Assembly (NCBI GenBank): GCA_951406725.2
Contig: OX597833.1
Span: 33,046,001-33,110,000, forward strand
Length of the DNA stretch: 64,000 bases
Reading direction: 5' to 3'
From: Octopus vulgaris
Taxonomy: Eukaryota
Shown: positions 1 to 64,000 of the stretch, in pieces
Position numbering within the stretch: the stretch's first letter is position 1
How the letters are laid out: each line of letters begins with the position of its first letter
The notes under the pieces: model-generated
What the model was told of the DNA's origin: nothing
Databases searched by the model: none
What the model saw: only the letters and a program-made list of their open reading frames with translations
Made by a program: the position numbers and the translations under genes

Positions 1-519
1 GTAAATTGTTCTCTGTAAAATGTAAAAACCGGTAAAATGTTCTCTAACCGGTAAATTGACTGCTGTAGTTTATCAACTGCAGAGTATAGATGTCATATGA
101 CCAGCGTTCTGTTTTAATCTTGCTTTTCGTTTGGATGTTGACACTAGTTGTATATTTGTATAGTGTTAACATTTTTAGAGCACTAAATCACTGAGTACTT
201 TGAAAGAAAATATTTCATCGAGATTGCTATAGGCTGAAAGGCTGAAATACGTTGTTGTGATTTCCCAGACAGAAAGGCTACAAAGTAAAAGACTTCTTGT
301 AGAGTCTGATGAGTTGGAATCAGTGCATGCATCGCGGGCAAACCAGCTTCTAATGTTGATGGGAGAGGAAGAGAAAAAAATGAATCTGTAAAGACATGCT
401 ATAACCAGTTTCAGTACATATGCATTTAGAAATATTACAGCAAGCAGTGACAGCAAAATTTAGTGAAATAGAAACAAACGGCGGATTGTTTTAACTTATT
501 GTATTGTACTGTTCTAAAT

Positions 520-576
<57 letters not shown>

Positions 577-581
<5 letters not shown>

Positions 582-1300
582 CTTATAAATAAGGGCAAAC
601 GAAAAAAAAATTCTAATGCCAAATATGCCGAAATTAGACACCTTATCCATAACCATATAATTTTTCACAATACGCACGCTACTCAAAAAAGGTCGACAGA
701 AATTTCTAAAAACTTCCATTATTACCATATGGGACCGATTTCAGAGTTAGTTCATAAGAACCCTCCCTTCGTCAGTGATAAATGTGGCAAAGAAATAAAT
801 GAGATACTTAATCATACCCATGGAAGAAGCAAACATGAGCACAATTAAGTACCCCAAATATATCCAAAATAGAAATTCTCCAGCCCATTTGAGACACGTG
901 CGATTTGAAATTATTTATAAGTTGTTTATAAATTTAACCTTTAAAGGTATTTTTTAATATGCTGGCTATTGATAAATTTTTTTTCCGAAAAAATTTTTTA
1001 TTCTACATTAAATATAAATTTAATAGTGTTCACTTCCGGACTCTCTCACTCTGTGAGAGCCTCAGTTCAAATCGCACGTGTCTCAAATGGGCTGGAGAAT
1101 TTTAGAAATTTCTGTCGACCTTTTTTGAGTAGCGTGCGTATTTGAAAAATTATATGGTAATGGATAAGGTGTCTAATTTCGGTATATTTGGCATTAGAAA
1201 TTTTTTTTCGTTTGCCCTTATTTATAAGTTGTTTATAAATTCAACCTTTGAAGGTATTTTTTAATATGCTGGCCATTATCCTACATTCAATATAAAATTA
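577..1300. mobile_element. Rearranged fold-back Penelope-like (PLE) terminal remnant between (TA)n tracts, with HHR-like motif at 722-781 (-)
   Basis: About 580-710 is inverted at about 1100-1230, and about 873-910 is inverted at about 1066-1102. The minus strand reads ttatca-CTGACGA-aggg...ctct-GAAA-tcgg-TC. The tail tttataagttgtttata...aaggtatttt recurs at about 25830-25920 and 55150-55255. Confidence 0.55.
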
Positions 1301-1344
1301 TTTATATATATATATATGCATATATGTATGTACTTAAGAGAGAA

Positions 1345-1387
<43 letters not shown>

Positions 1388-1451
1388 AAGCTTCTAACAT
1401 TGTTAAGAGAAAAATATATTACAGAAATATTATAATTTAATCATGGTAAAA

Positions 1452-1665
1452 TAGGGAACTGGCAGTATCGTAAGCACGATGGACGAGACGCTTAACATTA
1501 TTTCATTCGTCCTTACGTTCTACATTCAAATTCCGCCGACCTCGACTTTGTCTTTCATTCTTTCTGGGTCGATGAAATAAGTACCAGTTGAGCTCTGGGT
1601 TTGATTTAATCGATATACCTTCGCCCTGAACCTGTTGTCTATTTTGCCAAAATTTGAAACCATTA
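1452..1665 (+). mobile_element. Degraded tRNA-derived SINE (Nin/Deu-domain-like)
   Basis: ttcaaattccgcc...gactttg..tttcat...gggtcgat..aataagtaccag matches the better copies at 46737-47135. Confidence 0.75.
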
Positions 1666-1964
1666 TTATAAACAATCTCTGTATCTCTGTCTGTGCGTGT
1701 GTCTCTGTAACAATATTACAATACATTTGCAGTTCCAGATTTCAACGTTGAAGTAGATTAACTAAGAAAAAGACAACTGACCAAATCATAAGAAGATTAT
1801 ATGTATGAAGTTGAATATCGCAAAGAAAAGAATCCTATGAATGTAAACGAAAGGAAAGGGAAAGAAAGCATGAAGTTTTTAATAATACAATAACGTCGTA
1901 TTTATTACGATTGCTATTTTCCAGTAAATATCGGTGCCTCGTTGTACCATTTATTTACTTTTAT

Positions 1965-2360
<396 letters not shown>

Positions 2361-3630
2361 AGTTTAAATTCCTAGACTAAGAAGTGAGCCGTTAATTGAC
2401 TTATTTTAAGAAGAAATGAAAAAGTTGATACATCATTCTTACCTGACTAACCCTGCTGAAGCCATCGCATATTTTATTTCAATATGTAATCGCACCAAAT
2501 TTTAGATGAAGAATTCAACATATTACTTTTCTTTCTGGTTCTTAAATTTCTTCTGTTGCCTCCCCTCTTCGATGGCGTGTATCGGTAGCTTATTTCATAT
2601 AATATAGTTGTGTACAAACTTTAAAACGCAGTTATCTTTTTCTTAAACTTCAACAGAATTTCCTTCTCTCACTGAATTTTACCTCTTCCTAGGAATTAAC
2701 TCTCTGATTCCTTTCTGTATTCCATACCGTCATCACTAAATGCAATTTCTCCTATTTTCATACCTATATTCATGTGTATATGCATTTGTATCCATATCCT
2801 TCTATCTAAAACATCTCCTAGAGATTGAGTAAATAAGGCGTGATAATACGTTGCAACACGTTGCTTGTCTGCTGATTTAACCAATTAATAGCTACTCAAC
2901 AGTGTTCAATCGGGATATTTTTGTGTTATTGAATCATAATTTTTCTCTCTTAGTTCATAGTGATAAGAGCTGCCAAAATGAATTTTACCTTATATTTGAA
3001 CTTCCGATTGCATTTTATCAATCCAGCCATAAAGACATTTTGCTTTAGTTTTAATATTTTTTCTCTGGCCACCGATCCAGAGCTGATATAAATGTACGAT
3101 ATTAGTGTCGTTTCTTTCCTATTTCCTTTTTACTTTTCCCCTTCACGTCCCACAAATAATAGTGAATAATAATGATTTGATTTAATCAGGAAACAAGATA
3201 TCATCAAGTATATGCAATAAAGATTGAGGAATGTAACAGCCTGGGTGATGTCGCTCACTTCTAGCAGTTCTAGTCAATTCTGATTTAGTAAATATATGAC
3301 TAGAGGTATTCCCACCATGTCCAGCTAATATTTTTAGGTTTATTTCGTACTATGTTGACCAATGTCTCCATTTCTTTCACAAGATGGTACCTGAGGGAGA
3401 TTTGACTATTGGTTCTAGAAGATCAACCGACCAAATAGAGGACCCCAACGTTGACTTATTTCTGAACCTACTCAATTGCTAGTTTTGATATTTTGAAGAA
3501 AGTCTGAATTTTCATACAGAGAAACAGGCATAAAGATATATTTACACACTATAGAAGCAAATTTTCACGTGCTTGCTTCAATCACTTACGAAAAAAGGGA
3601 ATTCATGAGCACGCTAGTGCTAATTCACCA

Positions 3631-3700
<70 letters not shown>

Positions 3701-3794
3701 GTATATATATATATATGTATGTATGTATATATATATCAAGATGGAAAACAGAATATACGAGAAACTTTATTGCTCACAACGATCGTTTCGACCC

Positions 3795-4235
3795 ATCCTA
3801 CATTGATCTCTCGCGGGTGGGATACTCTATGACCGTTCCTCGATGCAGAAGTATCTCGTTAGGTGAGTTTACAGGGAATGTTTCGTTAAATTAAGACTAC
3901 TTCACTCGGTTTAAATACAGCATGTTGTTAGAGGCTGTATGTTTTAATCTTGCGCAGGAATCGCAGGAGACAGATTCTGTTGCAACATTATAAACAGTTG
4001 TCTACGTGTGTTGACTAATGATTCAATGACAGGGAGTAAATAAGAAAAATATGAAAACCAAGAAAAATAAGGAAGAAACTTCTGTACCCACACCTGTGGT
4101 CTTGCACACACACACACTCACACGCACAGTTAAGTAAATGTTATTAAACTCAATGATAAGCGTCGAACCAATCTGGTTTCCGTTTTGGTGGCAGGCGAAA
4201 TACGTACCACGTAACTGAATCGGTCCTCTTTGTTA
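3795..4235. repeat. Dispersed repeat; inverted copy at about 62222-62722
   Basis: Shared blocks such as caatgataagcgtc..accaatctggtttccgtt..ggtggcaggcgaaatacgtaccacgta are reverse-complemented near 62235-62300. Confidence 0.8.
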
Positions 4236-4614
4236 TGGTTATTATACACACACATTTATGTATATATATATATGTATACCCTGATATATATGATATATTT
4301 ACAATGTACATCCTTAAGTTAACTTTTAGATAGTAATCGTAAACAAAGAATTCTTACAATAATCAATACAAGTATAAGTTAATACATGAAAAATTATCTA
4401 CAAAATTTAATAAAGCATGTACAGTGATTTTAATGATTTCAATAATTTATATTAGGATTTTTATAATTCTTTTCGTATCTTACATGCATTGAATTATAAT
4501 GTATATATGTATGCTATTAAGGTTCTCATTTTTGCTAAATGGATAAATAATTTAACATTCTAATATCCGAAAGCTGATGAACTAACTAAATTGTTTCTCC
4601 ATTTTTTATTTGTA

Positions 4615-4650
<36 letters not shown>

Positions 4651-4657
4651 TCTGGCA

Positions 4658-4700
4658 TCTAAAGACTAGTTTCAGTGTATTTTCCCCTTATCAATGTAGA
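4658..4700 (-). ncRNA. Degenerate minimal HHR (PLE remnant; next to the insertion site of the ORF1-only element)
   Basis: Minus strand: tctaca-TTGATAA-gggg...cact-GAAA-ctag-TC-tttaga. Two core mismatches and a palindromic stem III. Confidence 0.4.
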
Positions 4701-4716
4701 GTAGCCGAACCCAGCA

Positions 4717-6448
4717 TTTCTCTTTATTATAGGCACAAGGCCTCCATACAGAGGGGACATACACAAACATCCGGGGACGTAAAAACGAATGGAAAATGAT
4801 AATGAAATGAACATAATTATGATGCAAATGAGACGGCCATCACGCCCCCGCTGCGAGACGAACCGGGAATACCTTTACAATTACACTTTACAATTGACTT
4901 TACGATGAAACTTTACAATTAACTTTACAATAAAAACTTTACAAACACACTTTGTGATTAAACTTTACAATTAACTTTAAAATACACTTAAAACCACCTC
5001 TAGTTTCGCTATAATGCGAAACCGTGACCTTTCCTTTCGTTTCCTGCCTTTAAAATGAACGTTCATATGTGTCCTTTGTTTCAACAAAAATAACATTTTA
5101 AATACTTGTTTGTTCATCAATTCATTTGACATTATTTCTTGTTTTTGTTTACAATAAATTACAATGTTCGTGTGCTTCTTTCAATTGTAGTTTTTTCCAC
5201 AATTTTATATACTTACCGTTCTTCAACCTATGTTTTACTTCGTGTTTTTGTCTTCCTCGCAATTTCTTCCATTTTTCCATTTCCATGCTGTTCCAGTACA
5301 TCTCTCCGCTGTGGTTCTTTCATCTGTATGCTTTCGCACTCTTGCTTGTCTGTGCATTCATCCGACTGCACTTTCTCATCCTCTTTCTGTGTATCTTTAT
5401 CATGCGACTCTAGGCACTTTCGTTCAACCTCCTCGTCGCTCTGTAATTCCACCTCTCCTTCTGCTATCTCTGTTGATGGCTCCTCTACATTTTCTGTTCT
5501 TTGTTGCACTTCCTCCTCCATTCCTTTCCTCATCTTTAGTTCTGCTGTTGTTGGAGACTTCTTTCTTTCTCTTTTCCTGCTTTTTGCCTCTGCCAGTTTT
5601 TCTTTATGTGTTATTAAAGGTATATCTACGTGTCTTAATAACTCCTCCATTGGTATACAATCCTTCATTTTGTGCCCTCTCATACCGCATTTGTAACATT
5701 TGGGTGGTCTTCCTGTCAGTATTATCTCCAACCTCTCTCCTGTTGGCAGCTCTATTGTTTCTGGCACTTTCTCATGATATCCTGGGGTCATAGTTCCGAC
5801 TATTTCTGAACCAAATCCCCCAACATTCCAGCATTCGATCTTGCTCACTAACTGAATCTCCAGTTCTGGGTTTTCCTCCTGCAGTCTGGAGCCCAAAATG
5901 GCCACTAACACCCACTCAGGCTCTATCATTGGTAGTATCCGGCGAACTCTGATTTTTACTAATCTCTTCCCTGGTGTGCATGGTAATAGCGTCCGTTTGT
6001 CTCCTTCTATCACCTGTTTAACATTCCGTGCTGCCTCTTCTTCAGGTTCAAATGTTACTGCAACTGTCCCGTAATCGTTTCCCTTTGTGAGGAAGATTAT
6101 TTCCTCGTCAATATAGCTCATTATTAGATCTATTTCTTTTTTTGGAGCTCTCTCAATCTTTCTGTTCTCGTTAGAAAATGTTCTAAATTTTTTTTCCTCT
6201 TTCTTTCTCTCTTCTTCTGGCATGACTAGTTTTATGTTCGTTCCTTCTATTTTCACCATACTGCTGTACTTCCTCAACTTCTCCATATCATACTCCATAT
6301 TCACTTGCTTTATCTTGCGTGTGTTCTCGGTTTCCCACGCTTCGGCGACCTCTGCATACGTCTTCATTTCTTCAGCTTCTCTCGTTCCACCCAACATGAC
6401 GGTCTCGCATCAATCGGTCTCACTTCTGAAAAACAAACTCAAAAGAGC
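4717..6448 (-). mobile_element. Non-autonomous ORF1-only LINE-like retroelement (1.73 kb) with 15-bp TSD
   Basis: TSD TAGCCGAACCCAGCA (4702-4716) / TAGACGAACCCAGCA (6449-6463). Single intact ORF, and a 3' stem-loop plus A-rich end. Confidence 0.85.
5228..6397 (-). CDS. LINE ORF1-like nucleic-acid-binding protein with CCHC zinc knuckle (389 aa)
   Basis: ATG start, uninterrupted frame, CYKCGMRGHKMKDC knuckle. Aligns by eye with ORF1 at 33571-34704 (KIKQVN..LRKYS/KIKKIN..LKKYA; YGTVAVTF/YGTVEVRF; GRPPKC/GRKPRC). Confidence 0.85.
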   Translation of the reverse strand: MLGGTREAEEMKTYAEVAEAWETENTRKIKQVNMEYDMEKLRKYSSMVKIEGTNIKLVMPEEERKKEEKKFRTFSNENRKIERAPKKEIDLIMSYIDEEIIFLTKGNDYGTVAVTFEPEEEAARNVKQVIEGDKRTLLPCTPGKRLVKIRVRRILPMIEPEWVLVAILGSRLQEENPELEIQLVSKIECWNVGGFGSEIVGTMTPGYHEKVPETIELPTGERLEIILTGRPPKCYKCGMRGHKMKDCIPMEELLRHVDIPLITHKEKLAEAKSRKRERKKSPTTAELKMRKGMEEEVQQRTENVEEPSTEIAEGEVELQSDEEVERKCLESHDKDTQKEDEKVQSDECTDKQECESIQMKEPQRRDVLEQHGNGKMEEIARKTKTRSKT

Positions 6449-6547
6449 TAGACGAACCCAGCAGGCGTTGCTACTGACCGTCTTTTCGAAGGATTATTTA
6501 CCTAAAATTCAGTGGGATATATCTACTGGTTTTCAAAAATAGAAAGG

Positions 6548-6696
6548 ATATTAATAGATATTGCCAAGCTAACTTGTCAGTCCAGAAAAATAGAACGATG
6601 GTTATAATGGACACAGGTTCTTGGAGCTAGTCAACGGCAGCATTCGTCCTATTTTTCTGGACTGCCAAGTTAGCTTGGCGATAACAATTAATATTC
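6548..6696. repeat. Short inverted repeat (about 50-bp arms)
   Basis: gccaagctaacttgtcagtccagaaaaatag pairs with ctatttttctggactgccaagttagcttggc. Confidence 0.8.
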
Positions 6697-6739
6697 AGTA
6701 CCGCTGTCGTAGTCTCCTTTAGAGAGACTTAGAAATATA

Positions 6740-6782
<43 letters not shown>

Positions 6783-6819
6783 AGACAATATATATATATT
6801 GTCTACTCTTTATGGCTTT

Positions 6820-6945
6820 ATGGTTTTATGGAGATATATGAAATTTTAAAACATAGGAATAATACAAACTTATTGAATAACCGTTCCGAACTGGGAATAT
6901 CTTGTATACATTGTGCTACCCGTACGTTTAAGTATTTTAAATAAT
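6820..6945 (+). pseudogene. PLE GIY-YIG C-terminal fragment
   Basis: Translates to MEIYEILKHRNNTNLLNNRSELGISCIH, matching the LNxRSEL..CxH end of the element at 13761-14021. Confidence 0.55.
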
Positions 6946-7169
6946 AACATTCTGACCATTCCTAAATTTTCAAATCCTAATATTTTGTAACCAAATAAAA
7001 AATTAATATACCATACTAGCTTTTATTCAACCTGCATAGATTACTAAGAAATTTTATTATATATATAAATCTGAATATATGAAATTAGAATTCCTTTTTT
7101 TTTCTTTTTTTTTTCTTGATACTCTCCTATATTGGAAAGAAATATATACATATATATATATATATTGAT

Positions 7170-7875
7170 AAAACGGTAAGATAACAAAAGAAAGAAAGAG
7201 ACCTCAATATTATGTAAATAGAGGAAATTTATCTATACAATATGTTACATTACTCGGTAGTCAAGATAAAACTCTGAGTTTCAGATGCCGAAGTGGAAAT
7301 CCACAACACCATCTCTTCGGTTATCTGGCTATTTGAAAACGTTATGAAAAAATACCGTTAAAAATGAAGGGAAATTACTCTGTTGTAACTCTGCTTTGCC
7401 TGCGTACTTATACATCGCTCGCATTTTTCGTCATAAAAATTATATAAAAATACATAAAAATATATAAAAATATATAAAAATATATAAAATCTTCTTGGGA
7501 CATAACACAGAAAGCATGTTCTATCCGTTTTCTTTAGGGGACCAAAAACGTAACAGAAATTTAGTCACATGTGGGCATGATCCGAAAAGCTCTGTCCTTG
7601 TATTTAGACATGTGGTAGGGTCTAAGCTGCTTTTCCAGATAAGCCATCTCTCCATGTCGCATAAACCGCACCTTCCGCTGCCGTTAGTGTAGGGCTTACA
7701 TCTGGCCAAAATCTTCCATTGTATGTTATAATCGACACCTTTATCTCTTAAAGACCAAATATGATTGGATAATTGTGTCGCTTTTCTTTTGTTCCAGTGC
7801 CTAAAGCTCAAAGTGTGGTTATTGAACCTGGCCTTGAAATTACCCTCTGTCAGGCCCACGTATTTCTTCGTCGAA
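7170..7875 (-). mobile_element. 5'-truncated Naiad-type PLE (GIY-YIG ORF 7521-7859, 3' UTR, HHR variant at 7264-7326)
   Basis: YVGLTEGNFKARFNNH..T.LS.HIW.L..Y.IQWKIL..PY..C.LC..E..LN.R.EL..C.H. Confidence 0.85.
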
Positions 7876-7939
7876 ACGAATAATGTAATATATTGTATAG
7901 ATATATATATATATATATATATATATTGTCTACTCTTTA

Positions 7940-10900
7940 TGCCTTTATGCAGAGTCTAACCACCTCTTATACCTACACCTTAGATACATCTTAGCGTCTG
8001 ATGTGGCCTTTTAAACCAGACAATATATTGAAAAGACACCAACATAGATTGCATATCCGATTTGGACCTCCAAGAGCTGCAGTTAAGTTCTCATCTTTAT
8101 GGATCTTTAAAGTGTCTTTTGAGGTCTCCGTTAGATTTGCAAACCTGATGGCATACATAACATTGAAATTTACGCATACAAGGCATTGAAAGATGTGCAG
8201 ATCTTATGGCATACGTGGCACTGAAAGGCAATATTGAAAAATGTGTTGGTGGAGGCCCGCTTTTCATGGTTCTGCATATGAGATTTGAGCCCAACAATAA
8301 AGAAGGCATTGTCTGTCACAAATTGTGCACTCAAAAAGGTCACTGAGATTCACCTTTTCGATCGCAATATTCTTCTTTTCATCTCTCTTGAATCTTGCAT
8401 GTAATATCCTGGCCTCCTTAAAATCTTTCACTCCACTCCACGCTTTTTTTCGCCATCCATTTCAATCCGAATCAAGGGTTTCTACGCACTTTGGATCCAT
8501 TCCAAGTGACTTCTCCATTTCAATCCGAATCAAGGGTTTCTACGCACTTTGGATCCATTCCAAGTGACTTCATGGTAGTACTTATGCCGTCTTTAGACCT
8601 ATTTTTAGGTTCACACCGATTGCGTCTCCCCTCGGCAAGCTCGCCTGCAGACGCAAAGACACCTGTGTCTGGATTAAAACAAAAAACCCATTTAAGATTT
8701 AAAGGCATTTTTAGTCGAAAATTTCTAACAATTTGAAATGTCTTTCATAATACGTCCATGTTTCAGAAGAATACAACAGGGATGGTAAGACAAAAGATTT
8801 TGAAAGAGCCAATTTGTGTTGTTATTTATGTCATTGGCACCAAACGCATGGCTCCAAACCACGAAATGCTTGTGTTGCCCTTTCAATTCGCAGATGTACA
8901 TTATTTTGTACGGAGCTTCCAAAGTAGATGAAAGAGTCAATAATTTCGAGTAACTTACCCTTAATGAAAATTTAGAGAGGTTGCAAACCGCACCACGTGC
9001 AGGTTGATACATTACAATTGTTTTTTTCAAGTTGATGATCAAGTTAAAATCATCACAAACTGTCAAATGCAGATACAGGAGACTGTAGGTCTGCTTCAGA
9101 GTGACTGAATAGATCACAATCGTCAGCGTATAAGAGTTCACTAATGAGTCAAGTAAAAACCTTCGTTTTGAATTTCAGTCTGGTTAGATTAAAAACATTC
9201 CCAGTTGTTTGATATTTTATGTAAATACCCTCCTCGGAATTTTTAAAAGCGTGTGAAAGCACAATAGCAAAGCTTATTGCAAAGAAGGTGGGTGCATCAA
9301 AGTCTCCTTGCTTTACTCCATTTTTTCATGGCAAAATATTCTAGCTTTCTTATCTTGATGCAAAGCCCTCATCATGTTTACAAATTTATCTGGGCAACCT
9401 ATTTTCCTTAGAATTAGCCAGAGAGCATTTCTATTCACAGTATCGAATGCTTTGCTCAATCAACAAAGCAATGGTATAGGCAAGATTCTGTTCAATGCAC
9501 TTCTCCTGATATTGCCTGATAGTAAAAATACAATCAACTGTGCCCCTGGAGGAGCAAAAACCACATTGAGACTCAGACACTATATTTTCGAACTATGAAG
9601 GTATTTAAGCGTTCTAACGCAATGTGGGCAAGTATCTTTCCAACTACAGACAAAAGAGGTCCTTTCTCAGTTCTCCAACAGTGACAATTTAATATATTTA
9701 AGAGTTCAAACAGTGTCATCCCCATATTTCAAGACCTCTGCACAAATTCTATCAGACCCTGGAGACTGATTGTTATTCAGTTTATTCACAGCTTAATAAA
9801 TGTCATTTAGAGTTGGTTCAAATGCGATCTTCTCTATAATTGGAAGGTGTTCGATTTTTTCTATCATCTTCATGTCAATAAATGATGGTCTATTAAAAAG
9901 TCCAGAAAAATGTTCTACCCAGCGCTTATGAATAGATGCGGTGTCAGTCAAATGTAAATGTCCATATGCTGTTCTCACTGGAACAATTGAAGAAGATTTT
10001 GGGCCATATACCTCCTTAACATAAGAATACACACCCTTGACATCATTTCTGTCAGCTGCGTCTTGCGCCCTTTTTGTTCTGTCATTCTATCATTCCTGTT
10101 TAATTTTCCTTAGAGCAGTCTGCACTTTCCCTTTCAGCTTTCTGTAAGCTTCGTTTGAGTTGGGATTCAAGGACTGAGAAAGACGTGCATTGATTAAGTT
10201 TAGTATTTCATGAATTTCTGGTGATGTGTCTGAAAACAAGTCACTGGACTTACGTGATTTAAATCTCACTGAAGAATTGCTGCCTGAAATACTTTTTTAT
10301 TTTTTTTAAATCTTCCCATAGATTGTTCGATCAAAATTGATAATTTCTGTAGCAACTTTGTAAGTTACTAGATAATTTCAAGTTTGCAACATTTAACGCT
10401 TTGGGTACTCTAGGACCAGACTGTCAACTTTTAGGCATTATGAAAAAATTCATTTTTCCACGCACTAGGCGATGGTTATTCCAGCCCTCTGTTGCTCTCA
10501 TGACCCGAACACGAGAAACGTCTTTCATATCACGTTTTCTGATCAAAATATAATCTATGAGATGTCAGTCCTTAGATCTTGGGTGCATCCAGATGGTTTT
10601 ATATTTTTCTGTTTAAACAGGATGTTGGTAACAAACGAATTATTCTCAGTACAAAACGTCAAAAGAGTTACTCCATTTTTATTACATTCTTCAATTCTGT
10701 TTGCCGAAGATAGACCATGAAATGTGGTCATTTGCAACACTTGCGTTGGAATCTCCCAATACAACTAGCTCGACAGAAACTGGTACTTTCCTCAATAATT
10801 GTACTAGGTCATCATAAAACTGTCCTACAGTTTCATCAGAATGAGACATTGTTGGTGCATAAATACTGACAACGGAAAGAAACCTACCGTTTGTCAGTTT

Positions 10901-11500
10901 TATACATGACATGGTTCTTTCAGATATACCACTTGGAGATTCTGCAATGAAGGATACTAATGAAAGCAGACCCAGCACCAGATTCTCTACGCTGACTCTT
11001 AGGTAGGCCTCTCTATAAGATAGTATATCCATAAATAGGTTCATTTATATGACCCTCACCAGAGAGGCGAGTTTCAGAGAGAGCAACTATACCAAGGTAA
11101 TATTTTTAAAGCTCACAATCAATAAGTGTAGTACACCTTTCTGGCCTCTTTTTGAAATTTTCATCTAGAAGTATGCGCACATTCCAACAGCCAAAATTTA
11201 GCGGATGCTTATTTTTCTTCTTCTTAAAGATTGTTTGACCACAATGGCAGGATGAAAACCGAGTCTCGTCCGTAACACACTAGGACATCTATCGGGCCAG
11301 ACCTGTTCTCCTGATATTCCCAAGCCTTTTTTGCCATTTACTGAATCGGTTTGGGACATTTCAGAGTAGGTTCCAACTGTATTTTTAGGTTTCTGCCAAC
11401 CAATCAATGATTTTACTAAGATTTTGTGTAGAAGAAGCACCTGTGTAGATGAATAATTTTCAGTGGGTGTAGCTTGCACTGCACTACCCCCATCTATTGG
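7940..11500 (-). mobile_element. Decayed RTE-clade LINE (APE-RT, C-terminal C2H2-like finger)
   Basis: Fragments VSIYAPTM..FYDDL, VKEVYGPK..RWVEHFSGLFNRPS and CYVCHQVCKS..LKRH, with many frameshifts. Confidence 0.8.
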
Positions 11501-12622
11501 CCCAAGAAGACTTTCGCTGGTGTGACATGAGAATTGACAAAACCGGGAAGTTCCTAGGCTTCAGGATTTATTTTGGCGATTTCCTTCTCCTAGGTTAAAG
11601 AGCTTCTACATGCCCATGAGGTCGGTAATCCCGTGCCAGATACCAAACCAACACCCAAACGCTCCATAGAGTGATTAAATATCATTCCGGTGCCCGACGC
11701 GGAGCAGCTCATACATGCATAGATTAAAAATTTTTTTTCAATAATGAAAAACATAAAAGATATGTAATTTAAAAATAAAAAAAGATTTAAATATACATAA
11801 TATGTATATATAAAGTAAAAATATACATATAAGAAAATATAAAAAGCTATATATACATATTTACACAAACTCCACACACACACACACATAATATATATAT
11901 GCATATTTACACATATCTAACTTACGTACACATAGTAAGGCATGCGAAACCATAGAATATAATTTCCAGGAGATGGCGCCCCTGCTCCGAGGAATCCCTG
12001 TCTATTCTGTAAACTAACGATAAGATAATTAATAGAATTTCTGAACGATTCTCGAGATGCTTACACGCATATAAATGTACTTTCGCACAATGCAGTGAGA
12101 ATGAATTTTGAGTAACTTAATTTATTTTAAGGTATAGCTGACTTAAGTTTACTTTTAATCTGCCCATTCTTATAAACTAACTCGATTTTTGATCATGAGT
12201 GCACTAAACCCCACGTGTGCGTATGCTCACATGCTGCGGATACTTGTATGAGCGCATGTACTCGCGCCACGCAGCTTGCCCGCATCCATATCTGTTAACG
12301 GTTATTTTTAATACTTTTCTCGCTGGATTGCATTATCGTTTGTCTTTTTGTCATCTGTGATTTTACTTTTGATCGTCTATATAAATGAAAATATTTTCTC
12401 CGTCTGGCTGCTTTTCTCTCTACCAAACGGAAAATTACATTGCGGAACAGTCATTTTAACGAGTTCTATTTATATATTACCCGACGAGATACATCTGCAC
12501 CGCCAGATGCTCCTGAGCCAGTTGTTGAGTGTCCCGCCTAAGAGGAATAGAAGTTAGATGTGTCGAAACAATTGTCGTGATTAATAATAAATTTTCTTAT
12601 ATTCCATCTTCTGTCTCTCATT

Positions 12623-12673
<51 letters not shown>

Positions 12674-12702
12674 ATTTTAAGCAGCAGAAAATTCAACAAA
12701 AT

Positions 12703-12740
12703 CTGTTACTCTGAGTTTCTCGTTGCCGTTCATCAGACAG
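12703..12740 (-). ncRNA. Minimal type I hammerhead ribozyme in 3' pLTR
   Basis: ctgt-CTGATGA-acg gcaa cga-GAAA-ctcagag-TA-acag. Confidence 0.8.
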
Positions 12741-13760
12741 TCTTTGTTAGAATGGAACCGATATATCAATTCAATCTAGACTCTTACAAACGCTACACCT
12801 TTAAAAAGAAATGGACTTGTTTGATTGGCCCTTTAGAAAAAAAACGGTCAATCTTCGAGCGATAAACAAAAAGGTCAAAAGTATATGTATATATATATAA
12901 AAAAGCTTATAAAAATTATAAAAATTATAAAATCCGAGGAAAAAACCTTACATTGAATAAAATACATATTGACATTAATGAAGAAAGTATAAATTAATTC
13001 ATAGGAATTAAACCTGTTATAAATATTACACTGCAATACATATTTTTATTAAAATGTGCATATATATATCAACATACACAAAAAGGATGCGCGCCAACGC
13101 CATACATATACAGACGTATGAATATAAATCTAAATATACACATAAATGCATGTGTACATATATTCACGCAAAACCATCTCGCACGCAAGTTAAAAATCGT
13201 GTATGTAGCGATTCTCATATACTGAGTAAGGGGGGAACGAAAGAAAGGAAGAGAGAGAAAAAGGAACGAAGGAGGGGTGGGGAAAAAAACGAAATAAGAA
13301 AACATTATGTATACAATCTGTGTAACGGCGTTATTGGCATATATGGAGGCAAGTATACAAACAAGTTCGTATGGATACATACATACAGTCGTGTATATGT
13401 GTGCTTAAGCACAAACATACTCTCACTTACACATACACAGATACGCATGCTTACAAATACATATCCTCGGCTATACATATACTTACATCAACATTTTAAT
13501 TTTGACAACATTGCTTTTTTTGAAAAAAACATTGCTTTTTAAAAAAGAATGGGTGCATTAATAAAAATATATACGAAAGACATATAAAATAAAATAACAC
13601 CCTATTTTGGATCATTTATAAATAATCAAGGTAATCCTATACAATACAGTAACCTGAAAACAGGGTCGAAGGTTTTTTTCTGATGTATATGTAGAAACAT
13701 AAGACTTTGCTATACGGATTAAGATCCGCATAGCTTGGAAAACAAAATCCATTGTAGCGC

Positions 13761-15946
13761 TCATCGTTCAAGAGTCAAAATCAAAATTTCAAAAATCAAA
13801 AATACAAAATATATACTCTGTCCATATGGTATATTTATATTCGACATTTTAAATTTAGCCGCGTGCCTACATAAGTTCATTAGCTCGCTTCTTTGATTCA
13901 AAGAATTATTGTCTTTGAATAAGATGTACATTTTTTCTAATAGACAAAGTTTGCACTTGAAATTATTTTTGTAAGCTCCATGCCTGTATGGTGCCGCCCT
14001 GTCCAGAATGCTCCATGTCACGTTGAAAGGTGGGGCTTTCTTTTCTTTTAGTTCCCAGACGTATTTTGCTAGGCTGGTCTTCCTCCTATTCTCTGGGTAT
14101 TTAAATTAATTTTTATGAGAATAAAATCTTGTTTTAAATGAATTTTCTGAAGCCCCTGTGTATGTCTTGTATTCTGATGAGCCTTCCACTTGCACCTTGG
14201 CTCTATAAACTACTCCTTTCACTAGACATTTCCCTTCTAACGGACAGGAGCTTTCGTTTTTGCAATTGCATTTCTTAATGGGCTCGGCACCATGTCTAAT
14301 CTCAATTAGCTTCCTATTATGTTGGCTAATGTAAGAGGCGAAATTTCTGCAACAAGAATAGCTAACTTTTAGGGTTCTTCTATTAAAACTCCTATAGAAT
14401 TTATGACCCTGCTTAAAATGCTTAGAGACTAATCTCAAAAATTCCTTACCTATATTAGTCTTTACGGCCAAATTGAAAGCCGGGTTGAACCACAAAACTT
14501 TCCTGGTCCTAGTTCTTCGTGCAGCATTATTATCAGCATTAAGCTGGTTGAACTGGATCTTCTCAGAGAGTCCACTATTCTTTAATGCGCTATCGTAATA
14601 AGGTGCAGCATTATGGAATGCTGCCTCGTCCGAAGAAATTGAAGATATTCTTCTACCTACATTGCTGACTAAGTTCCTAAGGATAACTGGTGGATGGTTT
14701 GAATCTTTGCTAATATACGATAGCTTTTCATTGGGCTTACGGAAAGGTTTAAATCTATCCGATCTTACATTAAAATTTACGTCTAAAAAATCTACACTAT
14801 TCAGGTTAGCATCTATCGTAAAGCCCATCCTTTGAAAGAAAGCTATGAGGTCCTTCCTAAGTCTATCTGATTCATGGCCGTTTAGATTATGCGTGGCTAT
14901 AAGGCCGTCATCCCTATATAAACCTGCATCTATAAAAGGGAATTCTATTTTTAGATTATGGAGAATAAAGGCTCCTATGAGCATACATAACTCAGCCCCG
15001 TCGTATGCCCCCATCGGTACATCGAAAAGAGAATCCTCGGTCTTCTTAATCCAGGTGGAATCCTCGAAAAAAAGAAGCGATTTCCTCGCATGCATAATAA
15101 TATCAATTTCCGAGCTATCGATGTTGACATATTGCTTGGCGAAGTCCAATGCCCTTAGGAGCAACGTCCTAGATATTGACGGGTAAAAGTCAATAATGTC
15201 GAATTGTGTGAAACTACAATTATTTTTATAGCTAATACCTTTAAACCACTCTATGACTGACTTACTATTCTTCCAAATTCTCAAGTCCACTTCGCTATCT
15301 AACTTAACTAAAATACGGTCCAAAATATTTTTGCTAATAATTCCTATCTCAGTTTTAGCCAGATTTATCAATCTACATTTGGGGTTTCTACTAAAATTGG
15401 CTTTATGGTCTTTCAGAGTGATAAAAGCTGGTCGTGGTGAAAGATATTCAATCCTATCGCTAATCTTAAGATCGTTAGCTATTCCTCTTGCTTCTAAGTT
15501 CACCTCTTTGTATATATTCGTGTTGTCTTTTTGTATGTGTCTGTGACACTATTCGAAATCAGGCGCTTATAAACGTCCTTATCAAGTGCATATAAGTTCC
15601 TTGTCTTGTCAGAATTAACGAAGATCTTATTCGAGTCGTTAATCTCCTTAATTTTTTCTCTCATATTTTTCTGCAATTCGTTGGTATATTTGCGGAATTT
15701 AATTTTCCTAATAAGCTCGAAAAGGTCTTTCTCGAAGGCTTCTAATTCCGGAATAGGTGGCGGGTTTCTGGGAGATTTAAATCCATATTTGTTTCCTTCT
15801 ATTTTCTGTTTATTATCAAAGAAGAAGGCTTTCCATCTCAATCTTCGAATAAACTCTTCCGTTTTCTCTATAAGACCTTTGAGATATTGTTTCCGTGCAG
15901 GGATAGGTATATTTTTCTGAGAAAAATCCAGCGGGTAAAGTTCCAT
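13761..15946 (-). pseudogene. PLE reverse transcriptase + GIY-YIG endonuclease, with one frameshift and one TAA
   Basis: KNIPIP..RRLRWKAFFF, SDKT, FDIIDFYPSI, PMGAYDGAELC, YRDDG, CNCxxxxxCPL, VVY..YTG, CKLC, CRH. The frameshift lies in the A-run near 15530 and the in-frame TAA is at 14106-14108. Confidence 0.92.
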
Positions 15947-16117
15947 CTTTTTCAGCTGTTTGTTCTTCCTACTTGTGCAGAGTCGCTCAAACTTTTATAA
16001 GGAGCGGGTTACACCGGAGTAAACACATAAATGTGAAACAAGGTGGAAAAAAGAGTACTCAAATACCAGTGGTAGAGTAATATGCTTTATTTTAAGCAGC
16101 AGAAAATTCAACAAAAT

Positions 16118-16155
16118 CTGTTACTCTGAGTTTCTCGTTGCCGTTCATCAGACAG
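16118..16155 (-). ncRNA. Minimal type I hammerhead ribozyme in 5' pLTR
   Basis: Identical to 12703-12740 (offset 3415). Confidence 0.8.
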
Positions 16156-16796
16156 TTTTTGTTAGAATGGAACCGATATATCAATTCAATCTAGACTCTT
16201 ACAAACGCTACACCTTTAAAAAGAAATGGACTTGTTTGATTGGCCCTTTAGAAAAAAACGGTCAATCTTCGAGCGATAAACAAAAAGGTCAAAAGTATAT
16301 GTATATATATATAAAAAAGCTTATAAAAATTATAAAAATTATAAAATCCGAGGAAAAAACCTTACATTGAATAAAATACATATTGACATTAATGAAGAAA
16401 GTATAAATTAATTCATAGGAATTAAACCTGTTATAAATATTACACTGCAATACATATTTTTATTAAAATGTGCATATATATATCAACATACACAAAAAGG
16501 ATGCGCGCCAACGCCATACATATACAGACGTATGAACATAAATCTAAATATACACATAAATGCATGTGTACATATATTCACGCAAAACCATCTCGCACGC
16601 AAGTTAAAAATCGTGTATGTAGCGATTCTCATATACTGAGTAAGGGGGGGAACGAAAGAAAGGAAGAGAGAGAAAAAGGAACGAAGGAGGGGTGGGGGAA
16701 AAAGGAGGGGTGGGGAAAAAAACGAAGGAGGGGTGGGAAAAAAACGAAATAAGAAAAAATTATGTATACAATTATGTATACAATATATATATATAT

Positions 16797-16829
<33 letters not shown>

Positions 16830-16904
16830 CAGATGAATATGGTACTTGAGTTGAGGCACCAGAATTATCCATACAGTATTATCCATGCAATTTCAAAATA
16901 AGGT

Positions 16905-17582
16905 GATTAAAATCAAAATAAGCAACAAGGATATCCAGAGGTTTCATGCAACTCCATTTAATTGAACAATGCAATCGTTACATCAGTTTAAAACACAGAG
17001 CAATCAGCTGCACAAAGACATAAAATTTAATTAAATTAGAACAGATGAACACATTAGTATAATTATACCTAAAATCTCCAAGAAGTTAAAGAGATAGACA
17101 AAGAACATGCTGTCTCACTCCAGTTTAGAATTTACTGAAATTTCAAGAACATATACATTGTTACAGACTCTGCCCGTCACTGATTTTTGTTTTTATGGGG
17201 TCAGTTTTAACTTATAGACTAGTTTATCAAATCCCTTGTATATCAAATGCTGAGAGAACAGAGGGCATTATCTGTTAGGTGTAGGGCTGGGGGAGCAGAC
17301 AAACATCATAGTTGGTATAGTCATAAAAATCAAGATTTATCAGAAGCAATATCACGAGGTATGATAAAGGAAAACTTAAAAGAAGACGTTAGCTGATAAT
17401 TAAGAGGGTCGCCCACTAGCAGACCATTGATAATGAAATGAGAAATCTTGCCATGTAGTACTATAATTAAATATCTTAAACAACGTTGCCACATTGACGT
17501 AATGATTGCATTGTTCAATCAAATGGAGTTGCATGAAACGATCGTACTGCATTACCTCTGGATATCTTTGTTGCTTATTTTG

Positions 17583-17586
<4 letters not shown>
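16905..17586. mobile_element. Fold-back PLE remnant with partial HHR
   Basis: About 16905-16985 is inverted at about 17493-17586. The HHR 3' half GAAA-cgatcg-TA lies near 17535-17546. Confidence 0.55.
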
Positions 17587-17642
<56 letters not shown>

Positions 17643-17643
17643 A

Positions 17644-18017
17644 TTTTGGAATGGTCATTTTGCCAGTTTAGCCAATAAAAACCCACGCACTATATATTTG
17701 GTATTGCTTTGCTTCAGTGTTATTTATTTTTTGCATTAATCTTAATCGTATTTCGGCCAGAGTTCTTTCGTCACACTCCTGTGACCGCATCAGTGGTCCT
17801 TTGCTTTCTTCTTTCTTATTTGTGTGTCTCTCCTTACTAACCGTCAGCCATTTTGTATTTCTATTGTATGGCGGTCACAGGAATGTGACGAAAGAACTCT
17901 AGCCGAAATAAGACTAAGCTTAATGTAAAAAATAAATAACACTGAAGCGAAGTAACACCAAATATATAGTGCGTGTGTTTTTATTGGCTAAGATGGCAAA
18001 ATGACCATTCCGAAAAG
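17644..18017. mobile_element. Fold-back PLE remnant with HHR variant at 17755-17799 (-)
   Basis: Arms at about 17644-17788 and 17871-18017. Minus strand: cca-CTGATGC-g-gtcaca ggag tgtgac-GAAA-gaac-TC-tgg. Confidence 0.65.
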
Positions 18018-18143
18018 CATATCTGTTTCAACACAGATATGTGTTTCAACACGATTTCACATAAAAAAATCTTGCACAACAAATACATAAACGTATATAT
18101 ATATATATACACATATATACATATATATATATATATATATATT

Positions 18144-18215
<72 letters not shown>

Positions 18216-18739
18216 TACATATACATATATACATATACATACATACACATATATATCGATAAGAAAGACGGAGTGTACTGTAAGCTTTAATTAGCACGAC
18301 GATTGTCTCGGCTTACATCTGCACTACTCCATCGTGGGTAGAGGCCGATATAATGGAGCAGTGCAGAAGAAACCTAATCACGTAGCATAATATGTTACAG
18401 TATTATAATATGTTCATTTCACTGTGTGTGGCAGGATAGTGTTGGTATGATTCGTGCGTTTATAGTAGTACACCATTCCATATACATGTATATAGACACA
18501 CACACACACAAACACACACAAACGCACGCACACACAGACACACACACATACACACACACACACACATACATGTATATATGTGCGTGTCTATATACATGTA
18601 TATAGATTGGTGCACTTCCTGAAAAGAGCATCGTATGGTTGTACATGCCTTATTATAGACCAAGTCAGATCATATTTCATCTTATTAAATTTGAGTTGCC
18701 ACAGGTACTTATTTTATTTTGTTGCCATTGGCGCCACTG

Positions 18740-18872
18740 ACACTTATTTTATCGGCCCCGAAAGGTTGAAAGTAAAATTCGACGGCAGCGGAATTTGGTC
18801 TCAGAACATAAACACGGACGAAATGCCGCTAAGCATTGAGCCCGATATACTAATGATTCTTCTAGCTCTACT
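18740..18872 (-). mobile_element. Degraded Nin-domain-like SINE
   Basis: acttattttatcggccccgaaagg..gaaag..aaa.tcgac..cggaatttg..ctcagaac. Confidence 0.7.
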
Positions 18873-19113
18873 ATAGGTTACTTCGGACATTTGGCTGAAA
18901 CGAAAACCATTCCCACCCTACGAATAGTTCGATTGAACGACATATATATAATACATGATATAATACATCTATGCATACACACACACATTTATTTATTGCT
19001 GGTGAAGACCGGTGTGCAGGGTTTCCCTCAGTTTCTCGCCATAAAGGATATCGTTATGGCGTAGTGAGCTCCTTCTCCTGATATATGATTTTCTAAAAAT
19101 AACGATTTATCTA

Positions 19114-19178
<65 letters not shown>

Positions 19179-19453
19179 AGACACGCACAGACTCACACAC
19201 ACACACACACACATTGATACATATGTGTGTGCGCGTGAGCAAGTGTGTGAAAAATGCTTTTAGGCATATGATAGAACCAGTGTTTAAAGATAAATGATAG
19301 CTTTATCTTATCTACTTCAGCCAGTGCAGATGGTGACGTTTTGTAATAATTACACAACGTAGACATATTACGCGATAAAAAAAAGTGATTTAAGTGAAGC
19401 CTATGTTCTTTATAGAAATATAAACTGTTATTAAGGTAAACTAAAATAATAAT

Positions 19454-19523
<70 letters not shown>

Positions 19524-19668
19524 CGTAATTGTTGATCACTATATATCAACGCTTTTGTAGACACATATACATCCTTTCCCCACACGCAGCTATGCATGTA
19601 CAAACACGTGATACATGTACTTACATATACATACATACATACACACATATATATATATATACATATAC

Positions 19669-19701
<33 letters not shown>

Positions 19702-19706
19702 ATATA

Positions 19707-19744
<38 letters not shown>

Positions 19745-19949
19745 ATGTATATATGTATGTATATATATATATATGCATATATGCATATAAATATCGTAGC
19801 TGCTTTCTCGTATACGAGCAAAGCCATTGCTACAATGAATCACTGAAATGAGTCATTGTTGATGTAATGTGAGGCCCGACAAAAGATTTGCACATTTTAT
19901 TGCATAATACACAGCTGTAATGGCTAGCACAAGGAACAGCTGCCACAGT

Positions 19950-21360
19950 ATGAACTCTTTTGACATGCTTTTACAATCCTCCAACTGAGAGGCACAGCTT
20001 TCCACAGGTTGCACATGTTCTGTTGTGAATAACAGCCATATCGCAATTTACCACGGGTCGATTACTGTGAGTTCTCTGATGATTGACCAGGCCCGCACGA
20101 CCCAAGCACCTCCTCCCACAAACCACACTCATAAAAAGCAACACTCCCTCATCTTCCGCAGGTTCATTCCTTCTTAGCCTTCTCTTAATCTTTTCATGCT
20201 TCATTTTCTCTCTTTCAAACCTCGAAAAACCACGGTGCACTCTCTTCTCTCATCTATCTTGGTCTGAACCTCATTTTGGGTTTATGTGCTGGTCTCCTAC
20301 CATATTCCAGCTCACTATAAAAAGTTGCCCCACCTTAAACGACTTCGCAGAATCATTGATTCTACACTTCTACTACCTCTTTTCTCAAGTACCTCCACAA
20401 CACTGATGACCATGCTCCGATTTGTCCCCAAAATGTTCCTAAGACGATATTGAAGGTATCGTTCTAGATGCCTTAAATGCCTACGATAAACAACCAATGT
20501 CTCACTTCCAAATAGCAAAGAGGGCAGTATACATGTGCTATCAACCCTAACTTTACCTTGGAAAGATATGCTATAACGTTACCAGGGACGATCGACTTCA
20601 GTGAGTCTATTGAGCAACTCACCACAATGCTTTTACCATCTCCCAATTATACCTTTAGGATTTTCTAATAATTCTGTGCCATCCTTGCTACGAAGTGGAG
20701 CAACCGTTGATGAAGTTGGACCATAAACTTTTCTCAAAAGTGAGAGTAAAAAATGTGGAATTGCTAGCATTTGAAGCTTCTTAGATTCCATTGCATCTAT
20801 CACTCCAATAATTTTCCTCCATCATTCTCAGCTTCCTCTACACTGTTGCTTTTACAGCCTTGAAATGTGTAACCGCTGTCCTGATCATTTAAAAGTCAGC
20901 ATTTAGCAACATGTTGAATGCCTTTCTCTTCTTTACGATAAGACTAATTTCTTTATCATTATCGTCTACAAAACCAACTGTTTCTACAAACCTCATAGAT
21001 TCTCTTTTTGAACAAATTCCAACTTCCATCACAGGACAAATTTTTTTATCTCACTCACAAACTCATTGTCTACTGACCGTATTTTAAGTTTATTGACATT
21101 TAGGTTTTATTGACATTTCGGTAACTTAACATTGTTTCTTCTTAACTTAGGCTTGACAATAAAATTCACCTTAGCACGCAAAAGGCTATGTTCCATCCAG
21201 CACTCTGTACCACGCATATATACATTCTACACATACACGCGTCCACACACATTCTTGAATGTCCTTTGACCACTCATTAGTTCTTCTGCCCTTTGACAGG
21301 TCCTATTTTTCGTCTCACAGGATGTCCAACAAGCACCCTCCTCACCAAGCAAGCTCGGTG
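19950..21360 (-). mobile_element. Decayed, internally deleted RTE-like LINE
   Basis: LLFGSET..YRRHLRHLER..RLRNILG..RLRW and CGRRCLGRAGLVNHQRTH finger. Confidence 0.7.
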
Positions 21361-21438
21361 GAGTTGCCAATTTAGTCGCCGATAACCCGGCCATGTAATA
21401 TGTTGTACTGTATTACATGTTACCAGTATATATCTGTA

Positions 21439-21662
21439 CAATTGTAGCGTGGAAGATGTTTGTAAAACATTTAACAACACACAAAAAACCGTTAGATTCA
21501 CTTCAACATTTGAATTTAATTTAAATTTAATTTAATTTAAACGTTGAAATGAATCTAACAATTTTGTGTGTTCTTAAATGGCTGACAAACATATTCCACA
21601 CTGCAACTGTTTTGTTTCAGCACACGATCTCTGATCAAGTCACTTGCTGTGCAAGTACACCT

Positions 21663-21663
<1 letters not shown>
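21439..21663. mobile_element. Fold-back remnant, same family as 29082-29362
   Basis: Arms at about 21439-21511 and 21538-21611. Shares gtggaag.tgtttgtaa..catttaa.aa.acacaaaa.ccgtt.gattcacttcaacattt. Confidence 0.7.
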
Positions 21664-21758
<95 letters not shown>

Positions 21759-21766
21759 ACCTGCGT

Positions 21767-22900
21767 CAGTCTTATTAGTTCACCTGTATTAATTTAGAAA
21801 AAGATGCATAGTCCATCAAAGGAAAGCTGTTTTTGAAAACAAACTGCTACAAATAATCTTGAGAACCATCTTATCACACTTATTCAGTGGATTCACTGTT
21901 AACATCAATGACTGCTTTAATACAGGGTCGGAAGCGTTGACATGCCTGAATCAAATGATCTTTATCAATTTTGGACATAGTGCTGATTATGATGGACTTG
22001 AGAGATTGTACGGTATATTTTTCGGAGTTGGGGGTGATCGACCTCTTCCTTGACTGTGCCCCAGACGTAATAGTCCAGTGGATTGAGGCCTAGAGAGCTT
22101 GGAGATCACGTCTCTGGGAGAAGATGAGGATGGAGAATGGCATACATCTCTGCTTATGCTGTCCTTGCCTTGTGAGACGGTGCAGTCTTGTCAGAAGAGT
22201 TTCGTACTCTGTGTATCCAGAACCTCACTACTTTCTCCAACACCTCTGCGGCATTGATTCTTAAGCCCTGTGGAAAAAGTGGGGAGGCATGACATTTCTC
22301 TCGTTGCTAACGACTCCCAGGACTAACATAGCTGCTGGGAAGTTAGTATGCATGACGGTCGGAACCTAACTGAGTATCGTTCCTTTGATTTGCTTTTGTT
22401 CCTGCTCAAGGTTTTACTTATCAGAGAAAAAAAACAATTCATTCCATCCTCTTAGTGTTTTAACTTGCTTAGCAAGCTCTTTGTGTATGGATCTAACAAC
22501 GTAAACTGACCATTCCGCATCACGTACGACTTGTACCACTTGTCCTCAAGCATAACACATCTGATGGTGCATTCTGAAAGCTTGATGATCTTCGTAATGG
22601 CTCTAATTGGCTTTTCGGGTTTTTCGGGGATTTTAGATTATTTCTCGGATGTTTTTGTACAGAGTTATGAATTATGATGTTATTAGGATCTTGTGCATAT
22701 GTTTTGTATATAGCTGCTGATGTTGTCTGCCAGTCAGCAACATCCAGCTACTTTTAAACGTTGACAAAGAAGGATCGGTCAACTTGCGGAAGCAAGCTAT
22801 TTCTGAATGACTATACTGCGCTTTTAAGGTAACGATTTCAACTTGCTGTTTCATTTGCTGAGTCAACCTGACGTCTAACATTATTTATCTGGAACAAAGG
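21767..22900 (-). mobile_element. Decayed Tc1/mariner-superfamily transposon
   Basis: The minus strand near 22060-22095 encodes SLGLNPLDYYVWG, a match to the SPDLNPLDY motif. Confidence 0.6.
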
Positions 22901-22957
22901 TACGAAAAAGTAAGTTCGAAGAAAGTTAGAGCACTTGAAAGAGATGTCCTCAAAAAC

Positions 22958-23930
22958 TTGATGGTACCTTGTATACATGCACAGTGCAACGGTTTCAGAA
23001 TAGAATTTAGTTACACGCCAAACCCTAAGCCCTCCAGGAGAAAGCGCTACCAGAAAGTGTTGTGTTTCACACCACCCTTTTCTGTAAGCGTTAAAACCCG
23101 AGTAGGTAAGATTTTTCTTGGCTTAGTAGACAAGCTCTTCTCCCGTACAAATAAGTTAATAAGCACACTTTGAGAATTCCATCTTGCTGTGCACCCAGTG
23201 TAAAGAATATTTTGGAAGGTAGGCCAATACTTGAGACAGAAGGAAGGTGCTCATGTAGAGGTAGCACAACGTATCCACTGAACGGCCACTGTAATATGCA
23301 GACCGTCGTATACGAGGTAGATTTAAAAGCAATATGACCAAATGACCAAACGTGCGAAAGTACGTAACAAACACCTTTCAACACCCTGTAGAGACGTAAC
23401 GCCACAACCTTCTATAGCAGTAGGAAGGGAAGATTATGCCTGGTTGAGAAAAGAGCGATTTTAAAGAGCTCCCAGCTCACATGCATTTACCCGAATAGCA
23501 GAAGTGATTTTTTTTTAATCTTTGGAAACATGAAAGGAAGTACATCATATTATAACTGCGTGCCCCAACACGACTATAATCACCAATCCCCCCCATTTCG
23601 GCCCTTCATTTGTACCTGGGAATCCGGTCAAGAACACAAAACTTAAAGACAAACATTTCTCACAAACACTTTTCTAGTAAGCTCTTGCCGACTTGTAACA
23701 ATACCATCGTAAGAGACGATGTCTTGACACCAAGGTACATAACTCCGGATGTGTCTCTTCACCTCCAACAATTGAGAGCAGTCGTCATACTTCATTGCAT
23801 AACGGCTACCTCTGAAGAGTGCTCTGTTATATATCGGACTGTTACCTAACACTGCGTTGAACCCCTATTGCGAAACCGATTGGTAAGATCAGCCGTGATA
23901 GATATATAACATACTGTATACTACGATTAA
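22958..23930 (+). mobile_element. Decayed 3' half of a Naiad-type PLE with HHR
   Basis: [32 protein letters not shown] resembles RTRKVLWFNPAFNLAVKTNIGKEFLRLVSK. About 22988-23088 is repeated at about 25929-26029. Confidence 0.75.
23802..23896 (+). ncRNA. Type I hammerhead ribozyme with canonical core
   Basis: acggctacct-CTGAAGA-gtg...tgc-GAAA-ccgattgg-TA-agatcagccgt. Confidence 0.65.
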
Positions 23931-24469
23931 TATTAATATATATATCTCTTATTATTAAAGGCAGATTTTATCTGCCTCCCTTTGTCTCTTATAGAAATCT
24001 ACAATATAGGATTTCTTCAATTACAATTTACCTAGCATTTTTAAGAGTAGAATGCATCGGGTCGTGCCAGGTCCAGTTTTTAAAATTTCAACCCCAATTA
24101 AGCAAAATTTAGAGAAAACTCACATTGTGGTGTGTATGTCAAGTGCTTTTCTTAGTTTGGGCTACAGCACACACACACACACACACAAACGGAGCGAACT
24201 GTTTCACTGACGCTATCACCCTAATTTCTCCCATCGATTAAAGTGAAAGTAATTCACTTTTTGTAGTGAGTGACTCTTTCACTTTGCATTCCCACTTCCT
24301 CTTTACACACATAGACACGCAAATAAATAAATAAAATTGTAAGCTAACGTATGTGTGTGTGTGTGTGTGTGTGGTGTGTGTGTGTGTGTGTGCGTGTATG
24401 TGAGTGTGTGTGTGTGTGTGAGGGTGCGTGTGTGTGTGTGTGCGTGTGTGTGAGTGTGTGACAGGAAAG

Positions 24470-24980
24470 TTTTTTGGGACGAATATAAGACCTAAAGTAT
24501 TTCCAAGTAGCAGAAAGATCGCCCAAAAGTGTATATAGATATTTAAATGTATTTATATATTCATCTATACACAGATGTATGTATAATGTGTGTGTATATA
24601 TTTCCATAGAGGTAACCTTTCACTCCATACAAAGTTTTTTAGGACGAATATAAGATCTAAAGTATATACAAGTAGCAGAAAGATCGCCCAAAAGTGTATA
24701 TAGATATTTAAATGTATTTATATATTCATCTATACACAGATGTATGTATAATGTGTGTGTATATATTTCCATAGAGGTAACCATTCACTCCATACAAAGT
24801 TTTTTAGGACGAAAATAAGATCTAAAGTTATCTCTAAGAAACAGAAAGATCGCCCAAAAGTGTATATAGATATTTAAATGCATTTATATATTCATCTATA
24901 CACACATGTATGTATAATGTGCGTGTATATATTTCCATAGAGGTAACCATTCAATCCATACAAAGTTTTTTAGGACGAAA
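24470..24980. repeat. About 167-bp tandem repeat x3 inside the Helitron
   Basis: aaagtttttt.ggacgaa.ataaga.ctaaagt...agaaagatcgcccaaaagtg recurs at about 167-bp spacing. Confidence 0.9.
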
Positions 24981-25230
24981 ATATTTATATATAAAAGAAA
25001 GGTTGTGTGTCTGTCTACTCCGATTTAGATTCCTAACTACTCCCACATTTTGCGATGCAGTTTAACCAAAACCGGGTATCTTATAGTCGTCATTCATATC
25101 GAGCCCTTCTGGGTATTAGCGCGCGTCTACGATGAGTCTACGATTTTACAAATAATTTACCATCATTTTTTTCCATTTTAATGCATATTTTTTTAAATAA
25201 AGGGAAGTAACTCTCAAACTTCACACCAAT

Positions 25231-25752
25231 ATGCGTGCTCATATGCGACGTAATATCACATCAGCAGCATTTCCTCACACTCTCCTTGCACTTGGCGAAG
25301 GCAAAATACCAGGGGATGAAAATGGTAATATTGCCATCGATTCCATTTGTACCATTGTTAAGACGCCTTCTGATCTCAGAGATGCAGTGTTCCCAGATCT
25401 ACAAGCTAATTATCAGAATATGGATTGGATTGGCAAAAAGGCTATACTGGCCCCAAGGAATAAAACTGTTCACCATATTAATGATGAAATGCTAAAACTC
25501 ATTCCTGGGGAAGTCTATGTATATCAGTCTATCGATACAACTCCTGACCCAGAGGACGTCATCAACTATCCAATAGAGGTACTCAATTCCTTTGAGCACC
25601 CCGGACTACCACCACACTTTCTCAAACTTAAAGTTGGTGCCCCTATAATGCTCATCAGAAATTTGGTTCCCCCAAAACAATGCAATGGCACACGTTTGAT
25701 CGTTAAGTCCTTATCTCCCACCGTAAACTTATATCAATATTTGCCTGAATAA
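25231..25752 (+). pseudogene. Helitron Pif1-family helicase fragment
   Basis: [44 protein letters not shown]. Confidence 0.9.
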
Positions 25753-26042
25753 TCATCATAATTCAGTGCAATCATTAACAGTACTTTCAAGCAATTCAGC
25801 CCCGAGCAACGCCGGGCAATTCTGCTAGTATAATATAAGATAAAATTTTACGAAAAAATTTCTATCAATGGCGAGCATATCAAAAATACCTTTAAAGGTT
25901 AAATTTATAAGTTGTTTATATATATATAAACGGTTTCAGAATAGAATTTAGTTACACGCCAAACCCTAAACCCTCCAGGAGAAAGCGCCACCGGAAATTG
26001 TTGTGTTTCACACCACCCTTTTCTGTAAGTGGTATGAAACAT

Positions 26043-26230
<188 letters not shown>

Positions 26231-26296
26231 GATAAACTTATTTGGAAATGGATGCGTGGCGTTCAATCAAATAATAATATAAATTATATATATATA

Positions 26297-28928
26297 TATA
26301 TGTAAACAAATCAAATTGCGATAAAATCAAAATAATTATAATCGCTGGTATTTCTAACACAAGCCATATATTTTCCACATATCAATACATTAAGGCGAAA
26401 TATGTTCTAGGAACACAGAAGCTGGATAATTTAGTGAAATGAAGATAAAAACGTTTACTAACTCGGTTATTCTCAGACTGCAGTTTCTTTCTTTTCAGCA
26501 ATAAAGATAATTTATTTGCTCAGGGAGAATTCATCAGTGAGAGCCCTGTTTTTCTGAGATCCTAACTCACTAGAAGCATGTGCTTCTAATGATTTACTCT
26601 CTCTAACTAATCAGATCACTGCGCAGACTCCGAACGTCCCGACAAAACTAGGGATTTCTGGTATATCGTCTAGCGCTCAAAATTTATCGAGATATATGTA
26701 AACAAATAAAATTGCGATAAAATCAAAATAATTATAATCGCTGGTATTTCTAACACAAGCCATATACTTTCCATATATCAGTACATTAAGGCGAAATATG
26801 TGCTAGGAACACAGAAGCTGGATAAATTTAGTGAAATGAAGATAAAAACGTTTACTAACTCGGTTATTCTCAGACTGCAGTTTCTTTCTTTTCAGCAATA
26901 AAGATAATTTATTTGCTCAGGGAGAATTCATCAGTGAGAGCCCTGTTTTTCTGAGATCCTAACTCACTAGAAGCATGTGCTTCTAATGATTTACTCTCTC
27001 TAACTAATCAGATCAATGCGCAGACTCCGAACGTCCCGACAAAACTAGGGATTTCTGGTATATCGTCTAGCGCTCAAAATTTATCGAGAAATATGTAAAC
27101 AAATCAAATTGCGATAAAATCAAAATAATTATAATCGCTGGTATTTCTAACACAAGCCATATATTTTCCACATATCAGTACATTAAAGCGAAATATGTGC
27201 TAGGAACACAGAAGCTGGATAAATTTAGTGAATGAAGATAAAAACGTTTACTAACTCGGTTATTCTCAGACTGCAGTTTCTTTCTTTTCAGCAATAAAGA
27301 TAATTTATTTGCTCAGGGAGAATTCATCAGTGAGAGCCCTGTTTTTCTGAGATCCTAACTCACTAGAAGCATGTGCTTCTAATGATTTACTCTCTCTAAC
27401 TAATCAGATCACTGCGCAGACTCCGAACGTCCCGACAAAACTAGGGATTTCTGGTTATATCGTCTAGCGCTCAAAATTTATCGAGAAATATGTAAACAAA
27501 TCAAATTGCGATAAAATCAAAATAATTATAATCGCTGGTATTTCTAACACAAGCCATATATTTTCCACATATCAGTACATTAAGGCGAAATATGTGCTAG
27601 GAACACAGAAGCTGGATAAATTTAGTGAAATGAAGATAAAAACGTTTACTAACTCGGTTATTCTCAGACTGCAGTTTCTTTCTTTTCAGCAATAAAGATA
27701 ATTTATTTGCTCAGGGAGAATTCATCAGTGAGAGCCCTGTTTTTCTGAGATCCTAACTCACTAGAAGCATGTGCTTCTAATGATTTACTCTCTCTAACTA
27801 ATCAGATCACTGCGCAGACTCCGAACGTCCCGACAAAACTAGGGATTTCTGTTATATCGTCTAGCGCTCAAAATTTATCGAGAAATATGTAAACAAATCA
27901 AATTGCGATAAAATAAAAATAATTATAATCGCTGGTATTTCTAACACAAGCCATATATTTTCCATATATCAGTCCATTAAGGCGAAATATGTGCTAGGAA
28001 CACAGAAGCTGGATAAATTTAGTGAAATGAAGCTAAAAACGTGTACTAACTCGGTTATTCTCAGACTGCAGTTTCTTTCTTTTCAGCAATAAAGATAATT
28101 TATTTGCTCAGGGAGAATTCATCAGTGATAGCCCTGTTTTTCTGAGATCCTAACTCACTAGAAGCATGTGCTTCTAATGATTTACTCTCTCTAACTAATC
28201 AGATCACTGCGCAGACTCCGAACGTCCCGACAAAACTAGGGATTTCTGGTATATCGTCTAGCGCTCAAAATTTATCGAGAAATATGTAAACAGATCAAAT
28301 TGCGATAAAATCAAAATAATTATAATCGCTGGTATTTCTAACACAAGCCAGCCGTATATTTTCCATATATCAGTACATTAAGGCGAAATATGTGCTAGGA
28401 ACACAGAAGCTGGATAAATTTAGTGAAATGAAGCTAAAAACGTTTACTAACTCGGTTATTCTCAGACTGCAGTTTCTTTCTTTTCAGCAATAAAGATAAT
28501 TTATTTGCTCAGGGAGAATTCATCAGTGATAGCCCTGTTTTTCTGAGATCCTAACTCACTAGAAGCATGTGCTTCTAATGATTTACTCTCTCTAACTAAT
28601 CAGATCATTGCGCAGACACCGAACGTCCCGACAAAACTAGGGATTTCTGGTATATCGTCTAGCGCTCAAAATTTATCGAGAAATATGTAAACAGATCAAA
28701 TTGCGATAAAATCAAAATAATTATAATCGCTGGTATTTCTAACACAAGCCATATATTTTCCATATATCAGTACATTAAGGCGAAATATGTGCTAGGAACA
28801 CAGAAGCTGGATAAATTTAGTGAAATGAAGATAAAAACGTTTACTAACTCGGTTATTCTCAGACTGCAGTTTCTTTCTTTTCAGCAATAAAGATAATTTA
28901 TTTGCTCAGGGAGAATTCATCAGTGAGA
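26297..28928 (-). repeat. 397-bp tandem array (about 6.6 units), each unit with a type I HHR (retrozyme-like)
   Basis: TTCATCAG occurs at 26530, 26927, 27323, 27721, 28118, 28519 and 28916. Minus strand: tctca-CTGATGA-...-GAAA-ctgcag-TC-tgaga. Flanked by (TA)n. Confidence 0.9.
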
Positions 28929-29081
28929 TATATATACATATATATATACATATATGCATATATATGTATATATATATGCATATACTAGCATTAAAGACCC
29001 GTCGTTGCCGGGTCATAGTGCTAGTACATGTATATATGTGTATATATATGTGTACATATTACATGTACATCTATATATATA

Positions 29082-29362
29082 CAGAGATGTGCTCGCATAG
29101 CAAGTGATTTGATCTGAGATCGTGTGCTGAAACGAAAACAATTACAGAGTGGAAGGTGTTTGTAAGCCATTTAAGAAACACACAAAAGCCGTTCGATTCA
29201 CTTCAACATTTAAGAGATGCAGCACGGATTTTTGTCAGTGAACAGGTCGCTGATTTTAGCGACGAAAATATTTTGACAAATTAAACTTAAATGTTGAAGT
29301 GAATCGAACGGCTTTTGTGTGTTTCTTAAATGGCTTACAAACACCTTCCACGCTGCAGTTGT
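29082..29362. mobile_element. Fold-back PLE-type remnant in (TA)n, carrying a G3-C8 HHR variant at 29231-29280 (+)
   Basis: Absent from the 52346-53375 copy. Arms at about 29138-29214 and 29286-29362. Confidence 0.75.
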
Positions 29363-29975
29363 TATATATATACATCTACACATAAAATACAAAATACAAA
29401 GTTATATCTTGATATCACTAGTGATAACAATACTCAAAATATATAACAGACTGGAATTGTTAGCCCCTCTCTTGTAATTTCGATCAATTGTATCTTGTCC
29501 TCCCTCTTGTATAGAAGTGTGGCTACAATTCAGCCTACCTCTACTTCTGGGGAGGGGGGCATTTAAAATTTTTTTCCGGAACGTCCTACGTCCCAGATAT
29601 AAAGGTAAAAATAAAATAAAGTACTCCCTTGCACGCTCCGCTGACTCGAACCTTGCTTCTCTTGTGGCGAATTTACCGCCTCTGATTAGATAACTTTCAT
29701 AGTCGCACCAAGACACTTTTTGAAGGTGCTTTCCTCCATGTTGTTTTATTATTACCCACAAGGGGCGAACATAGATGGAACAATACAATCTGATGATGGG
29801 GTCAGATACACGAATGGGTTTTACAAAAAAGCGAATTTTAAAAATTTACAGAAAAATAACAAAATAGAATGGAGAACAGACCGGAAGACATTACGGATGG
29901 AGTGGAAGCGGGTTTAGCTCGGACCCCACGAGCCCCGCCTCCCCACTGATACTTTGGTTTCGTCTGGTTTTACAT

Positions 29976-32900
29976 TTATGTGGTAACATCCATTCGCAAC
30001 TTTCGTGCTACATTTTTCCATCGTTCTTCATACACTCTCCTAGTCAGGCATATTCTCTCCAGCCCTATCTTCCTTTTCAGGTGAAAGATGAAATAATTCA
30101 TCAAACCAGGGCCGGAGATGAACTTGCCTGACTGTAAACCTTTCATTCTCGTCTTCCATATCACCTCTTTCGCAATTGTTACTACAACGAGAAAACAATT
30201 CTTACCTTCTTTCGCGAGGAAATCTGGTGGGTCAATTTTTGTAATCGATTCAGTCGACAGCTGTACTCTTCGTGTGCTTGACAACAGCTGTTCGGCATAA
30301 ACCCACACCTCAGACACGTCCGAACAATGAACAATAGCGTGCGGGACGGTTTCCCTATCCCGCTCGCATCTTGGACATATCGGACTGTCTTGGCCACCGT
30401 GCCTTGCGAGTTTATCCCGAACAGGTAGAGCTCCTCTGTAGCATTGCCATGCCAGAGACTTCTGGAAGTTGTCCAGTGTCTTCGGCTCGAACGTACGTCG
30501 GAACAGACTGGCCAGCTGATTATCGTCGAGACCTAGGGTTTCCCCCAAGGTATCTTCACATTCCGCCTCTACCAACCTTCTATAGAAGAATGTGGTGGAA
30601 CCCCCACCGCAGGCGTTGCCCGAGCGACGGAATAGCAGGAGAGCCTTGCGACACTCCGTGTACCATGTGCCTAGTTTCCATCTACGATTCAGCCAGGTTT
30701 CCCATCCACCGAAACTAGTGAACTTGGGAAACATCAGTTTTGCTAGCGGAGACCACACCCGTTCACCATCCAGGTAGAGCCACAGATGTCTTAACCTCAG
30801 CGCATGTCTGCGCATCATCAGCCAAGGCATCCCTAGCCCACCCTTTAACGGTTGTTGACAGCAAGTAGAGCGTTTCACAAGTGGTTTCCCGCCCTTCCAC
30901 AAGAAGTAGAAGAGCTGTCTTTCCAACTTGATCAAACACGAATCAGGGCAAGGAACGACGGAAAGGCGGTAGGTGATAACCGATGCGATAAACACATTGG
31001 CCACCTCCGCCCTCCCTTTCAGGGATAGCCACCGCCAAGACCAGGTCTTGGCTACTGCAGCCACCTTGCTCGTTACCTCGCCCCAATTCTTCTCTATCTG
31101 GACCGAACCAGACCCCTAGCAGTTTAATCGGACCCTCCGTCCAACGTCCCACGACGCTGTCAGGAGGCATCGACTTGCCTCTCCAGGTGCCGAGTTGCAA
31201 GCCGACTGACTTTTCGCGATTAACTTTTGCTCCTGTCACCGTCTCGTAAACCTCTATGGCCTTGCCTACTTTACGTAGGTGGTCCATTTCGGTTACGATG
31301 ATGGTGATGTCATCCGCGTACGCTGACACCGATTTTCCACAACCTGGCTGTCTCGGGATGCTGCTCAGTTTTCGCAGTAATGGCTCAAGAGCCATCACAT
31401 ACAAAAGCGGGGAGAGCGGACACCCTTGACGAACCGAGCGCTTGATGTTGAACGGCTTCGACAAGAAGCCGTTCACCCGAACTACCGAGTCGATGTTGTC
31501 GTAAATTTGGATAATCCACCTGAGGAAGCCGAGGCTCAGCCCGAACTGTGCTAGGGCAGATACCAGGTAGCGATGGTCGACCCTATCAAATGCTTTAGAT
31601 TGGTCTAAATGGACCAGTGCTCCACCCTTGCCAGAATCGCTATTAAACCCCTCTATAGTGTACCGCATAAGATGGAGATTATCCTGAATGGTTCTGCCCG
31701 GAACGGCACATGTCTGTGCCTCCCCGATCAGACCATCCGCGACACGCGCCAATCTTTTCGATAACACTTTGGCCAAAATCTTCAACTCTCTGTTTAGCAG
31801 AGTGATGGGCCTAAAATTATCAATGCACTCCCCCTTGCTCGGGTCCTTTCTAACGAGTGTCACTACTCCCCGGCGCACAGATCTGGGTATGAGCCCGTTC
31901 TGCTGCCAGTTCGCATAGACCTCCGCCAGTAGGTGCCCGAACAAGTCTGGCATACTCTTATATAACTCATAGGGTAGACCATCTAAACCCGGCGCCTTGC
32001 CAGCGCCGCAGTCCGCCATCGCCTCAACCACCTCCCCAGGCGTGATTGGCCCTTCACAGCCCTCCGCATCTCGCCCCGATAAGCGCGGCAGCCCGTCGAG
32101 GAGGTCCGTAAAGGCCCTCCTCCTATCCAGTCCGCCGCACTCACCGAAAAGCTGAGCGAAGTGCTCCTGAAAGGCCTCACACATCTCCTCGGGCTCATTT
32201 ATCAACTCACCTCGTTGGTTCGTCATAGATCGAATCGTGGCATCGTTACCACGCTGAGCTTCCACCACTCGGGCCCATCTCACGGCGTTGATTCCTTCAC
32301 AACCCATATGGCGGATCCTAGCCCTGACAATGCAGCCCATGTGTTTGGCCTCGAGGTGCTGGTTTAATACCAGTCTCTTGGACATCACCTGAGCCGCAGA
32401 GCCAGTTTTCAAGGCTTCCTCTAATTCCTTAACTAGAGTAGATTCCCTCCTAGCCTCTCTAGCCTCTCTAGCCACTACTCCTATGCTATATCTAATTGAC
32501 TCGAATTTGATGGCTCGTTTGAGGGCGTACCACCATTTGTTATTAATGATGGTACCCGATAGTGCCCTCTGAATTATAGTCCTAATCCGGTCTTTGTACT
32601 CCTTAATCGCCAAAAGGGACGTATTAAGTTTCCAGTAACCGGACCCTCTATTTTTAACCTTATCTATGTCAAGCTTACAGGTGACCATTTTATGATCACT
32701 GTAGCTGACCAGGTAAAACTGTGGACACTTAGCTATTTTTCTGTCTACTTTTCTAATTAGTATCCTATCTAAATATGACCTGGAAGATCCGTCGCTGTTT
32801 GACCATGTCCACAATGGAGCGTTCGGAAATTCCAACCTATAAGGATCTGCTAGCTCACAGCGGCTTAGCAGTTCCATGAAGCCACTGTTTCCTTTTCTAT

Positions 32901-33372
32901 CTGGACGCGAGCCAACACAATCTACATCCGCTTTGCAAATTGTGTTAAAGTCACCTAGCATAACTAATGAATGCGAAGTACCAAGAAAGTTTTCCAGTTC
33001 TCGAAAATAATCACTTTGCCCTTTATGGTTGGGTGCGTAAATTGCAACCAGTCTGATAACTTTACCGCTACTGAACGTCAAATCCATGACGACCAGCCTA
33101 CCTTCTGGATCTGCAAAAATTAACTTTTTCTCAGAAACCCGGTTTCTTTTTAATAGGACCAACACCCCACCCCCGCCTGTAGGACTGCCAGGAGAGAAAA
33201 AACTCTCGTAGCCGTCAAACAGCGGGAGTAGACCTCTTGGTCCCTCTAACCGGATTTCTGTAGCAACAATAACATCTAAATTACGCGACCTGATATCATT
33301 AAGGAAGCGACCTTGCTTCCAGCTTGATCCCAGGCCGCGCACATTCAAACAACCAACATAAATGTAATCCAT
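29976..33372 (-). CDS. LINE ORF2: APE endonuclease, reverse transcriptase and C-terminal CCHC finger (one frameshift near 31095)
   Basis: LNVRGL, IYAPN, GDFN, YLDRI, SDH; PGLDGL, FRPITLLN, KAFDRV, RQGCPLSP, YADD; CPRC..ETVPHAIVHC. Confidence 0.93.
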
Positions 33373-33380
33373 TACTTACC

Positions 33381-34704
33381 TTATATCAGTGATTCGGTTT
33401 TTTCTTTTTCTTCTTTGTTTGTCTCTTTTTCTGGGCCTCGTGGGGGAGTCTGACGCAGGCCCTCGAGTATATATGGATATGTTATATCGATTCTGAGCGG
33501 GCCCACGTCATGAAAGAATTCGGACTTTATCCGCCCGTAATCCTTCCGGCCTATTCTGTACACTATATAGTCATTTTTTTTTTCCTATTTTTTCCACTTT
33601 GGCCATAGCTGCCAACACATTCCCGAGTCTGTTGTTCGATGCCTTAACGGCCATAAATGAGTTCATCGACTCTCTTTTCTTCTTTTGGATCACTTTGGGA
33701 GGGGTGGTTTCAGTTTTTCTTTTTTTTGTAGTAATTTTTGACCAGCCCTCCTCATTTTTCGTTACCTCGCTCTTTTTTTCCTCCGTCGCTGGTTCCGCTG
33801 TCTCTGTCACCTCCACACCTTCAGCCGTCCCTTCTGGGCCGCCCGGCGCTGCTACTGGTGACACTTCTTCTTCTTTTCCACCTGGTTGAGCTGCTTCCTG
33901 CGGTTTGGGTTGGGGTTGGCATTCCGCCCTTACATGCCCCTTCTTGCCGCAGCCGAAGCACCTCGGCTTTCTGCCCTCTACGAAAACTGTTACTCTATCT
34001 TCTTCGCTTATTTTTAGAGTCTCTGGAATCTCCTCCGGTGTTTGAATTTCTGCCTGGATGGCTATTATTATCCGCTGTCCTTTCCAGAATTCTTCTTCCT
34101 CTACTGTGGCCTGAAGGATGTTTATTTTTTCCTCCAGGCCTACCATAACTGCTGCCACCAGACATTCGGCATCCGCTTCTGGCGGAATATTATTCATGGT
34201 GATTTTTGATGTTCTTTTTCCTCTATACAGGGGGAGGAGAACAATGTTCTCCGATTTTATTGGCTCCATAGATAGTTTTTTAGCTATCTCCTCTGTTGTG
34301 AATCGCACCTCCACGGTGCCGTATCTCTTTCCTCTATTGATGTATGTGATCTTATCCATTATTGGTTTTAAGCAATTTTCGATTTTTTTTTCCTCAATTT
34401 TTTGTATCATTTTGCTTGTTGTATTAAAGGTCTTATAAATTATTATTCTTTTAGCAATTTCTTCCTGTTTTTGGGCGTTTGTGACCACTGTCACTTCCGT
34501 GCCCTCTTTTGTCACACAGTCCGCATATTTCTTTAGGTATTCGACGTTTATTTTTTTGATTTTCTTACCAGCTACTTCTGAAAATTTTTTCGCTGGAGCT
34601 GGAATATCTTTTTTCATTGGCGACACCGCCTCTTTTTTCTTTGGCGACACCGCCGGTGATTCTGCTTCACTAGTCACAGGGGAATATGTGATGGGGGATT
34701 CCAT
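33381..34704 (-). CDS. LINE ORF1 (CCHC zinc knuckle); the 33381-33563 ORF is probably its C-terminus after a homopolymer frameshift near 33575-33583
   Basis: CFGCGKKGHVRAEC knuckle. Likely start MESPITY at 34704. The continuation ends 8 nt before the ORF2 ATG. Confidence 0.85.
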
Positions 34705-35529
34705 CTCGAACAACTGGCTTAACAAGCCCTTGGCACAACCAAGATAAGTGATATTTTTTCCCCCACGGAGGGGGGAACACCACAACGAAGTCCTCGCACG
34801 AAGGCTGACTTCAACAGTTGTACAGCAATAAACAAAGACAGGTAGACACACAGTAGAATATAACGGAGAAAATATATACGATGGCAAAAATATAATAACT
34901 TACTACACACGTGGATTGCTTTCCCCCATGCGTTCAAATCTTTTTTCTCTACATTGTATACTTTATAGACAATAGTCTTTTCTTTAATTTAATTTTTTAT
35001 TATCCATCTGGACTATTCCATTTCTGCACGCTAATTTTAGTTTTAATTTATCCCCATTCATGTGAAACCACTTATTAAAGTTCAAGTCATTGATGCAATT
35101 TTATACCAATTGCTATTTTTACTTTTTTATGTTACGATTATATTACACTTTAGTTTGATTTTAATTATTACTTACTACATATAATTCAATTGTTATAATT
35201 ATTTTTATTGTTAAAGTGAAAGTATCTGACATAAAATAGAGAAATGTTTTTGTTTCACTTTTAACACGTAATACTGAAATAGTGGAGAAGTTATGATATT
35301 GCTATGGGCTCGCTCTAGCCAAAAAGTTGAACATTTTTTCCATGAAACTACATGGACCCTAAGTAAGGCATGTGTAAAATTTGAATGAAATTGGTAGTGT
35401 AGTTCTCAAGTTTTAGGGAAACACACAGACAGACAGACACACATTCTCAGTTTTATATATATATATGTATGTACATATATGTATGTATATATGCATATAT
35501 ATATTATTTATATTATATATATATTATTG

Positions 35530-35935
35530 TTTAATTCTTTCACTTGCTTCAATCACTTGACTGCGGCCATGCTGGAGCACCGCCTTTTTGTCAAAGGAAC
35601 CGACCCCAGGACTTATTCTTTGTAAGACTGGTACTTATTCTATGAGTTTTTTTTTGCCGAACCGCTATATTACAGGGATGTAAACATACTAACATCGGTT
35701 GTCAAGCGATGGTTGTGGGGACAAACACAGATACAAAGACAAACACAAATACATATGTGTGTGTGTATACGACGAGTTTCTTTCCGTTTCCGTCTAAGAA
35801 ATCCACTCACAAGGTTTTAGTCGGCCCGTGGCTATAGTAGAAGGTACTTGCCCAAGGTGCCACGCAGTGAGACCGAACTCAGAAATATGTGGTTGGGAAG
35901 CAAGCTTCTTATCACACAGTCACGCCTACGCCTGT
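35530..35935 (-). mobile_element. tRNA-derived SINE, second family (partial copies at about 38705-39115, 41240-41380, 61430-61575)
   Basis: Shared gcggccatgctggagcaccgcc, ttgccgaaccg, tcggcccg.ggctatagtagaag..acttgcccaaggtgc. A-box/B-box-like head on the minus strand. Confidence 0.8.
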
Positions 35936-36169
35936 ATATTTGAGTTCGTGTCTATGTATGTAAATATATATGCATATATATATAGATAGGTGTTTGTCTG
36001 GGTGTGTGTGTATTAAAGCAGAAACCTGGAAAATGTTATTATTTATTCCATATTACATTTTTCTTCACCAAGAGGTAAACATGTAGGAAAACCTGTATAA
36101 CATCTCCTAGTAGCAATTCATCAGATATTAAAATAATACAAGCTTACATTAAATTGAGCTGCTTACACA

Positions 36170-36212
<43 letters not shown>

Positions 36213-36778
36213 GGTAATAAAAACAGGACAGTAAAAATACAAGACAGTAAAAATACAAATAAAAATAAAAACAGTAAACGACAGGACAAATAGAACAACA
36301 GTAATACGAACGTTAAGGGCTGTTAAGCCGAACGAAGAGATGTTATTTTGAACGCGTGAAAACATCGGCATAAGAAAGGAATAGAATGCCGTCTACACCT
36401 GTTGAAGACTGGGGTCAGAAAGACAGGACCCTGGTCACATGTCAGTGACGAGAAGGAGGAGGAATAGTAAGAGAAAGGGAACGGTGAAAGGGAGAGAATG
36501 GTAGAGAAAACCAGAAAGAATGAAGAATGAGCGAGAGGGGGACAGTAAGGTTAGAAAAATAGAGACAGTAAGGTTAAGAGTGCGCATCAATAATTATTAA
36601 GATAAAACTTACTTGGAAGAGGGTGCGTGGCGTTTCGTCATATAGTAACAAAATAATAAATAAAACATATGCATATATACATATATGTACGTATCTACAT
36701 CTATATGTATATATACATGCATATATAGGTACAGGACACCAAAAAAAAACGTCGAACACAAAGAGAAACGAAAACATG

Positions 36779-36817
<39 letters not shown>

Positions 36818-37807
36818 CAAACTAGGACGACTGACTGCCATGTCTAGCACACAGGTATAACCTCCACCGACAAAGGTTTATACCCTGAAACTAGAAGGTC
36901 TACTGGTTCTGTCATCTCTAGATGGGAGTTGTTAGCTCTATTGTTTGCAATATAACGGACATAGTGTGTCGTCAACCAGGTGGAGGGAATGTCCTCCTGG
37001 TGTTACAAAGAGTATTAACAATGTTCTGTATGGAACAACCACGTTGAGGTGGTAACAACCGTTATATATATATATATACACCGTATACTCATATTCACTT
37101 AAAATTATAAAAATGCATATTTCTTTTTAATCAGAGAGTATATTTTACAAGTGACAGAGAAAACTAGAATATTAATGTTCATTTCTTTTACAAGCGCTAT
37201 GTTAATGTGCAAAGGTAAAATGTGTTCAACAAATTTTCGAATCGCATCTTGTTAAGAAATTCAGTAAAGCGCACTCGTAAAATATGTCGCTCGCCAGGTT
37301 TATCGCTTGGTAGAACCGTTAGGAAGTCAGCCAATATGCCCAGCAGTATTTAGCTACAAATGTTTAGGAGATGAACAAAATTTCTTCTGAAGACAAGTTA
37401 GACTTTCATTCCTCCGGATTTGATAAAATGATGCTTTTTCCATGTACTGAAGTCGATGTTATCAAAAATACTTCTTCAGGAAACACAATAATTTGTGGCT
37501 ATATTCAAAATATATATGTAAGAAAATTTTTGTTATGTCCACAATTAGATGTTATTTTGATAATGAATATTATGAAAACTAAGCGAATTGGTTTTATGAT
37601 ATTACTAGTTCTCACGGAAAGGGACCAAAGAAATACTTGACTCAATTTGGTTTTTGAATGCCTAATGCTATGGGTCAGAAGTAAATGCTGCAAAGTTCAG
37701 CTTCATGCACTACTATTTTTGATATCAAACATAAACATACATACATACATATGTATATCCGTGTGTAAGTATATATATATATATATATATATATATACTA
37801 TATATCA

Positions 37808-37853
<46 letters not shown>

Positions 37854-39156
37854 ATACATACATATATATATATACATATATATATATATAATACAAAAAT
37901 GGGACAAGAACGCAGAAGCAAAACACCCAGACAGGTAATACAAAAAAAAGGGGACAGCAAAATATCCTGACAGACAATACAAAGAAAACAGGGACGGATC
38001 ATTCGGAGTGTTCTTTCTTCAGTCGAGTTCCAGATTATCCTTGCAATTTCGGCTGGTTATACTCGAGATTGCTCCAATCTGACCAGCCCCAAGGAAAAAC
38101 TACGCTAAGAGCATTAGATTCCTTAGAAGAAAGTAGCAAATGTATACGAAAACAATGACGGAAAAAAACGGAGAAATGTTACACAAATACAAATGCAATT
38201 AACAGGACATAACAACAGGTGTCTTTCGACTAAGGACGTATTAAATTAAGGTGATGTGTGTGGAAGTAAAGCCTTACGACAGGGACATAAGATTAGACAG
38301 ACACAGGGAGGAATATAGATGTTGCACGGATGGTAGTCGAACCAAGAAAGAAAGGTCAGGCTTGGCCGAATACCAGTCACGTGGGAACAGAAGAGAGAAA
38401 GGTAGAGGCAGATGGATAGATGAATAAAGGAGGGGTGAAAAAAATGAGACACAGTGAAGTGAAAGAGGACGGAAAGTGAGCATGAAGAGAAGGCCAAGAA
38501 ATGTGAGAGAGGGGGAACGAAAGAACGAAGTAAGTGTGAAAGGGTTGATAGAAAGAATGAAAGAATGAAAGAATAATAAGAATAATAGGGTCGTACAAAA
38601 TTTAGATATTTTATGGATCAAAACAGTTTGATTCAAATTCTTTGGTACACTTGAGTTCCAAGCTTGATGCTAGTCGTCAGCCATTTTAAATTTGGATGTA
38701 TATATATCTTGTTTCAGTCATTAGAAAGTGGCCATGCTGAGGTACCACGTTTAGTTTCTTTTAGTGAATGAAGTGAGCGCAAGAATTATTTTCCAAAGCC
38801 TGGCACTTATTCTATCGGTTGTTTTGTCAAGCTGCTACGTTACTGGAATATAAACACACCAACACCGGTTGCCAAGGAGTAGTGGAAGGGAGAAACACAG
38901 ACAAAATACAAATTCACCCCACCCCACCACACACACAGACTCACACACATTATATATATATATATATATATACGTCGGACGTCTTTCAGTTTCTGTCTGT
39001 CAGATCCATTCACAGGGCTTTGGCTGGACCGAGGTTATTGCCAAAGACAATTGCCGCGTTGTAGAACTGAACCCAAAATTATTTGGTTGGGCAGCAGGCT
39101 TCTTACCACTTCTCCGTTTTTTTCCGTTCTCTCTTCATATTTTTGCCACTCACCCC

Positions 39157-39190
39157 TTTCTGTCGAAGAGCGTATGCTCGAAACATCAAA
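39157..39190 (+). ncRNA. HHR-like motif with CUGUnGAA core
   Basis: ttt-CTGTCGAA-gagc gtat gctc-GAAA-ca-TC-aaa; related copy at 59154-59189. Confidence 0.5.
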
Positions 39191-41709
39191 AACTTCTTTT
39201 CTTCCCAAACTAATACACCTGCTTGTTGTTCCCTCACCTGACTTTTCTATTGCTTTCTGTAAATTTGAACCATAAATGTGTGTGTGTGTGTGTGATTGTG
39301 TGTGTGTGTGCTTGTGTATGTGTGTAAGGAAGAAGAGAAGGGGATTGCGTATATTATCCAGGAAAAAAACACCAGTGCGGAGATATGGGAAGGTTAACAC
39401 AACAGATCTGTTTAGGCTGGTTACACTTGAGGCTGTTCTAATCTGGCTGGCCCCAAAAGTCTAAGCTACGATCAACCATTATCATGCTTATGAACTTATT
39501 TTGAAGCAAAACTGGTCTCCAATAATTTCATCGCAAGATAATACTGTTTATTGATCAGATGATATATTTTGTCAATGATGTATTTGCTGTAGAACTAAGT
39601 TTTCGATATAAAATCAAAAGAATTCAGAAGTACAACAATATAAAGCAATTAAGATAAAATAACTACTAAATAAGAAGTCAAGCTGTCACGTAGTCTGCTC
39701 TAACTTGTTCACAAGATGTTACAGTTTCTTGTCCAGCTTAGATATTGAGTGAATAATATATTTACTTTAGAAATAGCTTTTCTATATGAAATCAAAACAA
39801 TCCAGAATTTCAAAAGTATAAAGCAATTGAGATAAAATAGCTAGTAAATGGTGTCCAAAAGTTAACATACTGGTGCTTTATCACCTGGTTTGAAGTCGTT
39901 CAGATTATGAAATAATTCATCTCACAGAATACAATGCCAGTCTTTTACGTTGAAAATGCATAACGCATAAAAATAATATCCTGTTCGAGAATTGCCAGAA
40001 ATTGAAATACATAATGCAAAAGTGAACACACAACGTGGGTGGAAATACTATGCTGCGTAGGACACGTCCATCGCATCAGATGCTAGCAGCAGAGTGATAG
40101 TTTTAAGAGAAATTCATGATGGCTTGTAAGTTTCAGACTTCTTTTCGCCTGCTCAGATTTCGTGATATTTGTACTATGAAAGCGATACCACTTTTCTTGA
40201 TGCTCGAATAGGATGTTGGCAGGGCTGTAGCGCAGTTGTGGCGCTTAGATTTGCTCCCTTTCCGCTATAGGTTGGATCAACAAAAAAGTACTCCATGTAA
40301 TGAGAGATAAATATCAATAATGCTCATACTATTAGAATAAATTCCATTAGATGTGTATAGTATGGCTTGTGTCACAAAGTAAATTTTGGGAGCAGGGCAT
40401 ATGATTAGTCCTATTTGAAAACATGAGTGCTGATTCATGAGAAAACAAGAAAAATTGAGAACGCTGATGCAAAAAGTAGAACGAGTAGAAAATAAAACCA
40501 AGAGTTGCGCTGTCTCTGACAGTATAAATCATAAATTTATCTAGCTGGTGTAGAATAATTCAACTGTGAGGGAGGCAAGTCTGTTTAATTCGGAGAGGGT
40601 AGTGTCCTTCAGTTCAACAAAGGGATTTGCCTATATGCTTGTATTTGCTGAAAATTTCGGTCCTGAAATTTAGTAGTATAATTAAATACTTGGTTTCAAA
40701 TAGTATATGCGATCTTTCATAAACCGACCTTTTTATTTATTTTTTTTTTCGATTGCGCTTTCTTCAAGCACTGCTGTGACTTTGGCCTCATAAATGACTG
40801 AGTTTATCAAATACGTCCTGATCGAGTGGGCAAGCTTAAGGGTCTTGACAATTACCAAGAGGAGACGGCTTTTGGTGTACTTTGCGAGTGATTATGTCCT
40901 TCAGTTGTTTCACATTTTTAAAGAGCATCTATTAAAAATGTGTTCCTGTATTTATGGTTTAGTGGAAAATGCTACCTATCTCGTAATGTCAATAATATCT
41001 GGCTTACTTCAGCTTTAACATTCAGGGAAAAGTGGGGCGAACAATACCATTTTCTTAGGTTTATTTTTAGGTTTCTTATTTTAGATTGAAGGGTTATAAG
41101 ATATCTTATCTTTGAAGCTGCTGCTAGCTTGGGCATTGTTATATTGGGGTTGGGTGCTTTATCGAATATTCCTTTCGAAGAGGATATATAACCTCCATCG
41201 CATGAAATTATTATCTTTAATCTTTTCATTTTTTTAATCATTATACTGTGGCCATGCTGAGGCACAGCATTGTGGAACTTTTAGTCGAATGAGTCGACAT
41301 CAGTACTTACTTTTTTGTTAAGCTTTCTACGTATTCTATCGGTCGCTTTTGCCGAACCGTTAAATTATGGGTGCGTAAAGGCATTCAGAAAAGGGCCTGA
41401 GGATTGGTTAGCATTCCATAATTAACGGTCATACCCCAACCTTTGGGATACGGGCGTGCTATTTCCTCTTTCTGTCTTTTCCATCCATAGTACAATTAAG
41501 AGCTAGTTGATCTCATACCTACATCACTCATGTACCCTAATTCAATTTGCCCCTCCACTTCTCATCACTTCTGTTGCTTTGAGCCCATCTACTTTGCAAG
41601 AAATACTATGCTCCACTCAATCTACTCTGAAAACTGGTCATTTGGGATCTCCCCAGTCTATCTTACCCGCAGTGTTAGCCTATAACAATTTAAACAAAAT
41701 ATTGATTTC

Positions 41710-41915
41710 TAATTTAGGTACAATGTCAGCAAATTTGAGAGATTTAGCGGTCGATTACATCGATCCCAGTGCTCGACGAATACTTATTATATCGACTTCA
41801 AAAGGAAGAATGGCAAATCGATCTCGGAAATGTTTGAACTCAGAATGTTAAGGCGGACGAAATGCTGTAAGTATTTTGCCCAACGTCCTAACAATTCTTC
41901 CAGCTAGCCGCCTAA
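41710..41915 (-). mobile_element. Degraded Nin-domain-like SINE
   Basis: gtcgattacatcgatcccagt...tttgaactcagaat...ccagctagccgcct. Confidence 0.75.
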
Positions 41916-42629
41916 TTTAAACGGAACATTAACGGCATAAACCACACCGGTCTCTGAGGACCTGTTATGGTTATGGTCACTGCCTCTTCATCTCGACTAA
42001 AGAAAACTATGAGAATGTCCACATATATTCGTAAGTCCGTATATGTCTATATGGCAATTTTACGAAAGAGAAACATTTTCACATTGAACAATATAATTGA
42101 TAATTCGCTGTTATGGTAATCAGGCACATGGTTGGCAACATGCTCTGTTTTTGCTTACACTGTACCTTGAATTTTCAAATATTAATTGAATATTGATTTT
42201 CTTTTTGCATATTTAGTACATGTCAAATTTATAAAAAAGAAGAAATGAGATACAAGGGACATTAGTTAAATCAGTGATCTTCACTGATTTAATATATGAT
42301 GAGTTTTAACATTTGGTGTTGTTTCCTGGTCTACACTTGCTCAGGGCTTGCACCTCTCGACTATGTGCTGCTCACGGCCTCCCGCGAAATTTTCATTTCG
42401 TACACAACCACAATGCTAATGATACATGAGACGAATGGTAATGAGAAGCTGTGGTATTCGTGGCTATTCTAAGACTATAAGAGAGGAAAGACAGATGTGA
42501 CCACAAAGAGTCATCAGCTAAATGCGCAATCGGACCCCAGAATTGTAAATAATGCACACAGTCGTGAAAAAGCTGAATTTATAGTAAATTGAATCATATA
42601 CACCGTATTATTGGTACTTATTATATTGA

Positions 42630-44117
42630 CTAGCAGCATAGCCCGGCGTTGCCCGGGTATGTAGGCAACGACTAATCCCGATCTAGTCCTTTCCCTATAG
42701 GGAACGAAGGCGCATGTGTAGGTTGCAATGTCTTCTCTTCACTCCAATACTTCTGTGTTCCTAGCTGTCCCTTTGGGCGAAAACATGAAAACATCATTGC
42801 GCCTCCCAACGCGTGAACAGCCCACGTAGAGTTGACCGTGGGCGAAGCATTGTTCGCCCAACTGTAACCCAGCGACTTGTAGCGTTTGGCCTTGGGATTT
42901 ATTGATGGACATTGCGAAGCAGAGTTTAACAGGAAACTGAGAACGCCTGAAGAGGATTGGTAGGTCAGCGCCCGACGGTTGAAGGTGCATGCGTGGAATG
43001 AAGACGTCCTCTCCCTTCCCACAACCGGTAAGTATTGTGGCCGTTATTAAATGCGGTGCCAAATGTTTCACAACCAGACGTGTGCCGTTGCACTGTTTAG
43101 GTGGAACCAAATTCCTGATGAGCATAATGGGCGCACCGACTTTTACCTTCAGGATGTGTGGCGGCTGACCTGGCGGTTCAAGTGAATTCAGGAATTCAAC
43201 AGGATAATCGGCAAGCTCGGCGGGGTCTGCTGTCCTATCTATAGATTTGTAGACGTGGACATCACCAAGGTTATGTTGTCTGGTCATGTTTTGTCTCGTT
43301 GACTGCTTGAAGTGGCGGTGTTGGGGGTAAAGTCTCGAATGTAATTTCTTCCTGGTTAGTCTGGAGGTTTCGACGTAATCTTCCTGGTTAGTCTGGAGGT
43401 TTCGACGTAATCTTTGGTTTGAAAATTAAGTCTAGAGTTCCTCCTGTGGGTTGAATTATCGATAGCTGTTTGATAGTTATTTGGGGGAGTGAGTTAAAGA
43501 AGGTCGAGTTGCGTCCCCTAGACAGTCTGTAGTTTGTGTTTAATACACAAATCGGTTTGCTATGGGTGCCACATATGATTTAATTAACCGATTTTTTCCA
43601 GTAATAAAGTATCCTATTGGAATAAAAAGGGCCATATAGCTCCTTGGAGCAGATATGATGCTCGCTGTGAATTTTTTAAAAATTCCTGCCAATTTGTGAA
43701 AGATATTGTCGAAAATATGTCATCTTGAATTTAAACGCGATTTCCCAAAATGGCATGATTTTATCGATTTTTTCTGATGGTAAGGTATTGCATGGAAAAC
43801 TAACGTCAGAATTAAGTTTCTTAGGGTAACATTAAGCTTCACCATGAGTTTGGGGAAAATCGATTGCAAGTTGCGAAAACTACAATAGAAAATGTGTTGC
43901 ATATAAGAAGCTTAGATTCTCGACCCCATGTCGAATTTATCAATTTTTTTCAGAACTGGGGGAACTTTTCAAAACTTTCGCTACGTTAGTTTTGAATTAT
44001 GACATTGGGCTATGTGTGTGTCAAGTTTCATCAGAATCGGTTGAAAGCCGTGGTCAGGGTGAGGGTACAACCTGACAGACACACAGACAGACAAACTGCC
44101 TTTTATATAGAGAGAGA
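42630..44117 (-). mobile_element. Non-autonomous Helitron carrying a Pif1 helicase C-terminal fragment
   Basis: Minus strand has 5' TC at 44117, a 3' hairpin cccgggcaacgccggg followed by CTAG, and an A|T target. Confidence 0.85.
42739..43287 (-). pseudogene. Helitron Pif1-family helicase C-terminus (motifs V-VI)
   Basis: [34 protein letters not shown]. Confidence 0.92.
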
Positions 44118-46736
44118 TATCTAATATGAAAATTTGAAATCGAAATATGATGAATATTCAAGTATAAAATTCTTCGAGAAATAATCAACTTTTCATGTGT
44201 TATTTGAAATACTGGAGAAAATTGTATTAATAAAAAATTTAGATGGTATGTTACAGGTTAGAGCACTTTTGTTGCTGTGCCTTGAACATCAAATTAGTAC
44301 AAGTTAATCAGAATGTGTGCAGTTGTTGCCAACTTGTTCCTAATTTGAAATATGTTTCTTTCTAGAATTGTTACCAATGCACTATCTCTTACAGATAATA
44401 GGGAAAAGGAAAAAGTTGATGTTATATTTAGCCGACAAAGAAGGCGTTACTTTCATTCTCTAATTCACTATAACCATTCACTAATGCCCCCATGAAAACG
44501 TGATCGTCACACAATCTCAATTTGACCACAAGTGTGAGTCTCATTTTTAGTATATATGGTGTGAATATTTGATAGAAATTATAAGCCCCGAAGAAGCTTC
44601 GAGAAAAGAATTTGTGATCTACTATAGATACCTCATTGTAACCATTTTCTCCGGTTACGCGCCTAAACCAATCTACAAAAGGATGAAATCACATTTCCTT
44701 TCTCTTAACCTGTAGGCTCTTGTCTACAATAACTAAATGAAAATATGACTGTACATTTACATTGTCATTTTTCAATTTAACCAGCATCCAATTCGTATGT
44801 AACGTGCATATTTCTCTATGCGTAACATATATATAGTAACTTACTGCTCTGTTGTCTACGATAGATTTGAGTAATATATACATATGTGTATATTGAGTTG
44901 AAGAACGAATGTAACCATGATATTCTATGATCTGAAAAGTTAGCCTTTTATACCTGTATGACCTGTAAAATATACACTAGTACTATGTAATTTATAACAT
45001 ATACACCAATACAGGGAAGTATAATAGTTTATCATATACTAAAATAAATTATTTTTCCATGATGTTGGCTTTGTTGTGAAAAGGCACCTAGATTGTTGCA
45101 CGCGTAACTGAAATATGGAATTGACAAAGGATGGTAAAACATAGGTAAGTTTGAGATGATTATAATGCACCAAGCGGGTTTACGACTTGTTGGACACCGT
45201 TGAGTATACCAACAACGTACAATTCAACGTAACGCGGGCTCTGGGCCAATCCATAGGTGTTAAGTACTCATATATACTATATGCACAATTTTATAGACTT
45301 AATAAACAGCACTCATAAGTTAAATATTCTCTCATACTTTACTATTTTTCTAATAAACATATAAACAATATACCGTACATATGATACAACCTTTAGTTAA
45401 ATTGTATATACTCTCTAATCACATGAAAGCGTTACCGACGGGCTAGATAACACAGTGACAAGCATAATTATTATAAGATGATTTCTATAGTTAGAGAGGA
45501 CGCAACTCTTAGTTTTCTTTATTTTTCTTTTGTCAACTCGTTCCACGTTTTGCACTAACATCCTCAATTTTTTCGTGTTTTCTCATACATCAGCGAAAAG
45601 AAGCCTGAAACCTACAAGCCATCTTGAATTTTTCTCAAAACTATCGTACTACTGCTAGCACCTGATGCGATGGACGTGTCTTACGCACCCACAGTATTTG
45701 CACCCTCATTATGTGTTCACTTTGGCATTATGCATTTCGATTTCTGGCAATTCTCGGAAAGAATATTATTTTTATGCATTATGCAACGTCACCTATTTGT
45801 TAGTGTTGTATAACGCGTACCAAATAATCTTCGAAGGGAAGTTTGAGAGACTATTGTACTTTCGAATCGCTTTAATTTTATATTGAAAAGCTATTTCTAA
45901 AGTGAATATATTATTGACTTAACATTTCAACTGATCAATAAACTGCAACATCTTGCGATGAAATTATAACAGACTCTGTGTCACTACTCGACTTGCCAGA
46001 AATAGCAACCAAATACACTTCAAATTACATTCACCAGCTAAAAATGAAAGAACACATCGATATGTAATGTTCCAGAAAAATATACTTATGACTGAAACGC
46101 CTTTGAATAAAGTTACAACCGGCCTGGGGTTATATAAAAACAACAGCAACAACGACAACAATGGTAACATCTGCCAGTTTATTGTTGTTTTCTCTAGTCG
46201 AGAATGGTCTCTGAGAAGTATAGGCAAACATCTCAATTTAAATCGAGACAATTTTTATATCTGTATCAGATACCTGATTATAATGTCAACAATAAATGAG
46301 GAAACTTAAAAGAAAAAAAAAATGCTTTATACACAGCACTCATAAAATAGATACTCACTCTTATTTTTCCGTTTCCCCTATAAAATTTTTTATTAATTAG
46401 CATGGTCACAATTTCATATCTAGGAAACACAAATGTTATAGTAAAAAAAAACTATTTTATATGTAAAATATAGGGGTCCCAATTTCTCGGGGATAAAAGT
46501 TTAATGCAACATAGCATACTCCGACAACCACATCGTTGATAACTTATAAGACAAGGCGATGTGTCATAGTCAATATACATTTCAATTTGTGTTCACCTTT
46601 CAATCCAATACTTCTTTGGAAACTATGTTCTTCGTGTCAGTTCTCCCTGTTCTTTACCCTTGTTTGTCAGTGTTGACAAACTCTCACATCAGATAATTTG
46701 CGAGCCCTTGAGAATGCAATATATACCTGACCGTTA

Positions 46737-47136
46737 AGGCGGTGAGCTGGCAGAAACGTTAACACGCCGGGCGAAATGCGTAGCCGTATTTCGTTTGCCG
46801 TTACGTTCTGAGTTCAAATTCCGCCGAGGTCGACTTTGCCTTTCATCCTCTCAGGGTCGATAAATTAAGTACCAGTTACGCACTGGGGTCGATGTAATCG
46901 ACTTAATCCGTTTGTCTGTCCTTGTTTGTCCTCTCTGTGTTTATCCCCTTGTGGGTAGTAAAGAAATAGGTATTTCGTCTGTCTTTACGTTCTGAGTTCA
47001 AATTCTGCCGAAGTCGACTTTGCCTTTCATCAGTTCGGGGTCGATAAATAAAGTACCAGTTGCGTACTGGAGTCGATCTAATCGACTGGCCCCCTCCCCA
47101 AAAATTTCGAGCCTTGTGCCTAGAGGAGAAAAGAAT
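46737..47136 (+). mobile_element. Tandem pair of Nin-domain-like tRNA SINEs with two different 3' tails
   Basis: Head ggcggtgagctggcagaa (A box), gagttcaaattc (B box), core gcctttcatcc..gggtcgataaa..agtaccag. Tail A is at about 46905-46968 and tail B at about 47085-47136. Confidence 0.88.
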
Positions 47137-48312
47137 ATATAGCTGACCATCCCCGAATAAGGTTCAGGCAAGAACAACCTCATTTTATCAAATATTTGCT
47201 CTTGTTATTTATTGATGGTCATTACATATGACATGTGAATGGAAACTGGTTTCTTTCTAAAGTGAATGGCATGTTTGTGATGCGCATGCGTTAAGTGATA
47301 GGTGATATTAAAAAAACTTAGTTCGATTTTTAAAAGTTCATTTAACTTTGTGCTCACCATCACCACCTCCAGCGCCACCACCTTCATCATCACCATCACT
47401 CTCCCCCTCTTTCTCGCACTCTCTCTTTCTGACCTTCTTCAATCTTACCATAAGAACATCACCTCTCTGCTAAAATTCTATTCTCAACTCTTCTCTATAT
47501 CACTACCATCAACTAACATTTTTAACCACATAATAAATATTACGTTTCTCCACATGTCCTCCCTCTTTCTACCTTATTCTTCGCCTTATTCTCTTTTCTC
47601 CCTCCCTTTTCTTTCTCTTGTTCTCTCTTTCCCTTCAACTAATAACGTGAAACCGTGACAATTACTATCTCTCCACTTCACGTCATGGACCCTTCTCTCT
47701 CCCTCTTTCCTTTCTCCCTCTTTTTCCTTAATCACATAAAAGCGTTACCGACGGGTTAAGTGATGTAATGACAAACAGAATTATTATGAGACAAAACCAT
47801 TCTGCTTTTCGCCACCAATTGTATAATATCTTAAAGGTTTTGATTTGTTTTGTTTGTTGCATTTTTTAAAAGCTGGTTGGTCATGAATGAATGCATTAAT
47901 TTGGAAGAATCACTACAACATCTATAGACTGCTCTGTGATATTAGTTCTGACTTTGTGCTTAGAGTTCTAATCATGCCGAAGTCAGCATTTTTTAATCCA
48001 TCTTTAGATCAACACAAATTTATCAATCCAATTAGATTGTTGAACAAGAACATTTGCAGTATACAGTCCAACTGTCTGCATTGTAACGGCATTTGTGCAA
48101 AGCTAACCCTAACCTAGCTTTTTCCTTAGAAAATATAGGTGGCTTGGAGAGGGAAGACATGCATGCATATGCAATTTCCAGTTTTGCTTCCACATAAGTA
48201 CATCACTATGATAAAGGTTGCAGACAGATGCTTTAGGAGGTGTGATTTAGGTAGATGTAACTCGTGTTTGTAGTAGTTTATTCACCTGAATAGAAGCGCT
48301 CTCACTCACTTG

Positions 48313-48358
<46 letters not shown>

Positions 48359-48889
48359 ACTCCTCCTCTCTCTCTCTCTTTCACTGCCACCCTCTCTCTC
48401 TCTTTCTCTCTCTCTCGTTGACTCATGATTGTCAACGCAGCTTTTCTTGATCAAGTTTGAGTGAAGTCTAAATAACAGACGGTTGGTCACAGTTCGAACA
48501 TCATTAATGACAACTCTGCTGAGTTTCAAACAAAGAGAGCACCTGTGCAGTCGTCCGAACATGCTCGAAATTGAAACAACATTTTCCCAACTCAAACTGT
48601 ACCATCTTGATTAATGGTGAACACGTTAGACAATTTAAAGAAAGGATGAGACGGTTATAGTGAGCTTTCTAGTTGATACAACTTTCCTGATCAAGACTAA
48701 CTTGGTGCAAATCGACAATTCACCAACAACCCCGAAAAGGATGTAACACCGGTAACAACAATAACAACACCAGCAATCACATCATCAACAGCAACTTCAA
48801 GAACAGCAAAAATAAAAAATATAATCAACCACGAGACAGTCGGAATTCTCAATTCGTGCGTGAGGAAGGAAGAACAAATATATAAATAA

Positions 48890-49044
48890 GATTATATCGA
48901 CCCCAGTGCGTAACTGGTACTTATTTAATCGACCCCGAAAGGCAAAGTCGACCTCGGCGGAATTTGAACTCAGAACGTAGGGGCAGACGAAATGTCGCTA
49001 AGCATTTCGTCAAGCGTGCTAACGATTCTGCCAGCTTGCTGCCT

Positions 49045-49132
<88 letters not shown>

Positions 49133-49450
49133 CTTTTCTACTGAAGGCACAAGGCCATGAAATTTTGGGGTAGAGGACTAGTCGATTACATCGACCCCAG
49201 TATTCAACTGGTACTTATTTTATCGACCTCGAAAGGATGAAAGGCAAAGTCGACCTCGGTGGAATTTGAACTCAGAATGTAAAGACGGATGAAATGCCGC
49301 TAAGCATTTTGTCCAACGTAGTAACGATTTCTATTATAGGCGCAAGGCCCGAAATTTGGGGAGAGGGAGCCAGTCGATTAGATACCCCAGTATGCAACTG
49401 GTGCTTAATTTATCGACCCCAAAAGGATTAAAGACAAAGTTGACCTCGGC
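48890..49450 (-). mobile_element. Cluster of three Nin-domain-like SINEs with a (TAC)n(TAA)n tract
   Basis: Repeated atcgaccccag..aactggtactta..atcgacc.cgaaagg..aaagtcgacctcggcggaatttgaactcagaac. Confidence 0.88.
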
Positions 49451-49469
49451 CCATAAGTTCAAAATCTAC

Positions 49470-50232
49470 AACGGAAAAGACGATACAATCATAAGGAACA
49501 TGTGAGGCCTAACAAAAAATGCATATACAATAAAAACACAGCGATTAACAACATTTAAACAACAATATTACCCAGGGACAACTAAGGAACCTCACATCTT
49601 GGTCTCCTCTATCATCAAGTGCATACCGAGCAGGCATCCCTCTCCTCTTCATCCCGCCCACCTTACAGGAAAGTTGGCCTATTCATACGGGGCAGCCTCG
49701 CCACATTTACCCAGTTTTCAACACTTCCCTCTCCAACTCACCTTTTCAAGTGGAACTTGAGAAAGTAGATGACAGCTTGGCAGTAAGGGAAAGTATCTAA
49801 CTTCTGTTCTTTCAGCCTCGTCAACCACACTAGCTTTTTCCCCATAATCACCAGACAATGGAAAACTGCCTTCCTTCCCGGCCAAAGAAGGCGGCGGGAC
49901 AACCCTCACGATGGGCTCGGCTGATAACTGGATCCTCCTTACATGCAACAATAGTTGTTTGACAAAGCTTCACAATTCAGCAACGCCCAAACACTGGACA
50001 AGTGCATATGCAGAACAGTATCATTGCTCTGCGCGCATATCGGACAGGTCAGTCTGATAGTACATCTGTGCCTGTAGAGCTTGTATGGAACTGGTAGACA
50101 CCCTCGGGAGCACTGGCGTGGCAGGGATTTCTGGAAATTATACAAAGACCCCGGCCTGATAATCCTCCGGAAAAGACCAACTAATTGATCTCCCCGACTT
50201 CCAGGATTTCCCCGAGGAAGTCGTTGCGCTTG
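49470..50232 (-). mobile_element. Decayed 3' fragment of an L1/Tx1-type ORF2
   Basis: NFQKSLPRQCSRGCLPV..KL.RH...CPICAQSNDTVLH resembles NFQKSLAWQCYRGALPVRDKLARH..CPRC in 29976-31064. Confidence 0.75.
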
Positions 50233-50233
50233 C

Positions 50234-50890
50234 TCATTTTAGGATGCACTCTCTATATCTGACCACCGCAACTGCCCAGATATTCATTGCATTAATCAAT
50301 TTTTTGACATTCAGGTTAGATTTCAAAACCATCATCCTTTTTTGACACGCTTCGCTGACCTTGACTTTCATTTCTCTGTGTAAATACGCGTCTATATCCA
50401 CTACCGTCGGGTTCATTCATGGTCTCTCCTGGTGGTAACCACAATCCTCTGTGGGATGCTTTCTTCCCTCTTTTCACATTAAGTACTGAGCATTTGGTAA
50501 TCCCAAATTCCATACGGATGTCCCTACCACTCTTCTGGAGTGTTTTGGTTAAGGGATCTATATGTTTTTCAGATTTCCCAAGCAACTTCAGGTCATCCAT
50601 AAACAGAAGATGGTTCAATGATGAGCCTTTCTTTCCTATTATTATTACTATTTTTATTATTATTGTTATGGTCGTCATACTGGAAAGACACGTTAATCTG
50701 GAGCTTCGTAGGTAGTAAGAAAGTTTTCCATCTTTTCTGTTTGTTAAGGTCCCGTTCATTCATTTTAAGTGGTTACAGTCTTCTTTTTAACATTATCTGA
50801 ACTGCGCTGGTAATATTTCTGTTGAGAGACACCCTCTGTTTTGCAACTTTTCATTATCCAAATATTTTGATACATGGCGTAGAAAGAACT
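50234..50890 (-). mobile_element. Non-LTR RT fragment (R4/Dong-like)
   Basis: LNHLLFMDDLKL..IRMEFGITKC and LINAMNIWAVAVVRY. Confidence 0.65.
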
Positions 50891-50902
50891 AATGATAATC
50901 TT

Positions 50903-51435
50903 ATCTACTCAAGGCACAAGGCCCGAAATTTTGGGGGAGGAGCCAGTCAATTAGATCGACCCCAGTACGCAACTTGTACTTAAGGATGAATTTGAACTCA
51001 GAACGTAAAGACAGACGAAATACTTATTTCTTTACTATGCACAAGGGGCTAAACACAGAGGAGACAAACAAGGACAGACAAAGGGATTATGTCTATTACA
51101 TCTACCCCAGTGTGTAACTGGTACTTAAATTATCGACCCCGAAAGGATGAAAGGCAAATTCGACCTCGGCGGAATTTGAACTCAGAACGTAACGCCAGAC
51201 AAAATACCTATTTCTTTACTACCCACAAGGGGCTAAACACAGAGAGGACAAACAAGGACAGACAAGCGGATTAAGTCGATTACATCGACCCCAGTGGTAC
51301 TTATTTTTATCGACCCTGAAAGGATGAAAGGTAAAGTCGACCTCGGCGGAATTTGAACTCAGAACGTAACGGCAGACAAAATACGGCTACGCATTTCGCC
51401 CGGCGTGCTAACGTTTCCGCCAGCTCGCCGCCTTA
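50903..51435 (-). mobile_element. Tandem Nin-domain-like SINE cluster (tails A and B)
   Basis: Near-identical to the reverse complement of 46737-47136. Confidence 0.88.
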
Positions 51436-52139
51436 AAAAAACTTATGATAATGTTTGATGATGGGATGCGATCCTTGTCCGAAAAGCAAGAAACTACTGA
51501 CATAGCGTTCCGTGAGCCGAGATACGGTGGCACTGCTAAGAAACACCTAAACAAGAGGTATCACGTATATAATTTACTTCATATCTCTGCTAGACAGATT
51601 TCAAACTTTTGACTTATCTATAAGAAATAATATTCAATATTACGTCAGAAATGCGTATAATAGATACAAACAGTTCGTGCTCAGAACGGACTATACGAAT
51701 AAAATTCAACGTTAAGTGAAGGACGACGGAATCCAGGCAAAGAAGTTTGCAAAAAGCAATGTACCGGTCGAGCCAATGAAAGCGTTATAAAATAAAATAT
51801 GAATAAGTGCTTATCGTGGCATCAATCTATAATTAAGCAGGAAAATTTAAAACTCAGATAAGTGAAATTCATAGTATTATAGTTCTTCGTAGAGAGGTAG
51901 ATATCCTGAAAGTTCATATTTTAATATCACAAAAATGGATACTTGCATTCTCATCTCTTTTATCCGTGATATTAGTTTATGAAGTTTCAGAAGCACTGTT
52001 ATGAATTTTCGCTTTGTTGATTTTCTTGTTCTTCTTGTTCATACACACTTCTGTATAACTAATTTATAAATGTTTTGATGTCATTAATAACGTCTTTTAT
52101 ACATACATATATGCATGCACACACACACACATATATGTG

Positions 52140-52194
<55 letters not shown>

Positions 52195-52300
52195 TATATA
52201 TATACTTTAGGATAGAATCTTTATAAGAAATTATCAAGTAGTTGGCGTGAAAAACTTCATAAGGGAAAAAATTTATTAATTATTCCCTTTATAGGGAATA

Positions 52301-52345
<45 letters not shown>

Positions 52346-52346
<1 letters not shown>

Positions 52347-53375
52347 TAGCATTATGACCCGTCGTTGCCGGGTTATAGTGCTAGTGCATGTATATAGGAG
52401 TATATATATGTGTACATATTACATGTACATCTATATATATATACATCTACACATAAAATACAAAATACAAAGTTATATCTTGATATCACTAGTGATAACA
52501 ATACTCAAAATATGTAACAGACTGGAATTGTAAGCCCGTCTCTTGTAATTTCGATCAATTGTATCTTGTCCTCCCTCTTGTATAGAAGTGTGGCTACAAT
52601 CCAGCCTACCTCAACTTCTGGTGGGGGGGCATTTTCAATTTTTATCCGGCACGTCCTACGTCCCAGATATAAAGGTAAAAATAAAATAATTCCACTTTGC
52701 AAGTTCGAGTCGAGTACTCCCTTACACGCTCCGTTGACTCGAACCTTGCTTCTCTTGTGGCGAATTTACCGCCTCTGCTTAGATTACTTTCATAGTCGCA
52801 CCTAGAAACTTTTCGATTGTGCTTTCCTCCAGGTATTCAAATCTTTTTTCTCTACATTGTATACTTTATAGACAATAGTCTTTTCTTTAATTTAATTTTT
52901 TATTATCCATCTGGACTATTCCATTTCTGCACGCTAATTTTATTTTCAATTTATTCCCATTCATGTGAAACCACTTATTCAAGTTCAAGTCATTGATGCA
53001 ATTTTATACCAATTGCTATTTTTACTTTTGTTATGTTACGATTATATTACACTTTAGTTTGATTTTAATTATTACTTACTACATATAATTCAATTGTTAT
53101 TATTATTTTTATTGTTAAAGTGAAAGTATCTGACATAAAATAGAGAAATGTTTTTGTTTCACTTTTAACACGTAATACTGAAATAGTGGAGAAGATCTGA
53201 TATTGCTATGGGCTCGCTCTAGGCAAGAAGTTGAACATTTTTTTCCGATGACGCTCCACGAGCCCTAAGTAAGGCATGTGTAAAATTTGAATGAAATTGG
53301 TTGTGTAGTTCTCGAGTTTTAGGGAAACACACGGACGGACAGACAGACAGACACACATTCTCAGTTTTATATATA
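52346..53375 (-). mobile_element. Uninterrupted non-coding Helitron-like repeat (empty-site reference for 28985-35462)
   Basis: Same termini and colinear interior; flanked by (TA)n. Confidence 0.82.
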
Positions 53376-53433
53376 TTATATATATATATAGCAATAATAA
53401 TTCTCTAAAAGAGATATAGACAGTAACTGCTCG

Positions 53434-53657
53434 ATAACATAAGGGACTAAAGCCATCTGAATATGGCTAGGGACAGGGCAGGGTGGTGGGGGTGTTACTG
53501 TTGCATTTAGCCCCAGGCGAACATCGACGTCACCAGATCGTGACGGTGTCGGGCCTATCTGGTGACGTCGATGTTCGCCTGGGGCTAAATGCAACAGTAA
53601 CACCCCCACCACCCTGCCCTGTCCCTAGCCATATTCAGATGGCTTTAGTCCCTTATG

Positions 53658-53661
<4 letters not shown>
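53434..53661. repeat. Inverted repeat with 105-bp arms and an 18-nt loop, in (TA)n
   Basis: Arms at 53434-53538 and 53557-53661; mirror ORFs appear on both strands. Confidence 0.92.
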
Positions 53662-53714
<53 letters not shown>

Positions 53715-53832
53715 CCACCAAGTAAGTTAGGGGTTGTGGATCCAACCCACTAAGGGATAATACTTATCCAATATACTGTTGGAAAGGTGATAAACCAACT
53801 AAATTGTTTCTCCATTTTCTTATTTGTATTAA

Positions 53833-53930
<98 letters not shown>

Positions 53931-54055
53931 TAATAGTAATGGTAAGACAACAAAAGAGTCAATGAGACCTTGATATACAAATAGAGGAATTTATCTGTAA
54001 TATATGTGACAATTATTACGCCAACCAAATAATTGCCACATATTATATTGCAGAT

Positions 54056-54120
<65 letters not shown>

Positions 54121-54140
54121 CATATACATACATACATATA

Positions 54141-54266
<126 letters not shown>

Positions 54267-54419
54267 GTAAAATAGAAAGATGAATAATCTTGTTGCAGAT
54301 TAATCAAAAGTTTAACCGATACCTTGGTAGCAAAAATCACGGCAGAAGAAAGCACGGTTGGAGATAAAACCTTTTGGTGTTGCAACCGTGCGTTGGTGCG
54401 GATAATTGAATTTTAGTAT

Positions 54420-54854
54420 TATTAGTGAATTGAAGAAATGGAGTTGAACGAAGATTGAAACGAATTCCTTTTATTGCATTCTACACATGTTTCAAAAGCC
54501 ACAATTTTCCAAATTCTGATTAAATAAGGATCCCATATTGTGGCTTTCTCTTCAGGAAAAAAATAGGAATTCCGTTGGCAGAACAAAACAGAACAGAGGC
54601 GCAGCAAAGCAATTTGAACGAGGCGGCTCTTTAAGAGCCCTGGGCTCTTAAAGAGCCGCCTCGTTCAAATTGCTTTGCTGCGCCTCTGTTCTGTTTTGTT
54701 CTGCCAACGGAATTCTATTTTTTCCTGAAGAGAAAGCCACAATATGGGATCCTTATTTAATCAGAATTTGGAAAATTGTGGCTTTTGAAACATGTGTAGA
54801 ATGCAATAAAAGGAATTCGTTTCAATCTTCGTTCAACTCCATTTCTTCAATTCA

Positions 54855-54860
<6 letters not shown>
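54420..54860. repeat. Near-perfect 440-bp palindrome (1-nt spacer at 54641) with an HHR-like motif in each arm
   Basis: Centre gagccc-t-gggctc. CTGAAGA (54725) - 12-bp stem II - GAAA-catg-T. Confidence 0.9.
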
Positions 54861-54895
<35 letters not shown>

Positions 54896-55020
54896 AACTT
54901 ATAAGTCATGGGCGCATGTAAGTATCTTATCTATATCCTTTCGTATGTTCTACTGAACAGGAAAGAATCTTTTATGAGATTAATTCCGAAATTGATTCAA
55001 TATAGAAATAATGAACTTTT

Positions 55021-55053
<33 letters not shown>

Positions 55054-55255
55054 CGTGTGTTTTTCTGTAGCGAGTAAATAATGTGGAAATTGACGATTTA
55101 ATAGTCTGTTATCAGCATATTGGCATTGAAATAATTTTCTTTAGCCCTTACTTATAAGTTGTTTATAATTTTAACCGTAAAGGTATTTTAATATGCTGCC
55201 ACAATTTTTGATGGAATTTTTTTCTGTAGAAAAAAAACTTTATCCTATATTAGTA

Positions 55256-55314
<59 letters not shown>

Positions 55315-55829
55315 TATATATATACATATATATATATGTATGTATGTATGTATGTATACATATATACATACATACATATATACATACATACATACATACA
55401 TATATATATACATACATATATATATATATACATACATACATATAGTTCAAATTTATAAAAATACACACACACACTCACAAACACACAAACACACACACAC
55501 ATTTATATATGTTGCTCAAATTTATAAAAAACAAAGACGAAAACAGGTATAGGAACAACAAGTAAGGGAATTTGTGTGTCACTGTGACCGAATAGTGTAT
55601 TATGTGTATAGTATATTATGTGAGCGAAAGTTATCGTTATCTATGCGTGTTGCGTGTGTATGTGTGTTTGTGCATACATTGTTTCTGTCAGGTATTATGT
55701 GCTTGTGTGGGTGTGGGAGCGTATATTATCTATGTTCAGATATTATGTGCTTGTGTGTTGTGAGAGTTTACATGATAGTGTGTGGTGTGTGTACTGAGTT
55801 AAATAGTCTGTGTGTCCCTTTTCAGCACA

Positions 55830-56345
55830 TGCCCAGCACTCTCTCCTAAATGTGAACCTTTTACTACCGTCCTGCCTTTGCTCTCTCTTCAGGCTGTAAC
55901 AATCTTGCATCTTGTGTCCTGGCTTCCCTTAGTGCCAACAATTTATTACCACCATCTCTTGCTCTTTCTTCATCAAACAGCTTTCTCTTTTATGTCCGAC
56001 CTTTTCGCAGTACTAACACTTTCCTGCTTCATGTACTTTCCCCTTCCTTGCTTTGAATTCGGAGCTGTAGTCCACCTGGAACATTCCTGCGTTAGACTTT
56101 ACATACGACTCAAATTCCAGAGCTCTAGCCAATGCCTCTTGCATAGTACTCGGCTGTGCTTGTTTCACTTGAACTTTGAGCTCTGCAGTGCCCAAAGCGT
56201 CGATAAGCTGCGATTTCAGAAGAGCCAATAGTTCCTGGGCAAGCTGTTGTAGTGATTCTCTTCTAGCCCTTACACTACACGGGTCCGAAATCGTACCGTG
56301 TACACTTCACTCAGGCACATAATGCCATATCTTCTCTCTAAAAGC
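55830..56345 (-). pseudogene. Ty3/Gypsy-like gag fragment
   Basis: LERRYG..RFRTR..ESLQQLAQE, IDAL..ELKVQVKQAQPSTMQEALARALEFES, and knuckle C*YCEKVGHKRESC. Confidence 0.65.
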
Positions 56346-58523
56346 AAGGGTATAATTAAAGTATAGTTTGGTTTTGAAATACCTCAGATATTTTGAATCA
56401 AAATCAATTTTAGGCGTTACTTATCAAATTTTGTCTATTTAAAGCTGCATAACTTGTTTCTATCTAATATCTTATGTACACAACATTAAGTAATTAATAA
56501 CAAGCGGGGAAAAAATCATGTTGTGTACATAAGATTAAACATACTTACAATAGGTATAAATGAATATAATAAAATGATAGTAAAAGAAACTCAGGGATAG
56601 GGCATATAAGAATCAGTGATAGAATGTGATATATTGGATATAAATAAAGAAATATAGATACATGTTAACATAATAAGAAATTGAATTATCCAATACAATC
56701 GAATAAGAAATATTATAGTGACATAGTACATTACCAACATGGTAAAAATATGAAAACAATAGTAGAACAACAAAGGAAATATTCTCCAATATAATTAAAT
56801 ATAGTTCAGCAAGAGTGAGATATATAACCAGATTAATAATCTCTGTAGGTGTCCTGAATCCTATCCATATAAATATATATATACGCATAATTGTCACGAT
56901 AAAATAAAATTTAAACCTGTGCTGGGGATATGATAGAAGTGATAAATTAAGGATAAAATGATAAAATGTTAAACAGACATGACTGATATTGTATCTATAC
57001 TATTAATTAGATATATATGCATACGATACAAACCCAACCTATCCATTAACATTAATAAATAAATAATATTATACTAGTAACAACCGTATAAATAAGTGAT
57101 AAAAAATAACAGTGTAGATAAAAACCAACACCATAAGAATAATATAGGCACATACCAAAATTAATATAATAATAAAAATATGAATAATAAGGACCAATAA
57201 GGATATAGAAGGGGATATACACGTTGAATAGGGTGGGATTGGTGGAGTAGAATAGAACGAAGACTTTAACCGTAAAACCAAAACACTTTCCTGCTTCATG
57301 TACTTTCCCCTTCCTTGCTTTGAATTCGGAGCTGTAGTCCACCTGGAACATTCCTGCGTTAGACTTTACATACGACTCAAATTCCAGAGCTCTAGCCAAT
57401 GCCTCTTGCATAGTACTCGGCTGTGCTTGTTTCACTTGAACTTTGAGCTCTGCAGTGCCCAAAGCGTCGATAAGCTGCGATTTCAGAAGAGCCAATAGTT
57501 CCTGGGGCTGTTGTAGTGATTCTCTTCTAGCCCTTACACTACACGGGTCCGAAATCAGTCAGGCACGCCATATCTTCTCTCTAAAAGCAAGGGTATAATT
57601 AAAGTATAGTTTGGTTTTGAAATACCTCAGATATTTTGAATCAAAATCAATTTTAGGCGTTACTTATCAAATTTTGTCTATTTAAAGCTGCATAACTTGT
57701 TTCTATCTAATATCTTATGTACACAACATTAAGTAATTAATAACAAGCGGGGAAAAAATCATGTTGTGTACATAAGATTAAACATACTTACAATAGGTAT
57801 AAATGAATATAATAAAATGATAGTAAAAGAAACTCAGGGATAGGGCATATAAGAATCAGTGATAGAATGTGATATATTGGATATAAATAAAGAAATATAG
57901 ATACATGTTAACATAATAAGAAATTGAATTATCCAATACAATCGAATAAGAAATATTATAGTGACATAGTACATTACCAACATGGTAAAAATATGAAAAC
58001 AATAGTAGAACAACAAAGGAAATATTCTCCAATATAATTAAATATAGTTCAGCAAGAGTGAGATATATAACCAGATTAATAATCTCTGTAGGTGTCCTGA
58101 ATCCTATCCATATAAATATATATATACGCATAATTGTCACGATAAAATAAAATTTAAACCTGTGCTGGGGATATGATAGAAGTGATAAATTAAGGATAAA
58201 ATGATAAAATGTTAAACAGACATGACTGATATTGTATCTATACTATTAATTAGATATATATGCATACGATACAAACCCAACCTATCCATTAACATTAATA
58301 AATAAATAATATTATACTAGTAACAACCGTATAAATAAGTGATAAAAAATAACAGTGTAGATAAAAACCAACACCATAAGAATAATATAGGCACATACCA
58401 AAATTAATATAATAATAAAAATATGAATAATAAGGACCAATAAGGATATAGAAGGGGATATACACGTTGAATAGGGTGGGATTGGTGGAGGAATAGAACG
58501 AAGACTTTAACCGTAAAACCAAA
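56016..58523. repeat. About 1.25-kb direct tandem duplication (56016-57281 / 57282-58523)
   Basis: Near-identical copies, with duplicate ORFs at 56613/57856 and 56591/57834. Confidence 0.92.
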
Positions 58524-58808
58524 ACCAGAATCGTAGCTGTGGCCAGTGCCCCCTGACTGGCTTCCGTGCCAGTCGCACGTAAAAAGCACTGTCCGGACGT
58601 GGCCGATGCCAGTGTCCCCTGACTGACCCCTGTGCTGGTGGCACATAAAAAACACCCACGACACTCTCGGAGTGGTTGGCGTTAGGAAGGGCATCCAGAT
58701 CAGATTGGAGCCTGGTGCAGCCTCTGGCTTTCCAGACCTCAGTCAAAGCGTCCAACCCATGCCAGCATAAAAAATGGACGTTAAACGATGATGATGATGG
58801 TTATGATG

Positions 58809-58810
<2 letters not shown>
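58524..58810 (+). mobile_element. SINE 3' part ending in (GAT)n (Meta-domain-like core)
   Basis: gtggttggcgttaggaagggcatccag...ccaacccatgccagcat..aa.ggacgttaaacgatgatgatg. Confidence 0.7.
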
Positions 58811-58860
<50 letters not shown>

Positions 58861-59153
58861 CAACACCACACCACACTACACCATACCACTCACACACCAG
58901 CACTGACCAATTCCCATCCTCACATTTTCACACCTACACATACACACTCGCACACGTCAAGACCACCAGCCTTCTTTCACACGCACATACATACTCTCTT
59001 ATACACACACGCACCCTCGTTTTGGGGGTCATCTTTACTTTGTTATCTCCCCTACTTCTTCGCCCCCTGTGTGACCCTTCTGTCTGGCAGTCGCCATGAT
59101 AGATCGGTAACCACTACACACATTTTTTTCTCTCCTTGTTTTTTTCTGTGTCC

Positions 59154-59189
59154 CTTTCTGTAGAAGGGCATAGGCTCGAAACGTAAAAG
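59154..59189 (+). ncRNA. HHR-like motif with CUGUnGAA core
   Basis: cttt-CTGTAGAA-gggc atag gctc-GAAA-cg-TA-aaag, followed by a short tail and (TA)n. Confidence 0.55.
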
Positions 59190-60469
59190 ACTTTTTCAAT
59201 CCCTGAGCGTTATATATATATATATATAAAGAGAGAGAGAAAGGTGGGAAGGGAGTGAGAAATATATATGTACACGTATGTATGCATATGAGATGTATAT
59301 GAGTATGCATGCATACATATATATGGGACTGTGGGTGGTATAGAATGAGAGAAAGAGAGAAAAAGAGTGAGAGCGAGAGAAGTTTCTTATCGAAAACCAC
59401 TTTCCATGCAATTAACATTTCTGGCATACTCAGCTATACAGTCAAATCACTTGCACGTATACGTACATACTTACATACACATACGAGCAAATATACATGC
59501 AGCCACTTAGCTAACTTGTGGAATATGTAAACAGTCAATCATTATATTTATCGAATACATTTCAGATGGAAAAAATGTTTTTAGCCTTAAACAAATCATT
59601 GTGTTTTAGTTTTTAAAAAATTCGCTACAAATTTTTCTGACTTTCAGTGAAACAATGAATCGTTTGCTAATTTTGCATAGCAGACTTAGACCCGTAAATA
59701 GAATTTTCTTCGAAGCAAGAAATGTTATATCTCATAAGAAAGGAAATCTCGAAAGTTACTCCTTACGTAAATTCCCAGTCATTAATCCGTTCCTATACAA
59801 ATTTTTTTTTTTTTTTTGCATAATCCTTCAAGTGTATGCAATTGAAAGGAATTATTCTTTATGCTATTCTCCAACAGAATTTCAAGATGATGCATTTCGA
59901 ATCTCCTCCTAAGCATGAACATATATAGTACTGAACATTGAAAATTTCTTTATACGCACATTGATATATTTATATAAATATTAATATCTATAGTAGATAA
60001 CACTGGGGAACAGGTTTTTTGTTGTCTGATGTTGGATGTCGGGGGTGCTGATTTCAAAAATGAAATCCATTCAAAAATGAAATCCATTTCAAAAATGAAA
60101 TCCATACGTCAAGATTTTACACAAACTGGGATGTCCATTTTACAACATTTCTGGTATTGTCATTATTTCTAAGGATAGGAACCCATGTATCGAGCTTGAC
60201 ATAACTTTGAAAACAGTTTTTTAATGTCATTTAAAGTAAATACAACTACAAAAGTGAAAACAAGAGTTATGATTTAAGTATCTTTAGTAAATAAAATGTA
60301 TCAAACTTGAGCAACTTCCAGTATTTTCAACCTAACCAGTTTCAAATATCATGATGATGACAGAACTATCCTTTATAAAATTAAATGTTAAGAAACAACA
60401 TATTTTGTTGCCTTTGACACCATACGTCTCATATTTGCAGAATTTATCTGCCGATATGCCCACGCTTTG

Positions 60470-61380
60470 CTTAATTTAGTGCGATTAATTAAGGACCTAG
60501 AGGAGGCGTTGAGGTTTGGCTCTGCATCTCACACTTTGGCAGCGAGAACGGCCTTAGACCGTCACCTCAAAACCAAACATGAAGGGTACAGAGTCCGGGC
60601 TAAAGTACGATCTTTTGGCCATGAGGGAATTAAAGTTGCCGGATGGGCCCGTTCGATAGAAACCTAGCGTGGCAATAATGCCACAATTAGATCTTTTCTT
60701 GATGCAGACGGGAGTTCGGTCGAAGGACAGGACGAGATATGCGAGGTGCTTCACAAGCACTTTGTCGAGTTGTTCGGGAGGGGCGGGACGCTGGATCATG
60801 GTGAGGCCCTTTGGGACTTCCTGTCTTGCGGCCCGCGTCTCTCGGCACGAGAAGCTGAGTGCTGTGAGGGGGCAATTACAGCCGAGTAGGTGATCAAGGT
60901 TCAAGGCGAATGTCCCGGGGAGAGGTCGACGGGTCTCGATGGTCTGCTCTATGAGTTTTATAAAATCATGCTCGACTTGTTCGGGCACCTGCTGGCCAGC
61001 GTTTATGCCAATCGGCAGCAGAATGGGAGAATTCCTAAGTTGAGGCGTACCCGAGCAAGGGGGATGAAATAGGAAATTTCAGGCCCATAACTCTGTTGAA
61101 CACAGAGTTAAAGATTTTGGCTAAGGTGCTAGCGAAAAGGTTGGTGCGGATCGTGGACGTACTTGTGGGGGAAGCGCAAACGTGCGCCATTCCGGGCAGG
61201 CCGATCCACGACAATCTCCATCTTATATATTTAGACCAGTATAACGCATTTGATAGGGTCGACCATTAGTACTTAGCAGCGATCATCGAGAAGGCTGGCT
61301 TGGGCCCAACCTTCTACAGTTGGATTGCTGCGTTGTACAGCGACATCGAGTCTGTTGTGAAAGTGAATGGTTTGTACGTC
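60470..61380 (+). mobile_element. Decayed internal fragment of an L1/Tx1-type ORF2
   Basis: LIKDLEEALRFGSA..HLKTKHEG.RVRAK and GLDGLLYEFYK.M.DLFGHLLA.VYAN match 30943-33372. Confidence 0.85.
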
Positions 61381-61597
61381 CTGGTTTGTCCACTCGTTGT
61401 AACGCCTTGATGGCGAAATTTATTTAAATAATGTAGCTTGCGTACCAGCCACATAGTTCCGAATTGGTCCCATTGCGTAGCACCTTGTGCAAGTGTCTTC
61501 TACTATAGCCTCGGGCCGACCGAAGACTTTTGAGTGGATATAGTAGACGGAAACTGAAAGAAGCCTCTCGTAAATATATATACATACATATATATAT

Positions 61598-61632
<35 letters not shown>

Positions 61633-61776
61633 AGAGATGATGGTGTTATTGAGACCCAAAGGTGTTAGGTAATGCTGAATAAGTGCTATAGAGAGACCAT
61701 AGTTAAGTTCCAGATTCGGTAATATTGCGAATAAAGGGTTCAACGTTGGTTCTATGTCAGAGTGTGTATATAAGAA

Positions 61777-61994
61777 TTTTTGCGTAATAAGATAAAAAAC
61801 CAAGGCTGTATAGATATTAGAGCATTTATAGATAGAAGGTCTTACAGCTGTTTCTAGGATATTAATTAATAATATCCCTTCATCAGAGGAAGGGATATTA
61901 TTAATTAATATCCTAGATACAGCTGTAAGACCTTCTATCTATAAATGCTATAATATCTATACAGCTTTGGTTTTTTTATCTTATTACGCAAAAA
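61777..61994. mobile_element. Fold-back PLE remnant with HHR at 61838-61889 (-)
   Basis: Arms at 61777-61881 and 61889-61994. Minus strand: ct-CTGATGA-agggatatt...aatatccta-GAAA-cagctg-TA-agacc. Confidence 0.8.
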
Positions 61995-63379
61995 CATTAT
62001 ATATATATATATATATATCAGGGTATGCATATATATACACATATGTCAGGTCACTTTCGAATGCTACTGGTAACATGTAACCCAGTACAACCTATTGCAT
62101 GGTCGGGTCATCGGCGTTTAAACCGGCAAACCCACCAAGCTTGCTTCGTGAGGAGGGTGTTTATTGGACACCCTGCGGGATGAAAAACAAAACCCGTCAA
62201 AGGGTATAGGAACAACAAAGTGGACCTATTCCACTACGTGGTACGTATTTCGCCTGCCACCGCAACGGAAACCAGATTGGCTAGACGCTTATCATTGAGT
62301 TTAGTGATATCTACTTAACTGTGCGTGTGAATGTGTGTGTATGTGTGTGCGTGCGCGCGTGTGCAGAAGACGACAAGTGTGGGTACAGAAGTATCTATAT
62401 GTGTACTTGCGCATATATGCTTTACTTTATTGTATATTTTGTTTTTTCCATTTATATTGTTTTTTATATTTTGTTATTTACTCACTGTCAGTGAATAATT
62501 ACTAAATACATGTAGACAACTGTTTATAATATTTCAACGGAATTTTCCCTTTGCCATTCCTGTGCAATGGTACAACCTGCAGTTACTAACAACATGGTGT
62601 ATTAAAACCGAGCAATGCAGGATTTATTTAACGAGACATCCCTTGTGAAATCACCTAACGAGACACTTCTCCATTGCGGAATACTCACAGAGTATTCCAC
62701 CCGCGAGAGATCGATGTAGGATGTGTGTGTATATATATATAAAAGAGGGCGCCGAACTAACAAGTCGAGTGTAAATATACCTCTCCGAAAAATTAGAAGA
62801 ACCTTCAAGAGATCGATGTTATCAGAAGTGAATTTTGTCTGTAAAGCAAATATAAGTGAAAGTACGACAAGACACTGTATTTGAGAAGAATATTTTTCGC
62901 TTTTGATGTAGTATATGCGACTAAAACATACTGCGCGAAGAACCGAACATATGTGCTAAAGCCACGTGTTTGAAAACCTCTGAAAAGCTACTTCCTGATA
63001 TCGAGTCGCTCAAATATTAAATTCGCAAGCTGATCAAAACATGAAAACAAACCATAAAATATTGCATCTACGAACATCAGAACTCTATTTTTTTTCTTTT
63101 GTTTACAAAATGCAAGTAAAGAATACGGGAGTATCGAAGAGCTGTCTTTTATATCTTTCTTTCTTCTAAAATAGAGTGAAGGTAAGTGTTCTCTCAACCA
63201 GAAGGTAAGAAAAAAAATTATTTATTATTATTAATAATCGACGATCTTACGGTTCTAAGATCACCTAATAATCCATAGTTATAATCACGATTATAGATTA
63301 CGCTATTTTTATTTTTAAATGCGCATCTGTTTGTATATAAATGCGTCCGTGATACAGTGTTTTCTTCTCTCAATCCTGA

Positions 63380-63990
63380 CTATCTGTGTAACCTGCCTTA
63401 CTCTTTCTATCTCTTTCTTACAATTCTCCCCTCCTTATCTGTCTCTCTCTCCCTCAGACCCTCTATTCTACTCTCTTATCTCTCTCTCTCCCTCTGTCTT
63501 TTTCTCTCTCTCCCTCTCTCTCTTTTACTCTCTCTCCCTCTATCTGCCTCTCTTCTCTCCGTTACTTATCAGGTCAAACCCCTTTCTCTCTTTTCCTCCT
63601 TCTGTCCCCTTACGTCATTCTCTACACAACCCTCCCTGTCCCTTTACTACATTCTCTTGCACCTCTATCCCGCCCCCTCTTTCCCTCTCCCCCTTTTCTT
63701 CCTACCTTTCCTCTCCCTGCTCCCTCTAAGGTTCACCCTCTTGTCTCTCTTTTTCTCTCTCTGTCTCCTTTCTCCACGCCACCCTGTCTATCCCTTTACT
63801 TCACTCTCTGGTACCTCTATCCCGCCCTCTCTCTCCCTCTCCATTTTTGTCTCTGCCTTTCCTCTCTCTGCTCCCCCTAAGGTCCATCCCCTTGTTTCTC
63901 TTCTCCTCCATGTCCCTTTACTTTTTTCTCTACCACACATCCAACCCGCTCACTCTCCCCCTGCTGACCTGCCATTCTTTCTCTCTTCTT
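63380..63990. repeat. CT-rich low-complexity tract
   Basis: Seen directly. Confidence 0.9.
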
Positions 63991-64000
63991 TCAGGTCAAT

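What the first reader, a model, noticed from the sequence alone, without database searches (positions are those of the whole stretch)
4702..6463. Intact ORF1-only retroelement mobilised as a unit (HAL1-like 'half LINE')
Seen: a 1.73-kb element has a 15-bp TSD (1 mismatch), a 51-nt 5' UTR, an uninterrupted 389-aa zinc-knuckle ORF, an approximately 510-nt 3' UTR with ctttacaatt repeats and no recognisable endonuclease or RT sequence, and a LINE-type 3' stem-loop. The protein is clearly homologous to, but very divergent from, ORF1 of the LINE at 33381-34704. Known: ordinary LINE truncation loses the 5' end and keeps ORF2 sequence, the opposite of this. ORF1-only L1 relatives (HAL1) are known in mammals. 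Inference: this is an independent non-autonomous family that keeps its own ORF1p and borrows ORF2p.
Basis: partly seen in the sequence, partly recalled or inferred. Interest (0 to 1): 0.75.

Follow-up and report, generated by a model that had tools for sequence, protein, structure and literature searches.

The report
Half-LINE family targeting ribozyme repeats
This is an old, probably dead copy of a family of short jumping genes that carry only a predicted RNA-binding protein, land again and again just in front of a predicted self-cutting RNA motif in another small repeat, and likely borrow their copying enzyme from a full-length partner that lands at the same spot.

Summary
The element is real and belongs to a family. 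The genome holds seven full-length siblings and many 5'-truncated ones, several with their own target-site duplications. None of 30 tail matches carries ORF2, and the 3' UTR has no ORF2 remnant. ORF1-only proteins group apart from LINE ORF1s (96/92) and are under purifying selection (dN/dS 0.09-0.34).

This copy sits in a hammerhead-bearing repeat family (empty site seen in 8 of 11 other copies), and 27 of 59 family ends lie 5-50 nt before a hammerhead core (background 0.8%). An ORF2-bearing LINE family uses the same register and tail and is the likely partner. The LINE in the window is not.

"Intact" is misleading. The open frame looks accidental: 6 of 7 sequencing runs carry a frameshift at 6187-6190, and the last 14 residues are out of the family frame.

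A motif shared with U1, U2 and U4 upstream regions hints that the element borrows a promoter; this is unproven. The scan reported the same system earlier on other pieces of this genome. Verdict: a HAL1/HeT-A-like element, new variant of a known kind.

The parts
4717..6448 (-). ORF1-only non-autonomous LINE-type retroelement, full length (1732 bp)
   Evidence: Ends shared with siblings; 60 matches among 40 scored of 244 candidates
6449..6463 (-). 5' copy of the 15-bp target-site duplication (carries the mismatch)
4702..4716 (-). 3' copy of the target-site duplication; same sequence as most empty sites
6398..6448 (-). 51-nt T-rich leader
   Evidence: sequence; siblings
5228..6397 (-). ORF1, 389 aa: two predicted RRM/ferredoxin-like domains (about aa 65-142 and 142-231), CCHC knuckle, charged tail
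5657..5698 (-). CCHC zinc knuckle (aa 234-247)
6187..6196 (-). Indel site: 9 bp shorter than siblings in this assembly; one base longer than the window (frameshifted) in 6 of 7 laid runs
5228..5271 (-). Last 14 codons, read out of the family frame
4717..5227 (-). 3' UTR without ORF2 remnant; 13-bp repeat at 4873-4983
4723..4743 (-). 4-bp terminal hairpin followed by AATAAA; no poly(A) tract in the DNA
   Evidence: weak by energy alone
4649..4706 (-). Host repeat, downstream part: decayed type I hammerhead motif, core 22 nt after the element end, cut off by (TA)n
6464..6563 (-). Host repeat, upstream part; includes a decayed TCAGTG-like core at about 6523-6529, 66 nt before the TSD

Best explanation
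This is a likely dead copy of an ORF1-only, non-autonomous LINE-type retrotransposon family that preferentially inserts 16-40 nt upstream of a predicted hammerhead core in short retrozyme-like repeats and likely borrows endonuclease and reverse transcriptase from a target-sharing LINE. SHOWN: a multi-copy family with fixed ends, 5' truncations and 10-19-bp TSDs; no ORF2; purifying selection on ORF1 between families; the target preference; an ORF2-bearing LINE family with the same insertion register and terminal AATAAAGAGAAA; decay of this copy. INFERRED: (1) the element's RNA is coated by its own ORF1p; (2) the partner's ORF2p recognises the short shared tail (pyrimidine tract, 4-bp hairpin, AATAAA), nicks the host repeat and primes reverse transcription, which gives the TSD; (3) repeated insertion at the regenerated site builds mixed head-to-tail arrays. 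MORE SPECULATIVE (about 45%): with only a 51-nt leader, the element is transcribed from an snRNA-type promoter of the host repeat, whose start would lie about 9 nt before the TSD.
For: Family: 7 full-length collinear siblings among 29 other loci. No ORF2: 0 of 30 best tail matches have co-oriented ORF2 upstream. In 40 loci of ORF1 relatives, ORF2 belongs to separate LINE units, except one junction that reads as a deletion between array units. Selection: dN/dS 0.09-0.34 in 16 of 17 ORF1-only pairs, one saturated. Tree: 22 ORF1-only versus 11 LINE ORF1s fall on two sides of one branch, 96/92 (90/89 without the partner row). Related families are recently mobile: ORFs 1332/1332 identical on two contigs. 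Target: 27 of 59 unique ends score 19 or more of 22 for a hammerhead within 5-50 nt, versus 0.8% of random windows and 0.2% of shuffles. 13 of 14 pairs show two-sided changes, including an outer helix that my filter did not select. A related host repeat has a period of about 365 bp and 2049 candidates. Partner: 4 of 23 exact junction matches are ORF2-bearing LINE ends at the same register, 87-89% alike, similar to the family's 81-91%. Promoter hint: a TCAGTG-type core lies at -56 to -60 in U1, U2 and U4 genes and 72-88 nt before the leader in 18 of 23 filled sites (null 1.4%). One LINE end abuts the first base of a U2 gene (L177).
Against: Targeting is not strict: only 14 of 36 family ends hit a library of host-repeat flanks (9 of 14 long copies, 5 of 22 short ones), and the query's own flank missed that library. 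Rfam found no hammerhead in three scans. The covariation set was picked by my own motif filter. The partner shares only about 12 terminal bases plus loose similarity, and no intact partner copy was seen. The promoter matrix scored only 4 of 15 sites above the 95th null percentile, the query at about the 90th, and at least 3 TSD calls in that script were wrong. The TCAGTG core is also one arm of a palindrome in the repeat, and filled sites are not independent. The ORF1 tree is unrooted and samples only LINEs found near these loci. No expression data.
Confidence: 0.85

Rival explanations
1. One-off internal deletion of an ordinary LINE.
For: ORF1 is homologous to LINE ORF1; one relative (L041) has ORF2 sequence behind its ORF1.
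Against: Many siblings share the same layout with their own TSDs. No ORF2 remnant. The L041 junction switches abruptly from ORF1-only 3' UTR to mid-endonuclease sequence. ORF1-only proteins group apart from LINE ORF1s.
Confidence: 0.02
2. A domesticated ORF1 gene kept intact by host selection (L1TD1-like).
For: The frame is open, whereas 12 of 12 siblings with 250 or more ORF bases are frameshifted; the chance of no stop given 81 neutral changes is 0.04. Near-identical sequence occurs under four species labels, and the 5' junction is bridged in runs under labels B and D.
Against: 6 of 7 laid runs are frameshifted near codon 70 (one of these contigs has depth under 5). The copy has a 3-residue loss in a conserved strand, an out-of-frame tail and dN/dS 0.61 against the sibling majority.
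Confidence: 0.04
3. A composite protein-coding retrozyme: the hammerhead repeat plus ORF1 move together by Penelope-type machinery.
For: Strong association with hammerhead repeats.
Against: TSDs bracket the ORF1 element only; empty sites are common. The same family sits in at least three different host-repeat families and at unrelated sites.
Confidence: 0.04
4. Same family and target, but the benefit is the ribozyme rather than a promoter: the downstream hammerhead trims the read-through 3' end, or an upstream one frees the 5' end as in R2, or the repeat is simply a harmless landing site recognised by sequence. This rival concerns only the transcription step and is compatible with the main reading.
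For: Insertion leaves the hammerhead whole about 50 nt downstream. Host repeats are often tandem. Other Tx1-type elements target transposons with no promoter link claimed (PMC4494074, passages and section 15).
Against: The elements have their own AATAAA. Related families stack in a repeat with no hammerhead found and at a U2 start, which points to something other than the ribozyme.
Confidence: 0.4

Closest known systems
HAL1 (half-L1) of mammals; also Ag-Sponge (PMC5753468 and PMC5786205, passages read; Bao and Jurka 2010 not held)
   Same: Non-autonomous LINE derivative that encodes only ORF1p and depends on an autonomous partner.
   Different: Not a mammalian L1 derivative: RRM-RRM-CCHC-type ORF1, no poly(A) tract in the DNA, target preference, mixed tandem arrays. 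HAL1 is described as arising several times independently; here the sampled families fit one old lineage.
HeT-A and other ORF1-only telomeric elements of Drosophila (bioRxiv 10.1101/2025.06.09.658640, two passages; PMC5786205 passage)
   Same: ORF1-only elements in head-to-tail arrays with ORF2-bearing partners; ORF1-only lineages that give rise to new ORF1-only families.
   Different: Jockey clade at telomeres there; here dispersed interstitial sites with TSDs inside another mobile repeat.
Target-specific Tx1-clade LINEs: Tx1L in Tx1D, Keno in U2 genes, Tx1-Mar with SINEU in Mariner-N4 (PMC4494074, passages and section 15)
   Same: Preferential insertion into a multicopy repeat, with non-autonomous passengers sharing the target. 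That paper counts a family as target-specific above 20% of flanks; this family reaches 39-46%.
   Different: The target here is a hammerhead-bearing retrozyme-like repeat and the passenger codes for a protein; neither appears in the passages read.
Metazoan non-LTR retrozymes (PMC7229834, passages; bioRxiv 10.64898/2026.07.22.740005, part 1 of 5 plus term search)
   Same: The host repeat matches: about 365-nt tandem units, type I hammerhead, short stem III.
   Different: It is the landing site, not the element. In the passages and term searches seen, neither paper mentions octopus, and the preprint does not mention Tx1.

Membership tests
ORF1-present non-autonomous LINE (HAL1-like kind) | Encodes only an ORF1 protein; no endonuclease or RT | tested here: met
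ORF1-present non-autonomous LINE (HAL1-like kind) | Multi-copy family mobilised as a unit, with TSDs and 5' truncations | tested here: met
ORF1-present non-autonomous LINE (HAL1-like kind) | ORF1 kept by purifying selection | tested here: met
   dN/dS 0.09-0.34 between families; not for this copy (0.61)
ORF1-present non-autonomous LINE (HAL1-like kind) | 3' end shared with an autonomous partner | tested here: inconclusive
   Same register and about 12 terminal bases with the L206/L208/L220/L224 family, otherwise loose
ORF1-present non-autonomous LINE (HAL1-like kind) | Mobilisation in trans by partner ORF2p | not testable with these tools
   Needs a retrotransposition assay
HAL1 proper (mammalian L1-derived) | Descent from mammalian L1 ORF1, with a poly(A) tail | tested here: not met
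   No L1-type Pfam match, CCHC knuckle present, no poly(A) tract; L1 features recalled
Tx1 clade (partner LINEs) | APE endonuclease + RT + C-terminal zinc motif in ORF2, knuckle ORF1 | tested here: met
   Window LINE: Exo_endo_phos, RVT_1, zf-RVT; partner family is homologous
Tx1 clade (partner LINEs) | RT phylogeny with reference Tx1 elements | not tested
Type I hammerhead / non-LTR retrozyme (host repeat) | Core bases with stems I-III supported by compensatory changes | tested here: met
   (rows chosen by my motif filter)
Type I hammerhead / non-LTR retrozyme (host repeat) | Match to an Rfam hammerhead model | tested here: inconclusive
   No hit (14 low rows hidden)
Type I hammerhead / non-LTR retrozyme (host repeat) | 170-400-nt tandem units | tested here: met
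   About 365-bp period for the L053-type repeat; period not measured for the query's own host family
Type I hammerhead / non-LTR retrozyme (host repeat) | Self-cleavage and circular RNA | not testable with these tools
   Needs in vitro and RNA data

The most novel reading that the evidence does not exclude
One ancient ORF1-only lineage has lived beside a clade of LINEs whose ORF2p is guided to snRNA-type Pol II promoters rather than to a fixed sequence. It would insert at or just after the start site of hammerhead retrozymes and U2 genes and use those promoters. That would make it a parasite of a parasite of a parasite, and a Pol II snRNA-promoter counterpart of Pol III-start targeting by Ty3 or TRE5 (comparison recalled).
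Probability: 0.35. Interest if true: 0.75.

Novelty: new variant of a known kind. Interest (0 to 1): 0.5.

Why it matters
ORF1-only retroelements are described from a few lineages (HAL1, HeT-A, Ag-Sponge). Here they form an old radiation with recently mobile members and ORF1 under selection, so the question of why a non-autonomous element keeps its own ORF1p becomes testable with matched partner/passenger pairs. The target preference spans host repeats that differ in sequence but share a position relative to a hammerhead and a promoter-like motif. That suggests a targeting rule not described in the papers I saw. This particular copy matters little and is a caution: its open frame looks accidental.

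Tried and rejected
Rfam scans found no hammerhead or other credible RNA family at the targets; hits were microsatellite noise. The word-based protein search returned only the window's own protein. The profile search found 585 unnamed proteins at E 1e-10 or better, with no names or context. Foldseek gave no match at E 0.001 or better; its top rows are tandem-RRM proteins. VIA best Z was 7.7, a common fold. No RNA holder was listed, which says nothing about expression. The first partner search found hammerhead-targeting LINEs that insert about 4-10 nt further upstream than this family; set aside in favour of the family. L212 looked like a LINE with the ORF1-only tail but is a LINE followed by a truncated ORF1-only copy. 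The window LINE was rejected as partner. The promoter weight matrix was weak. Two primary papers were not held (Bao and Jurka 2010; Coats et al. 1994, known only from a passage in PMC2220036). No complex prediction was run. Ten literature searches listed nothing on ORF1-only Tx1-type elements in cephalopods or on LINEs targeting hammerhead repeats. Repbase entries, subscription journals and supplements were not seen and may already hold these families.

Full report
OBSERVATION. The element lies on the minus strand at 4717-6448, between 15-bp direct repeats with one mismatch. It has a 51-nt leader, a 389-aa open frame, and a 511-nt 3' UTR ending in AATAAAGAGAAA with no poly(A) tract. The protein has a CCHC knuckle and is 29% identical over 241 aa to ORF1 of the LINE at about 29.7-34.9 kb. 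A model built from 25 aligned relatives (mean pLDDT 73) shows two RRM/ferredoxin-like domains before the knuckle. The structural matches are weak and generic, so RNA binding is inferred. Five ORF2 queries found nothing in the 3' UTR (best E 0.19), and blastn against five LINEs found nothing (best E 0.48). The genome has 2.8 Gb in 227 contigs; earlier scan notes call it octopus, which I did not test.

IT IS A FAMILY. A DNA search gave 60 matches from 40 scored of 244 candidates. Among the 29 other loci fetched (two pairs overlap), L002, L006, L009, L010, L016, L017 and L019 have both ends and the same ORF1-3'UTR layout. Many others are 5'-truncated. Clear TSDs of 10-18 bp were seen in several full and truncated copies. 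Of the 30 best matches to the last 189 bases, 0 have co-oriented ORF2 upstream. A protein search listed 150 ORF1 relatives, of which I fetched 40. These are 1.7-1.9-kb ORF1-only units, often stacked head to tail with one another and with separate full LINEs. One locus, L041, has ORF2 sequence behind such an ORF1, but the junction jumps from ORF1-only 3' UTR into mid-endonuclease and reads as a deletion within an array.

SELECTION AND DESCENT. Between ORF1-only families, dN/dS is 0.09-0.34 in 16 of 17 pairs (one saturated; many have dS above 1). Some related families are very young, with ORFs 1332/1332 identical on two contigs. In a tree of the ORF1 core, 22 ORF1-only rows and 11 LINE rows fall on two sides of one branch (96/92; 90/89 with 10 LINE rows). 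This fits one old origin, but the tree is unrooted and the LINE sample is limited.

THIS COPY IS NOT INTACT. Against the sibling majority it differs at 81 of 1142 ORF positions, with dN/dS 0.61. It lacks 9 bp near 6188 and has a 1-base insertion near 5271 that puts the last 14 residues out of the family frame. All 12 siblings with 250 or more ORF bases covered are frameshifted. In contigs from seven public runs under four species labels, six have one extra base at 6187-6190, which shifts the frame near codon 70, and one matches the window (one of the six has depth 4.2). The simplest reading is a frameshifting deletion in an old insertion, with a second 1-base loss reopening the frame in one haplotype. 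The 5' junction is bridged without differences in runs under labels B and D, so the insertion is shared among closely related species labels.

THE TARGET. Many siblings share downstream flanks that read as a type I hammerhead: stem I, CUGANGA-like core, 4-bp stem II, GAAA, short palindromic stem III, UH. Of 59 unique element ends, 27 score 19 or more of 22 within 5-50 nt, against 0.8% of 3000 random windows and 0.2% of shuffles; for close relatives the count is 14 of 33. On 23 motifs chosen by my filter, 92.9% of cells pair (69.7% shuffled), and 13 of 14 pairs change on both sides, including an outer helix that the filter did not use. Rfam did not recognise them. One such host is a tandem repeat of about 365 bp with 2049 candidates, in the size range of metazoan retrozymes (PMC7229834, passages). 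The query's own host family has 618 candidates; 8 of 11 other copies show the empty site, and the query's hammerhead is decayed and cut off by (TA)n. The preference is partial: 9 of 14 long copies but 5 of 22 short ones hit a library of host flanks (Fisher p 0.018). By eye, four more long copies, including the query, are also at target-type sites.

THE PARTNER. ORF2-bearing LINEs also end just before these hammerheads. An exact search for element tails at two host sites gave 23 junctions. Four are ends of one LINE family (87-89% alike) at the same register as the query's family, three of them with the same terminal AATAAAGAGAAA. A back-to-back copy of that family (82-94% alike in ORF2) has an ORF1 only 27% identical to the query's, which falls among LINE ORF1s. 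The ORF1-only family therefore does not derive from its likely partner. Across 12 hand-picked tails of LINEs and ORF1-only elements, 11 have a 4-bp hairpin just before AATAAA with changed sequence (2.5 expected), a plausible recognition signal. The window's LINE uses another target, shared with young ORF1-only arrays.

TRANSCRIPTION. Earlier scan notes proposed that these elements borrow an snRNA-type promoter; I tested this in part. U1, U2 and U4 genes of this genome share a TCAGT core at -56 to -60. A strict version matched 3 of 3 U1, 6 of 12 U2 and 5 of 6 U4 loci, and 18 of 23 filled sites at 72-88 nt before the leader (null 1.4%). In this family it lies about 66 nt before the TSD, which puts the predicted start about 9 nt before the TSD. 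One LINE end abuts the first base of a U2 gene (L177). Newt satellite 2, a hammerhead repeat, is reported to use an snRNA-type promoter (passage in PMC2220036; primary paper not held). Against this: the weight-matrix test was weak (4 of 15 above the 95th percentile), the core is one arm of a palindrome, the sites are related, and there are no RNA data. I put this step at about 45%.

COMPARISON AND NOVELTY. It works like HAL1, HeT-A and Ag-Sponge, the ORF1-present non-autonomous LINEs (PMC5786205, PMC5753468; passages), but is not HAL1 proper. ORF1-only lineages that beget new families are reported for Drosophila telomeric elements (bioRxiv 10.1101/2025.06.09.658640; passages). Tx1-clade elements target other transposons and U2 genes and carry passengers along (PMC4494074; passages, section 15); my Tx1 label for the partners is by recalled resemblance, not by RT phylogeny. 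Ten searches listed no report of LINEs or ORF1-only elements targeting hammerhead repeats; Repbase and supplements were not seen. The scan itself noted this system before on other pieces of the genome; those notes are not independent support.

VERDICT. A real ORF1-only, target-preferring retroelement family; this copy is an old decaying member. New variant of a known kind; interest 0.5.

Noticed in passing
window 6507-6740: A very high-copy repeat with 51-nt inverted arms (6548-6694) lies in the upstream flank; two runs (X2, X5) continue differently after 6506, suggesting a polymorphic insertion.
   Followed up: partly
window about 29750-34940 (-): Full-length LINE with a frameshifted ORF2, inserted in a non-hammerhead repeat that is also the landing site of young mixed ORF1-only arrays such as L062-L067.
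   Followed up: partly
L177:1-1500 (G000:C3:20816122-20819315): A LINE 3' end sits directly before the first base of a U2 snRNA gene.
   Followed up: partly
L011/L012/L015 (G000:C18:48.98-48.99 Mb): Family copies lie inside a U1 snRNA gene cluster, about 500-630 bp upstream of U1 genes and facing away. L011 has about 20 nt of host-repeat-like leader without the rest of the repeat upstream, as a borrowed-promoter transcript might leave.
   Followed up: partly
family-wide: Long copies are mostly at host-repeat sites and short 5'-truncated ones mostly elsewhere; either selection or target-assisted completion of the 5' end could explain it.
   Followed up: partly
L126-L129 (G000:C9:59.20-59.24 Mb; C5:29.18-29.21 Mb): Head-to-tail arrays of near-identical full LINEs with a 5.28-kb period, some with long open ORF2.
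   Followed up: no
L229 (G000:C2:56800400-56807500): Two copies of the likely partner LINE family back to back; the inverted one has an ORF1 core without stops.
   Followed up: partly
window 14106-15994 (-): RT-type ORFs resembling a Penelope-like element (label recalled, not tested); no hammerhead found next to it.
   Followed up: no
window 26298-28928 and 24466-24983: Tandem arrays: 397-bp unit x 6.6 (98% matches) and 165-bp unit x 3.1.
   Followed up: no
window 25201-25752 and 42739-43425 (-): Two frames that look like PIF1/Helitron helicase fragments (resemblance recalled, not tested).
   Followed up: no

Follow-up and report, generated by a model that had tools for sequence, protein, structure and literature searches.

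Elements of the L1 clade are the textbook 'relaxed' readers of poly(A) tails. L1-clade cases with a structured tail are rare and have been reported from plants and algae, stringent 3′ recognition being described for the monocot LINE1-1_ZM with ZmSINE2/3 and for the Chlamydomonas L1-1_CR with SINEX-3_CR (Ohshima 2012, PMC3472496; PMC3747384). In the Tx1 clade, Tx1L inserts in Tx1D, Keno in U2, and Kibi and Koshi in (TC)n and (TTC)n, and Tx1-Mar is associated with SINEU (Kojima 2015, PMC4494074). Non-autonomous LINEs that carry ORF1 only include HAL1, HeT-A and Ag-Sponge (Kojima 2018, PMC5786205). Octopuses contain the tRNA-derived SINEs OK, OR1 and OR2 (Ohshima and Okada 1994, cited in PMC4758252, PMC4824008 and PMC3531059), for which the accessible portions of the three citing papers name no partner LINE. 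A 2026 repeat annotation of octopus counts L1-Tx1 families (PMC13282606); its supplement gives family counts only, and no analysis of tails was found in the available part. Our literature search, with Repbase, subscription journals and bioRxiv supplements outside it, returned no account of the tail described below in octopus and no animal case of stringent L1-clade recognition.

We analysed a window of Octopus vulgaris DNA (the whole stretch, 64 kb) together with related elements throughout the genome. L1/Tx1-type LINEs, ORF1-only derivatives and a SINE were found to end in a common tail module, composed of a conserved linear box, a 4–5 bp hairpin whose stem letters change in pairs, and AAUAAA. 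Judging from the sequence comparisons, this module is probably an RNA handle for ORF2. We tested whether the stem covaries between families, whether the loop is constant, whether an AGGC helper exists, and whether spacing classes and a tail swap can be recognised.

Elements with a common tail in the window and the genome

The elements of the window are listed in Table 1. ORF2 of the LINE contains the Pfam domains Exo_endo_phos, RVT_1 and zf-RVT, and intact ORF2 copies in this group of LINEs measure 1128–1148 aa. With L1 and R2 as the only references, it aligned with human L1 ORF2 at 227 bits over residues 6–868 and with R2 at no more than 84 bits, in agreement with the L1-like assignment made from the sequence alone; its sole informatively named relative was a hypothetical protein of Argonauta hians, and no named Tx1 protein appeared among the matches. 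About 12 nt separate the LINE hairpin from a conserved U/G/C-rich box upstream of it. The LINE occupies a fixed site in a Helitron-like repeat, the Helitron label being presumptive. ORF1 of the ORF1-only element shares 29% identity over 241 aa with ORF1 of the LINE. Elements of this kind, present in multiple copies, have an ORF1 homologue, no ORF2, and a LINE-type 3′ end with a target-site duplication, as HAL1-like elements do. The SINE has a Pol III A/B-box-like head; neither ARAGORN nor Rfam detected a tRNA. It may be comparable to the OK SINE.

Table 1. Elements, hairpins and duplications in the 64-kb window (positions count from its first letter); the last line locates long arrays.
Feature	Position	Strand	Remarks
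L1/Tx1-type LINE, full-length, family A, tail class I	29741..34930	−	many intact 1128–1134 aa ORF2 copies elsewhere
LINE ORF1	33571-34704	−	zinc-knuckle-type motif
LINE ORF2, split by one frameshift	30943-33375; 29976-31115	−	endonuclease and RT; zf-RVT
LINE 3′ hairpin	29754..29766	−	arms GCCC/GGGU, loop CUUGU
LINE A-rich tail with AAUAAA	29741-29753	−	directly after hairpin
LINE target-site duplication, 3′ copy	29727..29740	−	14 bp
LINE target-site duplication, 5′ copy	34917..34930	−	1 mismatch
Helitron-like host repeat, non-autonomous	28985..35456	−	split by LINE; microsatellite near 5′ end, terminal hairpin and CTAG-type 3′ end
ORF1-only element, tail class II	4717..6452	−	without ORF2
ORF1 of ORF1-only element	5228-6397	−	zf-CCHC
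ORF1-only 3′ hairpin	4731..4743	−	arms AGGC/GCCU, loop CUUGU, two extra bases, then AAUAAA
ORF1-only target-site duplication	4706..4716 (3′ copy); 6453-6463 (5′ copy)	−	11 bp
Hammerhead-like motif beyond ORF1-only 3′ duplication	about 4660-4700		labelled by motif inspection only; no Rfam match
SINE dimer	46739..47130	+	full unit with tail A, then 5′-shortened unit with tail B
SINE tail A hairpin (dimer)	46944-46956	+	
SINE tail B hairpin (dimer)	47109-47121	+	GAGC variant, one broken pair
SINE cluster with long (TAA)n run	48890..49450	−	tail B hairpins 49145-49157 and 49338-49350 (variant loop)
SINE chain, 184-bp period	50897..51430	−	tail A 51221-51233, degenerate tail A 51037-51049, tail B 50912-50924
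Long arrays	G000 C9:59.21-59.25 Mb, C27:32.95-32.99 Mb, C4:70.04 Mb; L062-L069		

Eight CUUGU hairpins with at least 3 pairs occur in the window, of which six are element ends. All the LINE, ORF1-only, SINE A and SINE B hairpins quoted in the sequence-only reading are present. It did not include the two degenerate copies, at 51037-51049 and 49338-49350, and the GAGC variant contains a broken A-C pair with no compensation. Several other features were observed in the window. Two ORFs at 14106-15994 (−) have no Pfam match, and the one of 480 aa was placed with Penelope-like RT/GIY-YIG proteins (Atlas, score 0.95). Fragments of a Pif1 helicase 2B domain, probably Helitron remains, lie at 25201-25752 (+) and 42739-43425 (−). 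The Helitron-like repeat is adjoined by tandem arrays at 26298-28928 (397 bp, 6.6 copies, 98% matches) and 24466-24983 (165 bp, 3.1 copies), and an inverted repeat of ~40 bp is located at 6540-6690, just upstream of the ORF1-only element and within its host repeat.

A first look at the genome gave 23,019 candidates for the window LINE family, 150 of which were scored; many had an intact ORF2. Among 30 loci of LINE relatives, 9 were not oriented and so fall outside the tail count, and all 21 with correct orientation ended in the GCCC/GGGU hairpin or a one-base variant of it. The tail is a property of the LINE family, and a chimera with a SINE end limited to this locus is ruled out. As exact patterns, the SINE A tail occurs 92,831 times, the SINE B tail 6,211 times and the AGGC-type end 99 times, and the reversed-pattern control gave 0 for each. 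Contigs of four runs aligned on the LINE end (three runs), a weak source, listed no common variants inside the hairpin. One contig, representing RNA or possibly DNA, spans the junction between a tail and the next element. No poly(A) is common to the tails, as the first reading had it, except that in one ORF1-only family (L062, L069) the hairpin is followed by runs of A reaching about 27 nt.

Pairing in the stem and variation of the loop

Divergent ORF2 families were gathered by searches with the C-terminus, and their 3′ ends were located by an anchor rule that was blind to pairing. The anchor was present for 158 of 174 ORF2 C-termini, and removal of stop-containing and duplicate records left 115 records in 15 clusters at 85% identity. 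We found that a stem of at least 4 bp (at least 3 of them Watson-Crick pairs) ended 0–2 nt before the AAUAAA anchor in 12 of the 15 LINE families and in 100 of the 115 records; three families failed the 4-bp rule. In shuffled sequences 3.3 ± 1.6 families had such a stem, and 0 of 5000 shuffles reached 12. The ranking of hairpins was changed from most pairs to Watson-Crick pairs after the first result had been seen, and the null was recomputed; under the first ranking, which picked a G-U-rich register for family A, 10 of 15 families had the stem and no shuffle exceeded 8. When families with different arms were combined into chimeras, 27 of 136 paired; among control windows from the UTR, 36 of 240 did (earlier ranking rule).

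The stems included GCCC/GGGU, GAUC/GAUC, AAUC/GAUU, GAUU/AAUC, CGAUU/AAUCG, AACC/GGUU, AGCC/GGCU and ACCA/UGGU. Across the 15 families pair 1 was C-G in 11, U-A in 3 and A-U in 1, and pair 2 was C-G in 8 and U-A in 7. In two sequence-only alignments, A2 and A3 (8 and 7 rows), both sides changed at 4 of 4 and 3 of 4 pairs, respectively. The covariation scores were 0.79 for A2 and 0.67 for A3, values reached by 0 of 500 shuffles and compared with at most 0.29 for slid registers; the two alignments had been split by hand according to loop length with four families left out, their structure was derived from the same sequences, and the shuffles ignore the relatedness of the families. The compensatory changes first noticed between a few elements of the window were thus recovered between families. 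Among SINE copies there was no independent covariation, and the variants were single breaks or G-U/G-C wobble.

The predicted probability of the closing pair was 0.56 for the LINE, 0.96 for the ORF1-only element and 0–0.97 for SINE B; it was 0.07 and 0.40 for the two SINE A copies cited originally and 0.0 for the degenerate SINE A, and the family A LINE has an alternative G-U-rich register. Since stems of this kind are weak in isolation, a protein would have to stabilise them.

The loop behaved differently from what had been described. The sequence-only reading called it nearly invariant, whereas the LINE loops comprise 4–6 nt of many sequences (CUUGU, CUAGU, UAUU, ACUU, GUAU, UUUAU, UCAU, UUAA and CUGUGU), and CUUGU is the mark of one sub-group only, the one represented in the window. 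The positions constant in a 16-row alignment of ends were the last U of the loop (16/16), several U's of the upstream box and most of the tail. A conserved loop that sets specificity, as expected of the stringent type, was not found across the LINE families. The anchor read AAUAA in 158 of 158 LINE ends and in 11 of 30 SINE A ends, and SINE B has retained the hairpin while losing AAUAAA and the upstream box.

Tail classes, target sites and exchange of tails

A tree of ORF2 C-termini (60 columns) separated 6 families from 9 with support of 99/99. Two extra bases between stem and tail were found in the 6-family clade, in the ORF1-only end of the window and in SINE B; the other rows and SINE A are without them. 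Hammerhead-like flanks occurred at 25 of 53 class II LINEs and 21 of 60 GGC ends, compared with 0 of 66 class I LINEs, 0 of 31 GCCC ORF1-only elements and a background of 20 in 2000; for SINE B the count was 0 of 30. Helitron sites followed 22 of 66 class I ends and 1 of 53 class II ends. Furthermore, all 28 chain junctions were class-concordant (17 I-I, 11 II-II, 0 mixed), and two of them join GGC and AUC types. These chain and target counts are not independent, as they involve tandem arrays, shared loci and targets, and loci chosen by query, and common targets alone would put like elements side by side. At U2 starts, one GGGC ORF1-only element and three GAUC-stem LINEs were located directly at the start (4 of 30 loci). 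Hence two recognition classes seem to exist, which track the ORF2 clade, the targets and the neighbours in chains, in line with the two ORF2 specificities suggested at the outset.

Because spacing, flanks, U2 starts and chains agree, the ORF1-only element of the window most likely rides on class II LINEs, with stems GAUC/GAUC or GAUU/AAUC, and not on the window LINE. The latter had been proposed to support both this element and SINE B, but it is probably not their helper, since both belong to class II, whose LINEs differ in stem. The autonomous LINE ending in AGGC/GCCU that the sequence-only reading called for did not appear in a search with exact patterns: within 1.3 kb upstream of the 99 exact five-base-loop AGGC ends there was ORF2 at 0 and ORF1 at 43; 5 of the ends were themselves SINE-like, 51 gave no protein match, and the same procedure detected ORF2 at 12 of 12 control LINE ends. 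Among six-base-loop GGC ends, the 30 sampled of 135 likewise had no ORF2 upstream (105 lay outside the sample). Because 51 of the 99 AGGC ends lack any protein match, an old, 5′-truncated AGGC LINE may be among them.

Insertion shows a target-sequence preference, for the Helitron-like site, the hammerhead-like repeat, the U2 start or (TC)n, with target-site duplications of 11–20 bp that start a few bases past the tail. The Helitron-like target site had 432 exact matches; of 30 loci with the target 20-mer, 18 were empty host, 10 were filled and 2 were of another kind. In several LINE copies (L082-L131) the 5′ duplication departs from the empty site in a common way, as if templated by the start of the element's RNA. 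No element tail was present upstream at 28 of 30 hammerhead-type sites and 26 of 30 U2 starts. We considered self-targeting at the hairpin as the first step of chain formation, and rejected it because empty targets carry no hairpin. The hammerhead label of the target repeats is presumptive, being based on motifs; our own motif test was enriched in the flanks, and Rfam at the gathering threshold, applied to 16 loci, reported only U2.

A five-base motif was found 55–60 bases upstream of U1 (27/30), U2 (23/30) and the hammerhead-type site (24/30, clustered copies), which suggests that an snRNA-type promoter may be present and that insertion may occur at its start. Targeting of every snRNA start was discarded, as 0 of 30 U1 loci had an element tail directly upstream. 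Several individual loci were also recorded. Class II LINEs and a GGGC ORF1-only element stand at the first bases of U2 genes and hammerhead-like repeats (L141, L142, L175, L235, L242, L243, L254; L347-L376), and in one repeated unit a class II LINE (L174:455-6773) sits at an initiator-like sequence, with a TATA-like box ~29 bases ahead of it. Of the family E LINE ends, 28 were read by eye (L503-L532), and (TC)n came next in 25 of them, a Kibi-like pattern. In another LINE family (L391, L393) a four-base microsatellite follows, inside a U1 gene cluster.

Long head-to-tail arrays hold near-identical LINEs, repeating every ~5.3 kb, and ORF1-only elements, repeating every ~1.8 kb; mixed chains occur as well. 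At 12 of 30 loci a further SINE unit came after SINE A, and duplications of 9–16 bp were present in 8 of the 18 others. No LINE was seen inserted in the SINE head among the loci compared. The junctions between SINE units fall at two fixed points inside the SINE head (these 12 of the 30 loci L257-L286, and the dimer and chain of the window), and the duplications of solo SINEs often start with the same few bases as the internal site.

We then compared bodies and tails. An ORF1 tree was built from 16 representatives (76 candidates, 60 of them labelled). It separated the LINE ORF1s (98/96) from 10 of 11 ORF1-only rows, the exception being a row with a long branch. The ORF1-only family L062, which has the class I tail GCCC/GGGU, nests among GGGC families, with L067 as its sister (100/99). 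With the GGGC sister it has 71–95% identity in the body and an almost unchanged UTR as far as the shared box, while its likeness to the class I LINE is limited to the last ~30 nt, and the swap accompanies a move to class I chains. Judging from these alignments, L062 has exchanged its last ~30 nt for the other tail class, which bears out the notion of swappable tails: a class II-type body now carries a class I end. SINE A aligned with class I tails, and with the window LINE over the last ~45 nt. SINE B shared ~22 nt, best with the AGGC ORF1-only tail. An ORF1-only donor would be the simplest source of the SINE B tail, because of these ~22 nt and because no such LINE was found.

Recognition of the tail and comparison with known systems

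In the mechanism that we propose, ORF2 would bind the hairpin, so that reverse transcription would begin a set few bases beyond AAUAAA. The letters of loop and stem would count for less in this than the shape of the hairpin and how far it lies from the tail, because within class II the passengers (GGC/GCC) have other stems than the LINEs (GAUC/GAUC, GAUU/AAUC) but agree with them in spacing, targets and chains. This would be the opposite of zebrafish L2, in which, according to the accessible part of the report, the loop and not the stem gives specificity (PMC4176376). Passengers would change helper, and hence target site, by exchanging the last ~30 nt at the shared box. AAUAAA would serve as a Pol II 3′-end signal, which LINEs and ORF1-only elements have retained and SINEs are losing; if so, the RNA would extend into the target duplication, and an internal start of copying would leave the poly(A) out. 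A wider reading is a two-channel addressing of RNA 3′ ends by a sequence-free hairpin and its spacing, in which a tail swap changes both helper and landing site, and ORF1-only donors pass LINE tails to SINEs. We put this forward tentatively, as possible rather than probable; if true, the choice of landing would be between Helitron sites and the starts of snRNA-type transcription units.

Other explanations were weighed against an ORF2 handle. ORF2 might recognise the CUUGU loop itself, two ORF2 types being separated by CCC/GGG and GGC/GCC stems and an AGGC/GCCU LINE existing. The window LINE, the ORF1-only element and both SINE tails have this loop in common, loop-specific recognition has been demonstrated in zebrafish L2 (PMC4176376, in the portion available), and the helper may have died out or decayed beyond detection. 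However, LINE loops differ in length and sequence with only the last U constant, ORF2 was upstream of none of the 99 five-base-loop and 30 sampled six-base-loop GGC ends, and GGC elements keep company with GAUC-stem LINEs, both in chains and at U2 starts; we consider loop recognition quite improbable. The hairpin might instead be kept for the making of RNA (3′-end processing or stability next to AAUAAA, or binding of ORF1) and be present in SINEs by descent, an account that is unlikely. While the hairpin abuts a perfect AAUAAA in all 158 LINE ends and SINEs show just breaks and wobble, SINE B has kept a hairpin without AAUAAA or the upstream box, and the tail class tracks ORF2 clade, target and chain partner, including the L062 swap with its class I chains.

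It is highly improbable that the pairing is a chance by-product in short AT-rich tails, or a DNA-level signal read by the endonuclease in earlier insertions. The stems are short, at 4–5 bp, pairing also arises in roughly one in five shuffles and chimeras, and elements accumulate head to tail; against this, no shuffle reached the observed family count, and first insertions enter targets free of a hairpin, as at the empty Helitron sites and at most hammerhead-type and U2 sites. An ORF2 handle is therefore our preferred reading, and the octopus tails likely work in the manner of stringent L1-clade 3′ recognition, as far as can be told from sequence. They would represent a young, high-copy animal example of it. 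Their natural stem and loop variants, two classes and captured swap amount to ready-made mutants for how an L1-like ORF2 chooses its RNA. They bear on how poly(A) reading could have arisen, and hint at the group that supplies the helper of this SINE, which is among the most abundant in octopods.

The octopus tails resemble the monocot and Chlamydomonas L1 pairs, so far as the consulted parts of those papers describe them, in a conserved L1-clade 3′ end (~45 nt there), a compensatory hairpin and SINEs that share the tail. They differ in the animal host, the loop not conserved across families, most copies being without poly(A), the ORF1-only passengers that share the tail, the two spacing classes and the target specificity. 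As in Tx1-clade LINEs, targets are family-specific and include transposons, U2 genes and (TC)n, tandem copies form around the duplication, and passengers have the target of their helper; SINEU, in the part of that account seen, is tied to Tx1-Mar by target alone, with no LINE similar to the 3′ half of SINEU-1 (PMC4494074), whereas in octopus the tail itself is shared and structured. Like HAL1, HeT-A and Ag-Sponge, as they are partly described, the octopus ORF1-only elements encode ORF1 alone and depend on an autonomous LINE; unlike them, they have a long-lived ORF1 lineage of their own, both tail classes and tail swaps, and have seemingly donated a SINE tail. The SINE, an abundant octopod one with a Pol III-like head as OK, OR1 and OR2 are, may be akin to OK. 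ZfL2-1, ZfL2-2 and eel UnaL2 also have a 3′ stem-loop, required in cis there, and the zebrafish pair offers two coexisting LINEs with separate tail specificity (PMC4176376, accessible part). In those L2-clade systems the loop sets the specificity and stems can be swapped, whereas in octopus the loops drift and the spacing appears to follow the ORF2 clade.
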